A stretch of DNA of 62,833 bases, the filler included. It is 4 parts of 4 records of this genome, joined end to end, with 100 filler letters (N's around TTAATTAATTAA, not from the genome) between each part and the next. Parts side by side here need not be neighbours in the genome. Positions count along the whole stretch, not along the records: positions 1 to 22,878 come from DRR723986_3137; 3 more parts are not named here. The stretch is one strand, 5' to 3'. Under the pieces are notes generated by a model. That model saw only the letters and a list, made by a program, of their open reading frames with translations, was not told the origin of the DNA and did no database searches. Shown piece after piece: positions 1 to 62,833 of the stretch. Numbering within the stretch: the stretch's first letter is position 1; each line of letters starts with the position of its first letter. The translations under genes were made by a program, and so were the position numbers.

Positions 1-257
1 GAAGTATCCAGCCGAATATGATTCCTAGGATTACAACGATGCTCCAAATCGCCTCAAGAAGCAACTGCAGCAGTTTTGGTTTGCCCTTTCGCGGATGCTG
101 GGGCTCAGCACCTGATACCGCGTAGGGGTTGGGATCCGAAGCGGACGCACTATCGGATTCTGTGGGATTTCCGCTCATTCCTGGCTACTTGGTTGCTTTC
201 CATAATGCGGGTAGGGCTAGAATGATCATTCGAAATCAATCTACGAAAGCACACTAA

Positions 258-2000
258 ATGATACTCGGCAAGCACTTGAAGATCTCATTATATTTCGCTG
301 CGACTATCTGTTTTACACTGGTCCCAACACTGGCACAAGAATCCCAACAGCAGATCGGAACTTACGACCGGGCCGGACAAATGAAACAGTCCCGCAGCGT
401 CAGCTATGCCCAACATGGGATGGCCGCAACGAGCGACCTTCGCGCGACGCAAGCTGCCGTTGATATCTTGCGAGCTGGCGGCTCAGCCGTTGATGCTGCT
501 ATTGCTGCAAATGCGGTTCTGGGTGTCGTCGAACCAATGAGCTGTGGTATTGGCGGAGACCTGTTCTCGATTCACTGGTCAGCCGAAGACAAGCAGCTTA
601 CTGGCCTTAATGCGAGCGGCCGATCGCCACAATTGGCAACACGGGACGAGTTCGCCAAGCGGGAACTTGATTCGATCCCAATCGATGGCGCTCTGGCGTG
701 GTCGGTTCCAGGATGCGTAGCTGGCTGGGAGGACCTGCACAAGCGTTACGGCAAACTGCCGCTGAGCGACGTCTTGGCACCTGCGATTAAGCTTGCCGAA
801 GAAGGCTTCCCAGTTGCACCGGTGATTGCTGGATACTGGGCAAAGGCGGAAGAAGCATTAGCAGCCACACCTGAGGCGAAGGCTACATTCTTGATCAACG
901 GCAAGGCGCCCAAGGAAGGCGATCTCTTCAAGAATCCGCGGCTAGCGACAACCTATCGAATGCTCGCCGAACAAGGGGCGAAGGCATTCTACACAGGCAA
1001 GATCGCGGCGGAGATTGACCGTTACAGCCGCTCTCAGCCGGACGGATTGCTTCGCGCAAGTGATCTTGCCGCTCACAAGAACACTTGGGTGAATCCCGTG
1101 AGCACAAACTACCGCGGGTACGATATTTGGGAACTGCCACCGAATGGACAAGGCATTGCCGCTCTTCAGATTCTGAACATGATCGAACCATACGACGTGC
1201 GCTCCATGGGCTGGGGCTCGCCCGAGTTGGCTCACTTGTTCGTCGAAGCGAAGAAGCTGGCTTTTGCTGATCGTGCAAAATTCTATGCCGACATGAGCAT
1301 GGCGGACGTCCCACTCGATGAACTGATCAGCAAAGACTACGCCAACAAGCGACGCAAGTTGATCAATCCCGACAAAGCTCTCGTTGGTGTTCCAGCCGGT
1401 GATCCTCAGTTGACCCACGGTGACACTATTTATCTTTGCGTCGTCGACAAGGATCGAAACTGTTGTTCGCTGATCCAGAGCAACTATTATGGATTCGGAA
1501 GCAAACTGGTTGCGGGTGATCTTGGTTTTGCCCTACAAAACCGCGGCGCACTGTTTTCGCTGGATCCAGAGCACCTGAATACACTCGAGCCTGGAAAGAG
1601 ACCGTTCCACACGATCATTCCGGCCATGGTAACCAAAGACGATCGACCAGAATTGGTATTCGGTGTCATGGGAGGCGACATGCAACCCCAGGGTCATGCA
1701 CAAGTCCTAATGAACTGGATCGATTTTGGAATGAACATCCAAATGGCGGGCGACGCTGCTCGAATCCGTCACGACGGTAGCGCAACGCCGACCGGAGTCG
1801 CGGAAGGAGAGGCGGGTGGAACGGTACTGCTTGAGTCCGGTATTCCGCAGCCAACTGTCGAGGCTTTGAGAGTGAAAGGGCATGTCGTTGACACCGGAGG
1901 TAGCTTTGGTGGTTACCAAGCGATCCGAATTGATTGGGACAGGGGCATTCTCCAGGGCGCAACTGAAGCCCGAAAAGATGGTGCAGCACTTGGTTATTGA
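258..2000 (+). CDS. ggt: Gamma-glutamyltransferase (Ntn hydrolase), exported
   Basis: 580-aa ORF with signal peptide; motifs GGSAVDAAIA, EPMSCGIGGD, autocleavage site GD|TIYLCVVD, PGKRPFHTIIP, GVMGGDMQPQG. Confidence 0.95.
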   Translation: MILGKHLKISLYFAATICFTLVPTLAQESQQQIGTYDRAGQMKQSRSVSYAQHGMAATSDLRATQAAVDILRAGGSAVDAAIAANAVLGVVEPMSCGIGGDLFSIHWSAEDKQLTGLNASGRSPQLATRDEFAKRELDSIPIDGALAWSVPGCVAGWEDLHKRYGKLPLSDVLAPAIKLAEEGFPVAPVIAGYWAKAEEALAATPEAKATFLINGKAPKEGDLFKNPRLATTYRMLAEQGAKAFYTGKIAAEIDRYSRSQPDGLLRASDLAAHKNTWVNPVSTNYRGYDIWELPPNGQGIAALQILNMIEPYDVRSMGWGSPELAHLFVEAKKLAFADRAKFYADMSMADVPLDELISKDYANKRRKLINPDKALVGVPAGDPQLTHGDTIYLCVVDKDRNCCSLIQSNYYGFGSKLVAGDLGFALQNRGALFSLDPEHLNTLEPGKRPFHTIIPAMVTKDDRPELVFGVMGGDMQPQGHAQVLMNWIDFGMNIQMAGDAARIRHDGSATPTGVAEGEAGGTVLLESGIPQPTVEALRVKGHVVDTGGSFGGYQAIRIDWDRGILQGATEARKDGAALGY

Positions 2001-2237
2001 ATGATGAAGCGACTACTACTCATTTTCGCAGCGATTGGCTTTGTGTGGCTGGGCGGGCGTCCCGCCAACCAGTGCAAGTCCTGCATCGAGCCAGCCGTGA
2101 CAAAGAGTCCACCGGGAAAATCCGATGGGCCGGTGGATCTATTCGGGTTGGAATTTCACTGTAATGATTCAGCGACATGCGATCACCCAGATCAATGTCA
2201 TCGACTCGTCTCACTCGACGAGCAGCCTTTCAATTAG
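2001..2237 (+). CDS. Small putative exported Cys/His-rich hypothetical protein
   Basis: Starts immediately after the ggt stop and fills the gap to the convergent gene; basic-hydrophobic N-terminus MMKRLLLIFAAIGFVWLGG. Confidence 0.45.
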   Translation: MMKRLLLIFAAIGFVWLGGRPANQCKSCIEPAVTKSPPGKSDGPVDLFGLEFHCNDSATCDHPDQCHRLVSLDEQPFN

Positions 2238-2239
2238 AA

Positions 2240-2854
2240 TCATGAATCTGATCGATAGCGGTCGTGGAGCCCGAGGCCTTCAAGGATCATCGGGACAATT
2301 TTCTCAATGCGACGCACCTTCGTGTCCGCCCGCTTGGCTTCAGAAATGTATCCGCAATAGTCTTTGCGTTTGCCCGGAGTCAGGGCATCAAACTTCCTTC
2401 TAAGCTGAGCGTCGCCGTCCAGGGCGGAGGCAAGCTCGGGTGGAACCACAACGCTCCTGGACGCCTTGGCTGGCTTCAGCGTCTCACCACGCTGGACAAC
2501 CGCAATAGCCTCCTTCACATACTGCTTAATTATCCTGGGCTTGATATCCGCAGCAGAATTCATCCGCCACTGCCGAAGCGCCTTGGTCTTGCCCGTTTGT
2601 GCGTTGACCAGCACTGAAGCTGGATCCGGCATCTTCGCACCATCGAAGAACCAGAGTCCAAAATAACTCTTAAATGCACCTAACCCAACGACGTTGGTTC
2701 CTTCATAGGTGTAGCAGGGCAACGACCATTTGACCGTTTCCGTAAGCGTGGTCTTCAACAACACCTCGCGGAGCTTAGCAACCTCGTCCGGAAAATGCTG
2801 GTTGTCCCCCAAGTACTCTTCGACAGAGCCAAATCGCTTCATCGGCATGATCAC
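2240..2854 (-). CDS. DUF1801 / YdeI-OmpD-associated family protein
   Basis: ETVKWSLPCY, FGLWFFDGA, LVNAQ-GKTKALRQWR, C-terminal FDALTPGKRKDY...AKRADTKVRRIEK, GLGLHDRY. Confidence 0.85.
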   Translation of the reverse strand: MIMPMKRFGSVEEYLGDNQHFPDEVAKLREVLLKTTLTETVKWSLPCYTYEGTNVVGLGAFKSYFGLWFFDGAKMPDPASVLVNAQTGKTKALRQWRMNSAADIKPRIIKQYVKEAIAVVQRGETLKPAKASRSVVVPPELASALDGDAQLRRKFDALTPGKRKDYCGYISEAKRADTKVRRIEKIVPMILEGLGLHDRYRSDS

Positions 2855-2866
2855 TCTCCGGTTAGC

Positions 2867-3748
2867 TTACTTCCGCCACAGCCATCGAAGCGAGTCCGGC
2901 AGAATCGCACCGCCATGGGCACCATTGTGTCCACCATCGCCGTAAACAAACTTGTAATCGTATTCGCGAAACTTCAACGAAGCGGCCATCTCTTGATTTG
3001 CCAAAGGCCAATTTCCGTGACGATTGTCCAGATCGCCGGAACCATCTTGTAAGAACACCCGGATGGGACGCTTGTCTTCTTTGCGAATCAAAGCTTCACA
3101 ATTGTTTCCACCACGAATATTCACAAAACTACCAACGTGACTCAGCACTTTGCGAAACGCGTCAGGTCGGTACCAAGCCACGTTCCAGGCGCAGATGCCG
3201 CCTGAGCTGATCCCGCAGATTGCGCGTTGGTCGGGATCGTCCGTCAAGTTGTAGTCCTTGCTCACCTCCGGCAAGATCTCCTCCATCAGAAACTTTGCAT
3301 ACTGATCCGAGAGCGTGTCATATTCAAAACTTCGGTTGCTAGGCGTTGGCTTCCAACCACGCTTCTCTGGCAACGGGTTCTTGCTTCCTGGATCGATGAA
3401 AATTCCAATCGTCACGGGCATAGCACCTTCGTGAATCAGGTTGTCCATCACGGTCGTAGCGCGAAACTGACCATTCGGATCGGCATAAGCATGGCCATCC
3501 TGAAAAACCATCACAGCGGCCGGCTTGGCCTTGTCGTACTGCGCAGGGACGTAAACGCTGTACCGTCGCTGCGTGCCTTTAAAAATCTGACTCTCCCACT
3601 GGTGCTCGGTCACAACGCCTTTTGGCACACCCGGCTTAACCATAGAATCGGGGCCGAGTTTGTATTGGCTATCATCGAAGGCGAGTGTCGGGCTGCAAAT
3701 CGCCAGAGCGGAGGAGAACGCGAGAGCCATATTGAGAATTTTTGTCAC
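2867..3748 (-). CDS. Exported alpha/beta-hydrolase, enterochelin esterase (Fes)-like
   Basis: Signal peptide; VYVPAQY, VFQDG, NRSFEYD, nucleophile elbow GISSGG, GGHNGAHGG. Confidence 0.85.
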   Translation of the reverse strand: MTKILNMALAFSSALAICSPTLAFDDSQYKLGPDSMVKPGVPKGVVTEHQWESQIFKGTQRRYSVYVPAQYDKAKPAAVMVFQDGHAYADPNGQFRATTVMDNLIHEGAMPVTIGIFIDPGSKNPLPEKRGWKPTPSNRSFEYDTLSDQYAKFLMEEILPEVSKDYNLTDDPDQRAICGISSGGICAWNVAWYRPDAFRKVLSHVGSFVNIRGGNNCEALIRKEDKRPIRVFLQDGSGDLDNRHGNWPLANQEMAASLKFREYDYKFVYGDGGHNGAHGGAILPDSLRWLWRK

Positions 3749-3835
3749 TCTGAGACCTTTCTAAGCAAATTTTTGATCAAACCAAGTCTGAGTATATATA
3801 AAGCCACTAGAGAGTGTTCTTGAAGTCCCGCTGAG

Positions 3836-5281
3836 GTGAACCGCATGTCCAACAACGTAGAGCCCAAGATCAGATCGCGGAAAGGCTGTTTGTTCTATTT
3901 CTTGGTTGGGGCTGTCGGCCTCCCACTCTTGATCGTGGTTCTGCTGGTCAGCTTCCTCGGCATGCGGGATATCTCCGCGAAGAACAAACTGAACGAACGC
4001 GTCGAGGCGCTCGAGGCCGCTGGGAAACCATACGACTCACCGTCGATGGCAAAGTACTACGAATCGCTCACCTCGGCCGAGAACACACAGGCCTGGATTG
4101 GCATTCTCGAGGAACTCGACAGTCAAGAGTTTCAGTCGAGCATTCAAGGCGTTCCGATTCTTTCGGCCGATGGTTCCGTACCGCTAGATGCAAACACAAC
4201 TTGGCCAGAAGAGGAAGTTACGCGAAAATTTCTCGAACAGTGGCAACCACTTCACAGTCGTGTCATGCAGGCATCGATTAACGCCGGGCCGGTTCGTTTT
4301 CCGATAGAGTGGAACTCGATTGAGACACTCCTGCCTCAAGCACAGAATATGCGCACCGCAGCTCGCCTGCTTCAGCTACGAGGACAGGTAGCCATTCGAG
4401 ATCGCGATTCCGCCGCGCTTCGACGAAGCCTGGATGCACTTCTCGGTTGCAGCAACGTGCTCAGCGGTGATCCAATTCTGGTTTCGCAACTAGTTTCCGT
4501 CGCCATTGACTCAATAGGTGTTGGCCTTCTCCAACAGGGACTTGAGCAGGGACTGCTTCGCGAGCGGGATCTCGAATACCTGTTGCCAAAGTTTCTTGAA
4601 CGAGCGAGCATCGGCCCACAATGGCAATACAGCATGCACGGCGAACGCGGAATGATGATGCCAATTTTTCGCGGCGGCCCCGAGAGCCAAGATATCCGCG
4701 GAGCAATGGGTCCAGGCCTGCCACCAATCGTAGGCTCACTACCCTTCCGCTCGCGCGACGCTAACACCTACATGGACATTATTGACAAGGCGGTTGCATT
4801 CGAGACTAGCGACATCGACAGGTTTGCAGAAAACCTTGCCGTTCTGGAAGCGGAGATGGAAGAACAGTTCGGGTCAAGAAATGTCTTCGCAATGTTTGAC
4901 TCGGCGCTCACCGGGATGTTAACGCCAGCGCTGAGTGCCGCTGGCAATGCGTTTATTCGTCAAGCTGCTATGCACCGAATTGCATCCCTGGCGATCGCAA
5001 CCAGGCTTTACTACCTGCAGAATGGTCGCTTTCCCGAGGCGCTGGCCGACCTGCAAGCTTACGGGCTGGACCCTGCGGTACTTCGTCCTCGTGGTGGCAA
5101 GCCCTTTGGATACCAGACAGACGAAGCTGGAGCCTTACTTTGGGGATTCAGTCGCTTTAGCGACGACACCTCTGTGCCAGCCGAACCTCCTGCATTCGAC
5201 GCAGAACAAGCCTACGCTGAACAAACAAAGATGTGGGTCTGGCGCGTCGCCCCTAGCCAAGCTGGCGACGAAGAAGACTAG
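3836..5281 (+). CDS. Membrane-anchored hypothetical protein (Planctomycete-type)
   Basis: 481-aa ORF with one N-terminal TM; LLPQAQNMRTAARLL, PILVSQLV and C-terminal LAIATRLYYLQNGRFPEALADL segments. Confidence 0.75.
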   Translation: MNRMSNNVEPKIRSRKGCLFYFLVGAVGLPLLIVVLLVSFLGMRDISAKNKLNERVEALEAAGKPYDSPSMAKYYESLTSAENTQAWIGILEELDSQEFQSSIQGVPILSADGSVPLDANTTWPEEEVTRKFLEQWQPLHSRVMQASINAGPVRFPIEWNSIETLLPQAQNMRTAARLLQLRGQVAIRDRDSAALRRSLDALLGCSNVLSGDPILVSQLVSVAIDSIGVGLLQQGLEQGLLRERDLEYLLPKFLERASIGPQWQYSMHGERGMMMPIFRGGPESQDIRGAMGPGLPPIVGSLPFRSRDANTYMDIIDKAVAFETSDIDRFAENLAVLEAEMEEQFGSRNVFAMFDSALTGMLTPALSAAGNAFIRQAAMHRIASLAIATRLYYLQNGRFPEALADLQAYGLDPAVLRPRGGKPFGYQTDEAGALLWGFSRFSDDTSVPAEPPAFDAEQAYAEQTKMWVWRVAPSQAGDEED

Positions 5282-5305
5282 GCTGCCGGAGCAACTGCTA
5301 ACCGA

Positions 5306-6073
5306 TTAGCCATCAAAGGTCCCAAGCAACGCGTCGTCGTCGACCAAATCAAGTGGCTGATAACCGGGGTGGCGAGACTCTTTGTAAGGGTCGTTCATCT
5401 TTGTGTTGTAGCAACAAATCAACGACCATCGCGGGTTCGGGCTAGTGTTCTGGTCGCTTCTGTGGAGCAAGTTGCCATGGAAGAACAGCGCGTCGCCAGG
5501 CTGCATTTCAACGTGTACGACCTCCATGCGTTCTAAAACGGCTTCGACCCGTTCGGGATCGGCGCCCGTTTGCCCGCCGACTTTCATATGGTTCATTCTT
5601 CCCAGATGATGCGACTGCGGAATGACTTGCAAGCAGCCGTTTTCCCGCGTGCATGAATCGACGGCAATGAAACAACTGCCCATCGTCGGATAGAGACACC
5701 CATAGTCGTACCAATATCCGTAATCCTGATGCCACTCCCATGCACCGCCGATGATTGGCTGCTTCAACATCATCTTGTGGTGATAGTGATAGACTTCGTC
5801 GCCCAGAAACAACGCCATGTTTTCCGCAACTCGGCGCAGGCGGACAATTCGAGAATACGGCTCGTCGCCAAGATCATTACTCAACGAAAGTGTCGTCGTT
5901 CCGCCAGCAGCGTCTGCGCGACTCGTCGCGTTGCTCGCCACTGCAGGATCACTCCGCGCATAATCCCGCAACTTGCCGATTTCGTCGCCCGTCAACAAGC
6001 TCTCCACTACGGCGAATCCTACATCCCTAAACTGCTCAACATCAGACTCGCTTGCTCGATAAAAACTCATCAT
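5306..6073 (-). CDS. Phytanoyl-CoA dioxygenase (PhyH) family Fe(II)/2OG dioxygenase, proline-4-hydroxylase-like
   Basis: HxD...H facial triad (WHQDYGYW, LLHRS), ENGCLQVIPQSH, PGDALFFH, PRWSL. Confidence 0.88.
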   Translation of the reverse strand: MMSFYRASESDVEQFRDVGFAVVESLLTGDEIGKLRDYARSDPAVASNATSRADAAGGTTTLSLSNDLGDEPYSRIVRLRRVAENMALFLGDEVYHYHHKMMLKQPIIGGAWEWHQDYGYWYDYGCLYPTMGSCFIAVDSCTRENGCLQVIPQSHHLGRMNHMKVGGQTGADPERVEAVLERMEVVHVEMQPGDALFFHGNLLHRSDQNTSPNPRWSLICCYNTKMNDPYKESRHPGYQPLDLVDDDALLGTFDG

Positions 6074-6441
6074 CAGATCCTTGCATCGGGGTCCGCGGTC
6101 AGGTCACCAGTGGCGGCATCACCCGTGTTCACCGTACCCTCTCGCTCAAAAATCATTACATGGCACTCTTGCTCGGCGACCGGCCGATGCTCCACACCGC
6201 GCGGCACAACCAACATGTCTCCTTTGCGTAGATCAACCTGACCGTCGCGGAATTCAATGCACATCTCACCCTCAATCACGATGAATGTTTCATCAGTATC
6301 GGCGTGACTATGCCACACAAACTCGCCGAGCAGCTTGGCCAGTCGAAACTGAAACCCTTCTGTTTCCGCCACAATTCGCGGGGACCAATGCTCTTGGATC
6401 AGTTCCAGTTTTTCAGGGATCGACACTTTCTCTGGCGGCAT
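6073..6441 (-). CDS. Cupin domain protein
   Basis: [35 protein letters not shown]; overlaps both neighbours. Confidence 0.9.
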
Positions 6442-7144
6442 CTTCTAGACTCTCTCCCATTTGGCTTTGCAAGACTTCATTTCCTACCAATAGCGCAGCC
6501 AGCAAGATGCACGTCAACTGGTAGGCCGTCAATCCGAGCAGCACGACCGGTTCGGGCCGAATCCACTCGGTCATAAATCGGTAAACCAGGTAGCTCAACA
6601 AGTAAAACGTTAGACGCCGACCAACCAGTGCGTGCCGCCGCTCCATGACGACCAGGATTCCGGCGAAGGTCGCATGAAACAGGAATTCATAAACCTGTGT
6701 CGGGTGGCGAAGACTGTTGTCGATGAGCGGAAATCGCACCGCCCAAGGGACGTGGGTCACCGTTCCATAGCAACAACCTGCAACAAAGCAGCCCAATCGC
6801 CCGGTTGCGACCGCGATGGCAACGGGAACGGCGAACTGGTCGCCCGTTCTTTCGCGAATCCCACAAACCCGCTTGGCCAATTCAACTGCAACATAGCCAC
6901 CGAAAATCCCGCCCAGAATTGTCTTGCCATCAGCAAACCAAGCGAACGGAGCCGCCTCGCCTGCCTGAGTAATCCAGAACGGGACCTTGGCCCCCAACAT
7001 CGCGCCAATGAAAGCAGCAAGTCCAATGGCGGTGCGCTGAGACTCGTCAAGCGATGACTTCATCGATCGACTACGCAGTGCCCACATCGCCAGCACCAAA
7101 CCGGAAAGCATGACCAACGGATAAGCAGCACGCCACTCGTTCAC
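6413..7144 (-). CDS. Prolipoprotein diacylglyceryl transferase (Lgt)-family paralogue
   Basis: About 7 [43 protein letters not shown]. Confidence 0.85.
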
Positions 7145-7159
7145 ATCATCGCTCTCGGA

Positions 7160-8710
7160 TTACTTGCTTGGCACTTCAGACGCGCGGGAGCTCACCTGCA
7201 AACCGGCTGATAACTCGGGCAACGGCACCGTGCCATCTCGATACAGGACGTTGTATGCACAGAACGGAATAATGTGACCACTGGGAAGTACATGATGCGT
7301 ACAACACTTCATAACACGCCGAACATCGAAATTGTAAGCATCCAGGAACGATGTGATCGTCACCCGCAACACGTCTCGCGCGCCCAGTTTTTCCTCAATC
7401 GCTGAAGCAAGAAACTCCGATATCTGGGGCGACTCTTGTCCGCCAGCCCCGTCAAGGATCGGCAACGCACCTGCAGTTTCACTCTCCGTTTGCGGGGTAC
7501 AACACGAGCCGCCTCCGCAGGCTTCCCGGGCCACGATCTGCTCAGCGATACGTCGCACCTGTTCACGCGTAAAACTAATGCCATTGGCCAACAAATCGAG
7601 ATTGTCATTGGCATCCACAAACTTTGTCAGCGGCACAAACGCCTCACCGGCCCTCATCGCCAGACCGATCCAATGACAATTCGGATGAGCGCAAGGCAAC
7701 GGGAAGAAATCGTCTGCATCGAACTGATTTCGATCGTCACTTGCAATGGTGTCGATAACGTCCGGGAAAGTGATTCGATCTTCAAGTTCATCAGGCAGTG
7801 CCGAGCGACCGCTATACGTGGCCGGCTGCAGGCTCAGTCCGGTGATGTGCGGATACTGTGCTGCAAAGTGCAAAAGATCGGCTGGTGCCGAGTTGTTTAC
7901 GCCTCCCTGTAGTGTGGACACGAGAGTGACGTTCAATCCAACGTCGGCCAGATTCTCTAGAGCCTTCAACTTCTGCGGCACCAACCCCGATGCACCACGA
8001 AGTCGTTCGGTCTGAGCGTCGTCCAGGCTATCGAACTGGAAGTAAATCTCAAGCTTCTCTCGGAAGTGAGCCAACTCTCTGGCAAGCTCTACGTCCTTAG
8101 CCAGGCGAAGCCCATTAGTGTTGATCATGACATAATCGATGTCACGATCAAACGCATACTGGACCAGCTCGATTAGGTTGGGATGCAACGTTGGCTCGCC
8201 CCCAGAAAGCTGCACAACCTCTGCCCTACCCTCTGCCTCAACCAGCCGATCGATGGCGGACTTAACCTGATCGACCGACTTGTGCTTCAGACCAGGCGCA
8301 CTAGCCGCGTAGCACATCGGGCATGTCAGGTTGCACGAATCTGTTATCTCGACTACACCGATACAGGTATGCTGCTCATGCTCGCTGCATAAGCCACAAT
8401 CCATCGGACAGCCTTTGTCCACCTGAGCAAAAACTTGCTTCGGTGCTTTCGCCGGCAGTACAGTATCAAGTCGGTCGTATCGCCGCACGTCACTACATAC
8501 AAAATCTTCGCGGGTACCGTGCTTCGGGCATGTCTTGCGAAAGTACACCCGCCCCTGACGATTGATGATTTTCGCTGGTACAACGTCCATGCATTCCGGA
8601 CAAAGACTCTGTGTAAGCCCCAGGAAAGCGTAGCCGCGGAAATTGGCAGTTCGTTGATCAGGAGCGTTCATCGCATTGGGCACCGTTGGACGAAAATTGG
8701 ATCCTGTCAC
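7160..8710 (-). CDS. Radical SAM protein of the MJ0619 / tetraether synthase (Tes, GDGT-MAS) family
   Basis: N-terminal TQSLCPEC...TCPKHG, GCPMDCGLCSEH, radical SAM CNLTCPMC, SGGEPT, NTNG, PCAHPNC, FLDAYNFD..RVMKCC, IPFCAYN. Confidence 0.85.
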   Translation of the reverse strand: MTGSNFRPTVPNAMNAPDQRTANFRGYAFLGLTQSLCPECMDVVPAKIINRQGRVYFRKTCPKHGTREDFVCSDVRRYDRLDTVLPAKAPKQVFAQVDKGCPMDCGLCSEHEQHTCIGVVEITDSCNLTCPMCYAASAPGLKHKSVDQVKSAIDRLVEAEGRAEVVQLSGGEPTLHPNLIELVQYAFDRDIDYVMINTNGLRLAKDVELARELAHFREKLEIYFQFDSLDDAQTERLRGASGLVPQKLKALENLADVGLNVTLVSTLQGGVNNSAPADLLHFAAQYPHITGLSLQPATYSGRSALPDELEDRITFPDVIDTIASDDRNQFDADDFFPLPCAHPNCHWIGLAMRAGEAFVPLTKFVDANDNLDLLANGISFTREQVRRIAEQIVAREACGGGSCCTPQTESETAGALPILDGAGGQESPQISEFLASAIEEKLGARDVLRVTITSFLDAYNFDVRRVMKCCTHHVLPSGHIIPFCAYNVLYRDGTVPLPELSAGLQVSSRASEVPSK

Positions 8711-8734
8711 TGTGACTCGCTGAAGACGCCAGGA

Positions 8735-9244
8735 TCAGAATGGCAAGCGAAGCGAGAGTCTGAATAGGAACAAGTAGGTCAGTAGCCAAACAATTCCACT
8801 GAAGCCGAGAATGATTGCAAATGCGACGTCTTCTGGGCTTCCATTGCTCAGCACAATCATGCTAGTCGGCAGGCAGACGACGACAAATGCAATCCCAGAT
8901 GCGAAGCCGGCGACTAACATGAAAACCCAACTTGTGAACAACAACAGCAGCGGATTGGGCAACTGCGCATTGATGTCAGCGCTGGAAAGCCGCCGCTGTA
9001 GCAATGGGACACGAATCGCAGCAGCAACGATTGCAATCAGTCCCGGCAACGGGAATCCGAACAGGAATGTTCCAGCAACAAAGAGCAATAAGGCAGTCAC
9101 AAGTGCCGCCCAGTAGGCAGCCGTCAATGCGGTACTACCAACGGGCCGCTGAACAACCGATGCATCTGTGGCTGCGAACGGATTGAGCTCACCTCCGTCG
9201 TCGCGCGGAGGCAGGGATTCGGGAATGATTGGTGGTTCGTCCAT
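8735..9244 (-). CDS. Small multi-pass (about 4 TM) membrane protein
   Basis: 169-aa ORF with Pro/acidic N-tail (NPFAA), hydrophobic helices and a single Cys in GIAFVVVCLP; ends 24 nt before the radical SAM start. Confidence 0.75.
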   Translation of the reverse strand: MDEPPIIPESLPPRDDGGELNPFAATDASVVQRPVGSTALTAAYWAALVTALLLFVAGTFLFGFPLPGLIAIVAAAIRVPLLQRRLSSADINAQLPNPLLLLFTSWVFMLVAGFASGIAFVVVCLPTSMIVLSNGSPEDVAFAIILGFSGIVWLLTYLFLFRLSLRLPF

Positions 9245-9350
9245 GACGTCGTCATTTTACGCTGGAGCTGGATCTGCTATGCGTCGCGCGAAGCGCATGG
9301 TGGCTAAACACAGGGAACCTCAAAACAACACGCTACACCACAACAACCCA

Positions 9351-11036
9351 CTAAGGCCTCAGTCGAATGGCCAAGTTTGTCAAATCACCTCGGCGGATGA
9401 CACCCACTAACTCACGAGTTTCGCCAGCCACTACAGGCAATAGATCGTCGCTCGTCTGCCGAAACGCACTCACCGCCTCGCTGAGCGGTTGTTCCACGTC
9501 CAGTACACAGGCTAGTGGACTTGCCAAGTCCTCAGCGTAAACCAGCATATCGATCTCATCGTCAAAGAAGGTATCGCTCAGTTCAGTGTAGCGAATCGCG
9601 CCCGTTACGTGGTGTTCTGCATCAACGACGATATAGGTATTGTCGTGGCTATGCCTGATGAACTCGATCACTTCGTCAAAGTGAGCCGACTGCTGCAGGC
9701 CTCCCACGTTTCGGCGCACCAGGTCGCCGACTTTCATCGACTGTACATTGGTCGATTTTCCGGGACGCAGCCCCACCGCCTCGCGACCACGCATCCACAT
9801 CTTCCCGGCCCAACTGGTTGGGGTTTCCGTCGTGTGCGAGATGGCTTCGGCAAGTGGGATTTCTCCGGCGCGCAAGACACTCCACCGTAGGGCTACCGGT
9901 CCGACGATTTCGAAGAAGACGACCGAGCCGAGTATGATTGCTTGCAGTTGTAGACCGACTTCGGGCCAGCGGGTTGCGGCCAAGGAGGATAGCGCAATGG
10001 CCGCGCCTGCTTGAGCGAGCATGCAGCTACCCAAGTAACGCCGAACACCTGTCACTTCTCCCATCAAGCGGCTGGCCCACCGCACACCGAAGATCTTGCC
10101 AGCCGTCCGTGCGACAATATATCCGGCCCCCAGCAATCCGGCCGCCAAGAATGCATCCAGACGCAACTCAGCGCCATGCACGGCGAAGAACATAACAATC
10201 AACAGCCCCGCGATCTTGCCCTGCTCTGCGACCAAGTCGCTGGCAAAATCGGACGTGTTGACGACAAACATGCCGGCAATCAAGAACGCCAGCATGTAAG
10301 GCATATTCCACGACTCACACAGCCCCAGCATTAGCACGCTAACGGCAATAACCATTACGAGCCATCTGGAACGGCTCAGCAAACCACTTGCGTAGCTGAT
10401 GAACAATCCTGCAATCGCGCCAAGCAGACATGCACCGCCGAGATCGTACAGGAGCCGCCCTACTTCAACACTGACGTCCCCTTCGAAACCACCGGTGCAA
10501 ACGTGAGCAATCAAGAAGATGAATTCGAACGCTAGTATGGCAACGATATTGTTCAGCGCTACGAGTACTTCGGCCAGATCGGTCACTGGTCCTTCGGAAT
10601 TTGATTCCTTCAGTACAAGAACGGTTGTGGCAGGCGCGGTGGCTAGTGCTAAAGCCCCCAACAGCACCGCCATCGATGGACCTCCGCCCAGAAGCAGGAC
10701 GCCGCCGGTTACAAGGACAAAGGTTGCCAGCAGCTCGCCGGCACTGAGAACCAACGCCCGACGCATGATGCTTCGCAACTGAGCCAGTGGAAACTGACAG
10801 CCCAACTCAAGCAGCACCAGCGCCATGGCCAGCTTGGTGAGCGGCTCAAGATGGTGCAGCTCCTCAGCACCAATCCAATGCAACAGGCTAGGACCGACCA
10901 ACATACCCGCCAGCAAGTAGGCAGACACTTTGGGAATGCGAATAAAATCCGCAATGATCCCGGCGAGCAGCGAAGCAAGTAGGAGTAGCCCAAGCGAAAC
11001 AGCTCCGTGCAATTCGCTGGGCAGAACCTCAGGCAT
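9351..11036 (-). CDS. CPA2-family cation:proton antiporter with C-terminal CBS pair
   Basis: RIPKVSAYLLAGMLVGP, ATAPATT, QAGAAIAL, EIVGP; CBS-like tail (LPVV..GVIRRGDL). Confidence 0.88.
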   Translation of the reverse strand: MPEVLPSELHGAVSLGLLLLASLLAGIIADFIRIPKVSAYLLAGMLVGPSLLHWIGAEELHHLEPLTKLAMALVLLELGCQFPLAQLRSIMRRALVLSAGELLATFVLVTGGVLLLGGGPSMAVLLGALALATAPATTVLVLKESNSEGPVTDLAEVLVALNNIVAILAFEFIFLIAHVCTGGFEGDVSVEVGRLLYDLGGACLLGAIAGLFISYASGLLSRSRWLVMVIAVSVLMLGLCESWNMPYMLAFLIAGMFVVNTSDFASDLVAEQGKIAGLLIVMFFAVHGAELRLDAFLAAGLLGAGYIVARTAGKIFGVRWASRLMGEVTGVRRYLGSCMLAQAGAAIALSSLAATRWPEVGLQLQAIILGSVVFFEIVGPVALRWSVLRAGEIPLAEAISHTTETPTSWAGKMWMRGREAVGLRPGKSTNVQSMKVGDLVRRNVGGLQQSAHFDEVIEFIRHSHDNTYIVVDAEHHVTGAIRYTELSDTFFDDEIDMLVYAEDLASPLACVLDVEQPLSEAVSAFRQTSDDLLPVVAGETRELVGVIRRGDLTNLAIRLRP

Positions 11037-11063
11037 CCACGCCCGTCCGTGGTAAGGCAGCCA

Positions 11064-12908
11064 TTATTTTGCGTCCGCCATGCTATCAAGCTGGATAACG
11101 GAACGATTCTGTTCCTTTTCTAGGTACTCTCGACCGTACTTGACGTTCACATGATCCCACGGCAATCGCGACATCAGCTCATACGGTTCATGAACTTGTT
11201 TATCCACGTCGATACCTGAATCGGCAAGCGCCGTCCACCAACGCTTTGGATCCAACATCTCGGTCCAACCATCCATGCGTGCACCGCGCTGCCATGCCAG
11301 TTCAACAGCATCACAAGTTCGGCGATCTCCTCGGCTGAGAACGCCCTCTAGTAGACTCGTCTCGATGTTGTGACATTTCACATTCACCGAGCGAATCTTA
11401 CGCTTATCCCAAAGGTACTTATGCGCCAATTTGAAATACTCTCTCCGCTGCATGCCATTCCACTGATAGGGCGTATGTGCCTTGGGAACGAAGTTGGAGA
11501 CGCTAGCGGTAACCTTCGGATAACGCCCCTTGATTTCCTTGCCGATACCAGCGATGTGCTCTGCCATGTCGATGATTCCATCCAAATCGACCTCGCGCTC
11601 GCCGGGCAGCCCGCACATGAAGTACAGCTTGACGCTCGTATAGTTATTCTGAAACGCTACCTTACACCCCTCGTACAAGTCATCGTTCTTGATTTTCTTT
11701 CGGATTTGCTCCCGCATATCATCGCGAGCAACCTCCGGTGCAAGAGTCAACCCAGCACGACGACCATTGCCGACCAAATCGGCGATCGTCCGTAACTGTT
11801 CGTTGACTCGTAGACTTGGAACGGAAATATTGACGCCAAGTGGATTGAAGATTTCCTTCAGCCGAGTCACCAGTTCTTCAAAGTGCGGATAGTCGCTACT
11901 GGACAGCGAGAGAATGCTAATCTCGTTGAATCCGGTTTCTTTGTAGCTTTCGATCGCACCATTGATAATCGTCTCCACCGAACGAACCCGCAGTGGCCGT
12001 TTGATGACAGTGCTCTGGCAGAAACGACACTGCCATGGGCAACCGCGCATGATTTCGATGGCGATGCGATCATGCACACACTCAACGTAAGGCACGACCG
12101 GCTTGGTTGGCAGCGGAATACCATCCAAGTCCTTAATCACCGATGGCTCAATTGTCTCCGGAACATCGCTGCGCAAACGATTCAGCGCAACAAACCGATT
12201 ATCCTTGTACTCTGGTTGGTAGAATCGCGGCACGTAGGCAAACGGCAAACGACGAGCCAGCTCAGCAAGCGCTTCCTCGCGTTGTCGCTGCCCTGCTTCG
12301 CCCTGCAACCAGCCACCATTCTCTTTGGCAGCTTCGCGAAGCTCTCGCCACAAATCGCAAATGACCGGCAAAGCAGGCTCGCCATCTCCGGTTACGAAGC
12401 AGTCGATGAACTCAGCCATCGGCTCCGGATTCTGCGCGCAGGGCCCACCCGCCAGAATCAGCGGATCGGCCATCGTCCGCTTGTTGGCTCGAATTGGAAT
12501 CCGCCCCAGGTCAAGCATGGTGAGAACGTTGGGTGACGAGATCTCATACTGGAGCGAAAAGCCGACGACATCAAAGTCACACAGTGGCGTGAACGTTTCG
12601 AGCGAGTAGAGCGGCAACTGGTGCTGACGCAATTGCTCTTCCATGTCTGGCCAAGGCGTAAAACAACGTTCTGCAGCCCAGTCGTCACGCCGATTCATCA
12701 GCGAATACAGCACCTGCAAGCCGTGGTGGCTCATTCCGATCGTGTATGCATCCGGAAAACAAATGCAGAGACGCCCGGCAACGTCGTGTCGATTCTTGAC
12801 GACAATATTGCGTTCACCACCCACATATTGCCCTGGCATGCGTACCTTTGCCAGGACGTGACGAGTCAGAAAGTCTTTGAGCTCGGTATTGATCATGGGA
12901 CCATCCAA
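11064..12908 (-). CDS. TIGR03960-family radical SAM protein (B12-binding-like N-domain)
   Basis: PGQYVGGE, FPDAYTIGMSHHGLQVLY, GFSLQYE, AGGPCAQNPEP, EIMRGCPWQCRFCQ, KLYFMCGLP, FVPKAHTPYQW, LEGVLSRGDRR, LPWDHV. Confidence 0.9.
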   Translation of the reverse strand: MDGPMINTELKDFLTRHVLAKVRMPGQYVGGERNIVVKNRHDVAGRLCICFPDAYTIGMSHHGLQVLYSLMNRRDDWAAERCFTPWPDMEEQLRQHQLPLYSLETFTPLCDFDVVGFSLQYEISSPNVLTMLDLGRIPIRANKRTMADPLILAGGPCAQNPEPMAEFIDCFVTGDGEPALPVICDLWRELREAAKENGGWLQGEAGQRQREEALAELARRLPFAYVPRFYQPEYKDNRFVALNRLRSDVPETIEPSVIKDLDGIPLPTKPVVPYVECVHDRIAIEIMRGCPWQCRFCQSTVIKRPLRVRSVETIINGAIESYKETGFNEISILSLSSSDYPHFEELVTRLKEIFNPLGVNISVPSLRVNEQLRTIADLVGNGRRAGLTLAPEVARDDMREQIRKKIKNDDLYEGCKVAFQNNYTSVKLYFMCGLPGEREVDLDGIIDMAEHIAGIGKEIKGRYPKVTASVSNFVPKAHTPYQWNGMQRREYFKLAHKYLWDKRKIRSVNVKCHNIETSLLEGVLSRGDRRTCDAVELAWQRGARMDGWTEMLDPKRWWTALADSGIDVDKQVHEPYELMSRLPWDHVNVKYGREYLEKEQNRSVIQLDSMADAK

Positions 12909-13059
12909 ATAGTAGGCGAACCAACCACCTATCAGTTCATCGAACGAATGAGCCCGCCATTTTAACAGGACCAGCCAGAAAGCCCTACATGAGCGAAGAA
13001 TTTGCTACTTCGCCAAATCTGACAGCCGCCAGGAAGAATCGCCAAGAACGATATTGATT

Positions 13060-13104
13060 CACGTACAAGCGTACGTGTAAACTGCGTCAGGCGTACAAGT
13101 GTAC
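13060..13104. promoter_or_regulatory. Two BlaI/MecI/CopY-type operator palindromes
   Basis: CACGTACAAGCGTACGTG (13060-13077) and GTACAAGTGTAC (13093-13104), 30 bp apart, matching TACA-NN-TGTA, directly upstream of the BlaI-family gene. Confidence 0.75.
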
Positions 13105-13140
13105 TTGTGCGAATTGGGGCGATCACATGGAGGCAAGAAC

Positions 13141-13551
13141 GTGGCCAAGCGGCAATCACTGTCCGGTGGAGAACTGGAAATTGCGAGAGTGTTGTGGGAA
13201 ATCGGTCCCGCAGCCGTTCGACAGATACACGAAGTAGCCTGTCAGTCGCGAGAAATCGACTTCGCCACGGTGCAAACCTATTTGAGGCGAATTGAAAGCA
13301 AAGGCTACGCGACCAGCAAGCTGCAAGGCAGAATTCGCGTCTACGCCGCCAAAGCAAAGCCGCAGACGGTCATTCGCGAAACGGTGAACGACTTAGTCAA
13401 TCGACTATTCGGCGGCCAAGCCATGCCGCTAGTTCGACATCTTATCGAAGACCGCGACATTGCGACCGGTGACGTTGCTGAGCTAAGACGACTCGTCGAT
13501 CAACTGGAAGCATCACAACAGGAAACCACGTCTGACGAGGAGACCAAGTGA
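13141..13551 (+). CDS. BlaI/MecI/CopY family transcriptional repressor
   Basis: LSGGELEIARVLWE, TVQTYLRRIESKGY, LVNRLFGG; GTG at 13141 follows GGAGG (the ORF-track start 13099 lies inside the operator). Confidence 0.92.
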   Translation: MAKRQSLSGGELEIARVLWEIGPAAVRQIHEVACQSREIDFATVQTYLRRIESKGYATSKLQGRIRVYAAKAKPQTVIRETVNDLVNRLFGGQAMPLVRHLIEDRDIATGDVAELRRLVDQLEASQQETTSDEETK

Positions 13552-16253
13552 TGAGTTCGAATTCTCTGCTCGACTTGCTTGCTAGTCATGCGATGCAAAT
13601 TGCAGTGCTCGCCGTTCTGATCTGGATTATCAATCGAGCGATCGCCAAAGATCGCCCGCACGTAGCTCATGCACTTTGGGCCCTGGTTCTGCTGAAGTGT
13701 TTCACACCGCCGATCTTGCCAAGCCCTACAAGTCCGTTCAGCTGGATTGCAACCGCTAAACAAACGACTGCACACAAAAGACAAAGTGCTTCAGTTGCAC
13801 CATCCGATCCGTCGCAAAGCGGTTATCGGGTTTACTACTCCGAGGCGGCTTCTCCTGTTGCTTTTCGCCAGCCTGCAACAATCCCTGTTCTGCCCGAAAC
13901 GACTGTGGACGCGAAGAGCACATTCGGACCTTGGTTAGTGATCCTTTGGATCAGTGGAACCGCTGGCGTTAGTGCCTGGATCAGCTTCCGCGTTGTTCGA
14001 TTCATGCTTTTGATTCGCAGACGTTCCTGCCCAGTTCCGCCCGAAGTAGCTTCGGCAACAAAAGACTTGCAAAAGCGGTTGGGCATCCGCAGGCCAGTTC
14101 GCATCCGAGTTCTGGATGCGTTGATTGGCCCCGCCGTCATGGGCATCTTCCGCCCAACACTTCTTCTGCCAAGAGTGATTGTGGAAGGAAGTAGCGCACA
14201 GGCCATCGCGCCACTAATCGCACATGAACTTGTTCATATTCGCCGCGGCGATTTGCTCTGGTCAGCCGCACAAACACTTTCATCGCTCCTTTGGTGGTTC
14301 CACCCGGGTGTCTGGGTGGCCAACCGTATGATGACGCGAGAAAGCGAACGAAGCTGTGATGAAGAAACTGTAATGAGCCTCAGAATTCGACCTGCCGACT
14401 ACGCCCGCAGCTTGATTTCCGTGCTTGAGACCAAACAACAACTTGCCGCAGTGCCAATCGTTCCTGGACTGCGACCCGTAGATATTACCTCAAACCGAAT
14501 GGAGAGAATTATGCGAATTGGACAAGGAAGTCACTCGCGCACACCTCGCTTGGCATTTGCCACCCTGATTGTCGGTGCACTCATCGCGCTGCCGGGAGCT
14601 GCCTGGCTGACCGCCCAAGAAACAGAACAAGAATCAGGTAATGAATCGCCCCAGAACGAGACTAAACAAAAATCACCGCCGAAAAACCCTGTTCAACCCG
14701 CCCAGCCAGCTCCGCCGATGTTGGCACCAACGAATTCTGACTTGGAAGACAGTTTGCTGATCGAAGCTGTCATTATGGATATCCCAACCGCAAAAGCCCA
14801 AAGCCTGCCCGTGGAGGGACGATCAAGTCAATCATCTGCACCGAACACGATCTCAGGATTGGCGAAGGGGGAACCTTTTCGATTGGCAAGTAGCGTCAAA
14901 AGCGACCTCGGATTCTCTGGCCAACTCCTTCTGAAGGAAGGCGGCCCAGAACCTCAAGCAGCTCCACTCAATGTCTTGGCTGTTGCGGCTAACCCTACTG
15001 GCCCTTGGGTATTGAGCGAAGAAGCAATGACAATGGTCTCACAGTGGCAACGATCTCCCGAGGACTCAGGAGCTAGAACAATCAACAGGCCCACTATCAT
15101 GACTCTCAACGGACAAGCTGCTAGCGTTCATATCGGTTCTGAAGTGCCATATGTTTCCAAAGTGGACCCAGAGACCGGAGAAACAACATCAACGAATTTA
15201 CAAATCGGTTTGAACATGGAAGTCACGGCCACACTTTGCGACCAAGGCAAGAAAGTTCAGTTTGCCTGTAGTTTCCGGGAAACTGAGTTAACGGACATAC
15301 AAGCCGTTGCGATCCCGCTATCCGATGGAACAAACAAGACTAACATTCCTTCCGTCAAAACGACTTCTTTCGATTCCTCCCTTGTCATTCCCGTTGGGAA
15401 ACCCTTCGCATTTACATCAGGAAGCATCAAAGAGGGCGAAAAGGAGTTTGTTAAGCTGCTAGTGTTTCGCGTGAGCCGCCCGAAGGCGCAAGTATCCTCT
15501 ATCGCCAACACCGAAGACCGTATTGGGGAACCGAAGGCGGAGCAGACTAGCGAAACGAAGACACCGCAGAAATTCGATAAGAAAAAGGCCCAAGCACGGA
15601 CGACGCGACATGCTCGACAACGTTACGAGCGAATATCGATCATGGGGCGCACGACAACTGCGGCGGATATCCAGCTCGATCCACCCAGCGATGATCTGTG
15701 CATGCAAGCTATCGAAAAGTCTGTTTCAGCCAAAAGCGATGGCCGAATACTGGGTCCAGGAAAGCACCGCATCATCAAGGAGAAGATTGCCGACTATTTA
15801 GACCCTGTTCGCTTCGTACCGTTGATTGGGAATGCTCAACTGCACCACGCACACTACAAGTGCACGATTTACTCCGAACATGACCAGCACGTGGTCACAA
15901 ACGTCTTCTACATCGACCACAACCACTTCGTGATGGTCGGCGGCGAGATTCCAGAAGATAACACCACTCCAACCGAGGACGAAACGTCACAAAACGACGA
16001 AGCACCTGTTGACAACGAAGTTGAGTTAGATCGGCTGAACACCGAAACTGCTTATAGTTCAGCGATTCGCGAGCAGTACGACGTACCGTTGGAGAGGTTC
16101 CCTATCGTCCGCAGAAAGGCTATACGCGGACTCTTGGATACAACACCACAGTCTGATTTCGACCTTGAGGTCAAAGGCAAAGTGCTTTCCAGTACTTTCT
16201 GGGAGCTGCATCCAGAGGTAATTGAAGAGCTGGGCGATCAGCTAGAAAAATAG
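13548..16253 (+). CDS. BlaR1-like M56 metallopeptidase with large extracytoplasmic region including a secretin-like segment
   Basis: GTGA overlap with BlaI gene; LWALVLLK, PAVMGIFRP, HELVHIRRGD, WWFHP, ERSCDE; later RPTIMTLNGQAASVHIGSEVPY secretin-like segment. Confidence 0.9.
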   Translation: MMSSNSLLDLLASHAMQIAVLAVLIWIINRAIAKDRPHVAHALWALVLLKCFTPPILPSPTSPFSWIATAKQTTAHKRQSASVAPSDPSQSGYRVYYSEAASPVAFRQPATIPVLPETTVDAKSTFGPWLVILWISGTAGVSAWISFRVVRFMLLIRRRSCPVPPEVASATKDLQKRLGIRRPVRIRVLDALIGPAVMGIFRPTLLLPRVIVEGSSAQAIAPLIAHELVHIRRGDLLWSAAQTLSSLLWWFHPGVWVANRMMTRESERSCDEETVMSLRIRPADYARSLISVLETKQQLAAVPIVPGLRPVDITSNRMERIMRIGQGSHSRTPRLAFATLIVGALIALPGAAWLTAQETEQESGNESPQNETKQKSPPKNPVQPAQPAPPMLAPTNSDLEDSLLIEAVIMDIPTAKAQSLPVEGRSSQSSAPNTISGLAKGEPFRLASSVKSDLGFSGQLLLKEGGPEPQAAPLNVLAVAANPTGPWVLSEEAMTMVSQWQRSPEDSGARTINRPTIMTLNGQAASVHIGSEVPYVSKVDPETGETTSTNLQIGLNMEVTATLCDQGKKVQFACSFRETELTDIQAVAIPLSDGTNKTNIPSVKTTSFDSSLVIPVGKPFAFTSGSIKEGEKEFVKLLVFRVSRPKAQVSSIANTEDRIGEPKAEQTSETKTPQKFDKKKAQARTTRHARQRYERISIMGRTTTAADIQLDPPSDDLCMQAIEKSVSAKSDGRILGPGKHRIIKEKIADYLDPVRFVPLIGNAQLHHAHYKCTIYSEHDQHVVTNVFYIDHNHFVMVGGEIPEDNTTPTEDETSQNDEAPVDNEVELDRLNTETAYSSAIREQYDVPLERFPIVRRKAIRGLLDTTPQSDFDLEVKGKVLSSTFWELHPEVIEELGDQLEK

Positions 16254-16254
16254 C

Positions 16255-17229
16255 TCAGCGACTACTCCGCATGATGAGCAGACCGGCAACCGTCATGACG
16301 CCGCCAACAATCTGGGCGGCCATGACCTGTTCTTTAAGCAGCAGCCATCCGCCGACAACAGCGACCAGTGTCACAAAGTTCTGATAAACGGCAGCATGCG
16401 ATCCTCCAACGGCTCTAACTCCGGCGTGCCACGTTGCATAGGCGACACCTGTTGAGAATACGCCCGAATAGATGATGGCGGCCAAGATCGTCGGCTTCAT
16501 GAGTTGCTCGACAACATCCGGCTGCTGGGCGATTGAGTAGGCCGAGATGGCAAGGTGGAATGGAGCGGTCAACAGACTGCTCAAAAAAGCCAGCTTGAGC
16601 GGGCTGACCGTCTCCAAAATCGACTTGCTCAAGACGGTCCCCATCGCCCACGCAATGGCAGCAGCCAGCATAAACAGGTTTCCGACAAAATAAGCGCTCG
16701 ACAAACTGACCGGACCACCGCTTTGCGTCGTCACGATAATCGTGCCGGTGAATGTGACCGCCAAGCCGAGCCAAACGAGCCACTTAAGGCGTTCGGCGAG
16801 GAAAAAGTAGGACAGAATTGCCGTCCACATTGGCATCGAAGCCAAAAGTAGGGCCGTGTTGCCAGCCGTCGTACCCTCGATACCGCGCACAAACGCCAGC
16901 ATGTAGAGCAGCCCGCTGAGAAAGCAGAAACCGATCACTCGAGGCCAGTTATTGACGCGGCCAAACCAACCTTGTTTATCAACGCGTGCCTCTGCCCAAG
17001 AAAGCAGGCCGAGAGTGACAGTCGCAAAAACAAGCCGCAAGCCGTTAAAAACCCAGGGACTGACACCCTCGATGGCTGATTTGAAGACGATGATATTGAT
17101 ACCCCACATCGCAGCCGTGCTTAGCAGGATCAGGTCAGCATACCAGCGGCTCCCCGAGACTTTGGAACTTGCCGTAGACAACGTTTGGCTCACATTCAGG
17201 ATCAGCGTTCGCGTCAAAGCAGGTAGCAT
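16255..17229 (-). CDS. DMT/EamA family transporter
   Basis: 10 TM; WGINIIVFK, TTAGNTALL, PMWTAILSYFFLAERL. Confidence 0.9.
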   Translation of the reverse strand: MLPALTRTLILNVSQTLSTASSKVSGSRWYADLILLSTAAMWGINIIVFKSAIEGVSPWVFNGLRLVFATVTLGLLSWAEARVDKQGWFGRVNNWPRVIGFCFLSGLLYMLAFVRGIEGTTAGNTALLLASMPMWTAILSYFFLAERLKWLVWLGLAVTFTGTIIVTTQSGGPVSLSSAYFVGNLFMLAAAIAWAMGTVLSKSILETVSPLKLAFLSSLLTAPFHLAISAYSIAQQPDVVEQLMKPTILAAIIYSGVFSTGVAYATWHAGVRAVGGSHAAVYQNFVTLVAVVGGWLLLKEQVMAAQIVGGVMTVAGLLIMRSSR

Positions 17230-17436
17230 AGCTTCAGCTCGAGTTTTGGTAAGACCGCAGCCATCGACGCAGGCGTACCCACGTCACGCTACTTGGACCA
17301 GAAACTATCGGCAGATGTTCACGCCGTTTTCGCTTTGGCTTGCCGCCAGAATGCCAGAAAACCAGGGTGCCAGAAAGCGAGAGCCCCGGAGACCTAGAGA
17401 CACCGCGTGCCACTTGGACCGGCCGTGGATCACGCG

Positions 17437-18336
17437 CTAGCTGATTAGTCTGTCGCCACAAACATCACAAAACAATGCATCTGCGGCATGCCCCTCGCGC
17501 AGGCAGTGCGGGCAGACGCGCGACGAGAGACGCTCGTGCTTTCGCTGTGATTGGATCTCTGCTGAAACGAAACCCGTTGGCACAATGATCAAACTGTAAC
17601 CAAGCAGAATCAGGGCCGCCGAGATAGCCTTCCCCACACTTGTCCGAGGTACCATGTCGCCGTAACCAACCGTGGTCATGGTCACGATCGCCCAGTACAT
17701 CGACTGAGGGATCGACTGAAATTGATCCACTTCCCCAGCATCACGCTGCAGATTGCTTAGCTCGACATGCTCAACGTGATACATCAGAGTCCCAGCAATA
17801 GTCACCGCGACCGTAACGGTAGCCAAGAACACAAAGATTTTATCTCGCGATTTCCAGACGGCTTGCTGCAAGTCATTCGCTTCGCGGAGCATTCGCATCA
17901 TCTTCAGGACACGGAAGACTCGTAACAACCGAATGCTTCGAACGATCATCCACGACTTCGAGTTGATCTGGAAGAGCGTCAGGTACAGCGGTATGCACGC
18001 TAACAAATCGATGATTCCAAAGAAGCTTGTTGCGTACTTCAACGGCCTTCGCACGCAGACAAGCCTGGCGACGTACTCGGCGGTGAACAACAGCGTCAAA
18101 ATCCACTCAAACGCCCGCAGGATCTCCATCCATCTTGGACTGTTTTCGAAATACTCCACTGTCTCTAGAGCGATGACAGTGACGCTAAGGATGATGGCGA
18201 TCAACAGCACGATGTCAAAAATTTGACCGGCCCGCGTGTCTGCTTCAAAGATAATGACGTACAGATCATCACGCCATTTGGCGCGAGTCTTGCCTTCGGA
18301 ATTCGGTGGGATACCGCGCGGGTCCTGATCAACCAT
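17437..18336 (-). CDS. Voltage-gated potassium channel (ion transporter) with C-terminal zinc ribbon
   Basis: S4 RSIRLLRVFRVLK, selectivity filter TMTTVGYGD, terminal CPHC...CDVC. Confidence 0.93.
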   Translation of the reverse strand: MVDQDPRGIPPNSEGKTRAKWRDDLYVIIFEADTRAGQIFDIVLLIAIILSVTVIALETVEYFENSPRWMEILRAFEWILTLLFTAEYVARLVCVRRPLKYATSFFGIIDLLACIPLYLTLFQINSKSWMIVRSIRLLRVFRVLKMMRMLREANDLQQAVWKSRDKIFVFLATVTVAVTIAGTLMYHVEHVELSNLQRDAGEVDQFQSIPQSMYWAIVTMTTVGYGDMVPRTSVGKAISAALILLGYSLIIVPTGFVSAEIQSQRKHERLSSRVCPHCLREGHAADALFCDVCGDRLIS

Positions 18337-18678
18337 CGTCGTTCTTATCTTCTCAAACGGCTTTACGAGTTATCGCCAGGCTCTTTTTCGCCCGTAGCTG
18401 GGTTGCCCCGCCTTTGCCCATCAGTTGCCTGCCCGGGAAATTGGTGCTCAGAAGTAGTCCAATTCGGTGGCGTGGTACACCGCTGACACGGGAAATCCGA
18501 AGACATCTTGATTGACCCCAGCGCCAGTTCTCCTTCAATTTGGGCGACAGTGTATCATACGTGCGCCTCGGGCCCATCGCGAGGCAGCCGGGCTTTTGCG
18601 TTTCTGCGATGCCCGAATCTCGGCTCAAATGAACGATACAACTACACCTTTTTCGAACTGAATACGAAGGCACACACC

Positions 18679-19497
18679 ATGAAGCCGCTCGGATTGCCCC
18701 TTTTTGCGCTCTGCCTCTGTCAAGCAGCCAGCGCTTTTGCACAGAACAAAGGCCCTGTTTCGGTTTCCGCCGAAGCACCCGGCCAAGAAAGCACGGCCGC
18801 CAAACAGTACATCGAAGTCCGCACCTACCAGCTCAAAGATGCTGCCGGCGAAGCGAAGCTGGACGAGTACCTCGAATCTGCACTGATTCCAGCTCTCCAG
18901 CGGCAGGGACTTGGCCCGATTGGAGCACTCGACCAGTTTGGCGAAGTGGACTCGGTCGAGGTGAAGTTGATCATCCCCGGCCCGAGCGCTGATGCTGTCT
19001 TGCTTGCCAATCAACGACTGGCCGATGACGCCGAATACCAGCAAGCCGCCAAGAGCTACCTCGAGACTCCTCGCAAGCAAGCGCCGATCAATCGGATTCG
19101 CAGCGAACTATTGCTTGCATTCGAATGCTGGCCAAGTGTCACCGTGCCTTCGCAGAAGAAAGCCGACAAAGATCGCTTTTTTGAGCTCCGCACCTACGAG
19201 AGTTCCACTGAGCGGCTTGGCAATCTGAAAGTCGAAATGTTCAATGAAGGCGAAGTGCCAATCTTCTTGGACGCTGGCATCACGCCCGTGTTCATGGGCC
19301 AAGCGCTGGTCGGTGACATGATGCCCAACCTGACCTACATGGTTTGCTTCGACGACGAAGATGCGATGAAGGCGGCCTGGCCAAACTTCGTTAAGCACCC
19401 CGACTGGAAAACGCTCAGCTCAGTGCAAAAATACAAAGGCACCGTCAGCAAGAACAACAAGAGTTACTGGACGCCCAAAACATATTCTCAACTGTAA
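18679..19497 (+). CDS. Exported double NIPSNAP-domain protein
   Basis: Signal peptide from ATG 18679; YIEVRTY and FFELRTYES repeats, KVEMFNEGE, PNLTYM, YSQL end (ORF-track start 18508 probably over-extended). Confidence 0.85.
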   Translation: MKPLGLPLFALCLCQAASAFAQNKGPVSVSAEAPGQESTAAKQYIEVRTYQLKDAAGEAKLDEYLESALIPALQRQGLGPIGALDQFGEVDSVEVKLIIPGPSADAVLLANQRLADDAEYQQAAKSYLETPRKQAPINRIRSELLLAFECWPSVTVPSQKKADKDRFFELRTYESSTERLGNLKVEMFNEGEVPIFLDAGITPVFMGQALVGDMMPNLTYMVCFDDEDAMKAAWPNFVKHPDWKTLSSVQKYKGTVSKNNKSYWTPKTYSQL

Positions 19498-19544
19498 TGC
19501 CCGCACGAACTTCTTTTCGTCCTGACTTCATAGGATCCCAAGGT

Positions 19545-21569
19545 ATGAAAAAACTACTACTGGCCGCGGCTGTCGCGCTCGGCTTGTCAGCACAAACCAT
19601 TGCTGCTGAACCCAACGAGAAAATCTCGGGAATCGACAAACAGTACATCAGCGAGTCACTAACCCCTGGTGGAGACTTTTATCAGTTTGTGAACGACGGC
19701 TGGCTGAAATCGACTAAGATTCCCGCCGACCGATCCAACTACGGATCATTCTCCGCCATCGATGATGCGGCCAAAGAGGCTATCAAGACGATCATCGACG
19801 AATGTGTCGAACAGTCTGCAGCTAAGGGCACTGACGCGCAGAAAGTGGGCGATTTCTACAAGAGCTACACCGACCTGGAAGCTCGTAACGCACTTGGTAT
19901 CAAGCCAATTGAGCCCGTCCTTGAAATGGTGAAACAAGCTTCATCGCCTGAGGACATGGCACGCCTCGTTGCGAAACTCTACAAAAAGGGCATCGCTGGT
20001 CCGCTGGTCTTCGGTGTGCAACCCGACGCAAAGAACAGCAGTGAATATGCTGTCTATATGTCGCAAGCTGGCATCACGCTTCCCGACCGCGATTACTACC
20101 TTAAAGACGAAGATCGTTATGTCAAAGCGCGTGAAGCCCTCGCTTCATACGTAACAGACATGATGAGTGCTATCGACCATCGCGATCCAGAAGGTGCAGC
20201 AGAACGCATCATCGCACTGGAAACACAGTTGGCTGAGATCTTCTGGGATCGAGTGACGAACCGCGATCCGCAGAAGACTTACAACAAGATGACCGCCGAC
20301 GAACTGGCGGAACTGCTGAGCAATATCCCGTTCGGTGAATTTCTGGACGAAGCAGGACTGGGAGACCACGGCGAGTTTATCGTACGGCAACCAGACTACC
20401 TGGAAGGCCTCAACGAGCTCATCAACGCTACACCTGAAGAGACTTGGCAAGACTACTTCCTGTACCAAGTCATCGATTCAGCATCGTCAGACCTGACCGA
20501 AGAACTAGAGCGCCGCAACTTTGAATTCTATCAAACGGCCCTCAGCGGCGTCGAAGAGCAAAAGCCACTCTGGCGACGTGGAGTAGAAGCAACCGAGAGT
20601 GTTCTCGGCGAAGTTCTTGGCAAGCTGTACGTTGAACGTCACTTTCCACCAGAAGCCAAACAACGAATGGATGCTTTGGTCGGAAACCTAAAGAAGGCGT
20701 ACGCCATCCGCATCGAAGCCATCGAATGGATGACGCCAGTAACCAAGAAGAAAGCTCTTGAAAAGCTTTCCAAGTTCACAACCAAGATCGGCTACCCAGA
20801 CCAATGGAAAGACTACTCCAAGTTAGAAGTCGCCTCCGATGACTTGGTCGGCAATTACATGCGAGCCTCCGAAGTCGAATACAACCGACAAATCGGCAAA
20901 CTCGGCGGACCGATCGATCGCTCCGAGTGGTTCATGACGCCACAAACGGTCAACGCGTATTACAACCCGACGATGAATGAGATTGTTTTCCCAGCAGCCA
21001 TTCTGCAACCTCCGTTCTTCAATTTAGAAGCCGACGATGCAGTCAACTATGGCGGCATCGGTGGAGTCATCGGTCACGAGATCAGCCACGGTTTTGACGA
21101 CAAGGGCAGCCAGTACGACGGCGACGGCAACCTCTTGAACTGGTGGAGTGACGATGACCGCGAAGAATTCGAAAAGCGTGCCAACCAACTGGTTGAACAG
21201 TACAACCAATTCGAACCCTTCGAAGGCCTGACCGTTAACGGTGAATTCACCCTCGGTGAGAACATCGGTGACCTTGGTGGCATGGCGGTCGCTTATGAAG
21301 CTTACATCCTTTCCCTAGGTGGAAAAGAAGCACCCGTCATCGACGGCATGAGCGGACAACAACGATTCTTCCTCGGCTGGGGACAAATCTGGCGGCGACT
21401 CTACCGTGACGACGAACTGAAGAAGCGACTTGTCGTCGACCCACACTCCCCAAGCCGCTACCGGTGCAACGGCATCCTCTCCAATATGGACGCGTTCTAC
21501 GATGCGTTCGAAATTCCAGAGGACAGCCCAATGTACATCGCGCCTGAAAACCGCGTTCGCATCTGGTAG
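19545..21569 (+). CDS. M13 family (neprilysin/PepO-like) zinc metallopeptidase
   Basis: Signal peptide MKKLLLAAAV; VNAYY, HEISHGFDD, GENIGD, DPHSP, RVRIW end. Confidence 0.95.
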   Translation: MKKLLLAAAVALGLSAQTIAAEPNEKISGIDKQYISESLTPGGDFYQFVNDGWLKSTKIPADRSNYGSFSAIDDAAKEAIKTIIDECVEQSAAKGTDAQKVGDFYKSYTDLEARNALGIKPIEPVLEMVKQASSPEDMARLVAKLYKKGIAGPLVFGVQPDAKNSSEYAVYMSQAGITLPDRDYYLKDEDRYVKAREALASYVTDMMSAIDHRDPEGAAERIIALETQLAEIFWDRVTNRDPQKTYNKMTADELAELLSNIPFGEFLDEAGLGDHGEFIVRQPDYLEGLNELINATPEETWQDYFLYQVIDSASSDLTEELERRNFEFYQTALSGVEEQKPLWRRGVEATESVLGEVLGKLYVERHFPPEAKQRMDALVGNLKKAYAIRIEAIEWMTPVTKKKALEKLSKFTTKIGYPDQWKDYSKLEVASDDLVGNYMRASEVEYNRQIGKLGGPIDRSEWFMTPQTVNAYYNPTMNEIVFPAAILQPPFFNLEADDAVNYGGIGGVIGHEISHGFDDKGSQYDGDGNLLNWWSDDDREEFEKRANQLVEQYNQFEPFEGLTVNGEFTLGENIGDLGGMAVAYEAYILSLGGKEAPVIDGMSGQQRFFLGWGQIWRRLYRDDELKKRLVVDPHSPSRYRCNGILSNMDAFYDAFEIPEDSPMYIAPENRVRIW

Positions 21570-21602
21570 TTTACTATCTCCAGCGATCGTGCAAAATTTA
21601 CG

Positions 21603-21646
21603 GCTCGAGACCGAAAGATCCTTCTTGCGGTCTCGAGTCTTTTTTT
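21603..21646 (+). terminator. Rho-independent terminator
   Basis: CTCGAGACCG...CGGTCTCGAG stem followed by TCTTTTTTT after the M13 gene. Confidence 0.8.
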
Positions 21647-21756
21647 GCGCGGAACTCTTGAATTCAAGACCTCTTCAGCGAGCCCACACAGGCTGCGACG
21701 ACTCCCCCCTCAACATCAAGCCCCCTTTGTCGGCCGAACAGAACCAAAGATCGATC

Positions 21757-22671
21757 ATGACAGCAGGCACCATAGACTCCAGCGACGCATCAAAGGCTCC
21801 TGTCATCGTCGGACTGGGGGAAGCACTGTGGGACATGTTTCCCGAAGGGCCGCAATTCGGTGGAGCACCTGCAAATTTCGCACGCACGACGGTTCGCCTA
21901 GCTGGTGACCAAGCAACGGTGAACATGGTTAGTGCCGTTGGCGATGACGAACTAGGCCATTCAGCCATTCAGTCGCTGGTCGAACACGGAGTTGCAACCT
22001 CGTGCGTCCAGCTTAACGAAAGAGCGACTGGCAAAGTCCACATTACAACGGACAAGCAGGGTGACGCTAGCTATCGCTTTGACGAAGACAGCGCTTGGGA
22101 TGCGATCGTTTGGACGGATGCCATCGAGGCAATTGCCAGGCGCTGCAGTGCCGTGTGCTTTGGAACATTGGCGCAGAGACAAAATCCATCTCGCGAAACG
22201 ATCCAGAAATTCGTCTCTGAGACTCCAAGCGATTGTCTACGGGTTTACGACATCAATCTCCGCAAGCCACATGTAGAGGCGGCTGTCATTGAGCGATCTT
22301 TGGAGCTTGCCAACGTTCTCAAGCTGAACGAGGATGAACTTCCATTCGTCGCCAAGCTCGCTGGCCAACCCACCGATCAAGCTCCAGAGAAGCTGCTAGC
22401 CGCGATCGCAAAGCAATACAGCCTAAGGTTTGCCGCTCTAACGATGGGGCCAGAGGGAGCGTTCGTCTACTCGGTCGATGGAATGGATCACCAACCTGCA
22501 CCGCAGACAGAAGTCATCAACACTGTTGGTGCGGGTGATGCCTACACCGCTGCTCTGATCTTCAACTTGGTCTCAGGTGAAAATGTCAGCACCGCAAACT
22601 CGAGGGCAGTCGCCACAGCCGCAATCGTTTGCCAGCAACCCGGAGCAACCTTGCCACCTCCCCGCAATTAA
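21757..22671 (+). CDS. PfkB family carbohydrate kinase (fructokinase-like)
   Basis: GLGEALWD, FGGAPANFA, SAVGDDELG, DINLR, LKLNEDEL, NTVGAGDAY; ATG 21757 preferred to the ORF-track start. Confidence 0.92.
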   Translation: MTAGTIDSSDASKAPVIVGLGEALWDMFPEGPQFGGAPANFARTTVRLAGDQATVNMVSAVGDDELGHSAIQSLVEHGVATSCVQLNERATGKVHITTDKQGDASYRFDEDSAWDAIVWTDAIEAIARRCSAVCFGTLAQRQNPSRETIQKFVSETPSDCLRVYDINLRKPHVEAAVIERSLELANVLKLNEDELPFVAKLAGQPTDQAPEKLLAAIAKQYSLRFAALTMGPEGAFVYSVDGMDHQPAPQTEVINTVGAGDAYTAALIFNLVSGENVSTANSRAVATAAIVCQQPGATLPPPRN

Positions 22672-22878
22672 AACAGCATGCTTGCTAACGAACCGCAAAC
22701 CTGACACAGTAGCCGTCGCTCCAGCGTCCGTCGGAACGCCGATTCCCATTGCAGAACTCCTTCAGTTCCCAATGAGCTAGTTCCAAATCTTTCGAATAGC
22801 ACTGAGGCTCCGTCCAAAGCAGGTCACCTACAACGTCGCCACCACCGGCTTAACTAATCCCCGCAGCTAGTTCTACCC

Positions 22879-22978
22879 NNNNNNNNNNNNNNNNNNNNNN
22901 NNNNNNNNNNNNNNNNNNNNNNTTAATTAATTAANNNNNNNNNNNNNNNNNNNNNNNNNNNNNNNNNNNNNNNNNNNN
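22879..22978. other. Artificial contig linker
   Basis: N44-TTAATTAATTAA-N44, with stops in all six frames. Confidence 0.99.
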
Positions 22979-23050
22979 AGGGGCCAGCGCATAGGCCAGC
23001 CCCTCGATAATCAACACCAGCCCAAGGGCCAGAAAAATGGTGCCCAACAT
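22979..23050 (-). CDS. DUF2065 family small membrane protein (5' fragment, truncated by contig end)
   Basis: Manual translation MLGTIFLALGLVLIIEGLAYALA; ATG overlaps the hflC stop, the usual position downstream of hflC. Confidence 0.8.
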
Positions 23051-23934
23051 CAGTTTTTGCTGCGGCCCTCGACCGCGTCCAGGTAGTTGAAGAAATCGCT
23101 ATCTGGGGTGATCACCATCGTCGAGTTGCCCGCTTGGATGGCCCGTTCGTAGGCTTGTAGCGAGCGGTAAAAGCTGAAGAATTCAGGATCTGCGCCATAA
23201 GCTTGGGCAAAGATGTTGTTGCGGCGGGCATCGGCCTCGCCGCGCGCAACGTTGGCTTCGCGCTCGGCCTCGGACAGGGTTTCCACCACGGTTCTATCGG
23301 CCAAGGCGCGCACGCGCTGGGCGGCCTCGTTACCGCGGGCGATCTCGTCGGCGGCTTCGCGTTCACGCTCGGCGCGCATCCGGGCAAAGGTGGCTTCCAG
23401 GTTTTGCGCTGGAAGGTTGGTTTGCTTCAAACGCACATCCACCACATCCAGCCCCAAAGACAGCGCCGATGCACGGGCCTGATCGCGGATACGCGTCATC
23501 AGCCCGCGGCGATCTTCTGACAAGATCGTATCGGATGTGACCTGATCAGCACCCAGAACCTCGCGGATTTGGGCGTTTAGGATCGATTGCAACCGGTCTT
23601 CGGCCAGACGCAAACCGCCTGCGCCCACGGCCCGACGAAAGGCTTCGGCATCTGCGATACGGTAGCGCGCGAAAGCATCCACCACCAAACGGCGATCATC
23701 CGACGGCGTCACCTCGATCACCTCGGTATCCAGCGACAAGATGCGATCGTCGTAGCGCACCACTTCTTGGATCAGCGGGATCTTGAAATAAAGGCCCGGT
23801 TCTTCGTGGACCGATTTGATCTGGCCAAACTGCAGCACCAGCGCTTTTTCACGCTCGTCCACCACAAACAGCGAGGACATGGCCGTAACGATAACCAGCA
23901 CGATGCCCGGCAAAAAGAATGTCGATTTTTTCAT
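23050..23934 (-). CDS. hflC: FtsH protease modulator HflC
   Basis: SPFH domain, VDAFARYRI, RMRAEREREA, DPEFFSFYRSL; follows hflK. Confidence 0.96.
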   Translation of the reverse strand: MKKSTFFLPGIVLVIVTAMSSLFVVDEREKALVLQFGQIKSVHEEPGLYFKIPLIQEVVRYDDRILSLDTEVIEVTPSDDRRLVVDAFARYRIADAEAFRRAVGAGGLRLAEDRLQSILNAQIREVLGADQVTSDTILSEDRRGLMTRIRDQARASALSLGLDVVDVRLKQTNLPAQNLEATFARMRAEREREAADEIARGNEAAQRVRALADRTVVETLSEAEREANVARGEADARRNNIFAQAYGADPEFFSFYRSLQAYERAIQAGNSTMVITPDSDFFNYLDAVEGRSKN

Positions 23935-23936
23935 GC

Positions 23937-25094
23937 TTAGTTACCCCCGGTCGTGCGTTTCAACTCGTTCAAAGGCAGATAGGGCACCACGCCCTGCCCA
24001 CCTTCCGAGCCAACCAAGCTGCTGTCGAGAATGGTTTTATCAACAGCGCCCAGCACTTTTTCCATCGTCTCAATGTACAAACGCTGCCGCGTTACATCGG
24101 GTGCTTTGCTGTATTCCTCCAAAACCGCGCCAAAACGGCTGGCCTCACCCAAGGCTTCGTTCACCACCTGCGCGCGGTAGGCTTCGGCCTGTTCCAGCAT
24201 TTGGGCCGATTCACCACGCGCCTCGGCCAAAACCCGGTTTGCATAGGCATCGGCCTGGCGCTGCAGGCGATCGCGCTCTTGCTCGGCGGCTTGCACCTCG
24301 CGGAAACTATCGATCACCTCGCGCGGCGGGTCGGCTTTTTCAAGGTTCACCCGCACGATGCGAATGCCGCTTTCGTATTCATCCAGCGCCTGTTGGATGC
24401 GCAGCTGGGCGGTTTCGGCAATGATCCCGCGATCACGGTTCAGGATCGGCGCCAACGGGGTGGCGGCGATAATCTCGCGCATCACAGATTCCGACACCGC
24501 CTGCACGGTTTGTTGCGGATCGCGGATGTTAAACAGCAACCGCGCCGGATCCGAGATATTCCACACAACCTGGAAATCGATATCCACGATATTGGCATCG
24601 GTGGTCAGCATCAGCCCGGTATCTTCGCGCCCGCGCGCAATACCAATGCTTTCTGTCCGCTCGGTCGAGGTGGAAACAACCTCGGCCTTGATAAAGGGCC
24701 ACCAGGCGAAATGCGGGCCATCATCAGTGGTGCGGAAATATTGGCCCAAAAACAGCTCGACGCCCTGTTCTTCGGGTTTGACGGTGTAGAAGCTGGTGAA
24801 AAGATACAGCGCCACCGCGCCCACAGCCCCCATCAAAACGCCCGAGCGCGTCAGCTGTGGCCCCTGTGGCCCACCGCCGCCGGTGCCACGCCCGCCGCCA
24901 TTGCCCGCGCCACCGCGCCCGCCCATCAGGACGCGCAGTTGCTCTTGGCCCTTTTTCACCAATTCGTCGATTTCGGGTATCTGCGGCCCTTCTTGTTGGC
25001 CCGGGCGACGCCCGCCGCCCTGTTCGCGACGCCCGTCATTATCATCGCCCCGGTTTCCGCCGCCGCCCCATGGGCCGCCTGACTGTCCAGCCAT
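23937..25094 (-). CDS. hflK: FtsH protease modulator HflK
   Basis: GGPWG N-terminus, MLTTDANIVDIDFQVVW, APDVTRQRLYIETME, VVPYLPL. Confidence 0.96.
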   Translation of the reverse strand: MAGQSGGPWGGGGNRGDDNDGRREQGGGRRPGQQEGPQIPEIDELVKKGQEQLRVLMGGRGGAGNGGGRGTGGGGPQGPQLTRSGVLMGAVGAVALYLFTSFYTVKPEEQGVELFLGQYFRTTDDGPHFAWWPFIKAEVVSTSTERTESIGIARGREDTGLMLTTDANIVDIDFQVVWNISDPARLLFNIRDPQQTVQAVSESVMREIIAATPLAPILNRDRGIIAETAQLRIQQALDEYESGIRIVRVNLEKADPPREVIDSFREVQAAEQERDRLQRQADAYANRVLAEARGESAQMLEQAEAYRAQVVNEALGEASRFGAVLEEYSKAPDVTRQRLYIETMEKVLGAVDKTILDSSLVGSEGGQGVVPYLPLNELKRTTGGN

Positions 25095-25162
25095 TACCTA
25101 TCATACCCCTTTTGTAGGTTACGTTCTTATCTATGCCTAAACTGTGTAGTCGCAGCCAAATT

Positions 25163-26521
25163 TCAAGCGCTGCGCACAGGTTGTTTCATTGTCACGATTT
25201 CTTCCGACATGGTTGGGTGCACTGCAACGGTGCGGTCGAAATCCTCTTTTGTGGCGCCCATCTTTACCGCGATGCCCGCCAGCTGGATCATTTCCCCAGC
25301 CCCCGGCGCCACGATATGGCAGCCCAGCACCTTGCGCGTATTGGCGCAGACCACCAGTTTCATCAGCACCCGCTGGGTGCCACCTGCAAAAGATTCGCGC
25401 ATCGGCTTGAAAGAGGTTGCATAAATTTCCACCGGCCCCTTGGCGCGGGCGTCTTCCTCGGACAGGCCAACCGTGCCCATTTCAGGCTGGGTAAAAATCG
25501 CGGTGGGGATCAGATCGTGATCGACCGGCGTTGGGTTGGCGTTGAACACCGTCTCGACAAAGGCCATGCCCTCGCGGATGGCCACAGGCGTAAGGTTTAC
25601 CCGGTCGGTCACATCGCCCACGGCATAGATCGAGGGCACGCTGGTTTGGCTATACTCATCCACCAAAACCTGGCCGCCCCGCCCCAGGTTTACGCCAATC
25701 TCTGCCAGCCCCATGGCAGCGGTATTGGGGGCGCGGCCGGTGGCAAACATGACCTGGTCAAACAGCATGTCACTGCCATTGGTGGCCAAAACGCGGATCT
25801 GCGCGCCGTCTTTTTCCATCGACAAGATATTGGTGCCCAAATGCAGATCGACGCCATTTTGGCGCATTTCTTCCGCCACCAGCCCGCGCGCCTCGTCGTC
25901 AAAGCCGCGCAGGATTTGCGCACCGCGGTAAAACTGTGTCACCTCGACACCCAAGCCATTTAAAATGCAGGCAAATTCGCAGGCAATATAGCCGCCGCCG
26001 ATGATCAGCATGCGCTTTGGCAATTCGGGCAGATGGAAAATATCGTTCGAGGTGATGCCAAGCTCGGCGCCGGGCATATCGGGCACAACCGGCCGCCCCC
26101 CCATCGCCAGCAAGATGTGGCGCGCGCTAAAGCGGCGGCCATCGCCCAGCATCACCGTATGGGCATCGACCAGCGTTGCGCGGGCGTCAAATGTGGTAAC
26201 GCCGTTATTTTTCAATATGTTGCGATAGATGCCTTCCAGGCGGTCCAATTCGGCATGCAGCTTGGTTTTGAAATGCGTCCAGTCAAATGCCCCATGCTGC
26301 ACGTCCCACCCATAGGCGCGCGCCTCGGATATGGCGGTGGGAAATTCGCTGGCAAAGACCATCAGTTTTTTCGGCACGCAGCCGCGGATCACGCATGTGC
26401 CGCCGTAGCGATCCTCTTCCGCCAGGGCCACCCGCGCACCGGTTTGCGCCGCCACGCGGCCCGCACGCACCCCGCCCGAGCCACCGCCAATGACAAAAAG
26501 ATCAAAATCAAAATCCTGCAT
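25163..26521 (-). CDS. gor: Glutathione-disulfide reductase
   Basis: GGGSGG, GGTCVIRGCVPKK, GGGYIACE, LTPVAI, HPTMSEE. Confidence 0.96.
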   Translation of the reverse strand: MQDFDFDLFVIGGGSGGVRAGRVAAQTGARVALAEEDRYGGTCVIRGCVPKKLMVFASEFPTAISEARAYGWDVQHGAFDWTHFKTKLHAELDRLEGIYRNILKNNGVTTFDARATLVDAHTVMLGDGRRFSARHILLAMGGRPVVPDMPGAELGITSNDIFHLPELPKRMLIIGGGYIACEFACILNGLGVEVTQFYRGAQILRGFDDEARGLVAEEMRQNGVDLHLGTNILSMEKDGAQIRVLATNGSDMLFDQVMFATGRAPNTAAMGLAEIGVNLGRGGQVLVDEYSQTSVPSIYAVGDVTDRVNLTPVAIREGMAFVETVFNANPTPVDHDLIPTAIFTQPEMGTVGLSEEDARAKGPVEIYATSFKPMRESFAGGTQRVLMKLVVCANTRKVLGCHIVAPGAGEMIQLAGIAVKMGATKEDFDRTVAVHPTMSEEIVTMKQPVRSA

Positions 26522-26779
26522 ATCCGCTCCTTTTGCCTATTGGCGCCGCACCCCAAACCCGGTTGAAATGCTATATTTCACAAGGCGCGCCTGATGGCCA
26601 GACCCCGCCCCAATGGCCGCACCTGCCATAAGCGATGCGGGGGCTGCGACATAAAGATTATTGTCAAAAGGGCCGAAGCGCCTTAGCAGCAGTAGGGCCT
26701 ATCGCGGTTTATTCTACGAATTTCCTTTCTAGGCCCACAACCACACCGCCCCCGCGAGGGGCCATAAGACAAGGCCTGA

Positions 26780-27805
26780 ATGTCTCATACTTTGCCGACC
26801 CCCGCGAATGCCCGCCAGTGGCTGGCCGTGCTTGCCCATTACCGCGACCCCTCGCTTGGGCGCAGTTTGTTTGAACTGGCCGCGACCGCGCTGCCGTTTC
26901 TGACGATCTGGGCGCTGGCGTGGTGGCTGCTGGCCGATGCGCCCTGGGCGTCGTTCGGTTTGGCGCTGCTCAATGGCATCTTTTTGGTGCGCCTGTTCAT
27001 TATCCAGCATGATTGCGGCCATGGCGCGTTTTTGAAACAGCGCCGCGTGCAAAATTGGATTGGCCGCAGCCTTGGGGTGCTGACGCTGACGCCCTATGCG
27101 GTGTGGCAGCGCACCCATGCCATTCACCACGCCAGCCACGGCAACCTTGATGCCCGCGGCATTGGCGATGTCACAACCTTGACAGTGGCCGAATACCTTG
27201 CGCGGGGGCGCTTTGGGCGCTGGCTGTATCGGCTGTATCGTAACCCTGTGGTGCTGTTTGTTTTGGGCCCTGCCTATTTGTTCTTGCTGCAAAACCGCCT
27301 GCCGATTGGGCTGATGCGGGCGGGGTGGCGGTATTGGGTATCGGCCATGGGCACCAATATCATGATCGCCCTGGTGCTGGCGGGCGTGCTTTGGGCGGGC
27401 GGCTGGGCGGCTGTGCTGCTGATCTATTTGCCCTGCGCAATCAGCGCCGCCACCATTGGGGTTTGGCTGTTTTACGTGCAGCACCAGTTCGAGGAAACCC
27501 ATTGGTCAAAGGGCGAAGATTGGCAGCTGCACCATGCAGCGCTAGAGGGCAGCTCGCATTATGTGCTGCCACAGCCCCTGCGCTGGCTGACCGGCAATAT
27601 CGGCATCCACCATGTGCACCATCTGTATTCGCGCATCCCCTTCTACCGCCTTCCCGAGGTGCTGCGCCATCACGCCACCCTGGCCGAGGCCCAAAGGCTG
27701 ACCATCGCCGAAAGCTTTGCCACCGTGCGCCTGCACCTGTGGGACGAGGCCCGCGGCAAGCTGGTGTCATTTTCCGATCTTGCCCGCGGCAAGGCTGTGG
27801 CCTGA
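26780..27805 (+). CDS. Membrane fatty acid desaturase
   Basis: His boxes HDCGH, HAIHH, HHVHH; WLFYVQHQFE; IPFYRL. Confidence 0.93.
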   Translation: MSHTLPTPANARQWLAVLAHYRDPSLGRSLFELAATALPFLTIWALAWWLLADAPWASFGLALLNGIFLVRLFIIQHDCGHGAFLKQRRVQNWIGRSLGVLTLTPYAVWQRTHAIHHASHGNLDARGIGDVTTLTVAEYLARGRFGRWLYRLYRNPVVLFVLGPAYLFLLQNRLPIGLMRAGWRYWVSAMGTNIMIALVLAGVLWAGGWAAVLLIYLPCAISAATIGVWLFYVQHQFEETHWSKGEDWQLHHAALEGSSHYVLPQPLRWLTGNIGIHHVHHLYSRIPFYRLPEVLRHHATLAEAQRLTIAESFATVRLHLWDEARGKLVSFSDLARGKAVA

Positions 27806-27834
27806 GGCCCAACCAAACAAAAGCCCCACCCAAA

Positions 27835-27865
27835 CAAAAAGGCGCCCGCGAACGGGCGCCTTTTG
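27835..27865. terminator. Bidirectional Rho-independent terminator
   Basis: AAAAGGCGCCCG-CGAA-CGGGCGCCTTTT between the convergent desaturase and rpiA. Confidence 0.85.
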
Positions 27866-27883
27866 AACAGGAAATACTGGCTG

Positions 27884-28669
27884 TTAGTCGATATCGCGAA
27901 ACAGGTTTTCGCTTTCGACGAAATCCAGCTTTTCGGTTTCCACCGTGCCTTGGTTGATGTCGCGGGTTTCCACGCGGCCATCACCATAACCCACCACAAC
28001 CACATCACAAATATCGATAAAGAGGCCGTTTTCCACCACGCCGGGCACCTGGTTTAGCACCATTGCCAATTGCCTTGCATTGCCGATACGGCCCAGGTGC
28101 AGATCTAAAATATGGTTGCCCTCGTCGGTGACAAAGGGGCGATCGCCATTCATCCGCAGGCTGGTGCCACGCCCCAGCACATCGATCGAGACCAGCATTT
28201 CCTCGATCAGCGATTTGGTGGTTTGCCAGCCAAAAGGAATCACCTCGACCGGCAGCGGAAAGGCCCCCAGCGCGCCCACCTCTTTGCCGGCATCGGCAAT
28301 CACGATCATCTGATCGCTGGCGGTGGCCACGATTTTTTCCTGCAGCAGCGCCCCGCCGCCGCCTTTGATCAGGTTGAGATCGGCATCAAACTCATCGGCG
28401 CCATCGATCGTCAGATCCAGCCATTTCGCCTCGTCCAGCGAAACCACCTCGATGCCCAATTCGCGCGCCAAGGCGGCTGTGCGGGTCGAGGTGGGCACGG
28501 CGCGTATTTTCAAGCCGTCCTGGCGCACCACCTCGGCCAGGCACCGCACCATCCATGCCGCGGTCGAGCCAGTGCCAAGGCCCACGCGCATGCCATCTTC
28601 TACGAAATCAACCGCGCGTTTGGCGGCGACGAATTTTGCCTTGTCGATGGGCGACAATTCTCCGGTCAT
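27884..28669 (-). CDS. rpiA: Ribose-5-phosphate isomerase A
   Basis: GLGTGST, DGADE, IKGGGGALLQEKIVA, GVVENGLF; ATG 28669 follows an AGGAG RBS. Confidence 0.96.
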   Translation of the reverse strand: MTGELSPIDKAKFVAAKRAVDFVEDGMRVGLGTGSTAAWMVRCLAEVVRQDGLKIRAVPTSTRTAALARELGIEVVSLDEAKWLDLTIDGADEFDADLNLIKGGGGALLQEKIVATASDQMIVIADAGKEVGALGAFPLPVEVIPFGWQTTKSLIEEMLVSIDVLGRGTSLRMNGDRPFVTDEGNHILDLHLGRIGNARQLAMVLNQVPGVVENGLFIDICDVVVVGYGDGRVETRDINQGTVETEKLDFVESENLFRDID

Positions 28670-28811
28670 GGGCGACTCCTGCTGATTTGGCGCGCTTATA
28701 GGCCAGCTTAACCCCATATGCGAGGGGGCACAGCCCCCGGCTTGCGCGTTTCCAATGGGAAACGTCGCTTTTTCACCACGCCCGGGCAGCGCCGCCCGCT
28801 ATCAAGGCTTT

Positions 28812-29543
28812 ATGAGCACGCTGCGCCTTCACTATGCCCCAGATAACGCCTCGCTGATCATCCGATTGGCGCTAGAGGAATTGCGCCTGCCCTACAGCAC
28901 CTGCTTGGTCGATCGCGCGCGCGCCGCGCAAAAGGGCCCGGCCTATCTGGCGCTGAACCCAACCGGGCTGATCCCGGTGTTGGAAACCCCACAAGGCGCC
29001 ATTTTCGAAACGGGCGCGATCTTGGTGTGGTTGGCCGATGCCCACCCCGCCCAGACCGCCGCGCATGCGCTGTTTCCCGCCCCCCGCGATGCGCTGCGAG
29101 GTGCTGCGCTGAAATGGCTGTTTTTCGTGGCCAACACCCTTCATCCTGCGCTGCGCATGCAGTTTTACCCCCATCTCTACGTGGGCCAAGACAGCGCCGC
29201 ACAAAGCCAGTTTCGCCAGATCAACAGCGCCAATATTGCCCGGCATCTGGCGCTGCTGGATCAGGCTGCAGCACAGGACACGGCCATGGGGGCCGGGGTT
29301 TTTGCCGGGCAAAGCCCCAGCTTGATCGATCTGTATTTGGCGCCGCTGTTGCGCTGGTGTGCGCTGTATCCAAAGGGTGAAACCGGCTGGTTTTGCCTGG
29401 CCGATACGCCCCAGTTGCAAGCCATGGCCCAGCGCCTAGAAAACCGCCCCATCACCCAAGCTGCGGCCTTGGCCGAGGGGCTGGGCCCACAGCCCTTTAG
29501 CCGCCCGGCATTTGCCACCCCTCCCGAAGGAAGCGCTGTCTGA
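28812..29543 (+). CDS. Glutathione S-transferase family protein
   Basis: LHYAPDNASLIIR, LNPTGLIPVL, FETGAILVWL, SLIDLYL. Confidence 0.9.
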   Translation: MSTLRLHYAPDNASLIIRLALEELRLPYSTCLVDRARAAQKGPAYLALNPTGLIPVLETPQGAIFETGAILVWLADAHPAQTAAHALFPAPRDALRGAALKWLFFVANTLHPALRMQFYPHLYVGQDSAAQSQFRQINSANIARHLALLDQAAAQDTAMGAGVFAGQSPSLIDLYLAPLLRWCALYPKGETGWFCLADTPQLQAMAQRLENRPITQAAALAEGLGPQPFSRPAFATPPEGSAV

Positions 29544-29544
29544 C

Positions 29545-30268
29545 ATGTTTCTCTCTGTCTTCGATATGTTCAAAGTTGGTATCGGCCCCTCGTCCTCGCA
29601 TACGATGGGGCCAATGGTGGCAGCGGCCCGGTTTTTGCAGCAGATGCGCGCCGCACCGTTTGAATTTGCCGGTGTGCGCGCCTCGCTGCATGGCAGCCTG
29701 GCCTTTACCGGGGTGGGCCATGCCACCGACCGCGCCACCATTTTGGGCCTGGCAGGCTTTTTGCCCGATACCTACGATCATGCCCGCGCCGAGGCGGTTT
29801 TGGCCCAAATCGCCGAAACCCGCCAGATTGTGGCCGAGGGCCTGCCACCTTTGCAGTTTGATCCCAAAACCAGCCTTGTCTTTGATTATGGCCCCGCCCT
29901 GCCCGGCCACGCCAATGGCATGATCTTGATGGGGCTCGATGCGCAAGGCGATGTGATCTTGCAAGAAACCTATTATTCCATCGGCGGTGGCTTTGTGCTC
30001 AGCGCAGCCGAGCTGGCAGCAGGGCGCGCCACAGACGAGGGCGCGCCAGTGCCCTACCCGTTCAAATCGGCCGCTGAAATGCTAGAAATGGCCAAGGCAT
30101 CGGGCAAAACCATTGCCCAGATGAAACGCGCCAATGAAATCAGCCGCAACGGCGCCCAGGGGCTGGATCGTGGCATCGCCCGCCTTTGGGAGGTGATGAA
30201 CGCCTGCATCGATCGCGGCCTGAACACCGATGGCATTTTGCCCGGCGGGCTGAATGTGCGCCGCCGCG
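29545..30268 (+). CDS. sdaA: L-serine ammonia-lyase (3'-truncated at contig end)
   Basis: SVFDMFKVGIGPSSSHTMGPM, GSLAFTGVGH, YYSIGGGF, GILPGGLNVRRR. Confidence 0.95.
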
Positions 30269-30368
30269 NNNNNNNNNNNNNNNNNNNNNNNNNNNNNNNN
30301 NNNNNNNNNNNNTTAATTAATTAANNNNNNNNNNNNNNNNNNNNNNNNNNNNNNNNNNNNNNNNNNNN
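30269..30368. other. Artificial contig linker
   Basis: N44-TTAATTAATTAA-N44. Confidence 0.99.
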
Positions 30369-31139
<771 letters not shown>

Positions 31140-31479
31140 GTCGCGTTTCTCCCAATATGTCCAGACACCAACCAAAAGGATTTTGGGCGAGCGTCCGAGA
31201 TGACGTCTTTTTTGACTTTTATTTTTGCCACAAACAAGAGCCAGATTTCCGGACCCGTTGTGCGTTTTTTGAAGTTATGCAATAAAACGCCACGAAGCGT
31301 CTGAGACAAACGATAGGTCCATTCCCCCTCGGTTGTCATCCCGGCTGAAACTTTACCAAAAGCCGGTGTGCAGCAAGGCGTGATCTCAACACCATGAACT
31401 CGGCGGCATCGTGCCTGGTATCTGACATCAGCTGAAAAACAAACCGGAGCGGGCTGGTAATCGCGAAAAGAAAATCGAC

Positions 31480-32361
31480 ATGAACTGGGACGACATCCGC
31501 ATCTTTCTCGCGATCGCTCGAACAGGACAAATCCTGGCGGCAGCGCGCCGTCTCGGTCTCAATCACGCCACGGTGGCGCGCAGGCTGACGAGCCTCGAAG
31601 ACAGCATCGGCACACGCCTCTTCGACAGATCAACATCCGGCTGCCTTCTGACGGAAGCCGGCAGCCGGTTCTTTGACCGGGCAGAACGGATCGAAGCCGA
31701 GGCGGTGGCAGCGGAAGCCGACCTGACAAACAACACGCCGGAAATTTCCGGAACCGTTCGCATCGGTGCGCCCGATGGTTTCGGTGTCGCGTATCTTGCG
31801 CCCCGGCTTGGCAAGCTCACGGAAAAACATCCAGGACTGACGGTGCAGCTCGTTCCCGTACCCCGCTCCTTCTCGCTCTCCCGCCGTGAAGCTGATATCG
31901 CCGTGACAATAGACAGGCCAGAAACAGGCAGGCTGGTTGCCGGCAAGCTCGTCGACTATTCGCTCGGCCTTTATGCGTCAAAAACCTATCTGGAAAGCCG
32001 GGGAACGCCTTCCTCCGCAAGCAATCTGATCGACCACGATCTTATTGGTTACGTGGAAGACCTGCTCTACTCGCCATCGCTGAACTATGGCACCGAGATC
32101 CTCAAAGACTGGACCGCACGATTTGAAATCGCCTCCGCACTCGGCCAGACCGAAGCAGTCAGGTCCGGCGCCGGTATCGGCATCCTTCACGATTTCATCG
32201 CGCGCGATAATGCCGATCTGGTCGCAGTTCTCCCGGAGATAAAGCTTCACCGGGCTTACTGGATGGTGACACATGAAAGTTCACGCCCTCTCCGCCATGT
32301 TGCCGCGGCACAGGACTTTCTGCGCGATCAAGTCGCGCGCGACAAGGCGATATTCGGTTAG
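31480..32361 (+). CDS. LysR family transcriptional regulator (divergent from mmsA)
   Basis: MNWDDIRIFLAIAR HTH, GTVRIGAPDG, LSRREADIAV. Confidence 0.95.
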   Translation: MNWDDIRIFLAIARTGQILAAARRLGLNHATVARRLTSLEDSIGTRLFDRSTSGCLLTEAGSRFFDRAERIEAEAVAAEADLTNNTPEISGTVRIGAPDGFGVAYLAPRLGKLTEKHPGLTVQLVPVPRSFSLSRREADIAVTIDRPETGRLVAGKLVDYSLGLYASKTYLESRGTPSSASNLIDHDLIGYVEDLLYSPSLNYGTEILKDWTARFEIASALGQTEAVRSGAGIGILHDFIARDNADLVAVLPEIKLHRAYWMVTHESSRPLRHVAAAQDFLRDQVARDKAIFG

Positions 32362-32388
32362 CCAGGCCGAAGGTGAAACGCGCTCGAC

Positions 32389-32994
32389 CTACCGCCAGGG
32401 ATCTGTCGCCATTATCCATTCCCTGGTGCGTGCTTCCGGATCGGCATTGCGGGTGATGTCGGTGACAACGGCTGCGATATCTGCGCCGTTCTCGAACACA
32501 CCCGGCAGACGCTCCGGATTGAGGCCGCCAATGGCAACAAGCGGCAATTCGCCGATCTGCCGCTTCCACCGACCAACCTTTTCAACGCCTTGAGGCGCCC
32601 ATTTCATTTCTTTCAGGATCGTCGGATAGACAGGCCCCAGCGCGACATAATCGGGCTCGACAGAAAGCGCTGTTTCCAGTTCCTCACCGTCATGGGTTGA
32701 AACGCCAAGTTTCAGCCCCGCCTTGCGAATGGCCGCCACATCGGCGTCAGCAAGGTCTTCCTGACCAAGGTGGACAAAGTCGCAGTCCAGTTCAATCGCG
32801 AGCTGCCAATAATCGTTCACGACAAGTTGGCAGCCGTGCTTCTCGCACACGCTCTTGGATGCTGCGATTTCCTTTCGCAGGACTTCGTCACTCGCGTCCT
32901 TGATGCGCAGTTGAACCAGCTTGACGCCAAGCGGAACCAGCCGCTCGATCCATTCGGAACTGTCGACGATGAGGTAAAAGGGATCGAGCTTCAT
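32389..32994 (-). CDS. thiE: Thiamine-phosphate synthase
   Basis: VQLRIKD, VND, HLGQEDL, GVSTH, GPVYPT..K, VAIGG. Confidence 0.95.
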
Positions 32995-33773
32995 TCAAAC
33001 ACCGCCATTCCGAGAACCGGGGTAGAAGGAACCGCCATGTCGCGGGGTTCCAGGGGTTGGGCTTCATAGGCCAGGCGACCGGCCTCAATTGCAACTGCAA
33101 AGGCTTTAGCCATTGCGACAGGGTCTCCGGCCTTTGCGACAGCCGTATTCAGCAGTACCGCATCGAAACCGAGTTCCAGAACAGCGGCCGCATGGGACGG
33201 TCTGCCAAGACCGGCATCGACAACAAGTGGGATGCCTCTGAAGTGACTGCGATAAGCACGAAGGGCATCCGGATTGACCGGCCCCTTCGCCGAACCGATT
33301 GGCGCACACCAGGGCATCAACACCTGGCATCCCGCCTCAAGCAACCGTTCGCCGACGACAATATCGTCCGTCGTATAGGGAAACACCTTGAAACCGTCAT
33401 CGCTCAGGATACGTGCGGCTTCCACAAGGCCAAAGACATCCGGCTGCAGGCTGTCGTGATGACCGATCACTTCCAGCTTGATCCAGTCGGTTCCAAATAG
33501 GTCGCGCGCCATTTTAGCGGTGGTGACGGCTTCCTTCACCGAATGACATCCGGCAGTGTTGGGCAGCACCTTGACCTTCAGTTCCCGGATCAGGTCCCAG
33601 AACCGGCCGCCTCCGCCACTTCCCGCCGTTTCGCGCCGAAGGGACACCGTCAGAATTTCAGCCCCGGATACCTTCACCGCGTCCGACAGAATTTGGGGTG
33701 ATGGGTACTGGGCAGTTCCAAGCAGGAAACGCGACGCAACGCTTTCGCCATAAACTTCAAACATGGGCGTCAT
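32991..33773 (-). CDS. thiG: Thiazole synthase
   Basis: [35 protein letters not shown] overlap with thiS. Confidence 0.95.
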
Positions 33774-33967
33774 CCTCCCTGCATTGGCGACAGGATCTCG
33801 ATACGGTCGCCAGCTTGAAGGACGCAAACGCTTCGTTCTTCAGCACAAACCAGATCGCCGTTGCGTGCCGTTGCAAGAAACTCATGGTCATAGGCAAGTT
33901 CGTCCAGAAGCGCAGCCAGCGTCGCGCTGACAACTTCCTGAGGTTCGCCGTTAATGGTTAGCTTCAA
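33770..33967 (-). CDS. thiS: Sulfur carrier protein ThiS
   Basis: KLTINGE...[13 protein letters not shown] with C-terminal GG; TTG start 33967. Confidence 0.92.
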
Positions 33968-34928
33968 GGGACTTCTCCTGAAGGTGTTGCACGATCCTGT
34001 CTGCCGCCTCCATGGCAAAATGCGGAGCAAGCAGGAAGCCGTGCCGGTAGAATCCGTTCATTGACAACGTGTTGCCGGTAAACGTGAGACGAGGAAGATT
34101 GTTTGGATATGCCGAGCGAAGGCCCACCCCGGTTTCGATGATCTTTGCCTCCGCAAATCCCGGATGCAGGCTGTAGGCGGCATTTAGAAGTTCCATGGTG
34201 GACCGAACACTGACCGCTCCCTGGTCACCGCTTTCGATCATGGTTGCCCCGACCATGAAGACACCGCTGTCACGAGGCACCACATAGACCGGGATGCGCG
34301 GGTGCAGAAAACGCACCGGCCGCGAAAGCGAGACATCCGGCGCGTGGAGGATCAGCATTTCACCGCGTACGGGACGCAAGTGCGGATCCGGCGAGGCCAT
34401 GCCGGTACAATCGGCGACAAGATCGGTCGCCGCGGTGAAGTGCTGCGCCTCTAACCTCACCTTGGCACCGCTTTCAGACACCTTTGCCCGCAATGCAGTG
34501 AGGGCCCGCCGCGGATCGAGATGGGCTTCTCCGGCAAAATGGAGCCCCTTTGCAAATCGGCCTGCGAGGTCTGGCTCGAGTGCGCCCAGCGCGTCAGCAT
34601 CGAGCCAGGCAAAGCCGCTGGTTCGAGAAGCAAAGCGACTTAACTCGCCGGTATCGCGCGGCGCGGCAACAACCAGCGTGCCATTGTGCCGGACCTGTCC
34701 CGGCAGGACCTTGCTCCACCAGCCTATGGAGGCTTGACCGAGCCGCAGAACATCTTCCTCGGCACTTTCCCGCTCACACCATGGCGCCAACATGCCGCCT
34801 GCGAGCCAGGAGGCACTGGTGGTGAGATCCTTGTGTTTTTCCAGCAGCTCCACCCGCACACCGCGCGAGACAAGCTCATGTGCCAGTGCCAGACCGGCGA
34901 CACCCGCCCCTTTGATACCGACCTTCAT
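33951..34928 (-). CDS. thiO: Glycine oxidase
   Basis: GAGVAG, ASWLAGGMLAP, RPVRGEM, GFYRHGFLLAP; first gene of thiOSGE. Confidence 0.93.
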   Translation of the reverse strand: MKVGIKGAGVAGLALAHELVSRGVRVELLEKHKDLTTSASWLAGGMLAPWCERESAEEDVLRLGQASIGWWSKVLPGQVRHNGTLVVAAPRDTGELSRFASRTSGFAWLDADALGALEPDLAGRFAKGLHFAGEAHLDPRRALTALRAKVSESGAKVRLEAQHFTAATDLVADCTGMASPDPHLRPVRGEMLILHAPDVSLSRPVRFLHPRIPVYVVPRDSGVFMVGATMIESGDQGAVSVRSTMELLNAAYSLHPGFAEAKIIETGVGLRSAYPNNLPRLTFTGNTLSMNGFYRHGFLLAPHFAMEAADRIVQHLQEKSLEANH

Positions 34929-35102
34929 TCCGCCTCTCCTGCCAGGGTGGACATCAGTCGTTCGACATCACGGAATGTCTGGTAGCCCGCTTGCATTCAA
35001 CGGATCTCCGCAAGGACCGGAAAAGGGCCCGCATTTCGGACATTCGGCTTGGAAAGGTGGCCGGGTTGGAGCATTGCCGTGGCAAACGCAGCTGGCCGAG
35101 AA

Positions 35103-35206
35103 CACCTTCCCTTCGCCAGCATGACCTGGATCAGGTTCGTCGGGTCCCTGCACTGCGCAAGTGCGCCAGCAGTATCTCAGCCTCTTCTGGAGGCACCCCG
35201 GGTGAG
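35103..35206 (-). ncRNA. TPP (thi-box) riboswitch
   Basis: Minus strand reads CGGGGTGCC...GGCTGAGA...ACCCG..GAACCTGATCCAGGTCATGCTGGCGAAGGGAAG, upstream of thiO. Confidence 0.95.
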
Positions 35207-35257
35207 CCCCTGTTGTGCCGCCCGTCAGGCGCACCTGTCAAGAGACAGGATGAGCCC

Positions 35258-35782
35258 TCATCCTTGTTGCCAGAGGCGCGCCAGAAAGTCGTCGATTTCG
35301 GCAAGGGTGTTGAACCGATAGACTTTCAGATGATCCGGAGGTTCGCGGTAGATGTGCTCCAGCTTGGCTCTGGCGGAGTGTCTCGTTCGCCAGATGAACC
35401 TCAGGAATTCAACAGTTTGCCAGTTGAACTGCTCCGGGCAGCCCTCGGCCAGATCCGGACGGCTTTGCCCATTGTATTTCACCGACCGTTTCAGCACTCG
35501 AAATATGCGGCGCATTACCGGGACATCGAGCCAGATGAAAGTGTCGGCACGTTCGATACGTTCCGCATAGGTGCTTGAATGACCGCCCTCGAAGATCCAC
35601 ACATCCTTCAGATGGACCTCATGCGTCAGCCGGTCTTTCTCTTCCCGCGTCCGCTCGTTCCAACCGGAGCGGTAGTGGATCTTGTCCATATGATAGACCG
35701 GCAGTCCGGTTTTCCGCCCAAGGGCAACGGCAAGCGTGCTTTTGCCCGAGCCCGGGCCGCCAACGATCATCACGCGTTTCAT
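35258..35782 (-). CDS. P-loop NTPase, DNA topology modulation protein FlaR-like / adenylate-kinase-like
   Basis: MKRVMIVGGPGSGKST, WIFEGG, RADTFIWLD, RPDLAEGCPE. Confidence 0.85.
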   Translation of the reverse strand: MKRVMIVGGPGSGKSTLAVALGRKTGLPVYHMDKIHYRSGWNERTREEKDRLTHEVHLKDVWIFEGGHSSTYAERIERADTFIWLDVPVMRRIFRVLKRSVKYNGQSRPDLAEGCPEQFNWQTVEFLRFIWRTRHSARAKLEHIYREPPDHLKVYRFNTLAEIDDFLARLWQQG

Positions 35783-35928
35783 GTCGCACCAAACAAAAGC
35801 AAGGAAGGGCCGGTCGTTATACAGATTGTGCAAGGGATGAAAACCCGAAACAGACTGTTCAATGGACACTTCGGCTTCGCTGGCCCTATCTAGTTTGCAA
35901 GACAGAATGTTCTTTGATGGAGAGGCAG

Positions 35929-36864
35929 ATGAGCTGGTTAAATTGCCCTGATCCCGTACCGGGAAATGCTGCAAGCTGTGACCCGATTGAAACGATCATC
36001 GTACCGCGGACATCCGACCTCGGCGGATTTTCGGTAAGACGTGCCTTGCCCTCCGCCAGGCGGCGGATGGTTGGCCCGTTTATCTTCTTCGACCAGATGG
36101 GCCCGGCAGAACTTTTGGTCGGCGGCGGTATCGACGTGCGCCCGCATCCTCACATCGGGTTGGCGACAGTTACCTATCTCTTCGAAGGAGAGATGTATCA
36201 TCGTGACAGCCTTGGAACGGAGATTGCGATTGCCCCCGGTGCTCTGAACTGGATGAGCGCCGGCAAGGGCATCGTGCATTCCGAACGTGAGAGGCCGGAA
36301 CGCCTGCAGGAAAAACGTCCCCTGTTCGGCCTGCAGAGCTGGGTGGCCCTGCCCAAACACCTGGAAGAGACCGACCCGACCTTCCAGCACCACGGCACCG
36401 AAGAACAGCCGGAATTTGCCGACAAGGGCGCTTCAGTCAAACTTATCGCGGGCGAGCTTTATGGCCACAAGGCACCGGTAAAGACAGCGTCCGACATGTT
36501 CTATGCCGATATCACGCTGGAACCGGGAGCGAAGATCCCGCTGGATGCCGGATGGGAAGAGCGCGGCCTTTACACGGTCTCGGGCCAGATCACCATCGCC
36601 GGCCAGAATTTCGATCCGGCCCAGCTGCTGGTGTTCAAACCGGGTGATCATCTGGTGATCGAAAACACGTCTCCCGTGCCGGCTCGTTTCGTAGTGCTTG
36701 GCGGCGAACCGATGGACGGCCGGCGTTATATCTGGTGGAACTTTGTGTCTTCATCGAAAGAGCGCATCGAGCAGGCCAAGGAAGACTGGCGTCTTGGCCG
36801 TTTCGATACGGTACCCGGCGATGCGGAAGAGTTCATTCCCTTGCCTGACCGTCCGGGGCCCTGA
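35929..36864 (+). CDS. Pirin family protein
   Basis: VRRALP, GPFIFFDQMGP, HPHIGLATVTYL, HSE, WWNFVSS. Confidence 0.95.
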   Translation: MSWLNCPDPVPGNAASCDPIETIIVPRTSDLGGFSVRRALPSARRRMVGPFIFFDQMGPAELLVGGGIDVRPHPHIGLATVTYLFEGEMYHRDSLGTEIAIAPGALNWMSAGKGIVHSERERPERLQEKRPLFGLQSWVALPKHLEETDPTFQHHGTEEQPEFADKGASVKLIAGELYGHKAPVKTASDMFYADITLEPGAKIPLDAGWEERGLYTVSGQITIAGQNFDPAQLLVFKPGDHLVIENTSPVPARFVVLGGEPMDGRRYIWWNFVSSSKERIEQAKEDWRLGRFDTVPGDAEEFIPLPDRPGP

Positions 36865-37810
36865 CACTCCAGCCGCTTTCCAGTGGCGGTGCTTTTTCAA
36901 ACCTGTCGGCGGGCCGGATAAGGTCCGGCTCGCCAAAGTCCAGAATGATGTTGAGCCGTTGGCTTGCCAGCGGGTCCCCCGTCAGATTTGGATCTTCCGG
37001 CGAAACCGACAGCCGCACGCCCCGGTGTGTCGTCTCCAGTTGCCTGAACCCGGAAACCGCCTCGCGAAACACTTCCGGAACCGTCCAGCCATACCGAAGC
37101 GAGAGGGCGTCGATCACCAGCCAGACCGCATCAAGGCCGATCTGCATCTGGCGCGGATCCTCCACCACCAGCTTCAGCCGCAGATAATCGATGCTTTTTT
37201 CCGATGGGCCGCGCAGCAGAAAGAAAAGGGTTGTCGAGCCGTAGTCGACGCTGGGTGTGGTCAAGGGCACCAGGTCGGATGCACATTGCCAACGGCCTTC
37301 ACTGAAAGGTGCCCGGCTCCAGCCGGGGTTTCCGAGCCCCAGAGACCGTAATTCGTCGCATAGCTGATCCGGCTGGCCCAGGAAGCTGCGTTTCAGCTCC
37401 GCAGAAAGTTCCGGTTCCGGAGCCAGCAGCACCTGCTTGGCCGGAGACTGCAGGGAAGAAAGCGGATCAGGCATCAAGGGGGCGGTTGCAACGCTTTCCT
37501 CACTCCCTTGCCCGGCAAGGTGCAGGAACAGGCCGCCAACGGCGAAACCGGCAGCCAGCAACGCCAGGGTTCCCCAGATGTAGTACGGCGTCACCTGAGC
37601 ACGTTTACGAGATCTGGACGCGCGGGTTGGCAGGCCGGGCCTCCTGGGCTCGCCTCCTTCAGACAGAGTTTCCATGTCCGGCTCGGCCCAGCGCGGGCCC
37701 TTGGAACGGTGCCCCGGCCTCGACCTGGATTGCGCCCCCCTACCCGTCCGGTCTGCCGACATTGCAGCCGATCCAAGCAAATGCCTGAGCTTGTCTGCGA
37801 AACCTGCCAT
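36833..37810 (-). CDS. Single-pass membrane hypothetical protein
   Basis: Basic N-tail, one TM (YIWGTLALLAAGFAVGGLFL), periplasmic domain with a Cys pair (LCDEL, WQCAS); start uncertain. Confidence 0.7.
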   Translation of the reverse strand: MAGFADKLRHLLGSAAMSADRTGRGAQSRSRPGHRSKGPRWAEPDMETLSEGGEPRRPGLPTRASRSRKRAQVTPYYIWGTLALLAAGFAVGGLFLHLAGQGSEESVATAPLMPDPLSSLQSPAKQVLLAPEPELSAELKRSFLGQPDQLCDELRSLGLGNPGWSRAPFSEGRWQCASDLVPLTTPSVDYGSTTLFFLLRGPSEKSIDYLRLKLVVEDPRQMQIGLDAVWLVIDALSLRYGWTVPEVFREAVSGFRQLETTHRGVRLSVSPEDPNLTGDPLASQRLNIILDFGEPDLIRPADRFEKAPPLESGWSVRAPDGQARE

Positions 37811-37975
37811 TCAGTCCCTTAACACCACGATCCTCAACCGAGTGGTCAAGGGCACGGGATTTATCAAACCAATACCTTGAAAAGGCAACCGGATACCTGT
37901 CATGTAAGCGCCGCTTCCACGGTCGCGCAGCCAAACGTAACGCTCGCACCCGAACCAGAACCAAAGAGGCCCCGA

Positions 37976-38683
37976 ATGCCCACCTTTCCAGGTGACACAC
38001 CTGACCTGCGCCGTGCGATCATCGAGACAGCCCGCGCCTTGCCTCGTCTCGGACTGACCAAGGGCACGTCAGGAAATGTCAGTGCACGCACCGAATCCGG
38101 TTTTTTGGTGACGCCATCGGGAACGCCTTACGAAAATCTGACTGAAGACAAGATCGTCGCGCTGGACTGGGAGGGCTGCTACCGCGGCGAGACACTACCG
38201 TCTTCCGAATGGCGGATGCATCTTGACTTCTATCTGGCGAAGCCGGATTGCGGCGCGGTGGTGCATTGCCATAGTCCTCGCGCGACCGCCCTGTCCTGTC
38301 ACCGGCGCGGTATTCCTGCATTTCACTATATGGTGGCGCTTGCCGGTGGCGACCGTATCGAATGCGCCCATTACGCCACCTTCGGCACCCGTGGATTGTC
38401 CGAGGCAATGATTTCAGCACTTGGCGACAGAAACGCCTGCCTGCTTGCAAATCATGGGCAGATCGCCGGTGGAGCAACCTTGCAGAAGGCGCTGTCGACC
38501 GCGGAAGGCGTGGAAGATCTGGCAGACCAGTATCTATCAGCCCTGATCCTGGGTGAACCTGTGATACTGGATGCGGAAGAAATGACCGCGATCTTGAAAA
38601 AATTCAAAACCTACGGAAAACAAACAAGCGAACTTGAAGACGGCCAGACAGCTGCCTTCGAACTGCCAAGACGGATGGACTGA
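37976..38683 (+). CDS. Class II aldolase/adducin family (L-fuculose-phosphate aldolase-like)
   Basis: GTSGNVS, VTPSG, PSSEWRMH, VVHCHS, LLANHG. Confidence 0.92.
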   Translation: MPTFPGDTPDLRRAIIETARALPRLGLTKGTSGNVSARTESGFLVTPSGTPYENLTEDKIVALDWEGCYRGETLPSSEWRMHLDFYLAKPDCGAVVHCHSPRATALSCHRRGIPAFHYMVALAGGDRIECAHYATFGTRGLSEAMISALGDRNACLLANHGQIAGGATLQKALSTAEGVEDLADQYLSALILGEPVILDAEEMTAILKKFKTYGKQTSELEDGQTAAFELPRRMD

Positions 38684-38685
38684 AA

Positions 38686-39579
38686 ATGCGGCTGGGAATT
38701 GACTGGGGTGGAACCAAGATCGAAATCATCGCTCTTTCCAACGAGGGCGAGGAACTGTTCCGGCAACGGGTCGACACACCCAGGGACGACTATGAAGGTT
38801 GTCTGGAAGCAGTCCGTTTTCTGGTCGAGGCAGCCGAAAAGGCAACTGGACAGACGGGAACGCTCGGTCTTGGAATTCCCGGTTCGCTTTCCCCCAAGAC
38901 AGGTCTGGTCAAGAACGCCAATTCCACCTGGATGAACGGCAAGCCCCTGGACCAGGACCTGCAGAGGGTTCTTGGCCGCCCGGTGCGTATCCAGAATGAC
39001 GCAAACTGTCTGGCTGTTTCCGAAGCGACCGATGGCGCAGGTGCTGGAGCGCATATCGTTCACGCTATCATCATCGGCACAGGCAGCGGCTCGGGCATCG
39101 CCATCGACGCGAAAGCCCATCTTGGTGCCAACGGCATCGGTGGCGAATGGGGAGCGATCACCGTGCCCTGGCTAAAGCCGGAGGAGTATCCGGGTCCCGA
39201 CAGCTGGATCGGCCACAAGGGCGCCATCGATCGCTGGTGTTCGGGAACGGGTTTTCAGCTCGACTACAAGGACAGGTCGGGAACGCTGCTGAAAGGCCAT
39301 GAGATCATGGCGCTGAAACGCTCCGGCGACGTGGTGGCAACTGCCGTCTACGAGGCTTATGTCAGCCGTCTTGCCCGTGCGCTTGCAATGTCGGCTAATC
39401 TGCTCGATCCGGATGTATTCGTCCTGGGTGGTGGCATGTCGAATATCGACGAGCTTTATGCCGACCTTCCCCCCGCGATGACGCCTTACATCTTCTCCGA
39501 TACCTTCGAGACACCGATCCGCAAGGCTATGCACGGCGACAGCTCTGGTGTGCGGGGAGCAGCCTGGCTCTGGGGGTGA
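38686..39579 (+). CDS. ROK family sugar kinase (Mak/fructokinase-like)
   Basis: GIDWGGTKIE, KNANST, NDANC..SEA.DGAG, VLGGGMSN, HGDSSGVRGAAWLW. Confidence 0.92.
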   Translation: MRLGIDWGGTKIEIIALSNEGEELFRQRVDTPRDDYEGCLEAVRFLVEAAEKATGQTGTLGLGIPGSLSPKTGLVKNANSTWMNGKPLDQDLQRVLGRPVRIQNDANCLAVSEATDGAGAGAHIVHAIIIGTGSGSGIAIDAKAHLGANGIGGEWGAITVPWLKPEEYPGPDSWIGHKGAIDRWCSGTGFQLDYKDRSGTLLKGHEIMALKRSGDVVATAVYEAYVSRLARALAMSANLLDPDVFVLGGGMSNIDELYADLPPAMTPYIFSDTFETPIRKAMHGDSSGVRGAAWLWG

Positions 39580-39653
39580 GAAATCACCTGGAACCCAAAG
39601 ACGACAAACCGATCCCGCGAGTTGCGGGATCGGTTCTTAGGGGTATGGCAAGA

Positions 39654-40655
39654 CTAGCTTGACTTTTTCGCTCCAGCGCCGCGCCCTTTGCTGACGAGCA
39701 CAATCCCTGCCCCGACAGCTGCGACGGCCGCCAGTTTCGCCAAGTTTGGCACTTCACCAAAGGCGAAATATCCAAGGCCAAGACCAATCACCGCGGCAAC
39801 GGAGCCAATCTGGCTGAGATAGACAGGCCCGGCTGTGTGCTGCAGGCGAAAATACAGCCCGTACTGAAAAGCGAATATCGTTATTTGGGCTGCCAGCAGG
39901 CCTGTGGCCTCCAGTGACCAGGTGCCGGGCACAACGGGGATACCGACCATGACAGTAAATAATCCGAGTGCCGCAAACCCGACCAGCATCATGCCGAGAG
40001 CAAGATTGACCGGCCTTGCGCCTGCTGGCCACTTCACCGTGCGAAAAATGTTACCGGAAGCCAGGAATACAGGGATCGACAGAGCAAACATCGCCCACCA
40101 GGAGGCATCCACGGAAAGCTGACGGCCAGACGCCGCCAGCAAGATGCCGCCAGCCAGACCGAACAGAACGCCAACCCCACGCAGAACCTGAAACTTCTCC
40201 AGGCGCAACAGGACAGCAAATCCATAAGTCAGAACCAGCGGAAAAGCGTAGCTCAGGGAGACAAACCCCGCCCCGACCTTTGGCGCAGCAACCACTGCGA
40301 TCATGTTCGGGGCAATGAACAGGAGACCGCTGACCAGCAGGTAGAAGGCAAACTGGCCCCGGCTGACACCTGTGTCCCCTTTGGTGGCCATACTTCCTCC
40401 GGCTGCAATCCTGCTAATAACGAACAAACCCGCAGCACCGCCAAGGATGGACCACTGCAACAGGGCCAAAGGATGCCACCCGGTCATGGGGGCGGCCTTG
40501 GCAATCACCGTGGATACGGCGAGAAAACCACCGACAATCAACAACAGCACCAACGGCTGATCCAAAGGACTTTCACGCCTCTCGCCTGAAAGAGAAGCTT
40601 GTTGCTGCAGGGAAGCCGTACTTGCGGATGTTCCTAATCTGGTCGTGTCCACCAT
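39654..40655 (-). CDS. DMT/EamA family transporter (PecM-like position)
   Basis: About 10 hydrophobic helices; AGPVYLSQIG; ATG 40655 follows a GAGGAAGG RBS; divergent from the MarR gene. Confidence 0.85.
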   Translation of the reverse strand: MVDTTRLGTSASTASLQQQASLSGERRESPLDQPLVLLLIVGGFLAVSTVIAKAAPMTGWHPLALLQWSILGGAAGLFVISRIAAGGSMATKGDTGVSRGQFAFYLLVSGLLFIAPNMIAVVAAPKVGAGFVSLSYAFPLVLTYGFAVLLRLEKFQVLRGVGVLFGLAGGILLAASGRQLSVDASWWAMFALSIPVFLASGNIFRTVKWPAGARPVNLALGMMLVGFAALGLFTVMVGIPVVPGTWSLEATGLLAAQITIFAFQYGLYFRLQHTAGPVYLSQIGSVAAVIGLGLGYFAFGEVPNLAKLAAVAAVGAGIVLVSKGRGAGAKKSS

Positions 40656-40724
40656 GGGACTGTCCTTCCTCACAATTTGGCGCTTGCTTGATGCTGCACC
40701 GTTGCCAGAACAGATAACGCATTT

Positions 40725-40769
40725 TATCTTGATTTCAAGATACTTAATTTCAAGATTCTTGACATCAGT
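40725..40769. promoter_or_regulatory. MarR/PecS-type operator array
   Basis: Perfect palindrome TATCTTGA-TT-TCAAGATA (40725-40742) plus degenerate copies CTTAATTTCAAG and CTTGACATCAGT at 15-bp period, between the divergent DMT and MarR genes. Confidence 0.75.
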
Positions 40770-40899
40770 TGACAGAACCACCCGAAACAGCGAGTATCGG
40801 AACAACAAAAACAGTCGATATGTCAGCTAGTTACGCAACCTCTTGTTCCCTTGTAAAAAAGTGCGTCATCTGACTGGAAATGATCTGGAGTTTCCGACC

Positions 40900-41478
40900 A
40901 TGACCACCCGGTCAAGCGACACCAAGAAGCCATCGGATCACCTGTTCGGAGATCCGGAAGACCTGCTAATCGACCGTGCGGAGCGCGCGCGCAGGCAATG
41001 GCAAAGGGAAATACCCGAGATCGCGGAGCAGTTGTCGCCAATGGTTCTGCTTGGTCGATTGAACGAAGCATCTCAGGTGATGGGTCGCGACTATCTTGCC
41101 CCTGCCTACGCGGATATCGGACTGAAGACGGGTGAATTCGATGTTCTGGCGACCCTCGTGCGGTCCGGACCACCCTACAAGCTGACACCGACGGAATTGT
41201 ACCGGACCACGATGATGAGCTCGGGCGGCATGACGGCCCGGGTCGATAAACTGGAGAAAGCAGGTCTGGTTGAACGCTGCCCGCATCCGGATGACAGGCG
41301 GGCACTCACCGTTTGCCTGACCCCAAAGGGACTGGACCTGATAAAGGGACAAATGCCCGACTACATTGCAAAACAGCAGCAGGCGGTGAGCGGGTTAAGC
41401 GAAAAAGAACAACAGCAATTGTCAGACCTTCTGGAAAAGCTCATTCGCTCCGTCAACGATCCTCTTGGAAAGACCTGA
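40900..41478 (+). CDS. MarR family regulator, PecS/UrtR-like
   Basis: QWQRE, EFDVLATLVRSG, LTPTEL, SSGGMTARVDKLE..GLVER, DRR..V.LT..G. Confidence 0.9.
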   Translation: MTTRSSDTKKPSDHLFGDPEDLLIDRAERARRQWQREIPEIAEQLSPMVLLGRLNEASQVMGRDYLAPAYADIGLKTGEFDVLATLVRSGPPYKLTPTELYRTTMMSSGGMTARVDKLEKAGLVERCPHPDDRRALTVCLTPKGLDLIKGQMPDYIAKQQQAVSGLSEKEQQQLSDLLEKLIRSVNDPLGKT

Positions 41479-41628
41479 CTGGCGCATACGCTAGCCAGGC
41501 ACCTCTGGTCTGGAAACCACAAGCCACCCCGGGCTTGTGACTTACCGTCACTGTGATGGAAACCCGGATTGTTTTCCTGTCCCAGATGACCAATTCTTGT
41601 CCGTAACAACACACCGGGACAACACATC

Positions 41629-42393
41629 ATGCTCAAATGGGTTACGCGCATTCTCGCCATCATGCTTTTCGTCCTGCCGGCACAGGCACAGGAAGAGCTG
41701 CAGATCCGGGATATTGAAAAAGGTACCGGCGAAGAAGCAAACGTCGGTGAAACGGTGGTGGTGCACTACACCGGCTGGCTGATGGACGGAACGAAGTTCG
41801 ACTCCAGTGTCGACCGAGGCACGCCATTTTCGTTCACGCTGGGAGAGCGGCGCGTTATTCCCGGTTGGGAAAAAGGCGTCGAGGGCATGCAGGTCGGCGG
41901 CAAGCGCGAGCTGATCATTCCGCCGGACATGGCTTATGGGTCGCAAGGCGCAGGCGGGATCATTCCGCCGGATGCAACATTGAAATTCGAAATCGAACTG
42001 CTTGAGGTCAAGGCGAAGAAATTCTCCGATATCGACAACGGCACCCTGAAGGCAAAGCTCGCCTCAGGCACCACGGTCATTGATATCCGGCGTCCTGACG
42101 AATGGAAGCAAACCGGCGTCATTCCGGGCAGCCATCTGGTTACGTTCTTCAATGACAGTGGCCAGGTGAACCCTGCCTTCGGCAGCGAACTTCAGAAGTT
42201 GATTTCCGGCCCCTCGGACGAAGTGGTGTTTATCTGCCAGACGGGGCAACGAAGCCAGGCTCTGTCAGAATATCTCGCCGGACAGGCCGGCTTCACAAAC
42301 GTGGTCAACGTCGAAAAGGGAATTGCACACTGGATCGAAGATGGCGGCGAAGTCACTCAGGCAGCCTTGCCGGAGAATTGCTGGCTCTGCTGA
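41629..42393 (+). CDS. Exported FKBP-type PPIase fused to a rhodanese domain
   Basis: Signal peptide; VHYTGWL.DGTKFDSS.DRG, VIPGWEKG, IPPDATLKFEIELL; then IDIRRPDEW..G.IPGS, ICQTGQRS, GIAHW. Confidence 0.92.
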   Translation: MLKWVTRILAIMLFVLPAQAQEELQIRDIEKGTGEEANVGETVVVHYTGWLMDGTKFDSSVDRGTPFSFTLGERRVIPGWEKGVEGMQVGGKRELIIPPDMAYGSQGAGGIIPPDATLKFEIELLEVKAKKFSDIDNGTLKAKLASGTTVIDIRRPDEWKQTGVIPGSHLVTFFNDSGQVNPAFGSELQKLISGPSDEVVFICQTGQRSQALSEYLAGQAGFTNVVNVEKGIAHWIEDGGEVTQAALPENCWLC

Positions 42394-42460
42394 GTTCGAA
42401 TCGTCCGCCTTATTCCGGTTGATCTGCAAGAGCTCGTCAGACAAGGCCGCCACCGCTGGT

Positions 42461-43861
42461 TCAGTGATCCAGTGGCGGCATACGGTTCCAGGCATCGAGC
42501 GCGGCGATCTTGTAGGCCTCGGCCAGTGTCGGGTAATTGAAGGTGTTTTCGACGAAATACTCCAGCGTACCACGCAGATTGAGCACGGCCTGACCGATGT
42601 GAACCAGTTCGGTCGCGCCCTCGCCCACAATATGACATCCAAGAAGCCGGCGGGTCTTGAGCGAGAAGATCATCTTCAGCATGCCGGTATCGAGACCCAT
42701 GATGTGGCCGCGTGACGTTTCGCGGAAACGGGCAACGCCGCACTCGTAAGGAATGCCGCGTTCCTTGATCTCCTCCTCGGTCATGCCGACGGTCGAAATT
42801 TCCGGAACCGCATAGATGCCATAGGGAAAATACTCGGGCGGATCGTAGGCCTTTTCTCCCAAGGCCTGACAGGCCGCAATGCGCCCCTGCTCCATGGAGG
42901 TGGAGGCAAGGCTCGGAAAACCGATGACATCTCCAGCCGCATAGATATGCGGCACGACGGTCTGAAAAGTCATCGGATCGACCTTCAGACGACCACGGTG
43001 GTCCACTTCCAGGCCGCAGCTTTGCAGGTTCAGGTTCGGGGTCGCGCCCATGCGCCCTGCCGCAAACAGGATGACGTTGGACCGGACACTACGGCCGCCT
43101 TCCAGCGTGATTTCACATTCTGCGGGACCGTGTTTTTCGATCTTCTGGACCTTTGCCCCGAAGCGCAGCGCAATTCCGCGGTCTCGGAGCTGATGCGTGA
43201 AATCGGCAACGAGCTCCTTGTCCAGGAAGTCGAGCATCGTTTCGCGCGGCTCGATCAGTGTCACGTGTACATCGAGCGCAGAAAATATCGAGGAATATTC
43301 GACACCGATAACACCTGCGCCGATGACAGCGACCGACCGGGGCAATTCGCCAAGCTCGAGGATCTCGTCGCTATCGAGAACATACTCGCCATCAAAGGGA
43401 ACATAGTCGGGGCGGAAGGGCTTGGTGCCGACGGCGATGATGAACTTGTCCGAGGTGATGAAATGAACTTCCCCGGCATCGCCCTCCACTTCGATCTTGT
43501 GCGGCTCGATGAACCTTGCCTCGCCCCGGATCGTATCGACCTTGTTTCGGGCAAACTGGTGCTCCAGAACCTCGACCTCGTGATTGAGGGTGATGTGCAA
43601 CCGCGCGCGAAGGTCCGCAGCCGTCAGGTCTTCCTTCACCCGGTAGGAGCGACCGTAGAAGCCTCGTTCGCGCCATCCGGTCAGGTTGAGCACGGTCTCA
43701 CGCAAAGTCTTGGAAGGAATGGTCCCGGTGTGCACCGAAACGCCGCCGACCCGCCGTCCGCGTTCCACTACCAGAACATTATAGCCGAATTTTGCCGCCT
43801 GAATCGCCGCCCGGCGCCCGGCCGGTCCGCTGCCGATCACAACCAGATCGTAGTGTTCCAT
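42461..43861 (-). CDS. sthA: Soluble (Si-specific) pyridine nucleotide transhydrogenase
   Basis: GSGPAG, HTGTIPSKTLRE, GAGVIGVEY, GFPSLASTSMEQGR, FNYPTLAEAYKIAA. Confidence 0.95.
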   Translation of the reverse strand: MEHYDLVVIGSGPAGRRAAIQAAKFGYNVLVVERGRRVGGVSVHTGTIPSKTLRETVLNLTGWRERGFYGRSYRVKEDLTAADLRARLHITLNHEVEVLEHQFARNKVDTIRGEARFIEPHKIEVEGDAGEVHFITSDKFIIAVGTKPFRPDYVPFDGEYVLDSDEILELGELPRSVAVIGAGVIGVEYSSIFSALDVHVTLIEPRETMLDFLDKELVADFTHQLRDRGIALRFGAKVQKIEKHGPAECEITLEGGRSVRSNVILFAAGRMGATPNLNLQSCGLEVDHRGRLKVDPMTFQTVVPHIYAAGDVIGFPSLASTSMEQGRIAACQALGEKAYDPPEYFPYGIYAVPEISTVGMTEEEIKERGIPYECGVARFRETSRGHIMGLDTGMLKMIFSLKTRRLLGCHIVGEGATELVHIGQAVLNLRGTLEYFVENTFNYPTLAEAYKIAALDAWNRMPPLDH

Positions 43862-44238
43862 GTGCCCCTCACTGCCAGTTTTCTGTCAGCCACTCGGCCT
43901 CCGTTCGTGCGGAGGCACCTTGTTGAAAATCGCTGCACTGCAAAAACAGCATCTTGGCGGAAGGGTCAAGAAGGCAAGCGGAAAATGAAGGTTTTCCGTG
44001 AGCTTTGGTGGAGAAGCCGGTCCTGACCAGAACTTGTATCCAGGTTGCAAGACAAACACGGTCGGTCGTCTATATACTCGCCATCGATGAGATTCTCGGT
44101 CTCTGCCGAGCCATTCCCCTCACATTTCATGCGACCTTTCAGGAAGCTGAAGTTCGAGAGCGAAACGTAAATATGAAGGACCTTCACGACAGCCAGGCGT
44201 GAACGGGTTTCCCAATACTGAAAGGGTCGACCACCGAA

Positions 44239-45126
44239 ATGGGATCATCGCCTTCCCAGACGGCGTGCCGGGCAATGGCATTGCTTGAATGTATTACAGT
44301 CAGGCTGCCGCATGCGTTGATTCTATTCAGTGCGATGCTGCTGTCGCCGATCGATAACGCGAAGGCGGAACAATCCGGCCAATGCCCGATGCATGAAGAG
44401 ATCGTTCTTGCAGCGGAAGATGCCTTTTTTCCCTATTCAGGCCTTCATGAGGGAGAGCTACGCGGATTTGCAGTGGATCTAGTAACCGCCGCCTTGAGCG
44501 CAAAACACTGCGACGTCACGCTTCACGTCATGCCGTACAACAGGTGCATACGCGAGGTCGCGCAGGGCAGACAGCTTGGCTGCTTCGACACCACCGGCTC
44601 GGATGAAAACAAGCGTAATTTCATTTTTCACCAGACACCGCTCTTTTTCGGAAAGATCCTGGTTTACAGCCATCCGGACAACACGGCGAAATTTCATCCC
44701 GATTTCCTGAAAGACAAGACCTTCTCCGTGGTCAGAGGTTACACCTACACCGACGCCTTCGATGCCGATGAGACGATCTCGAAGGTAGAGGTGGATTCCG
44801 ATCTGCAGACACTTGCGCTGGTAGCGAAGAGGCGAACCGACTACGCCGTCGCTTACGAAAAGGTTGCCGACTTTCACATCAGCAACAGTCAGGATCTCAT
44901 TTCCCCAGCCCCCAAGGCTGTCCACGAACTCGCAAGGTTCGGTCTTTTCGTGTCATTTTCTAAATTGACGCCCGAGCGCTCAAGCGCGGTAGCAGCCCTT
45001 CTCGATGAGGGACTGCACGTCATACAGGAGAATGGGACGTATGATAATATCGATGCAGCCTGGAACGAATGGCTGAAGCACGGTCTGAAGGATGGGCGCC
45101 CCGCGCCGCACTGGAAAAGCCGGTAA
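44239..45126 (+). CDS. Periplasmic substrate-binding protein (family 3-like), orphan
   Basis: EDAFFPYS, GFAVDLV..A, MPYNRC, VVRGYTY, LDEGL..I.ENGTY..I; true start may be slightly downstream. Confidence 0.82.
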   Translation: MGSSPSQTACRAMALLECITVRLPHALILFSAMLLSPIDNAKAEQSGQCPMHEEIVLAAEDAFFPYSGLHEGELRGFAVDLVTAALSAKHCDVTLHVMPYNRCIREVAQGRQLGCFDTTGSDENKRNFIFHQTPLFFGKILVYSHPDNTAKFHPDFLKDKTFSVVRGYTYTDAFDADETISKVEVDSDLQTLALVAKRRTDYAVAYEKVADFHISNSQDLISPAPKAVHELARFGLFVSFSKLTPERSSAVAALLDEGLHVIQENGTYDNIDAAWNEWLKHGLKDGRPAPHWKSR

Positions 45127-45184
45127 AACGTCAGGTAGTCTTTTTTCATTGCCATCCAGAAGCGTATAATCTATCCCTCTTGCC

Positions 45185-45232
45185 ATGAACATGAACCTGA
45201 AAGCAGCTTGGTGGTGGCGTCGCGCGAAATAG
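45185..45232 (+). CDS. trpL: Tryptophan attenuator leader peptide (MNMNLKAAWWWRRAK)
   Basis: 15-codon ORF with TGG TGG TGG directly upstream of trpE(G); not in the ORF track. Confidence 0.92.
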   Translation: MNMNLKAAWWWRRAK

Positions 45233-45273
45233 GCGGCCAGCGATCAGTCATGCTCTGAAGGGATCGAGTATCA

Positions 45274-45317
45274 AACCAAAGGCCGCCGCGGGACACCGCT
45301 GGCGGCCTTGGTTCTTT
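45274..45317 (+). terminator. trp attenuator terminator hairpin
   Basis: AACCAAAGGCCGCC...GGCGGCCTTGGTT followed by CTTT; an alternative pairing partner GGCGGCC lies at the trpL stop (about 45232-45238). Confidence 0.85.
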
Positions 45318-45360
45318 ATAAGGCCGTCACAAAGGCAGCCACCAGAACGGGACCAGAGAC

Positions 45361-47547
45361 ATGCCGGTGCTGGCAGACCAGACCTATGAAACCGATTGCG
45401 GGATCACCATCCTGCGCACATCGCGCCCTTCCGACTACGAAACCGGAACGTCGGAATGGATCGACCGGCTGGATGCCGAAATGGGGGCAGTCCTTTCCTC
45501 CTCCTATGAATATCCCGGACGATATACTCGCTGGGACATGGCGCTGGTGAACCCGCCCCTGGTGATGGAAGCAACGGACAGAAACGTCGAGATCCGTGCG
45601 TTGAACGACCGCGGCGGCCTGCTGCTGCCGGCAATTGCCGAAGTGCTGAAAAAACATGACGATGTGGACACGTTCAATGCCGACACCGGCAAGATCCAGC
45701 TAACGGTCAAGCGGCCCGACCGGTTGTTCAACGAGGAAGAACGCTCACGCCAGCCGTCTACCTTTTCGATCATCCGTGCCCTGAAGGACATGTTCGCCTG
45801 TGGCGATGACCAGCTCGGGCTCTACGGCGCCTTCGGCTATGACGTTGCCTTTCAGTTCGAACCCATCGAACAGAAGCTCGACCGACCGGACGACCAGCGC
45901 GACGTCGTCCTGTTTCTGCCGGATGAGATCCTGATCGTCGATCACCACGGCAAACGCGCCTACGTGCTGGAATATGACTTTGTTGTCGGTGGTCGTACCA
46001 CCAAGGGCATGGAGCGAACGGGAGCCAAGCAGCAGTATACGCCGGCGAACCGCGACCCTGGCCGCGGTGATCATGAACCCGGCGAATATGCAAAGCTTGT
46101 CGAGAAGGCCAAGGACTACTTCCGCAGGGGCGATCTGTTCGAAACTGTGCCCGGCCAGACCTTCTACGAGCCCTGCGCCAATCCACCTTCCGCCGTTTCG
46201 CGGCGCCTCGCCCAGATCAACCCTTCCCCCTATTCATTCTTCTTCAATCTCGGCAACCAGGAATATCTCGTCGGCGCTTCGCCGGAAATGTACGTGCGGG
46301 TCACCGGTGGTCGCCGGGTGGAAACCTGCCCGATTTCCGGAACGATCCGGCGCGGCAAGAACGCCATTGAAGACGAAGCCCAAATCCGCAAGCTGCTGAA
46401 CTCAGCCAAGGACGAAGCGGAACTGACCATGTGTTCCGATGTCGACCGCAACGACAAGAGCCGCGTCTGCGTTCCCGGCTCCGTTCGGGTGATCGGGCGG
46501 CGGCAGATCGAGATGTACTCCCGCCTGATCCATACGGTGGACCACATAGAAGGCATCCTGCGTGAGGACATGGATGCGCTCGATGCTTTCCTCTCCCACA
46601 CCTGGGCGGTGACCGTGACAGGCGCCCCCAAACGCTGGGCCATGCAGTTTATCGAAGACCACGAAAAGTCCCCACGCGCCTGGTATGGCGGCGCGATTGG
46701 TGCCGTTCTCTTCAATGGAGACATGAACACCGGCCTGACGTTGCGCACCGTGCGCATCAAGGACGGCACAGCCCAGATCCGTGCCGGCGCAACTCTGCTG
46801 TACGACAGTGTTCCGGAAGACGAGGAAGCCGAAACCGAACTGAAGGCGGAAGCCATGCGGGCAGCCGTTCGCGAGGCCGGACTTGCCGTCAATGCGCAGG
46901 AAAAGCGCGAGGACCGGAAACCCGGCAAAGGTATGAAGATCCTGCTGGTCGATCACGAAGACAGTTTCGTGCACACGCTTGCCAACTATTTCCGCCAGAC
47001 CGGCGCAGATGTCGTTACCTACCGAACCCCGGTGGCAGACCACGTTTTTCACGACGTCAATCCGGATCTGGTGGTCCTGTCTCCCGGCCCAGGCAATCCC
47101 AAGGACTTCGACTGTGCCGCCACCATCGGCCGGGCTCGCGCGCGCGCCTTACCCATCTTCGGTGTCTGCCTCGGGCTGCAGGCGCTTTCCGAATACTTCG
47201 GGGCGGAACTGGGCCAGCTTGACGTACCTATGCACGGCAAGCCTTCGCCGATTTCCGTTTCCGGAAACTCGTTGCTGTTTGAAGGCCTCAACGCCCCTGT
47301 GGTCGTCGGCCGCTACCACTCGCTTTACGCCAAACGGGAAACGGTGCCGGCAGATATCCGCGTGACTGCGGAAACCGACGACGGGATCGTGATGGCGATC
47401 GAACACGAGAAAGAAGCGATCGCGGCGGTGCAATTCCATCCGGAGTCGATCATGTCTCTGGATCAGGATGCCGGCCACAAGATTATTGAAAACGTGGTTA
47501 CACGCCTTGTTGCGTCAAAAGACCAACAGGTGGCTGCAGCTTCCTGA
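45361..47547 (+). CDS. trpE: Anthranilate synthase, fused TrpE-TrpG
   Basis: [34 protein letters not shown]; GATase [26 protein letters not shown]. Confidence 0.96.
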
Positions 47548-47597
47548 TTTGCGAGCAGCAGGGCAATGTCAGCCCTCTCCAAACGTTGAAATCCCGG

Positions 47598-47629
47598 ACG
47601 GCGCCGTTGATGGCGCCGTTTCACTTTTT
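47598..47629 (+). terminator. Probable Rho-independent terminator
   Basis: ACGGCGCC-GTTGAT-GGCGCCGT followed by TTCACTTTTT after trpE(G). Confidence 0.55.
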
Positions 47630-47743
47630 CCATTCAACGTCTTGTTTCTCAATACCGTTTACCCACGCGCGCGAAAAGTGCCTGCCCATTTCGTTCCTGA
47701 AACTTGATGTTCCTCATCTGAAAATTTCGTGACTGAAAAATCA

Positions 47744-47769
47744 GGAACGATACCGGGTGTCATTGCATT
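47744..47769 (+). promoter_or_regulatory. Putative EcfG (general stress ECF sigma) promoter
   Basis: GGAAC-N16-GCATT about 85 nt upstream of the small secreted protein gene. Confidence 0.6.
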
Positions 47770-47853
47770 TTCTCCCCGACCGCCTCAACGGCGCGGACCT
47801 CAAGTCAGGTTTCAGTCAGTTGCAGGTGCCTCACGAAGCAAAGGAGAAAACCA

Positions 47854-48192
47854 ATGCTTACCCTTAAGAAGACAATCGTTCCGCTCATGAGCGCATTCAT
47901 CGCCTCCACGGCAATGGTCAGCTTCGCACAGGCGGAAGACCCTTGCGGCAGCGACGGAAGCGGTGACAAGCCAATCGTTGCATGTCCTGAAGCAAACGCA
48001 GCAGCTGCGGCTGACGCACCGGTTGATGCCCCCAAGGCAATGGTGGGCGATCTTGACGGCGACGAACCGTTGACCGCCGAACAGCAGGTTGAAGGCCGTG
48101 TTGAAAACCACGCTTCAACCAAAATGGACCTGGACGGCAACCAGGCAACCAACCAGCCGCTCATGGACAAGACCGACGGCAACGATTCCTGA
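47854..48192 (+). CDS. Small secreted acidic hypothetical protein
   Basis: AAGGAG RBS, signal peptide ending AQA, own terminator. Confidence 0.8.
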   Translation: MLTLKKTIVPLMSAFIASTAMVSFAQAEDPCGSDGSGDKPIVACPEANAAAAADAPVDAPKAMVGDLDGDEPLTAEQQVEGRVENHASTKMDLDGNQATNQPLMDKTDGNDS

Positions 48193-48210
48193 TTGAGCCG
48201 TCGAAAAACA

Positions 48211-48239
48211 GTCGCGCCGAACCGGCGCGGCTTTTTTTT
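48211..48239 (+). terminator. Rho-independent terminator
   Basis: GTCGCGCCG-AAC-CGGCGCGGC followed by T8. Confidence 0.85.
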
Positions 48240-48330
48240 CTTTCAACTCCCGGCACCCTCGTGATTTTTGTCACGATTTTTCCCGCAACCTGAGGTAAAG
48301 CTGACGCAGTTTTTTTGAAGGAGATTTTCC

Positions 48331-48855
48331 TTGCATATTCTGCTTGCAGCTCTTGGCATTTTAACCGCTGGCGCTTTTTGGATCTATCGAGTTCGCAGGG
48401 TCGCCGACAACACCAGGGTGGTGCTTGATGCTGCTCAAGACATCAAGGCAGCCGCGCGGCGTTTCGGGTTCAGGACACGAGCAAACCAGCACCCGGCAGA
48501 AGGTGTCGATGACCCTCGTGTTTCGGCTGCTGCTCTCCTGGTCCTCGTCGCCGAAACCGATGGTGGCATTTCCAGAGCCGAACAGGATATGATCCTGGAA
48601 CAGCTTCAGTCGGTGTTTGCAATGCCTGCCGGTGAAGTGGAGGAACTGTTCCAGTTTGCCAAATGGCTCGCCAATCAGAGCAGCAATCCGGACGACATGA
48701 TCCGGCGCCTCATCAAACGTACGGTAAATCTTGGCGGTCGCGACACTCTGCCAGATTTGATCCGCATGGTCAGTGCGGTGGGAAAGGCCGACACCGGAAC
48801 CCTTACAGACGACACCCAACAAGTGATCGAGCGTCTCAAACAACTGAATGCCTGA
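48331..48855 (+). CDS. TerB-like (tellurite resistance family) membrane-anchored protein
   Basis: AAGGAG RBS with TTG start; N-terminal TM; DDPRVSAAALLVLVAETDGGISRAEQ, VGKAD. Confidence 0.78.
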   Translation: MHILLAALGILTAGAFWIYRVRRVADNTRVVLDAAQDIKAAARRFGFRTRANQHPAEGVDDPRVSAAALLVLVAETDGGISRAEQDMILEQLQSVFAMPAGEVEELFQFAKWLANQSSNPDDMIRRLIKRTVNLGGRDTLPDLIRMVSAVGKADTGTLTDDTQQVIERLKQLNA

Positions 48856-49069
48856 GATCTAATTTTACGTTACGTAACTTTAGTATCGAAAGATAATTTC
48901 TGCATCTTCGTTTCGCATGTTTCAGCATGATTTGAAGACTGCTTTGCCAAAAGAAAGTTGATTAACAGATTACAACAGAGTTCTATAGATATACGCAGTC
49001 TGGTTTATTCAGCCTTCACTGTTGAAAAGTATAAATACCAAATCCTGTCAAAACAGGTTTCAGGGAGAC

Positions 49070-50008
49070 ATGATGGCCGTAAGCGTACCAGAGGCAAGGA
49101 CACGCAGGGTTCGGTCGTGGGGTGACGCATGCCGCTGCCTCGTGGCGGCAGCCATTCTGATGTTTCCCTTTTATGGTCAACCTTCCGCTGCCGAAGACGG
49201 CGCGTCGTTGAAGAACCACATCCTCGGTCTTGGAACCTGCCCTCCCTGGAACCCGCAATCGGTCGAAATCTGCCGTTACAGTGTGGACAAGGTGATGTCC
49301 TCACTGGCCCCAAGGCTCGACGCCGGGCCAGACCGGCAACACTTGCTTGTCAACGAGGGCGCCAGTGCTGCCGCTCTCAAACTCAAGGCAACCGAACTTG
49401 CCAACAAGCTCGGACCTGAAGACCGGCTGGTGATCTATGCCAACTTGCCACTTGGTGTTGTCGAGCAAACCGGCACCGCTGACCAAACCAACTATGCGCT
49501 GGAGCTCTGGGCCAGTGCCAAGCCCGAGACAACGCTTCAGGCGATCAGCGACGGAACCTGGATGTCTGCTTCCGCGTTTGCGGCACTGATCCACGCCATT
49601 CCTGCTGGTGAAGTCATTTTGATACTCGACACCAACAATCCTCAAGCGTTCGACCTTGGCCTTCTTGAACATCATGCGGTCGATAACAAGAACAGGCCGG
49701 AAGCGTTGGTCATTTCCTCTGGTCCAGGCCAGTCAGCCAATTATTCCGCAGACCGCACGATTTCGCTGTTCGGAAAGCATCTGGCTGTCGCATTGCACGC
49801 TGGCGAAGGCACGCTGCAAGACATCGTGACGACGGCTGTCAACGGCACCCGGCAGGCGGCCATTCCCATCTGCGCGGAACTCAAGGAAAAGCGCGGCGAG
49901 ACAACCGAACCGCAGCCCGACTGCACCCAGGTGCCGGAAATACACGATCCGGATGCCCTGCTGAACAGGACCGTGCTTCTGCCACTGTCGGAATCCAACG
50001 TGAACTGA
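49070..50008 (+). CDS. Putative exported caspase/metacaspase (C14)-fold protein lacking the catalytic dyad
   Basis: GGGAG RBS; LLVNEGASAAAL...LGPEDRLVIYANLP, WMSASAF..LI..IP...VILILDTN, VISSGPGQSA...SLFGKHL..AL, QVPEI. Confidence 0.65.
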   Translation: MMAVSVPEARTRRVRSWGDACRCLVAAAILMFPFYGQPSAAEDGASLKNHILGLGTCPPWNPQSVEICRYSVDKVMSSLAPRLDAGPDRQHLLVNEGASAAALKLKATELANKLGPEDRLVIYANLPLGVVEQTGTADQTNYALELWASAKPETTLQAISDGTWMSASAFAALIHAIPAGEVILILDTNNPQAFDLGLLEHHAVDNKNRPEALVISSGPGQSANYSADRTISLFGKHLAVALHAGEGTLQDIVTTAVNGTRQAAIPICAELKEKRGETTEPQPDCTQVPEIHDPDALLNRTVLLPLSESNVN

Positions 50009-50017
50009 AGCAGGCGT

Positions 50018-53000
50018 CTAGCTGGCCAGGTTCTTCTGGTTGGCCGCTTCAAACACCTGCAGCCCGCCGAACTTCAGCCGATCGAGCGCCTCACTCACTT
50101 CTTCCGGGATACTCCGGACAAGTTTGGACGTCGGTGCGGGCATTCCGATCAGATAACCCTGAGCTTCGTGGCATCCGCGCTGTGCCAACAGGCAGAGCTT
50201 TTCCGTGTCTTCCACGCCTTCGGCGACGACGCGCATCTTGAGAGCCTTGCCGAGCCTGACCACCGTTTCGATGATCGCCAATGAACCGTAATTGCGCTGT
50301 GCTTCGGAAACGAAGGACCGGTCGATCTTGATGCAATCGAAGGGAAAGCGGCTCAGGTAGCTGAGGGACGAATAACCGACGCCGAAATCGTCCAGCGCTA
50401 TTTTCACCCCGATTTCCTTCAGGCGTGTCAGCACCGCCAATGCTCTGGCGTCGTCTTCAATCAGGGTGTTTTCTGTGATTTCCAGTTCGATCCGTCCTGC
50501 CGGAACACCTGACGTTTCGATGGCTCTGCGAACGTCATCTACAAAATCCCGATCACGGAACTGAACCGGGCTGACGTTGATGCTGATGCTGGCAGTCGTG
50601 ATTGTCGAGGAGGCTATCCTCAAGGCTTCAGCCAACACATACTTGCCGATCGGAACGATCTGTCCGGAAGCCTCCGCGACGGGAATGAACTCGGCAGGAC
50701 TGACAAGTCCTCGCTCGGGATGGTTCCAGCGGATGAGCGCTTCATAGCTGACGATACGCGCGGTTGCCAGGCACATGCGCGGCTGGAAAAACAACTCGAA
50801 TTCGCCCGCCGAGAGTGCCGTATTCATGTCCTTTTCCAAGGCCCTGCGCTGACGGACTTCATCCCCCATGCCCGGCTGGAAGACACAATAGGTATGCCGT
50901 CCGCCGTTCTTGGCATTGTAAAGCGCGATGTCGGCATTGGAGATGACCTGGTCTTCGGCGTCGTATCCGGTCATCAGCGCAACACCGATGCTTGCACCCG
51001 GTTTCAGAATTAGCCCGTGACCACAGTCGATCGGCTCCGACAGGGACTTGACCAGACGCATGGCCATATCCTCTGCCTGATTGGCGAATTGGATGCCGTT
51101 CTGGATGATCGCAAACTCATCGCCGCCGAGGCGTGAAACGGTATCGCCGTGGCGGCACGAGTGGCGCAAACGCTCGGCGGTGACCCGGATAACGATGTCA
51201 CCGACCGGGTGACCGTGCAGATCGTTGATATCCTTGAAGCGGTCCAGATCGATGATCAGAAGGGCTGCCGACATACCGTGCTGCTTGCACTTGCCGATGG
51301 TCTGTTTGAGCTCGGCATTGAAGACGGCGCGATTGGGCAGGTCCGTCAACGGATCGTGCTGGGCAAGGTGCAGGATCTGTGCCTCAGCCTTCTTGCGCTC
51401 CCTCAGGTCAACCAGAGCGGAGACGCGGGTCGGAATGCCGCGATAGGAAATGACACGGGTGCGGATCTCGACGGGCACACGCTCGCCGGAGCGGTTGATC
51501 AGAGTGACTTCCCTCGGTTCCTTTTCCGCCTTGACCAGATGCTCCTCGAGCGTGCCGGCGAGTTCATTATCGACAAACTCGTACAGTCCGCGCATCTCGA
51601 GTTCGTCGATCGGATAGCCGATGAGATCCTCGAAGGTCTTGTTACCGTCCAGGATCCGTCCGTCGACCGAAATGACGATTGCATCGAATGTGGCGTTGGC
51701 AAGGGCCGACAGTCGTTCGGCCTCTTCGCGCGTGCGCTTGGCATCTGCGGCACGATTGTGAGCCTGTTCCTCATTCTGAACGGTATCCATGAGCGCATTG
51801 AACAGTCGCGTCAGGCGCTCTGAATCATCGCCCTTGGCAACTTCCAGCCTCATGGAAAGGTCCGCCTTGCCGGCAATCAGGCGATCAAGGGCATCTTCCA
51901 CATGTCCGATACCGAGCCGCGTGCCGTGCTCCGCCTCGTTGAGGCCAAGATCCTCACTTGCAAGGTCGAGCCGGATCGGCTGCATCTTGTTCAGGACGGA
52001 CAGGACAAGCCAACCGGACCCGAAACTCCAGACAAAGCAGGCAAGCGCTCCGGTGAACTGAACCAGAAACTGCGGTAGATGAGCTCCCAGCGGCAACTGG
52101 TCTGCGGGTGCCAGAAGCGCCAGGCCCAGCGTACCGGCAACGCCTGAAAATCCGTGTACGCTGATTGCGCCGACGGGATCGTCAATCTTCAGGACACGTT
52201 CCAGAAGGACCGCACCGAAAATGGCAACGGCACCACCGGCAGCGCCGATCACCAGTGCACCGACCGGGGTCAGAAGATGGCAACCGGCAGTCACAGCAAC
52301 CAGACCACCCAATAGCCCCGAGATCGAGTTTTCCGGCAGAATGACCTTGTCTTTCTGACGGCCAAGAAGATACCCCGCCCCGGTGCCAGCCGCAGCGGCA
52401 AGAACGGTGTTGGCGAGGATCATCGGCACATGCCAGGAGGCGGCCAGTGTGGAGCCGCCGTTGAAGCCAAGCCAGCCGACAAAAAGGATCAACGCACCAG
52501 ACGTTGCAAGAACGGAACTGTGGCCCTGAATGCGATAGGCCCGCCCGTCGACTCCGAAGCGGCCGGATCTCGGCCCCAGGATCACACAGGCAGCCAGCGC
52601 GATCCATGCGCCCGTGCCATGGACCACCGTTGACCCGGCGAAATCGACAAAGCCGATGTTGGCAAGCATTGCCGTGGCATCTGAAAACAGCGCCTGTCCC
52701 CAGGCCCAATGCGCAAACACGGGATAGATCAGCCCGGCAGTCAGCACGGAACACCAGATATACGCCGAAAGGCGCATGCGTTCAGCCACCGCACCGGAAA
52801 TGATTGTTGCCGCCGTACCGCAGAACATGACCTGGAAGGCGAAGATGGTCAGGCCCCAGGGATCAAGGTCGGACAGACCGAACAGCCGCGTGTCAAATCC
52901 CGCAAACCAGCTTCCGCCGGCGCCGAATGCCAGCGAAAAGCCAAAGACCGCAAAGATCAGAACGGAGACGGCGAGATCGAGAAGGTTCTTCTGGGCAACG

Positions 53001-53212
53001 TTGATCGAATTCTTGGAACGGACGAGGCCAGCTTCCAACAACATGAAACCAACTTGCATCAACAAAACCAGCCCGGCTGCAAACAGCACCCAGACCATGT
53101 CCAGGCTCTTCTGGAAAGTCGCCAGCTCCATTGTCTGCGCGGCCATTGCCGGCCCCGCCGCCAGAATACCGGCACCGCAGAGAACGGATCTTGTGTATGC
53201 CGCCCGGCTCAT
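50018..53212 (-). CDS. Ammonium transporter (Amt) fused to HAMP-like linker, PAS, GGDEF and EAL domains
   Basis: MQVGF.LLEAG, FQVMF, SGAVAER, AHWAWG, DFAGSTVVH, GWLGFNGGS, DDPVGAISVHG; HDPLTDLPNR, DLDRFKDIND, RLGGDEF; EALIRW, DDFGVGYSSL, IKIDRSF, EGVE, QGY. Confidence 0.95.
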   Translation of the reverse strand: MSRAAYTRSVLCGAGILAAGPAMAAQTMELATFQKSLDMVWVLFAAGLVLLMQVGFMLLEAGLVRSKNSINVAQKNLLDLAVSVLIFAVFGFSLAFGAGGSWFAGFDTRLFGLSDLDPWGLTIFAFQVMFCGTAATIISGAVAERMRLSAYIWCSVLTAGLIYPVFAHWAWGQALFSDATAMLANIGFVDFAGSTVVHGTGAWIALAACVILGPRSGRFGVDGRAYRIQGHSSVLATSGALILFVGWLGFNGGSTLAASWHVPMILANTVLAAAAGTGAGYLLGRQKDKVILPENSISGLLGGLVAVTAGCHLLTPVGALVIGAAGGAVAIFGAVLLERVLKIDDPVGAISVHGFSGVAGTLGLALLAPADQLPLGAHLPQFLVQFTGALACFVWSFGSGWLVLSVLNKMQPIRLDLASEDLGLNEAEHGTRLGIGHVEDALDRLIAGKADLSMRLEVAKGDDSERLTRLFNALMDTVQNEEQAHNRAADAKRTREEAERLSALANATFDAIVISVDGRILDGNKTFEDLIGYPIDELEMRGLYEFVDNELAGTLEEHLVKAEKEPREVTLINRSGERVPVEIRTRVISYRGIPTRVSALVDLRERKKAEAQILHLAQHDPLTDLPNRAVFNAELKQTIGKCKQHGMSAALLIIDLDRFKDINDLHGHPVGDIVIRVTAERLRHSCRHGDTVSRLGGDEFAIIQNGIQFANQAEDMAMRLVKSLSEPIDCGHGLILKPGASIGVALMTGYDAEDQVISNADIALYNAKNGGRHTYCVFQPGMGDEVRQRRALEKDMNTALSAGEFELFFQPRMCLATARIVSYEALIRWNHPERGLVSPAEFIPVAEASGQIVPIGKYVLAEALRIASSTITTASISINVSPVQFRDRDFVDDVRRAIETSGVPAGRIELEITENTLIEDDARALAVLTRLKEIGVKIALDDFGVGYSSLSYLSRFPFDCIKIDRSFVSEAQRNYGSLAIIETVVRLGKALKMRVVAEGVEDTEKLCLLAQRGCHEAQGYLIGMPAPTSKLVRSIPEEVSEALDRLKFGGLQVFEAANQKNLAS

Positions 53213-53298
53213 GATGTATTTGCCCCGTCGTTCGAAAACACAGGCATGATTTCGCCGAGAGGTTAATTCTGTCTTGCTAATTTTGTCAGGTCTTTTAC

Positions 53299-53315
53299 TG
53301 CAAAATGGATGCCCA
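53299..53315 (-). promoter_or_regulatory. Putative sigma54 (-24/-12) promoter of the Amt-GGDEF-EAL gene
   Basis: Minus strand TGGGCATCCATTTTGCA = GG-N10-GC, about 87 nt upstream of the ATG. Confidence 0.65.
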
Positions 53316-53443
53316 TTTCTTCAGCAATCTCGCCTAAGTTCAAATGAACAAAACTCTAAATTTAACTAACTGAAATAATTGATCAAATTCGCCTCAACCA
53401 CGCCAGCGCCAACGCAGTACCGGGCATATTCCCGCAGAAAACA

Positions 53444-53460
53444 TGCTCAAAATTAAAGCA
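53444..53460. promoter_or_regulatory. Putative NtrC-type enhancer site
   Basis: 17-bp TGCTCAAAATTAAAGCA (TGC-N11-GCA, AT-rich core) about 130 nt upstream of the -24 element. Confidence 0.45.
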
Positions 53461-53574
53461 GCTAACAATCTGTAAAATCTGAAGAATTTCTGCTGCCACT
53501 TGCCAGCAGGCGGTTTCACATCAACTCACACAAGTGGATTGCAGGGGCATCTAATTCAGCAGCAATGCAGTGTT

Positions 53575-54666
53575 CTAACCGGAAGTCCCATCAGCAAGCG
53601 CGCATGCCCGCCCGGCAATGGCCTCACCAGTTCCTGCAACAGCTGCCTCCGCCTGGCGCACCGCGACCACACCCTTGAGCCGGGCAGTCAGCCACGTCCA
53701 GTCTTGAGGATCCACCCTCACCTCTCCCGTTGCACTACGCGGAGGGATCTCCCGGAAGCCATCGTCCTGGGCGTCGGCAATTGCAAAGCGGAAAACATAG
53801 TTCGGGGTCATGCCCATGCGCAGATCGGAAATGACGAGCTTTCCGTCGTCCAATTCGGCCCTGTAGTAGCCACGGCTGAACCAGTCCAGTTTCCGGAAGG
53901 CTTGCGTATCTTCAACACAGGCAACGAGTTCCGGGTGTCGCGGATGGGTATAGATCTCCGGTTTCCCGCCCTCGTCCAGAAGCGAATAATACAGGTTGTC
54001 GTAGCGGTCTTCCTGAAGGCCGATAACCTTCCAGACGAGAATGTTGAAGGGAGCCGCAATTGCAAAAACCTTGTCCGGAAGAATGCCTTCCTGCCTGAAC
54101 AGATCCTGCGCCTTCTGCTCGACATGACGCTGAAGGACGACGCTCAGGCCAAGATATCCGGTCGAAACCACCAGCGCAGCCGTCATCCAGGCCTGAAAGC
54201 GCCGTGTCCAGTTTTTCCTGAACAGATCCCAGATCACGACGGCCAGAAGAGGCAGGGTATAGAGCGGATCAATAATAAACACCGACCCGACGCCGACGGG
54301 ATCCGGATAAAAAGGCCAGAACAGCCGCGTGCCGTAGACCGTCATTGCATCAATGCCTGCATGGGTGGCAAGACACAGGAAGACAGTGAGCCAGGTCAGC
54401 CAGCGGCAGTCCCTCAGGCCCTTGAACAGTCTTATCAGCCCCTCGCCCAACAATGGCGCCGCCAATACATGTACAAAGACCGAATGGGTCCAGCCGCGAT
54501 GGTAGACGAAACTGTCGATGGGATCGTCATACGGAATCAGGACATCCAGGTCCGGCAACGTCCCGAGGACCCCGCCGATAAGAGCAGCCTTTCTGGGGCC
54601 AAGTTTTTTGCCAAGGAGTGCTGTGGAGACGGCTGCGCCGAGAACAAACTGGGTAAGAGAATCCAT
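53575..54666 (-). CDS. Membrane-bound metal-dependent hydrolase (YdjM-like family)
   Basis: MDSLTQFVLGAAV, LPDLDV, HRGWTHS, THAGIDAMTVYGT, FIIDPLYT. Confidence 0.9.
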   Translation of the reverse strand: MDSLTQFVLGAAVSTALLGKKLGPRKAALIGGVLGTLPDLDVLIPYDDPIDSFVYHRGWTHSVFVHVLAAPLLGEGLIRLFKGLRDCRWLTWLTVFLCLATHAGIDAMTVYGTRLFWPFYPDPVGVGSVFIIDPLYTLPLLAVVIWDLFRKNWTRRFQAWMTAALVVSTGYLGLSVVLQRHVEQKAQDLFRQEGILPDKVFAIAAPFNILVWKVIGLQEDRYDNLYYSLLDEGGKPEIYTHPRHPELVACVEDTQAFRKLDWFSRGYYRAELDDGKLVISDLRMGMTPNYVFRFAIADAQDDGFREIPPRSATGEVRVDPQDWTWLTARLKGVVAVRQAEAAVAGTGEAIAGRACALADGTSG

Positions 54667-54817
54667 CTACTGCCTTGGATCTGAACCGGAAGATAAGCCG
54701 GATATGTGCGGCGGAAGCATGCGAATGACAAGGGTATTGGTCGAATTGATTTCCCTAACCACCAAAAAGCCTTCGGTCTGAGGCGATTGTCTTGCCTTGT
54801 CATAACCTTGAAATGAC

Positions 54818-54850
54818 AAACGCCCCGCGGCCTATCGGGCGCAGGGCGTT
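54818..54850 (-). terminator. Probable terminator after ilvD
   Basis: AACGCCC...GGGCGTT imperfect GC-rich hairpin with a short U tract on the minus strand. Confidence 0.5.
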
Positions 54851-54887
54851 GCAGTTTCGGTATGCCGAATTTCAGTTCAGCTCGTCG

Positions 54888-56644
54888 TCAGTCGACCACC
54901 CGGAAGGCGCCCTTGGAAGCGCTGGTGGTCAGTTTGGCGTAGGCGCGAAGTGCCGTTGAAACCTTGCGCTTGCGGATCTCGACCGGCTTCCAGGCCTGAT
55001 CGCCCTTTGCTTCCATTGCAGCGCGGCGTTCGGCAAAGACTGAATCCGGCAGATCGACTTTCAGAACACGGTTCGGAATATCGATCACGATAGGATCGCC
55101 TTCCTCAACCAGACCGATAGCGCCGCCTTCGGCAGCTTCCGGCGAAATGTGGCCAATGGACAGGCCCGAAGAACCACCCGAGAAACGGCCATCAGTGATT
55201 AACGCGCAGGCTTTGCCGAGTCCCTTGGATTTCAGGTAGCTGGTCGGATAGAGCATTTCCTGCATGCCCGGACCACCGCGCGGACCTTCGTAGCGGATCA
55301 GCACCACGTCGCCTTCCTTGACCTTGTTGGTCAGGATCGCGGAGACGGCACTGTCCTGGCTCTCGAAGATCCGAGCCGGACCGGAAAACTTCAGGATGCT
55401 TTCGTCAACACCGGCAGTCTTCACCACACAGCCATCCTCGGCAATGTTGCCGTAAAGCACGGCGAGGCCGCCGTCCTTGCTGTAGGCATGTTCCGCCTCG
55501 CGGATGACACCGGTCTTGCGGTCGATGTCGAGATCGTCCCAGCGACGCTCCTGGCTGAAGGCAACCTGTGTCGGCACACCGCCCGGTGCTGCACTGAAGA
55601 ACTTGTGCACGCTCTCGGAGTTCGTCTGGCGGATATCCCAACGCGAGAGTGCTTCCTTCATCGTGGCCGAATGAACTGTCGGAAGGTCGGTATGGAGCAG
55701 CCCTGCCCGGTCCAGTTCACCGAGAATACCCATGATGCCGCCCGCCCGGTGGACGTCTTCCATGTGGATGTTTTCGACCGCGGGCGCGACCTTGCAGAGC
55801 ACTGGAACCTGTTTCGACAGACGGTCGATGTCATCGATGGTGAAGCCGATTTCGCCTTCATGGGACGCTGCCAGAAGGTGCAAGATCGTGTTGGTGGATC
55901 CGCCCATGGAGATATCGAGGCTCATGGCGTTCTCGAACGCCTTGAAGTTCGCAATGTTCCGCGGCAGCACGCTTTCGTCGTCCTGCTCGTAGTAGCGTTT
56001 AGCAAGATCGACGATCAGATGCCCCGCTTCCACGAAAAGCCGTTCGCGATCTGCGTGGGTAGCCAGCGTCGAGCCGTTGCCCGGCAAGGCCAGGCCAAGG
56101 GCTTCCGTCAGGCAGTTCATGGAGTTCGCCGTGAACATGCCCGAGCAGGAGCCGCATGTCGGGCAGGCATTCTGTTCCATTGTCAGAACGTCTGCATCGG
56201 ACATCCGGTCGTCGGCAGCGGCAATCATTGCGTCGATCAGGTCGACAGACTTGGCAACGCCATTTTCCAGCACCACCTTGCCGGCTTCCATCGGCCCGCC
56301 GGAAACGAAGACAACCGGAATGTTGAGCCGCATGGCAGCGTTCAGCATGCCCGGGGTAATCTTGTCGCAGTTGGAAATACAGACCAGCGCATCCGCGCAA
56401 TGGCCGTTGACCATGTATTCAACCGCATCGGAAATCACTTCGCGCGAGGGCAGCGAATAGAGCATGCCATCGTGACCCATGGCGATACCGTCATCGACCG
56501 CGATGGTGTTGAATTCCTTGGCGACACCGCCAGCCTTTTCCACTTCTCGGGCAACCAGCTGGCCGAGGTCCTTCAGATGGACGTGGCCCGGCACAAATTG
56601 TGTGAAGGAGTTGGCGATGGCGATGATCGGCTTGCCGAAGTCGT
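54888..56644 (-). CDS. ilvD: Dihydroxy-acid dehydratase (5'-truncated at contig end)
   Basis: [80 protein letters not shown]. Confidence 0.97.
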
Positions 56645-56744
56645 NNNNNNNNNNNNNNNNNNNNNNNNNNNNNNNNNNNNNNNNNNNNTTAATTAATTAA
56701 NNNNNNNNNNNNNNNNNNNNNNNNNNNNNNNNNNNNNNNNNNNN
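56645..56744. other. Artificial contig linker
   Basis: N44-TTAATTAATTAA-N44. Confidence 0.99.
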
Positions 56745-57191
56745 CATCTTGCGGCGGCCAAAGCGGATCCATTCCAGTTCCAGCAATTGATCCACAGTCC
56801 CGCGCGACACGGAAACGCCGCGAATTTCCTCGATCTCGGCCCGTGTCACGGGTTGATGATACGCAATGATCGCCAGCGTTTCGATCGCGGCGCGGCTCAG
56901 CTTTCGCACCTCAACCGTTTCTTTTTGCATCAAAAATCCAAGGTCCGGCGCCGTGCGCATGGCATAACCGTCGCCCACACGCACCACCTGCACGCCGCGC
57001 CCCTCATAACGTTTGCGCAGATGCACCATCGCCTCAGCCGGATCACAGCCATGCGGCATCCGCGCGGCCAGATCCTTGAGCGTGATCGGATCGGAGGTGG
57101 CAAAAAGCACCGCTTCGATCATGCGTTCCTGCTCGGCCATGGGGGGCGCTTCAAACAGGCTTTCTTCGATGTCTGGGCTGTCTTCGGCCAC
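56745..57191 (-). CDS. scpB: SMC-Scp complex subunit ScpB (3'-truncated)
   Basis: IEAVLFA, LSRAAIETLAIIAYHQPVTRAEIEEIRGV. Confidence 0.95.
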
Positions 57192-57194
57192 GTT

Positions 57195-57980
57195 CTATTC
57201 CTTCTTGCGCAACTGGATCGGCGCAAACAGCTCTGTCTGCCGGATTTCCAGATGGCCTTCTTTTACCAGTTCCAGTGAGGCCGCAAAGGTTGATGCCGTG
57301 GCAGAGCGGCGGCGCACTGGGTCACTTTCCCAACCCTCGGGCAGATAGCTGGTCAAATCCGACCAATCCCCCGCATAGCCGATCAGCCCGCGCATCCGGT
57401 CCAGCGCCTGTTCCATGGTAAAGACCGCATCGCGGTCCATCACAAAGGGGCGGAAATCATCGCGGGTGCGAATTCGGGCATAGCCCTGCATCAGGTCCAG
57501 CAATGTCGCGGTATAGGTCACCCGCCGCACCTGCTTGACCTCATGGGTCTGCCCGCGGGCAAAAAAATCACGGCCCAGCTGATCCCGCGCCATCAGGCGG
57601 GCGGCGGCATCGCGCATGGCCTGCAACCGCTCAAGCTGAAACGCCAAATGCGCGGCCAGTTCTTCGCCGGACGGGCCCTCTTCGTCGGGGTCGGGCGGCA
57701 ACAACAGACGGGATTTCAAAAACGCCAGCCAGGCGGCCATCACCAGATAATCCGCTGCCAGCTCCAGCCGAAGCGCCTTGGCCCTTTCCACAAAGGCCAG
57801 ATATTGCCGCGCCAGTTGCAACACCGAAATCTTGCGCAGATCGACCTTTTGCGTCCGGCTCAGCGACAGCAGCAGATCCAGCGGCCCTTCATAGCCGTCA
57901 ACATCCACAATCAGCGCTTCCGCCGCGAGGCGGTCCGCCACTGAAACGGCGTCTTCTTCGAATAGTGAGGTGTCAGCCAT
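57195..57980 (-). CDS. scpA: Segregation and condensation protein ScpA
   Basis: YEGPLDLLL, AADYLVMAAWLAFLKSRLLLP, FAASLELVK..Q..FAPI. Confidence 0.95.
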   Translation of the reverse strand: MADTSLFEEDAVSVADRLAAEALIVDVDGYEGPLDLLLSLSRTQKVDLRKISVLQLARQYLAFVERAKALRLELAADYLVMAAWLAFLKSRLLLPPDPDEEGPSGEELAAHLAFQLERLQAMRDAAARLMARDQLGRDFFARGQTHEVKQVRRVTYTATLLDLMQGYARIRTRDDFRPFVMDRDAVFTMEQALDRMRGLIGYAGDWSDLTSYLPEGWESDPVRRRSATASTFAASLELVKEGHLEIRQTELFAPIQLRKKE

Positions 57981-58977
57981 GAGATGCCCCGCCCAGAAGC
58001 GTCTCAAGCTGCGCATCAAGGGCGGAAATGTCAATATCTTCGGGTGTTTTGCGCATGCCAAGCGCCCGCTCCGCGCGGGTTTGGGCGGCGGGGGTCATCT
58101 CGCCTGCGGCCTCGGCCACGGCGATGCGGTCGGCCAGCGGCGCGTTGCAATAAAGGATCACATCACAGCCCGCCGCAACAGCAGCGGCGGCATTCTCGGG
58201 CGGCGTGCCGCTGAGCGCTTTCATCGAGATGTCATCGGTCATGATCAGGTTGTCAAAACCGATCTCTTCGCGGATCAGGTGCATGACCTTGGGGGACAGG
58301 GTCGCCGGGCGATAGTCAAGCGCCTCATAGACCAGATGCGCGGTCATGCCCATCGGCAAGTCATTGAGCGCCTTAAAGGGCGCAAAATCGCTGCGGCGCA
58401 GATCGGCGATCTGTGCCTCGACCAATGGCAGATCAAAATGGCTGTCCATCGTGGCGCGGCCATGGCCCGGCATGTGTTTCATCACTGGCAGCACACCGCC
58501 ATCCATAAGCCCCCTGGCCGCCGCGCGGGCCACTTTGATCACCCGCTCGGGGTCACTGCCGTAACAGCGGTTGCGCAGAAACGGATGGGTCTGCGGCCCG
58601 GCAATATCCACCATTGGCGCACAATTGCTATCCACCCCGCAGCTGCGCAGCTCATGCGCGATGGTGCGGTACATCAGATACATCGCCTCTTCGGCGCGGT
58701 CCCCGGCGAGGGCGACAAATTCCAGCGGCGGTTGCCACTCACGCCAATGCGGGGCGCGCATGCGTTGTACGCGGCCGCCCTCTTGATCAATGGTGATCAC
58801 CGCATCGCGGCCCACGGCCTCGCGCATGTCACCGCAAAGCGCCCGCAATTGGTCCGGGCTGTCGATGTTGCGGGCAAAGACAATAAATCCAAAGGGATCG
58901 GCATCACGGAAAAACGCCTTTTCCTCGGCCGTGAGCCGCAGCCCATCTGCATCAAGGATGGTGGCTCCAAACCCCAT
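57973..58977 (-). CDS. nagZ: Beta-N-acetylhexosaminidase (GH3)
   Basis: FARN, IDQEGGRVQR, KHMPGHG...DSH, MTAH, TDDISM. Confidence 0.93.
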   Translation of the reverse strand: MGFGATILDADGLRLTAEEKAFFRDADPFGFIVFARNIDSPDQLRALCGDMREAVGRDAVITIDQEGGRVQRMRAPHWREWQPPLEFVALAGDRAEEAMYLMYRTIAHELRSCGVDSNCAPMVDIAGPQTHPFLRNRCYGSDPERVIKVARAAARGLMDGGVLPVMKHMPGHGRATMDSHFDLPLVEAQIADLRRSDFAPFKALNDLPMGMTAHLVYEALDYRPATLSPKVMHLIREEIGFDNLIMTDDISMKALSGTPPENAAAAVAAGCDVILYCNAPLADRIAVAEAAGEMTPAAQTRAERALGMRKTPEDIDISALDAQLETLLGGASHG

Positions 58978-59990
58978 CAGCGTGTCACCACGGGAATACA
59001 ATCGGCGTTTTCGGCCACCAAGGCCGAACAGAACCGCCGCGCATCGGCAATGTCTTCAAACCCCATCGCCCGCAAGCGATAGAAGACGCGTCCGCCGCTG
59101 GTGGCCTTTTGCACGATGCGGCTTTTGCCCTCAAGGTAGACACCAAAGCGGCCCTTGATCTGGTCCCATTGTTCGCGGGCCACATCTGCGCTGTCGAACG
59201 CGCCCAACTGGGCCAAACGGGTGCCCGCGGGCAAAGTCGCGGGGTCAATGTCTTGGGTTTCCTGCGGCGCAGCCGGGGCCAACGAGGCAGGCACAATCAC
59301 CGGCATGTTGGCGGGCCGTTTGCGCGGACGCAGCGAATGCCGCACACCGGGCGCATCCAAAACCGCGGCCAATTTCTTTTCGGCGGCCTGCACTTCGGCA
59401 ACGGCCTGTTTTACGGCTGTCTTGGTCGGCTTGGCGGCGGTGTCATCCAGATCAGACAATGGCGCAACACCTTCCGTCAATTGCGCGACCAGATCATCCA
59501 CATTCCCCGATTGCAGCGCGGCAGATACGTCCAAGGCAGGCTGCGCGGCATCGGGGGTTAGCGCAGCGGGGGCCTCGATCGGGGCCTGTGGCGCCTGTGC
59601 AACCATCGCCGCTGTGATCACCTGATCCTCATCGGCAAGATCCAGCGCAGCGGGGGCCAGATGCAGCTCATCTGCGGGGCGGCCAGCGGTACCTTCGGCG
59701 GCGACCTCATTGACCGACAGGCCCTGATGCTGGGCAAATACGCCGCCCGGCTCTTCGGGGCGCACGCGCATCTCGCCGCTGACCGCGCGGACCACAGGAA
59801 TGCCGGACACATCACGCACCAGCAGCTTATAGCCCCAGACTCCGATCCCGATCACAAGCGCCAAAGACACCACAGCGCCCGCCACATTGGTGAACGTTGT
59901 CAATGCGTTAACGGGCTGTTCCGTCACGTAGATGGATGCGGATTCATCTGCGTAATCCCCCGAAACGGGAGAGGACGTAAAATCTGCCAT
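58977..59990 (-). CDS. SPOR domain cell-division protein
   Basis: One TM, Ala/Pro-rich linker, C-terminal AQLGAFDS...FYRLRAMGF...FCSAL...CIPV. Confidence 0.9.
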   Translation of the reverse strand: MADFTSSPVSGDYADESASIYVTEQPVNALTTFTNVAGAVVSLALVIGIGVWGYKLLVRDVSGIPVVRAVSGEMRVRPEEPGGVFAQHQGLSVNEVAAEGTAGRPADELHLAPAALDLADEDQVITAAMVAQAPQAPIEAPAALTPDAAQPALDVSAALQSGNVDDLVAQLTEGVAPLSDLDDTAAKPTKTAVKQAVAEVQAAEKKLAAVLDAPGVRHSLRPRKRPANMPVIVPASLAPAAPQETQDIDPATLPAGTRLAQLGAFDSADVAREQWDQIKGRFGVYLEGKSRIVQKATSGGRVFYRLRAMGFEDIADARRFCSALVAENADCIPVVTR

Positions 59991-60066
59991 GTCTGCCTCA
60001 CTGCCCGCAGAATACGATGCCCTGCGGGGCTGATCTTGGGTTGCCTGTGATCGGCGCGTTGGTGCG

Positions 60067-61812
60067 TTATCGCATCTCTTGCGCCGGATTAACCCCAAGA
60101 ATACCAAGACCTGCCGCAATTACAATCGCCACGGCCTGCGCAAGCGCGATTTTTGCCTGCGAGGTTGGCGCATCGCCCTCTTGAATGAACCGAAGCGAGG
60201 TCACATCATTGCCGCGGTTCCAGAGCCCGTGGAAATCACCGGCCAGTTCATAAAGGTAGAACGCAACGCGGTGCGGTTCATTGGTACGCGCAGCGGTTTC
60301 AACCAAACGCGGCCATTCCGCCAGCTTGCGCAACACGCCCAACTCGGCCTCATGGTCCAGCTTGCCCAGATCAGCGCCCTTGATCGCGGCCTCGGATACA
60401 TCAATGCCCGCCTCAGCCGCCTTGCGCAGCACCGATGACACCCGCGCATGGGCGTATTGCACGTAAAACACCGGGTTTTCACGGCTTTGTTCCAGAACTT
60501 TGTCAAAATCAAAATCCAGCATCGCGTCGTTCTTGCGGGTCAGCATCACAAAACGGGTCACATCAGGGCCAACCTGATCCACCACATCGCGCAGGGTCAC
60601 AAACGTCCCTGCCCGCTTGGACATTTTGAAAGGCTCACCATTTTTGAACAGCTTCACCAGTTGTGTCAGCTTGATATCCAACGGCACTTTGCCATCCGAC
60701 AACGCCGAAACCGCCGCCTTCATCCGTTTGACATAGCCGCCGTGATCCGCGCCGAACACATCAATCAGCGCATCAAAGCCGCGCTGAACCTTGTCGTAGT
60801 GATACGCGATATCGGGCGCAAAATAGGTCCACCCGCCATCGGATTTCATCACCGGGCGGTCCACATCATCGCCATGTTCGGTCGATTTGAACAGGGTCTG
60901 AACCCGCGGTTCCCAATCTTCGGGCTTTTTGCCTTTGGGCGGTTCAAGCACGCCCTCGTAGATCAGACCTTTGGATTTCAGATCCTCCAGCGCAGCCTCG
61001 ATCCGGCCCGTACCATAAAGCGATTTTTCCGAATAGAAGACATCCATCTCGACGCCAAGCGCTTTGAGATCGGCGCGGATCAGATCCATCATCTGTTCCG
61101 TTGCAAATTCGCGCACCTCAGCCAGCCAAACGCTTTCGTCCTGGCCCACATAGGCATCGCCAACCTTGGCCTTGAGGGATTCACCAACCGGGATCAGGTA
61201 ATCACCGGGGTATGTCCCTTCGGGAAAGGCAACCTCTTGCCCATGCGCCTCAAGATACCGCAGGTACACGGACCGGGCGAGCACATCGACCTGCGCACCG
61301 CCGTCATTGATGTAGTATTCCCGCGTCACGTCATATCCGGCAAAATCCAGCAAGGACGCCAGCGCATCACCAAAGACCGCACCGCGCGTGTGGCCCACGT
61401 GCAGCGGGCCGGTCGGGTTGGCCGATACATATTCAACGTTGACTTTCTGCCCCTGCCCCAGCGTGCCGCGGCCAAAATCGGTGCCGCCGTCCAGCACGGC
61501 TGCTGCCACCTGTTGCCAGACAGACGCCGCAAGCCGCAGGTTCAAAAAGCCCGGCCCCGCCACTTCGGCAGAGGTGATCCGCGCATCATCCGCCAAACGT
61601 GCAGCAAGCGCCTCGGCAATATCGCGCGGTTTCATGCCAGCAGGTTTGGCCAGCACCATCGCGGCGTTGGTCGCCATGTCACCATGGGCCGCATCGCGCG
61701 GCGGCTCTGCGGTGATCGGGTCAAAGTTCAGCCCCTCGGGCAGCGCCCCCTCGGCAACCATCTGGTCCAGTGTGGCAATGATCAAACCACGGATTTCGGC
61801 AAAGATATTCAT
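60067..61812 (-). CDS. argS: Arginine--tRNA ligase
   Basis: [49 protein letters not shown]. Confidence 0.98.
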
Positions 61813-61863
61813 GTCAGTTTTCCTTGTTCACCGCCCGTGTACCACTTGGGAAGGCGCAGTCAA

Positions 61864-62833
61864 TCAGGCCTGCTCCTGACGGCCAAAAAGACGTTGATGT
61901 TCTCCAAGCGCAAAGCGGTCGGTCATGCCGGAGATATAGTCGGACACCATCCGCGCAAGCGCAGTGGCATCACCGCTGGCATCGGCCACCTGCCGCGCCC
62001 AATGGGGCGGCAGCAATTCGGGCTGTGCCAAAAACAGCGGGAACAGATCCTCGACCACTTTGGTCACTTCGGCGCGTTTTTGCATCACTGACGGGGCACG
62101 GTACATGCGTTTGAACAAGAACACCCGGATTTGCCGCAGATCCGCCCAGACAGGATCGGAAAACCGGATCACCGGGCGGCCCAAATGGCGGATGTCACGC
62201 GCTGACGTGGCCCTTGAGGCCGCCAACAATTCCCGCGAGGTGTCGATCACATCCGACACCATCACCCCGAACACCCGGCGCAAGGCCTCGTGCCGCCGCC
62301 GGTAGCTGTCTGTGTCAGGATAAAGCTGATCAACCGCCGCATAGGCCGGACCAACCATCGGCAGCTCGGCGATTTCCGCTTCGGTAAACAGACCGGCGCG
62401 CAGACCGTCATGTAAATCGTGGTTGTTATAAGCAATGTCATCAGACAAGGCCGCCACCTGCGCCTCTGCGCTGGCGTGGGTGTCCAGTTCCAGATCATGC
62501 ATGGCGTTGTAACCGGACAGGGCATGCGGCAATTCACCGACCACCGGACCGTTGTGTTTCGCAATGCCTTCAAGGGTTTCCCAAGTGAGGTTCAACCCGT
62601 CAAATTCGGCATAATGCCGTTCCAGCGAAGTCACGATCTTGATCGCCTGCGCGTTGTGATCAAACCCGCCATAGGGGGCCATCAACGCATGCAGCGCATC
62701 CTCGCCCGTGTGGCCAAATGGGGTGTGACCCAGATCATGGGCCAGCGCGACCGCCTCAGTGAGTTCCCCATTCAGGCCCAAAGCGCCCGCAATGGTCCGC
62801 GCAACCTGCGCCACCTCGATGGAATGGGTCAGG
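61864..62833 (-). CDS. dgt: Deoxyguanosinetriphosphate triphosphohydrolase (5'-truncated at window end)
   Basis: LTHSIEVAQ, AHDLGHTPFGHTGE, FDHNAQ, DDIAY..HD..DG, DYISGMTDRFA. Confidence 0.95.
   Translation of the reverse strand, partial: LTHSIEVAQVARTIAGALGLNGELTEAVALAHDLGHTPFGHTGEDALHALMAPYGGFDHNAQAIKIVTSLERHYAEFDGLNLTWETLEGIAKHNGPVVGELPHALSGYNAMHDLELDTHASAEAQVAALSDDIAYNNHDLHDGLRAGLFTEAEIAELPMVGPAYAAVDQLYPDTDSYRRRHEALRRVFGVMVSDVIDTSRELLAASRATSARDIRHLGRPVIRFSDPVWADLRQIRVFLFKRMYRAPSVMQKRAEVTKVVEDLFPLFLAQPELLPPHWARQVADASGDATALARMVSDYISGMTDRFALGEHQRLFGRQEQA

Follow-up and report, generated by a model that had tools for sequence, protein, structure and literature searches.

We propose that three adjacent genes in the window, the 62,833-nt stretch of DNA that was analysed, may form a dedicated membrane module in which an Lgt-family paralogue and a radical SAM enzyme of the Tes superfamily act on a small membrane protein. 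Dedicated lipidation of this small protein, accompanied by a radical-based alteration of the lipid, is the explanation that we tentatively prefer, at slightly less than an even chance. The observations behind it are the linkage, fusions and co-occurrence of the genes, the folds of the two enzymes, their retained catalytic and cluster residues, and an invariant cysteine in the small protein. The genes follow one another on the minus strand. The gene for a small membrane protein of 169 residues (9244..8735; ORF listing) is followed by that of the 516-residue Tes-superfamily radical SAM enzyme (8710..7160; identified by ORF, Pfam, NCBIfam and PDB 7TOL) and that of the 243-residue Lgt-family paralogue (7144..6413; identified by ORF, PF01790 and a fold match to 5AZB). 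The positions that an earlier note on this DNA had given for the three minus-strand genes were correct, as were the gaps of 24 nt (8711-8734) and 15 nt (7145-7159) between them.

The association of the enzyme with the Lgt paralogue was examined in 251 genomes of the Pirellulales, the same order as the window. The enzyme was found in 82 of these genomes and the paralogue in 78, with 77 genomes having both. Of these 77, 66 have the genes less than 1 kb apart on one contig, and in 64 the Lgt-like gene is downstream on the same strand. Natural Lgt-like/Tes-like fusions were also found, two of them within the Pirellulales sample. The L101 fusion is an ORF of 690 residues in which an Lgt-like domain precedes a Tes-like domain, and the LGT, Zn_ribbon_HMPTM and Radical_SAM domains are located on a single protein in L100, P0011 and P0052. 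Conservation of the pairing, which the earlier note had named as a check, is borne out by these numbers. At 80 loci of the same enzyme clade, drawn from eight phyla or more, an Lgt-family gene flanks the enzyme in 67, and 10 of the 13 loci without one end on the relevant side. Across 87 clustered loci the only conserved families are the enzyme and the Lgt-like protein. Other phyla with the pair include Bacteroidota, Bacillota, Pseudomonadota and Acidobacteriota; there it is flanked by small membrane proteins with lipobox-like cysteines, and the genera that carry it include Bacillus, Paenibacillus, Flavobacterium and Bradyrhizobium. In an anaerobe subgroup, a DUF4395 protein and a methyltransferase of the ICMT family, the substrate of which is lipidated cysteines, are inserted between the two genes. 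Judged by linkage, fusions and co-occurrence, the arrangement is far beyond chance. The earlier note knew of no characterised pathway of this kind, and our literature search, within the text that was accessible, likewise returned no description of an Lgt-like/Tes-like pairing.

In Pfam the 516-residue enzyme scores 81.4 bits for Radical_SAM and 67 bits for Zn_ribbon_HMPTM, and its NCBIfam scores are 340.3 bits for TrsS, 300.5 bits for Tes and 56 bits for MoaA. As had been proposed, it groups with Tes/GDGT-MAS rather than with MoaA or another SPASM family; the Pfam and NCBIfam profiles detected neither a SPASM nor a RiPP-recognition domain in it. Its best sequence match in the PDB is 7TOL (E 3.1e-69, with the next match at 1.7e-8), a structure of the GDGT-MAS of M. 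jannaschii, MJ0619. The AlphaFold2 model (pLDDT 86.8) comprises four domains, namely a rubredoxin-like one, an N-terminal cluster domain, the radical SAM core and a C-terminal cluster domain, and resembles 7TOL and 7TOM over its full length (TM 0.74-0.75 over 511-514 columns), while the remaining fold matches cover the core only at TM 0.34.

All of the enzyme motifs named in the earlier note are present in the translation. The rubredoxin-like site of three cysteines and a histidine is formed by CPEC (C37/C40) and CPKH (C61/H64), the N-terminal 3Cys+His cluster site by CPMDCGLC..H (C101/C105/C108/H111) and the radical SAM CxxxCxxC by CNLTCPMC (C126/C130/C133), and these three sites are held in common with Tes/GDGT-MAS. 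The metal-ligand types of the Tes/GDGT-MAS sites follow the available text of a review (PMC13459092). The C-terminal motifs are PCAHPNC (C340/C345), KCC (C469/C470) and PFCAYN (C484), of which C345, C469 and C484 presumably ligate the C-terminal cluster, to judge from their conservation. These three cysteines are kept by Tes proper and by the subclade of the window's enzyme and are lost in most of the Lgt-linked clade, and since most of that clade is without them, tail coupling of the Tes type may not be the chemistry. The Lgt-linked enzyme has an extra conserved triad, C116/C340/C470; in five Tes-clade rows C116 and C340 were found in none and C470 in two.

The earlier label "Tes-like" is thus apt with regard to superfamily, fold and ligands, but the enzyme is not Tes proper. 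Apart from having the extra triad, it falls short of the equivalog cut-off of NF045702 (Tes/GDGT-MAS; 300.5 against 450 bits) as well as the cut-off of NF045646 (TrsS; 340.3 against 490 bits). Furthermore, all the rows in which an Lgt-like gene adjoins the enzyme gene or is fused to it fall in a single clade (support 99; SH-aLRT 98 in a second tree) that includes the window's enzyme, whereas P0055, which passes the Tes cut-off at 480.6 bits, is with its clade on the opposite side of the tree. The TrsS rows L108 (583.8 bits), P0059 and P0086 likewise form a clade apart. By its scores and its position in the trees, the enzyme belongs to neither the Tes nor the TrsS family. It differs further from Tes/GDGT-MAS in its link to an Lgt paralogue and in being bacterial, from organisms with ester-linked fatty-acid lipids. 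TrsS, a radical SAM (seleno)protein that is its top NCBIfam model and reportedly owes its name to Haft and Tolstoy in 2025, shares the superfamily and domain order, but the two examples inspected (L108 and L109) have no Lgt-like neighbour. Selenocysteine in the enzyme itself had been considered because of in-frame TGA flags in some Pirellulales matches and was rejected, since refetching five Pirellulales matches and one from Rhizobiales gave no support: two stops recurred, both lying upstream of the conserved start, with none in the other matches.

The 243-residue protein has the domain and fold of E. coli Lgt (5AZB/5AZC). It scores 111.8 bits for LGT (PF01790) against a cut-off of 24.9, and remains below equivalog level with 62.7 bits for TIGR00544 against 118.9; the best of the other NCBIfam models is NF000778, with 96.2 bits against 334. 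For its structural model (pLDDT 84.6) the sole PDB fold match under E 0.001 is 5AZB, with a TM of 0.60. All 13 pair-carrying genomes that were checked, including the nearest relative, G306, encode a canonical, higher-scoring Lgt elsewhere, and on this sequence evidence the Lgt-like gene is a paralogue and not the housekeeping single-copy transferase. In a tree that excludes rows L219 and L267, which are outside the clustered family, 23 paralogues from five phyla cluster together and away from the canonical Lgts (SH-aLRT 96), with the window's protein among the paralogues of other phyla rather than beside its own genome's Lgt; in this tree the four anaerobe-type paralogues branch at the base in no resolved order and the canonical rows L281 and L081 are on very long branches, possibly due to wrong frames. 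The protein is about 50 residues shorter than E. coli Lgt and is without the periplasmic head segment.

The residues reported to be needed in E. coli Lgt are Y26, H103, R143, N146, E151, G154, Y235, R239 and E243. Of 42 paralogues, 41-42 retain R143, G154, H196, Y235, R239 and E243, and 31 retain Y26, as does the window's protein. Compared to the E. coli enzyme, the paralogues have L or M for H103 and C for both N146 and E151. Since four canonical Lgts of Pirellulales share the cysteines at 146 and 151, these are a trait of the lineage and not of the paralogue. For the same reason, the motif GRLGCFxxGCCYG was ruled out as a paralogue-specific change of the active site, as it is carried by the canonical Pirellulales Lgts too. 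The Lgt had earlier been called divergent; it is a paralogue of the Lgt family and does not appear to be degenerate, with the catalytic residues of its lineage's canonical Lgt largely kept.

The 169-residue protein has about four hydrophobic segments and no family match in Pfam or NCBIfam. Invariant in an alignment of 29 family members are N21 and P22 (of an NPF motif), S105 and C124, and a 41-sequence alignment of the family gave the same invariant cysteine. From its charge and hydrophobicity, C124 is predicted to be near the outer end of TM3, and we regard the protein as a candidate acceptor or subunit. That it is tied to the enzyme pair, as the earlier note had implied, is supported by the co-occurrence of this one-invariant-Cys family with the pair: it is found in 48 of the 77 pair-carrying Pirellulales genomes versus 2 of the 174 others. 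Against a constant association stands the fact that only 48 of these 77 genomes, and only 54 of 83 diverse loci, yielded a small protein, although genes so short and fast-evolving are easily missed. In 41 genomes the gene is upstream on the same strand. The context of the cysteine in the Pirellulales family, F-x-x-V/I-C-L/I-P, is not that of a canonical lipobox, where a small residue is expected at -1. Outside this family, in other phyla, the density of small membrane ORFs that have a cysteine in a hydrophobic segment is 0.63 per kb next to the pair versus 0.017 per kb farther off, as compared within the same loci, and lipobox-like motifs (LLNAACFG, LLVAACFG, IGFGxC, xGGC) are found in the small proteins. 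A complex prediction for the Lgt-like and 169-residue proteins, run without the family alignments, scored 0.00, and the best score in a protein atlas look-up of the 169-residue protein was 0.80.

Under the lipidation reading, the Lgt paralogue would be a seven-helix membrane enzyme with conserved arginines facing the outer leaflet, and it would take the diacylglyceryl group of a phospholipid. The acceptor would be C124, which is the one invariant cysteine in the small membrane protein, on a helix that would run from N-in to C-out in a manner akin to a lipoprotein signal peptide. Unlike the N-terminal lipobox used by Lgt, this presumed acceptor would be an internal cysteine of a polytopic mini-protein. 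The Tes-like enzyme would be located on the cytoplasmic face, attached to the C-terminal end of the Lgt paralogue, with which it makes up one polypeptide in some lineages. There it may alter the hydrocarbon tails of the lipid by means of a 5'-deoxyadenosyl radical and its auxiliary clusters, either through C-C coupling as in Tes or through C-H functionalisation of a related type. The module would then yield a small protein with a covalently attached lipid and a remodelled anchor. The donor lipid, acceptor, step order, topology and product of the module are those that we infer. A counterpoint is that the active site of Lgt is at the outer leaflet and the radical SAM enzyme would have to be cytoplasmic, yet the same lipid must reach both. 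The more specific proposal of a new form of protein lipidation, with the paralogue S-lipidating the internal cysteine at the outer end of the transmembrane helix and the Tes-like enzyme, bound to it, coupling or cyclising the tails, is in our estimation rather unlikely. If true, a protein would be covalently joined to a macrocyclic or membrane-spanning lipid, and since both enzymes form their own cross-phylum clades, such a system would be ancient.

It is possible, if doubtful, that the product is instead a free lipid, the pair making a rare modified phospholipid (for example a diacyl lipid that is macrocyclic, tail-coupled or membrane-spanning). The role of the Lgt paralogue would then be to bind the phospholipid or pass it on, and the small proteins would be scaffolds, chaperones or transient thioether carriers and not end products. 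The nearest relative of solved structure, GDGT-MAS, which has the whole four-domain fold in common with the model, does use a free lipid as substrate, the window's subclade has retained the Tes-type cysteines at 345, 469 and 484, and the enzyme pair is steadier across phyla than any single small-protein family. A free product would nevertheless leave unexplained both the invariant-Cys small membrane protein that travels with the pair and the retention of the Lgt transferase residues, and we know of no report of membrane-spanning lipids in Bacillus, Paenibacillus, Flavobacterium or Bradyrhizobium. The literature, in those portions of the papers that were accessible, points both ways: synthesis of membrane-spanning lipids is the published hypothesis for bacterial Tes homologues (PMC8941075, PMC11214058), yet such homologues are absent from the diabolic-acid producers examined and present in just 3 of 14 Acidobacteria that produce iso-diabolic acid (Sahonero-Canavesi et al., PMC13159169). 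The functionally nearest bacterial precedent for the Tes-like enzyme is Mss of Thermotoga and Thermoanaerobacter (Sahonero-Canavesi et al. 2022), a radical SAM protein proposed to couple the tails of ester lipids (PMC13159169, PMC13274423), the likeness being one of described function. Unlike the module, Mss is described where Tes homologues are absent, and the accessible portions of these papers make no mention of Lgt or of small Cys proteins.

Radical chemistry directed at the small protein itself, for example a thioether or cross-link at the invariant cysteine or near the NPF motif, with the Lgt paralogue serving as a membrane dock or as a second, independent modifier, seems improbable. Radical SAM enzymes with auxiliary clusters are frequent maturases of small peptides, and one of these, SkfB, is the second-best PDB match of the enzyme, but this peptide-maturase match is limited to the radical SAM core (TM 0.34 versus 0.75 for GDGT-MAS) and the enzyme has no SPASM or RiPP-recognition domain in the profiles searched. 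Tandem paralogous copies of the small proteins often adjoin the enzyme, and the replacement of the Tes-type C-terminal cysteines by C116/C340/C470 in most of the clade suggests a changed substrate; the cysteine of the small protein is, on the other hand, near the predicted outer face and far from a cytoplasmic enzyme. It is very unlikely that the locus is nothing special, that is, a housekeeping Lgt that is a neighbour by chance or an HMPTM pterin methylase of the planctomycete tetrahydromethanopterin (H4MPT) pathway. A chance neighbour is at odds with the canonical Lgt found elsewhere in all the related genomes checked and with the extent of linkage, fusion and co-occurrence. The pterin methylase is suggested by the label "7,8-dihydro-6-hydroxymethylpterin dimethyltransferase" that some sources give to homologues, by the name HMPTM of Pfam PF23545 and by the presence of the H4MPT marker Mch in 202 of the 251 Pirellulales genomes. 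Since the enzyme is in 82 of the 251, it must be lacking from at least 120 of the genomes with the pathway marker, and three Tes-like-positive genomes (G318, G406 and G411) gave no Mch match, so that occurrence of the enzyme is not tied to the pathway. Furthermore, to our knowledge Bacillus, Paenibacillus and Flavobacterium, which carry the pair, do not use H4MPT.

If the lipidation reading holds, bacteria would have a second lipidation route beside Lgt-Lsp-Lnt, one that is widespread, is aimed at dedicated mini-proteins and uses the type of radical chemistry by which archaeal tetraether lipids are made. It would also bear on source assignment for palaeoclimate lipid proxies. According to the available text of two studies (PMC8941075, PMC11214058), counts of bacterial "Tes homologues" in genomes and metagenomes now serve to mark branched-GDGT producers, and the large clade tied to the Lgt paralogue (in Bacillota, Bacteroidota, Pseudomonadota and Planctomycetota) may have a role other than branched-GDGT synthesis. 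Since the module is present in the culturable and genetically tractable Bradyrhizobium, Paenibacillus, Flavobacterium and Pirellula, the proposal is directly testable.

Two further minus-strand genes follow the module. A cupin-domain gene (6441..6073; Cupin_2, 48.6 bits) shares 29 nt with the 3' end of the Lgt-like gene, and next to it is the gene of a PhyH-family 2-oxoglutarate/Fe(II) dioxygenase (6073..5306; PhyH, 122.9 bits), which is probably co-transcribed. Among 80 related loci, a cupin homologue adjoins the pair in one (L001) and a PhyH-family gene is near it in three (L001, L034 and L042). Both genes are lineage-specific neighbours, and the cupin gene is outside the conserved module. 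Promoter and terminator scans at the locus gave fewer sites than in shuffled controls. The window is joined from contigs by an N spacer at 22879-22978, and the three-gene module is wholly inside the first, Pirellulaceae-like contig. The second contig matches a Rhizobiales genome (G001), a search from which gave alphaproteobacterial copies of the module. Alignment of the contigs of four DNA runs to positions 5000-13000 indicated that related strains share the gene order, and a single contig of 3223 nt from these runs spans positions 6906-10124.

The three tightly spaced ORFs reported in the earlier note are present on the minus strand, with gaps of 24 nt and 15 nt between them. They encode a 169-aa protein (9244..8735) that matched no Pfam or NCBIfam family, a 516-aa protein (8710..7160) with a Radical_SAM domain and the zinc-ribbon domain named after MJ0619, and a 243-aa protein (7144..6413) that matches LGT at 111.8 bits. 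A cupin gene (6441..6073, minus strand) overlaps the 243-aa ORF by 29 nt and is followed directly by a PhyH-family dioxygenase gene (6073..5306, minus strand). Upstream of the trio, at 9351-12908, are a Na+/H+ exchanger-CBS gene and a TIGR03960 B12-binding radical SAM gene (602.5 bits). Both keep their position beside the module in 12 related loci (among L001-L022), with amino-acid identities of 60-91% and 84-97%, respectively. Since they are missing from the module's surroundings in other loci, their proximity is probably mere synteny.

The spacer N44-TTAATTAATTAA-N44 at 22879-22978 separates contig A (1-22878), in which the module is located, from contig B (22979-62833). Contig A is collinear with the Pirellulaceae genome G306 at 71-87% nucleotide identity, while contig B is 97-98% identical to G001, a genome of the order of Bradyrhizobium (Rhizobiales), and spans the end and start of its first contig. 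The assembly therefore mixes two organisms, or represents a co-culture or a contaminated bin. All 80 of the loci closest to the enzyme carry Planctomycetota-type or unclassified titles.

The earlier note likened the 516-aa enzyme to the archaeal tetraether lipid synthase Tes (GDGT-MAS). NCBIfam, PDB and structural comparisons place it in the Tes superfamily rather than with MoaA or SPASM maturases. The NCBIfam models for TrsS, a radical SAM (seleno)protein, and Tes scored 340.3 and 300.5 bits, with the next models at 56-59, and the best PDB sequence match was GDGT-MAS (7TOL, E 3.1e-69; SkfB only 1.7e-8). An AlphaFold2 model (pLDDT 86.8) superposed on 7TOL/7TOM with a TM of 0.74-0.75 over 511-514 columns; the remaining fold matches covered the core alone (TM <=0.34). 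Since both scores lie under the curated cut-offs (TrsS 490, Tes 450 bits), those models class the enzyme neither as TrsS nor as Tes. Its clade was distinct from the Tes and TrsS clades both in a FastTree phylogeny of 146 rows (the window protein, 120 representatives and 25 proteins whose gene context was known; support 99) and in a quick IQ-TREE phylogeny of 57 chosen rows (SH-aLRT 98). The Tes clade was marked by P0055 (480.6 bits) and the TrsS clade by P0059, P0086 and L108 (502, 533 and 584 bits), all above the respective cut-offs.

The Tes-like/Lgt-like pairing, noted earlier at this one locus, proved to be conserved in Pirellulales and to recur across phyla. By tblastn, the Lgt-like gene lies downstream of the enzyme in 39 of the 80 closest loci, and in two complete genomes without this adjacency it sits elsewhere in the genome. 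Among 251 sampled Pirellulales genomes, 82 have the enzyme, 78 the Lgt paralogue and 77 both. The two genes are less than 1 kb apart on a single contig in 66 of these 77, the paralogue being downstream on the same strand in 64 and fused to the enzyme in two; the remaining 11 have them on separate contigs. The five enzyme-only genomes all carry a 38-39%-identity form of the enzyme; one of them, at L103, has a more divergent Lgt-like gene immediately downstream, and in a second the contig stops there. The single paralogue-only genome has its gene at a contig edge. In four Pirellulales loci (L031, L035, L040 and L050) the Tes-like gene has a divergently oriented UbiA-family prenyltransferase gene (39.4 bits) as its neighbour, in the slot held by the Lgt-like gene in the window.

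Where the two are fused (a 690-aa ORF in L101, the L100 frame, and the proteins P0011 and P0052), the Lgt-like domain precedes the Tes-like domain. The C-terminus of Lgt is cytoplasmic, and fusion at this end fits that topology.

Outside Planctomycetota, six Rhizobiales loci, drawn from nine genomes with a 36-41%-identity enzyme, have the Lgt-like gene directly upstream, and the 80 close relatives of one such locus are nearly all Bradyrhizobium. A Crp-type helix-turn-helix protein gene directly precedes the Lgt-like gene in a Bradyrhizobium-type locus (L106, 8149-8970), where expression may be regulated, perhaps by oxygen. Searching with an alignment that covered the clade's deeper branches added a further 80 loci, spread over Bacteroidota, Bacillota, Pseudomonadota, Planctomycetota, Acidobacteriota, Gemmatimonadota, Verrucomicrobiota, Chloroflexota and archaeal-labelled MAGs. 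An Lgt-family gene was found within the 4-kb flanks in 67 of them; of the other 13, ten were cut on the relevant side and three had full flanks. When all ORFs of 87 loci were clustered, the enzyme and the Lgt-like protein were the only families common to several phyla. In a subgroup from anaerobes, the two enzyme genes are separated by genes for an ICMT-family methyltransferase (49.4 bits) and a DUF4395 protein. No Lgt-like neighbour was seen at genuine TrsS loci or at other Tes-family paralogues (L108, L109, L112).

The Lgt-like gene is a second copy. A higher-scoring canonical Lgt is encoded elsewhere in G306, in four complete Pirellulales genomes, two fusion genomes and a Bradyrhizobium, and in one genome each of Paenibacillus, Flavobacterium, Rhodanobacter, Hymenobacter and Bacillus. 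In a 38-row Lgt tree, 23 paralogues from Planctomycetota, Pseudomonadota, Bacillota, Bacteroidota and Acidobacteriota grouped into a single clade (SH-aLRT 96) that excluded the canonical copies; four anaerobe-type paralogues had no resolved position, and two canonical rows had suspiciously long branches. The only PDB fold match of the paralogue model (pLDDT 84.6) below E 0.001 was E. coli Lgt (5AZB, TM 0.60). Across 42 aligned paralogues (E. coli numbering), R143, G154, H196, Y235, R239 and E243 are retained in 41-42 and Y26 in 31, while H103 is replaced by Leu or Met and N146 and E151 by Cys. Since four canonical Pirellulales Lgts have the same two Cys, these replacements are a lineage trait. 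The periplasmic head of E. coli Lgt, formed by the segment after residue 165, has no counterpart in the paralogue.

The family of the 169-aa protein comprises about 41 clustered sequences in related loci, with profile links to other small membrane proteins. Only N21, P22, S105 and C124 are invariant in a 29-row alignment. We read its layout as a two-helix hydrophobic hairpin, an Arg-rich loop and a long third helix ending ...F-V-V-V-C-L-P, after which come an acidic loop, the fourth helix and a basic tail. The positive-inside rule would place the invariant Cys where an N-in to C-out helix reaches the outer face, a position like that of the lipobox Cys at a signal peptide's end. The family profile matched 50 of the 251 Pirellulales genomes, 48 of them belonging to the 77 that carry both enzymes, and the gene is upstream on the same strand in 41. 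In other phyla different small membrane proteins occupy this place, with lipobox-like Cys motifs: LLNAACFG in Bacillota, LLVAACFG in Gammaproteobacteria, IGFGxC in Bacteroidota and xGGC in Alphaproteobacteria. A crude detector (ORFs of 70-240 aa on the same strand, with at least two hydrophobic segments and a Cys inside one) found 0.63 such ORFs per kb within 700 nt of the pair, against 0.017 per kb more than 1.5 kb away in the same loci (54/83 loci near the pair against 5/83 beyond 1.5 kb).

Every Cys motif listed for the enzyme in the earlier note was found in the translation. The rubredoxin-like C37/C40/C61/H64, the N-terminal C101/C105/C108/H111 and CxxxCxxC are near-universal across the superfamily. 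Two further triads occur in the C-terminal half, set A (C345/C469/C484) and set B (C116/C340/C470). Set A is retained in 5/5 Tes-clade and 7/7 TrsS-clade rows and is taken to be the Tes C-terminal cluster site, described as three Cys plus Met in a review (PMC13459092). Set B, putatively also cluster ligands, shows no variation among the 32 rows from the Lgt-linked clade; of the five Tes-clade rows, none has C116 or C340 and two have C470. The window's planctomycete subclade and the fusion group keep both sets; set A has been lost in members from Bacteroidota, Bacillota and proteobacteria. The Tes scaffold is therefore common to the clade, with a different auxiliary-cluster make-up.

The locus is a strongly conserved three-part membrane module made up from known enzyme families. 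In the reading we tentatively prefer, at somewhat less than an even chance, the Lgt paralogue would lipidate the Cys of the small membrane protein and the Tes-like radical enzyme would then remodel that lipid. It is the most economical reading since the transferase active site is retained, a dedicated Cys-bearing membrane protein is present and the Tes-like enzyme is physically coupled. Against it, the Cys context is non-canonical in the window's clade, the small proteins are detected incompletely, the Tes-type Cys set is lost across most of the clade, and the two active sites would lie on opposite membrane faces. A pathway for a free lipid, in which the small proteins would act as helpers, is possible but rather unlikely, and direct modification of the small protein by radical chemistry appears improbable. 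We give very little credence to a housekeeping or pterin-methylase role, as the H4MPT marker Mch occurs in 202 of the 251 genomes and the enzyme in just 82.

In their accessible parts, four papers (PMC8941075, PMC11214058, PMC13159169, PMC13459092) regard the Tes homologues of bacteria as potential makers of branched tetraethers or of other lipids that span the membrane, and make no mention of an Lgt partner. A search of the literature, main texts only, for the Lgt/Tes-like pairing returned nothing relevant, and the combination of Tes-like enzyme, Lgt paralogue and small protein is without a described function in the literature searched.

A Pirellulales genome carrying an Lgt-Tes fusion has a second locus (L112, G411:C1:1935000-1949000) where two Tes-family paralogues stand in tandem (5272-6867 and 6732-8174, minus strand) next to three more radical SAM frames, with no Lgt-like gene. 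The Tes superfamily is functionally far broader than tetraether synthesis. Outside the Lgt-linked clade, members (P0051, P0114, P0118, P0067, P0064 and P0135) are fused to partners quite unlike Lgt, namely N- or C-terminal class I methyltransferases, a MobA-like nucleotidyltransferase with or without an HD domain, DUF5714 and an AMP-binding domain.
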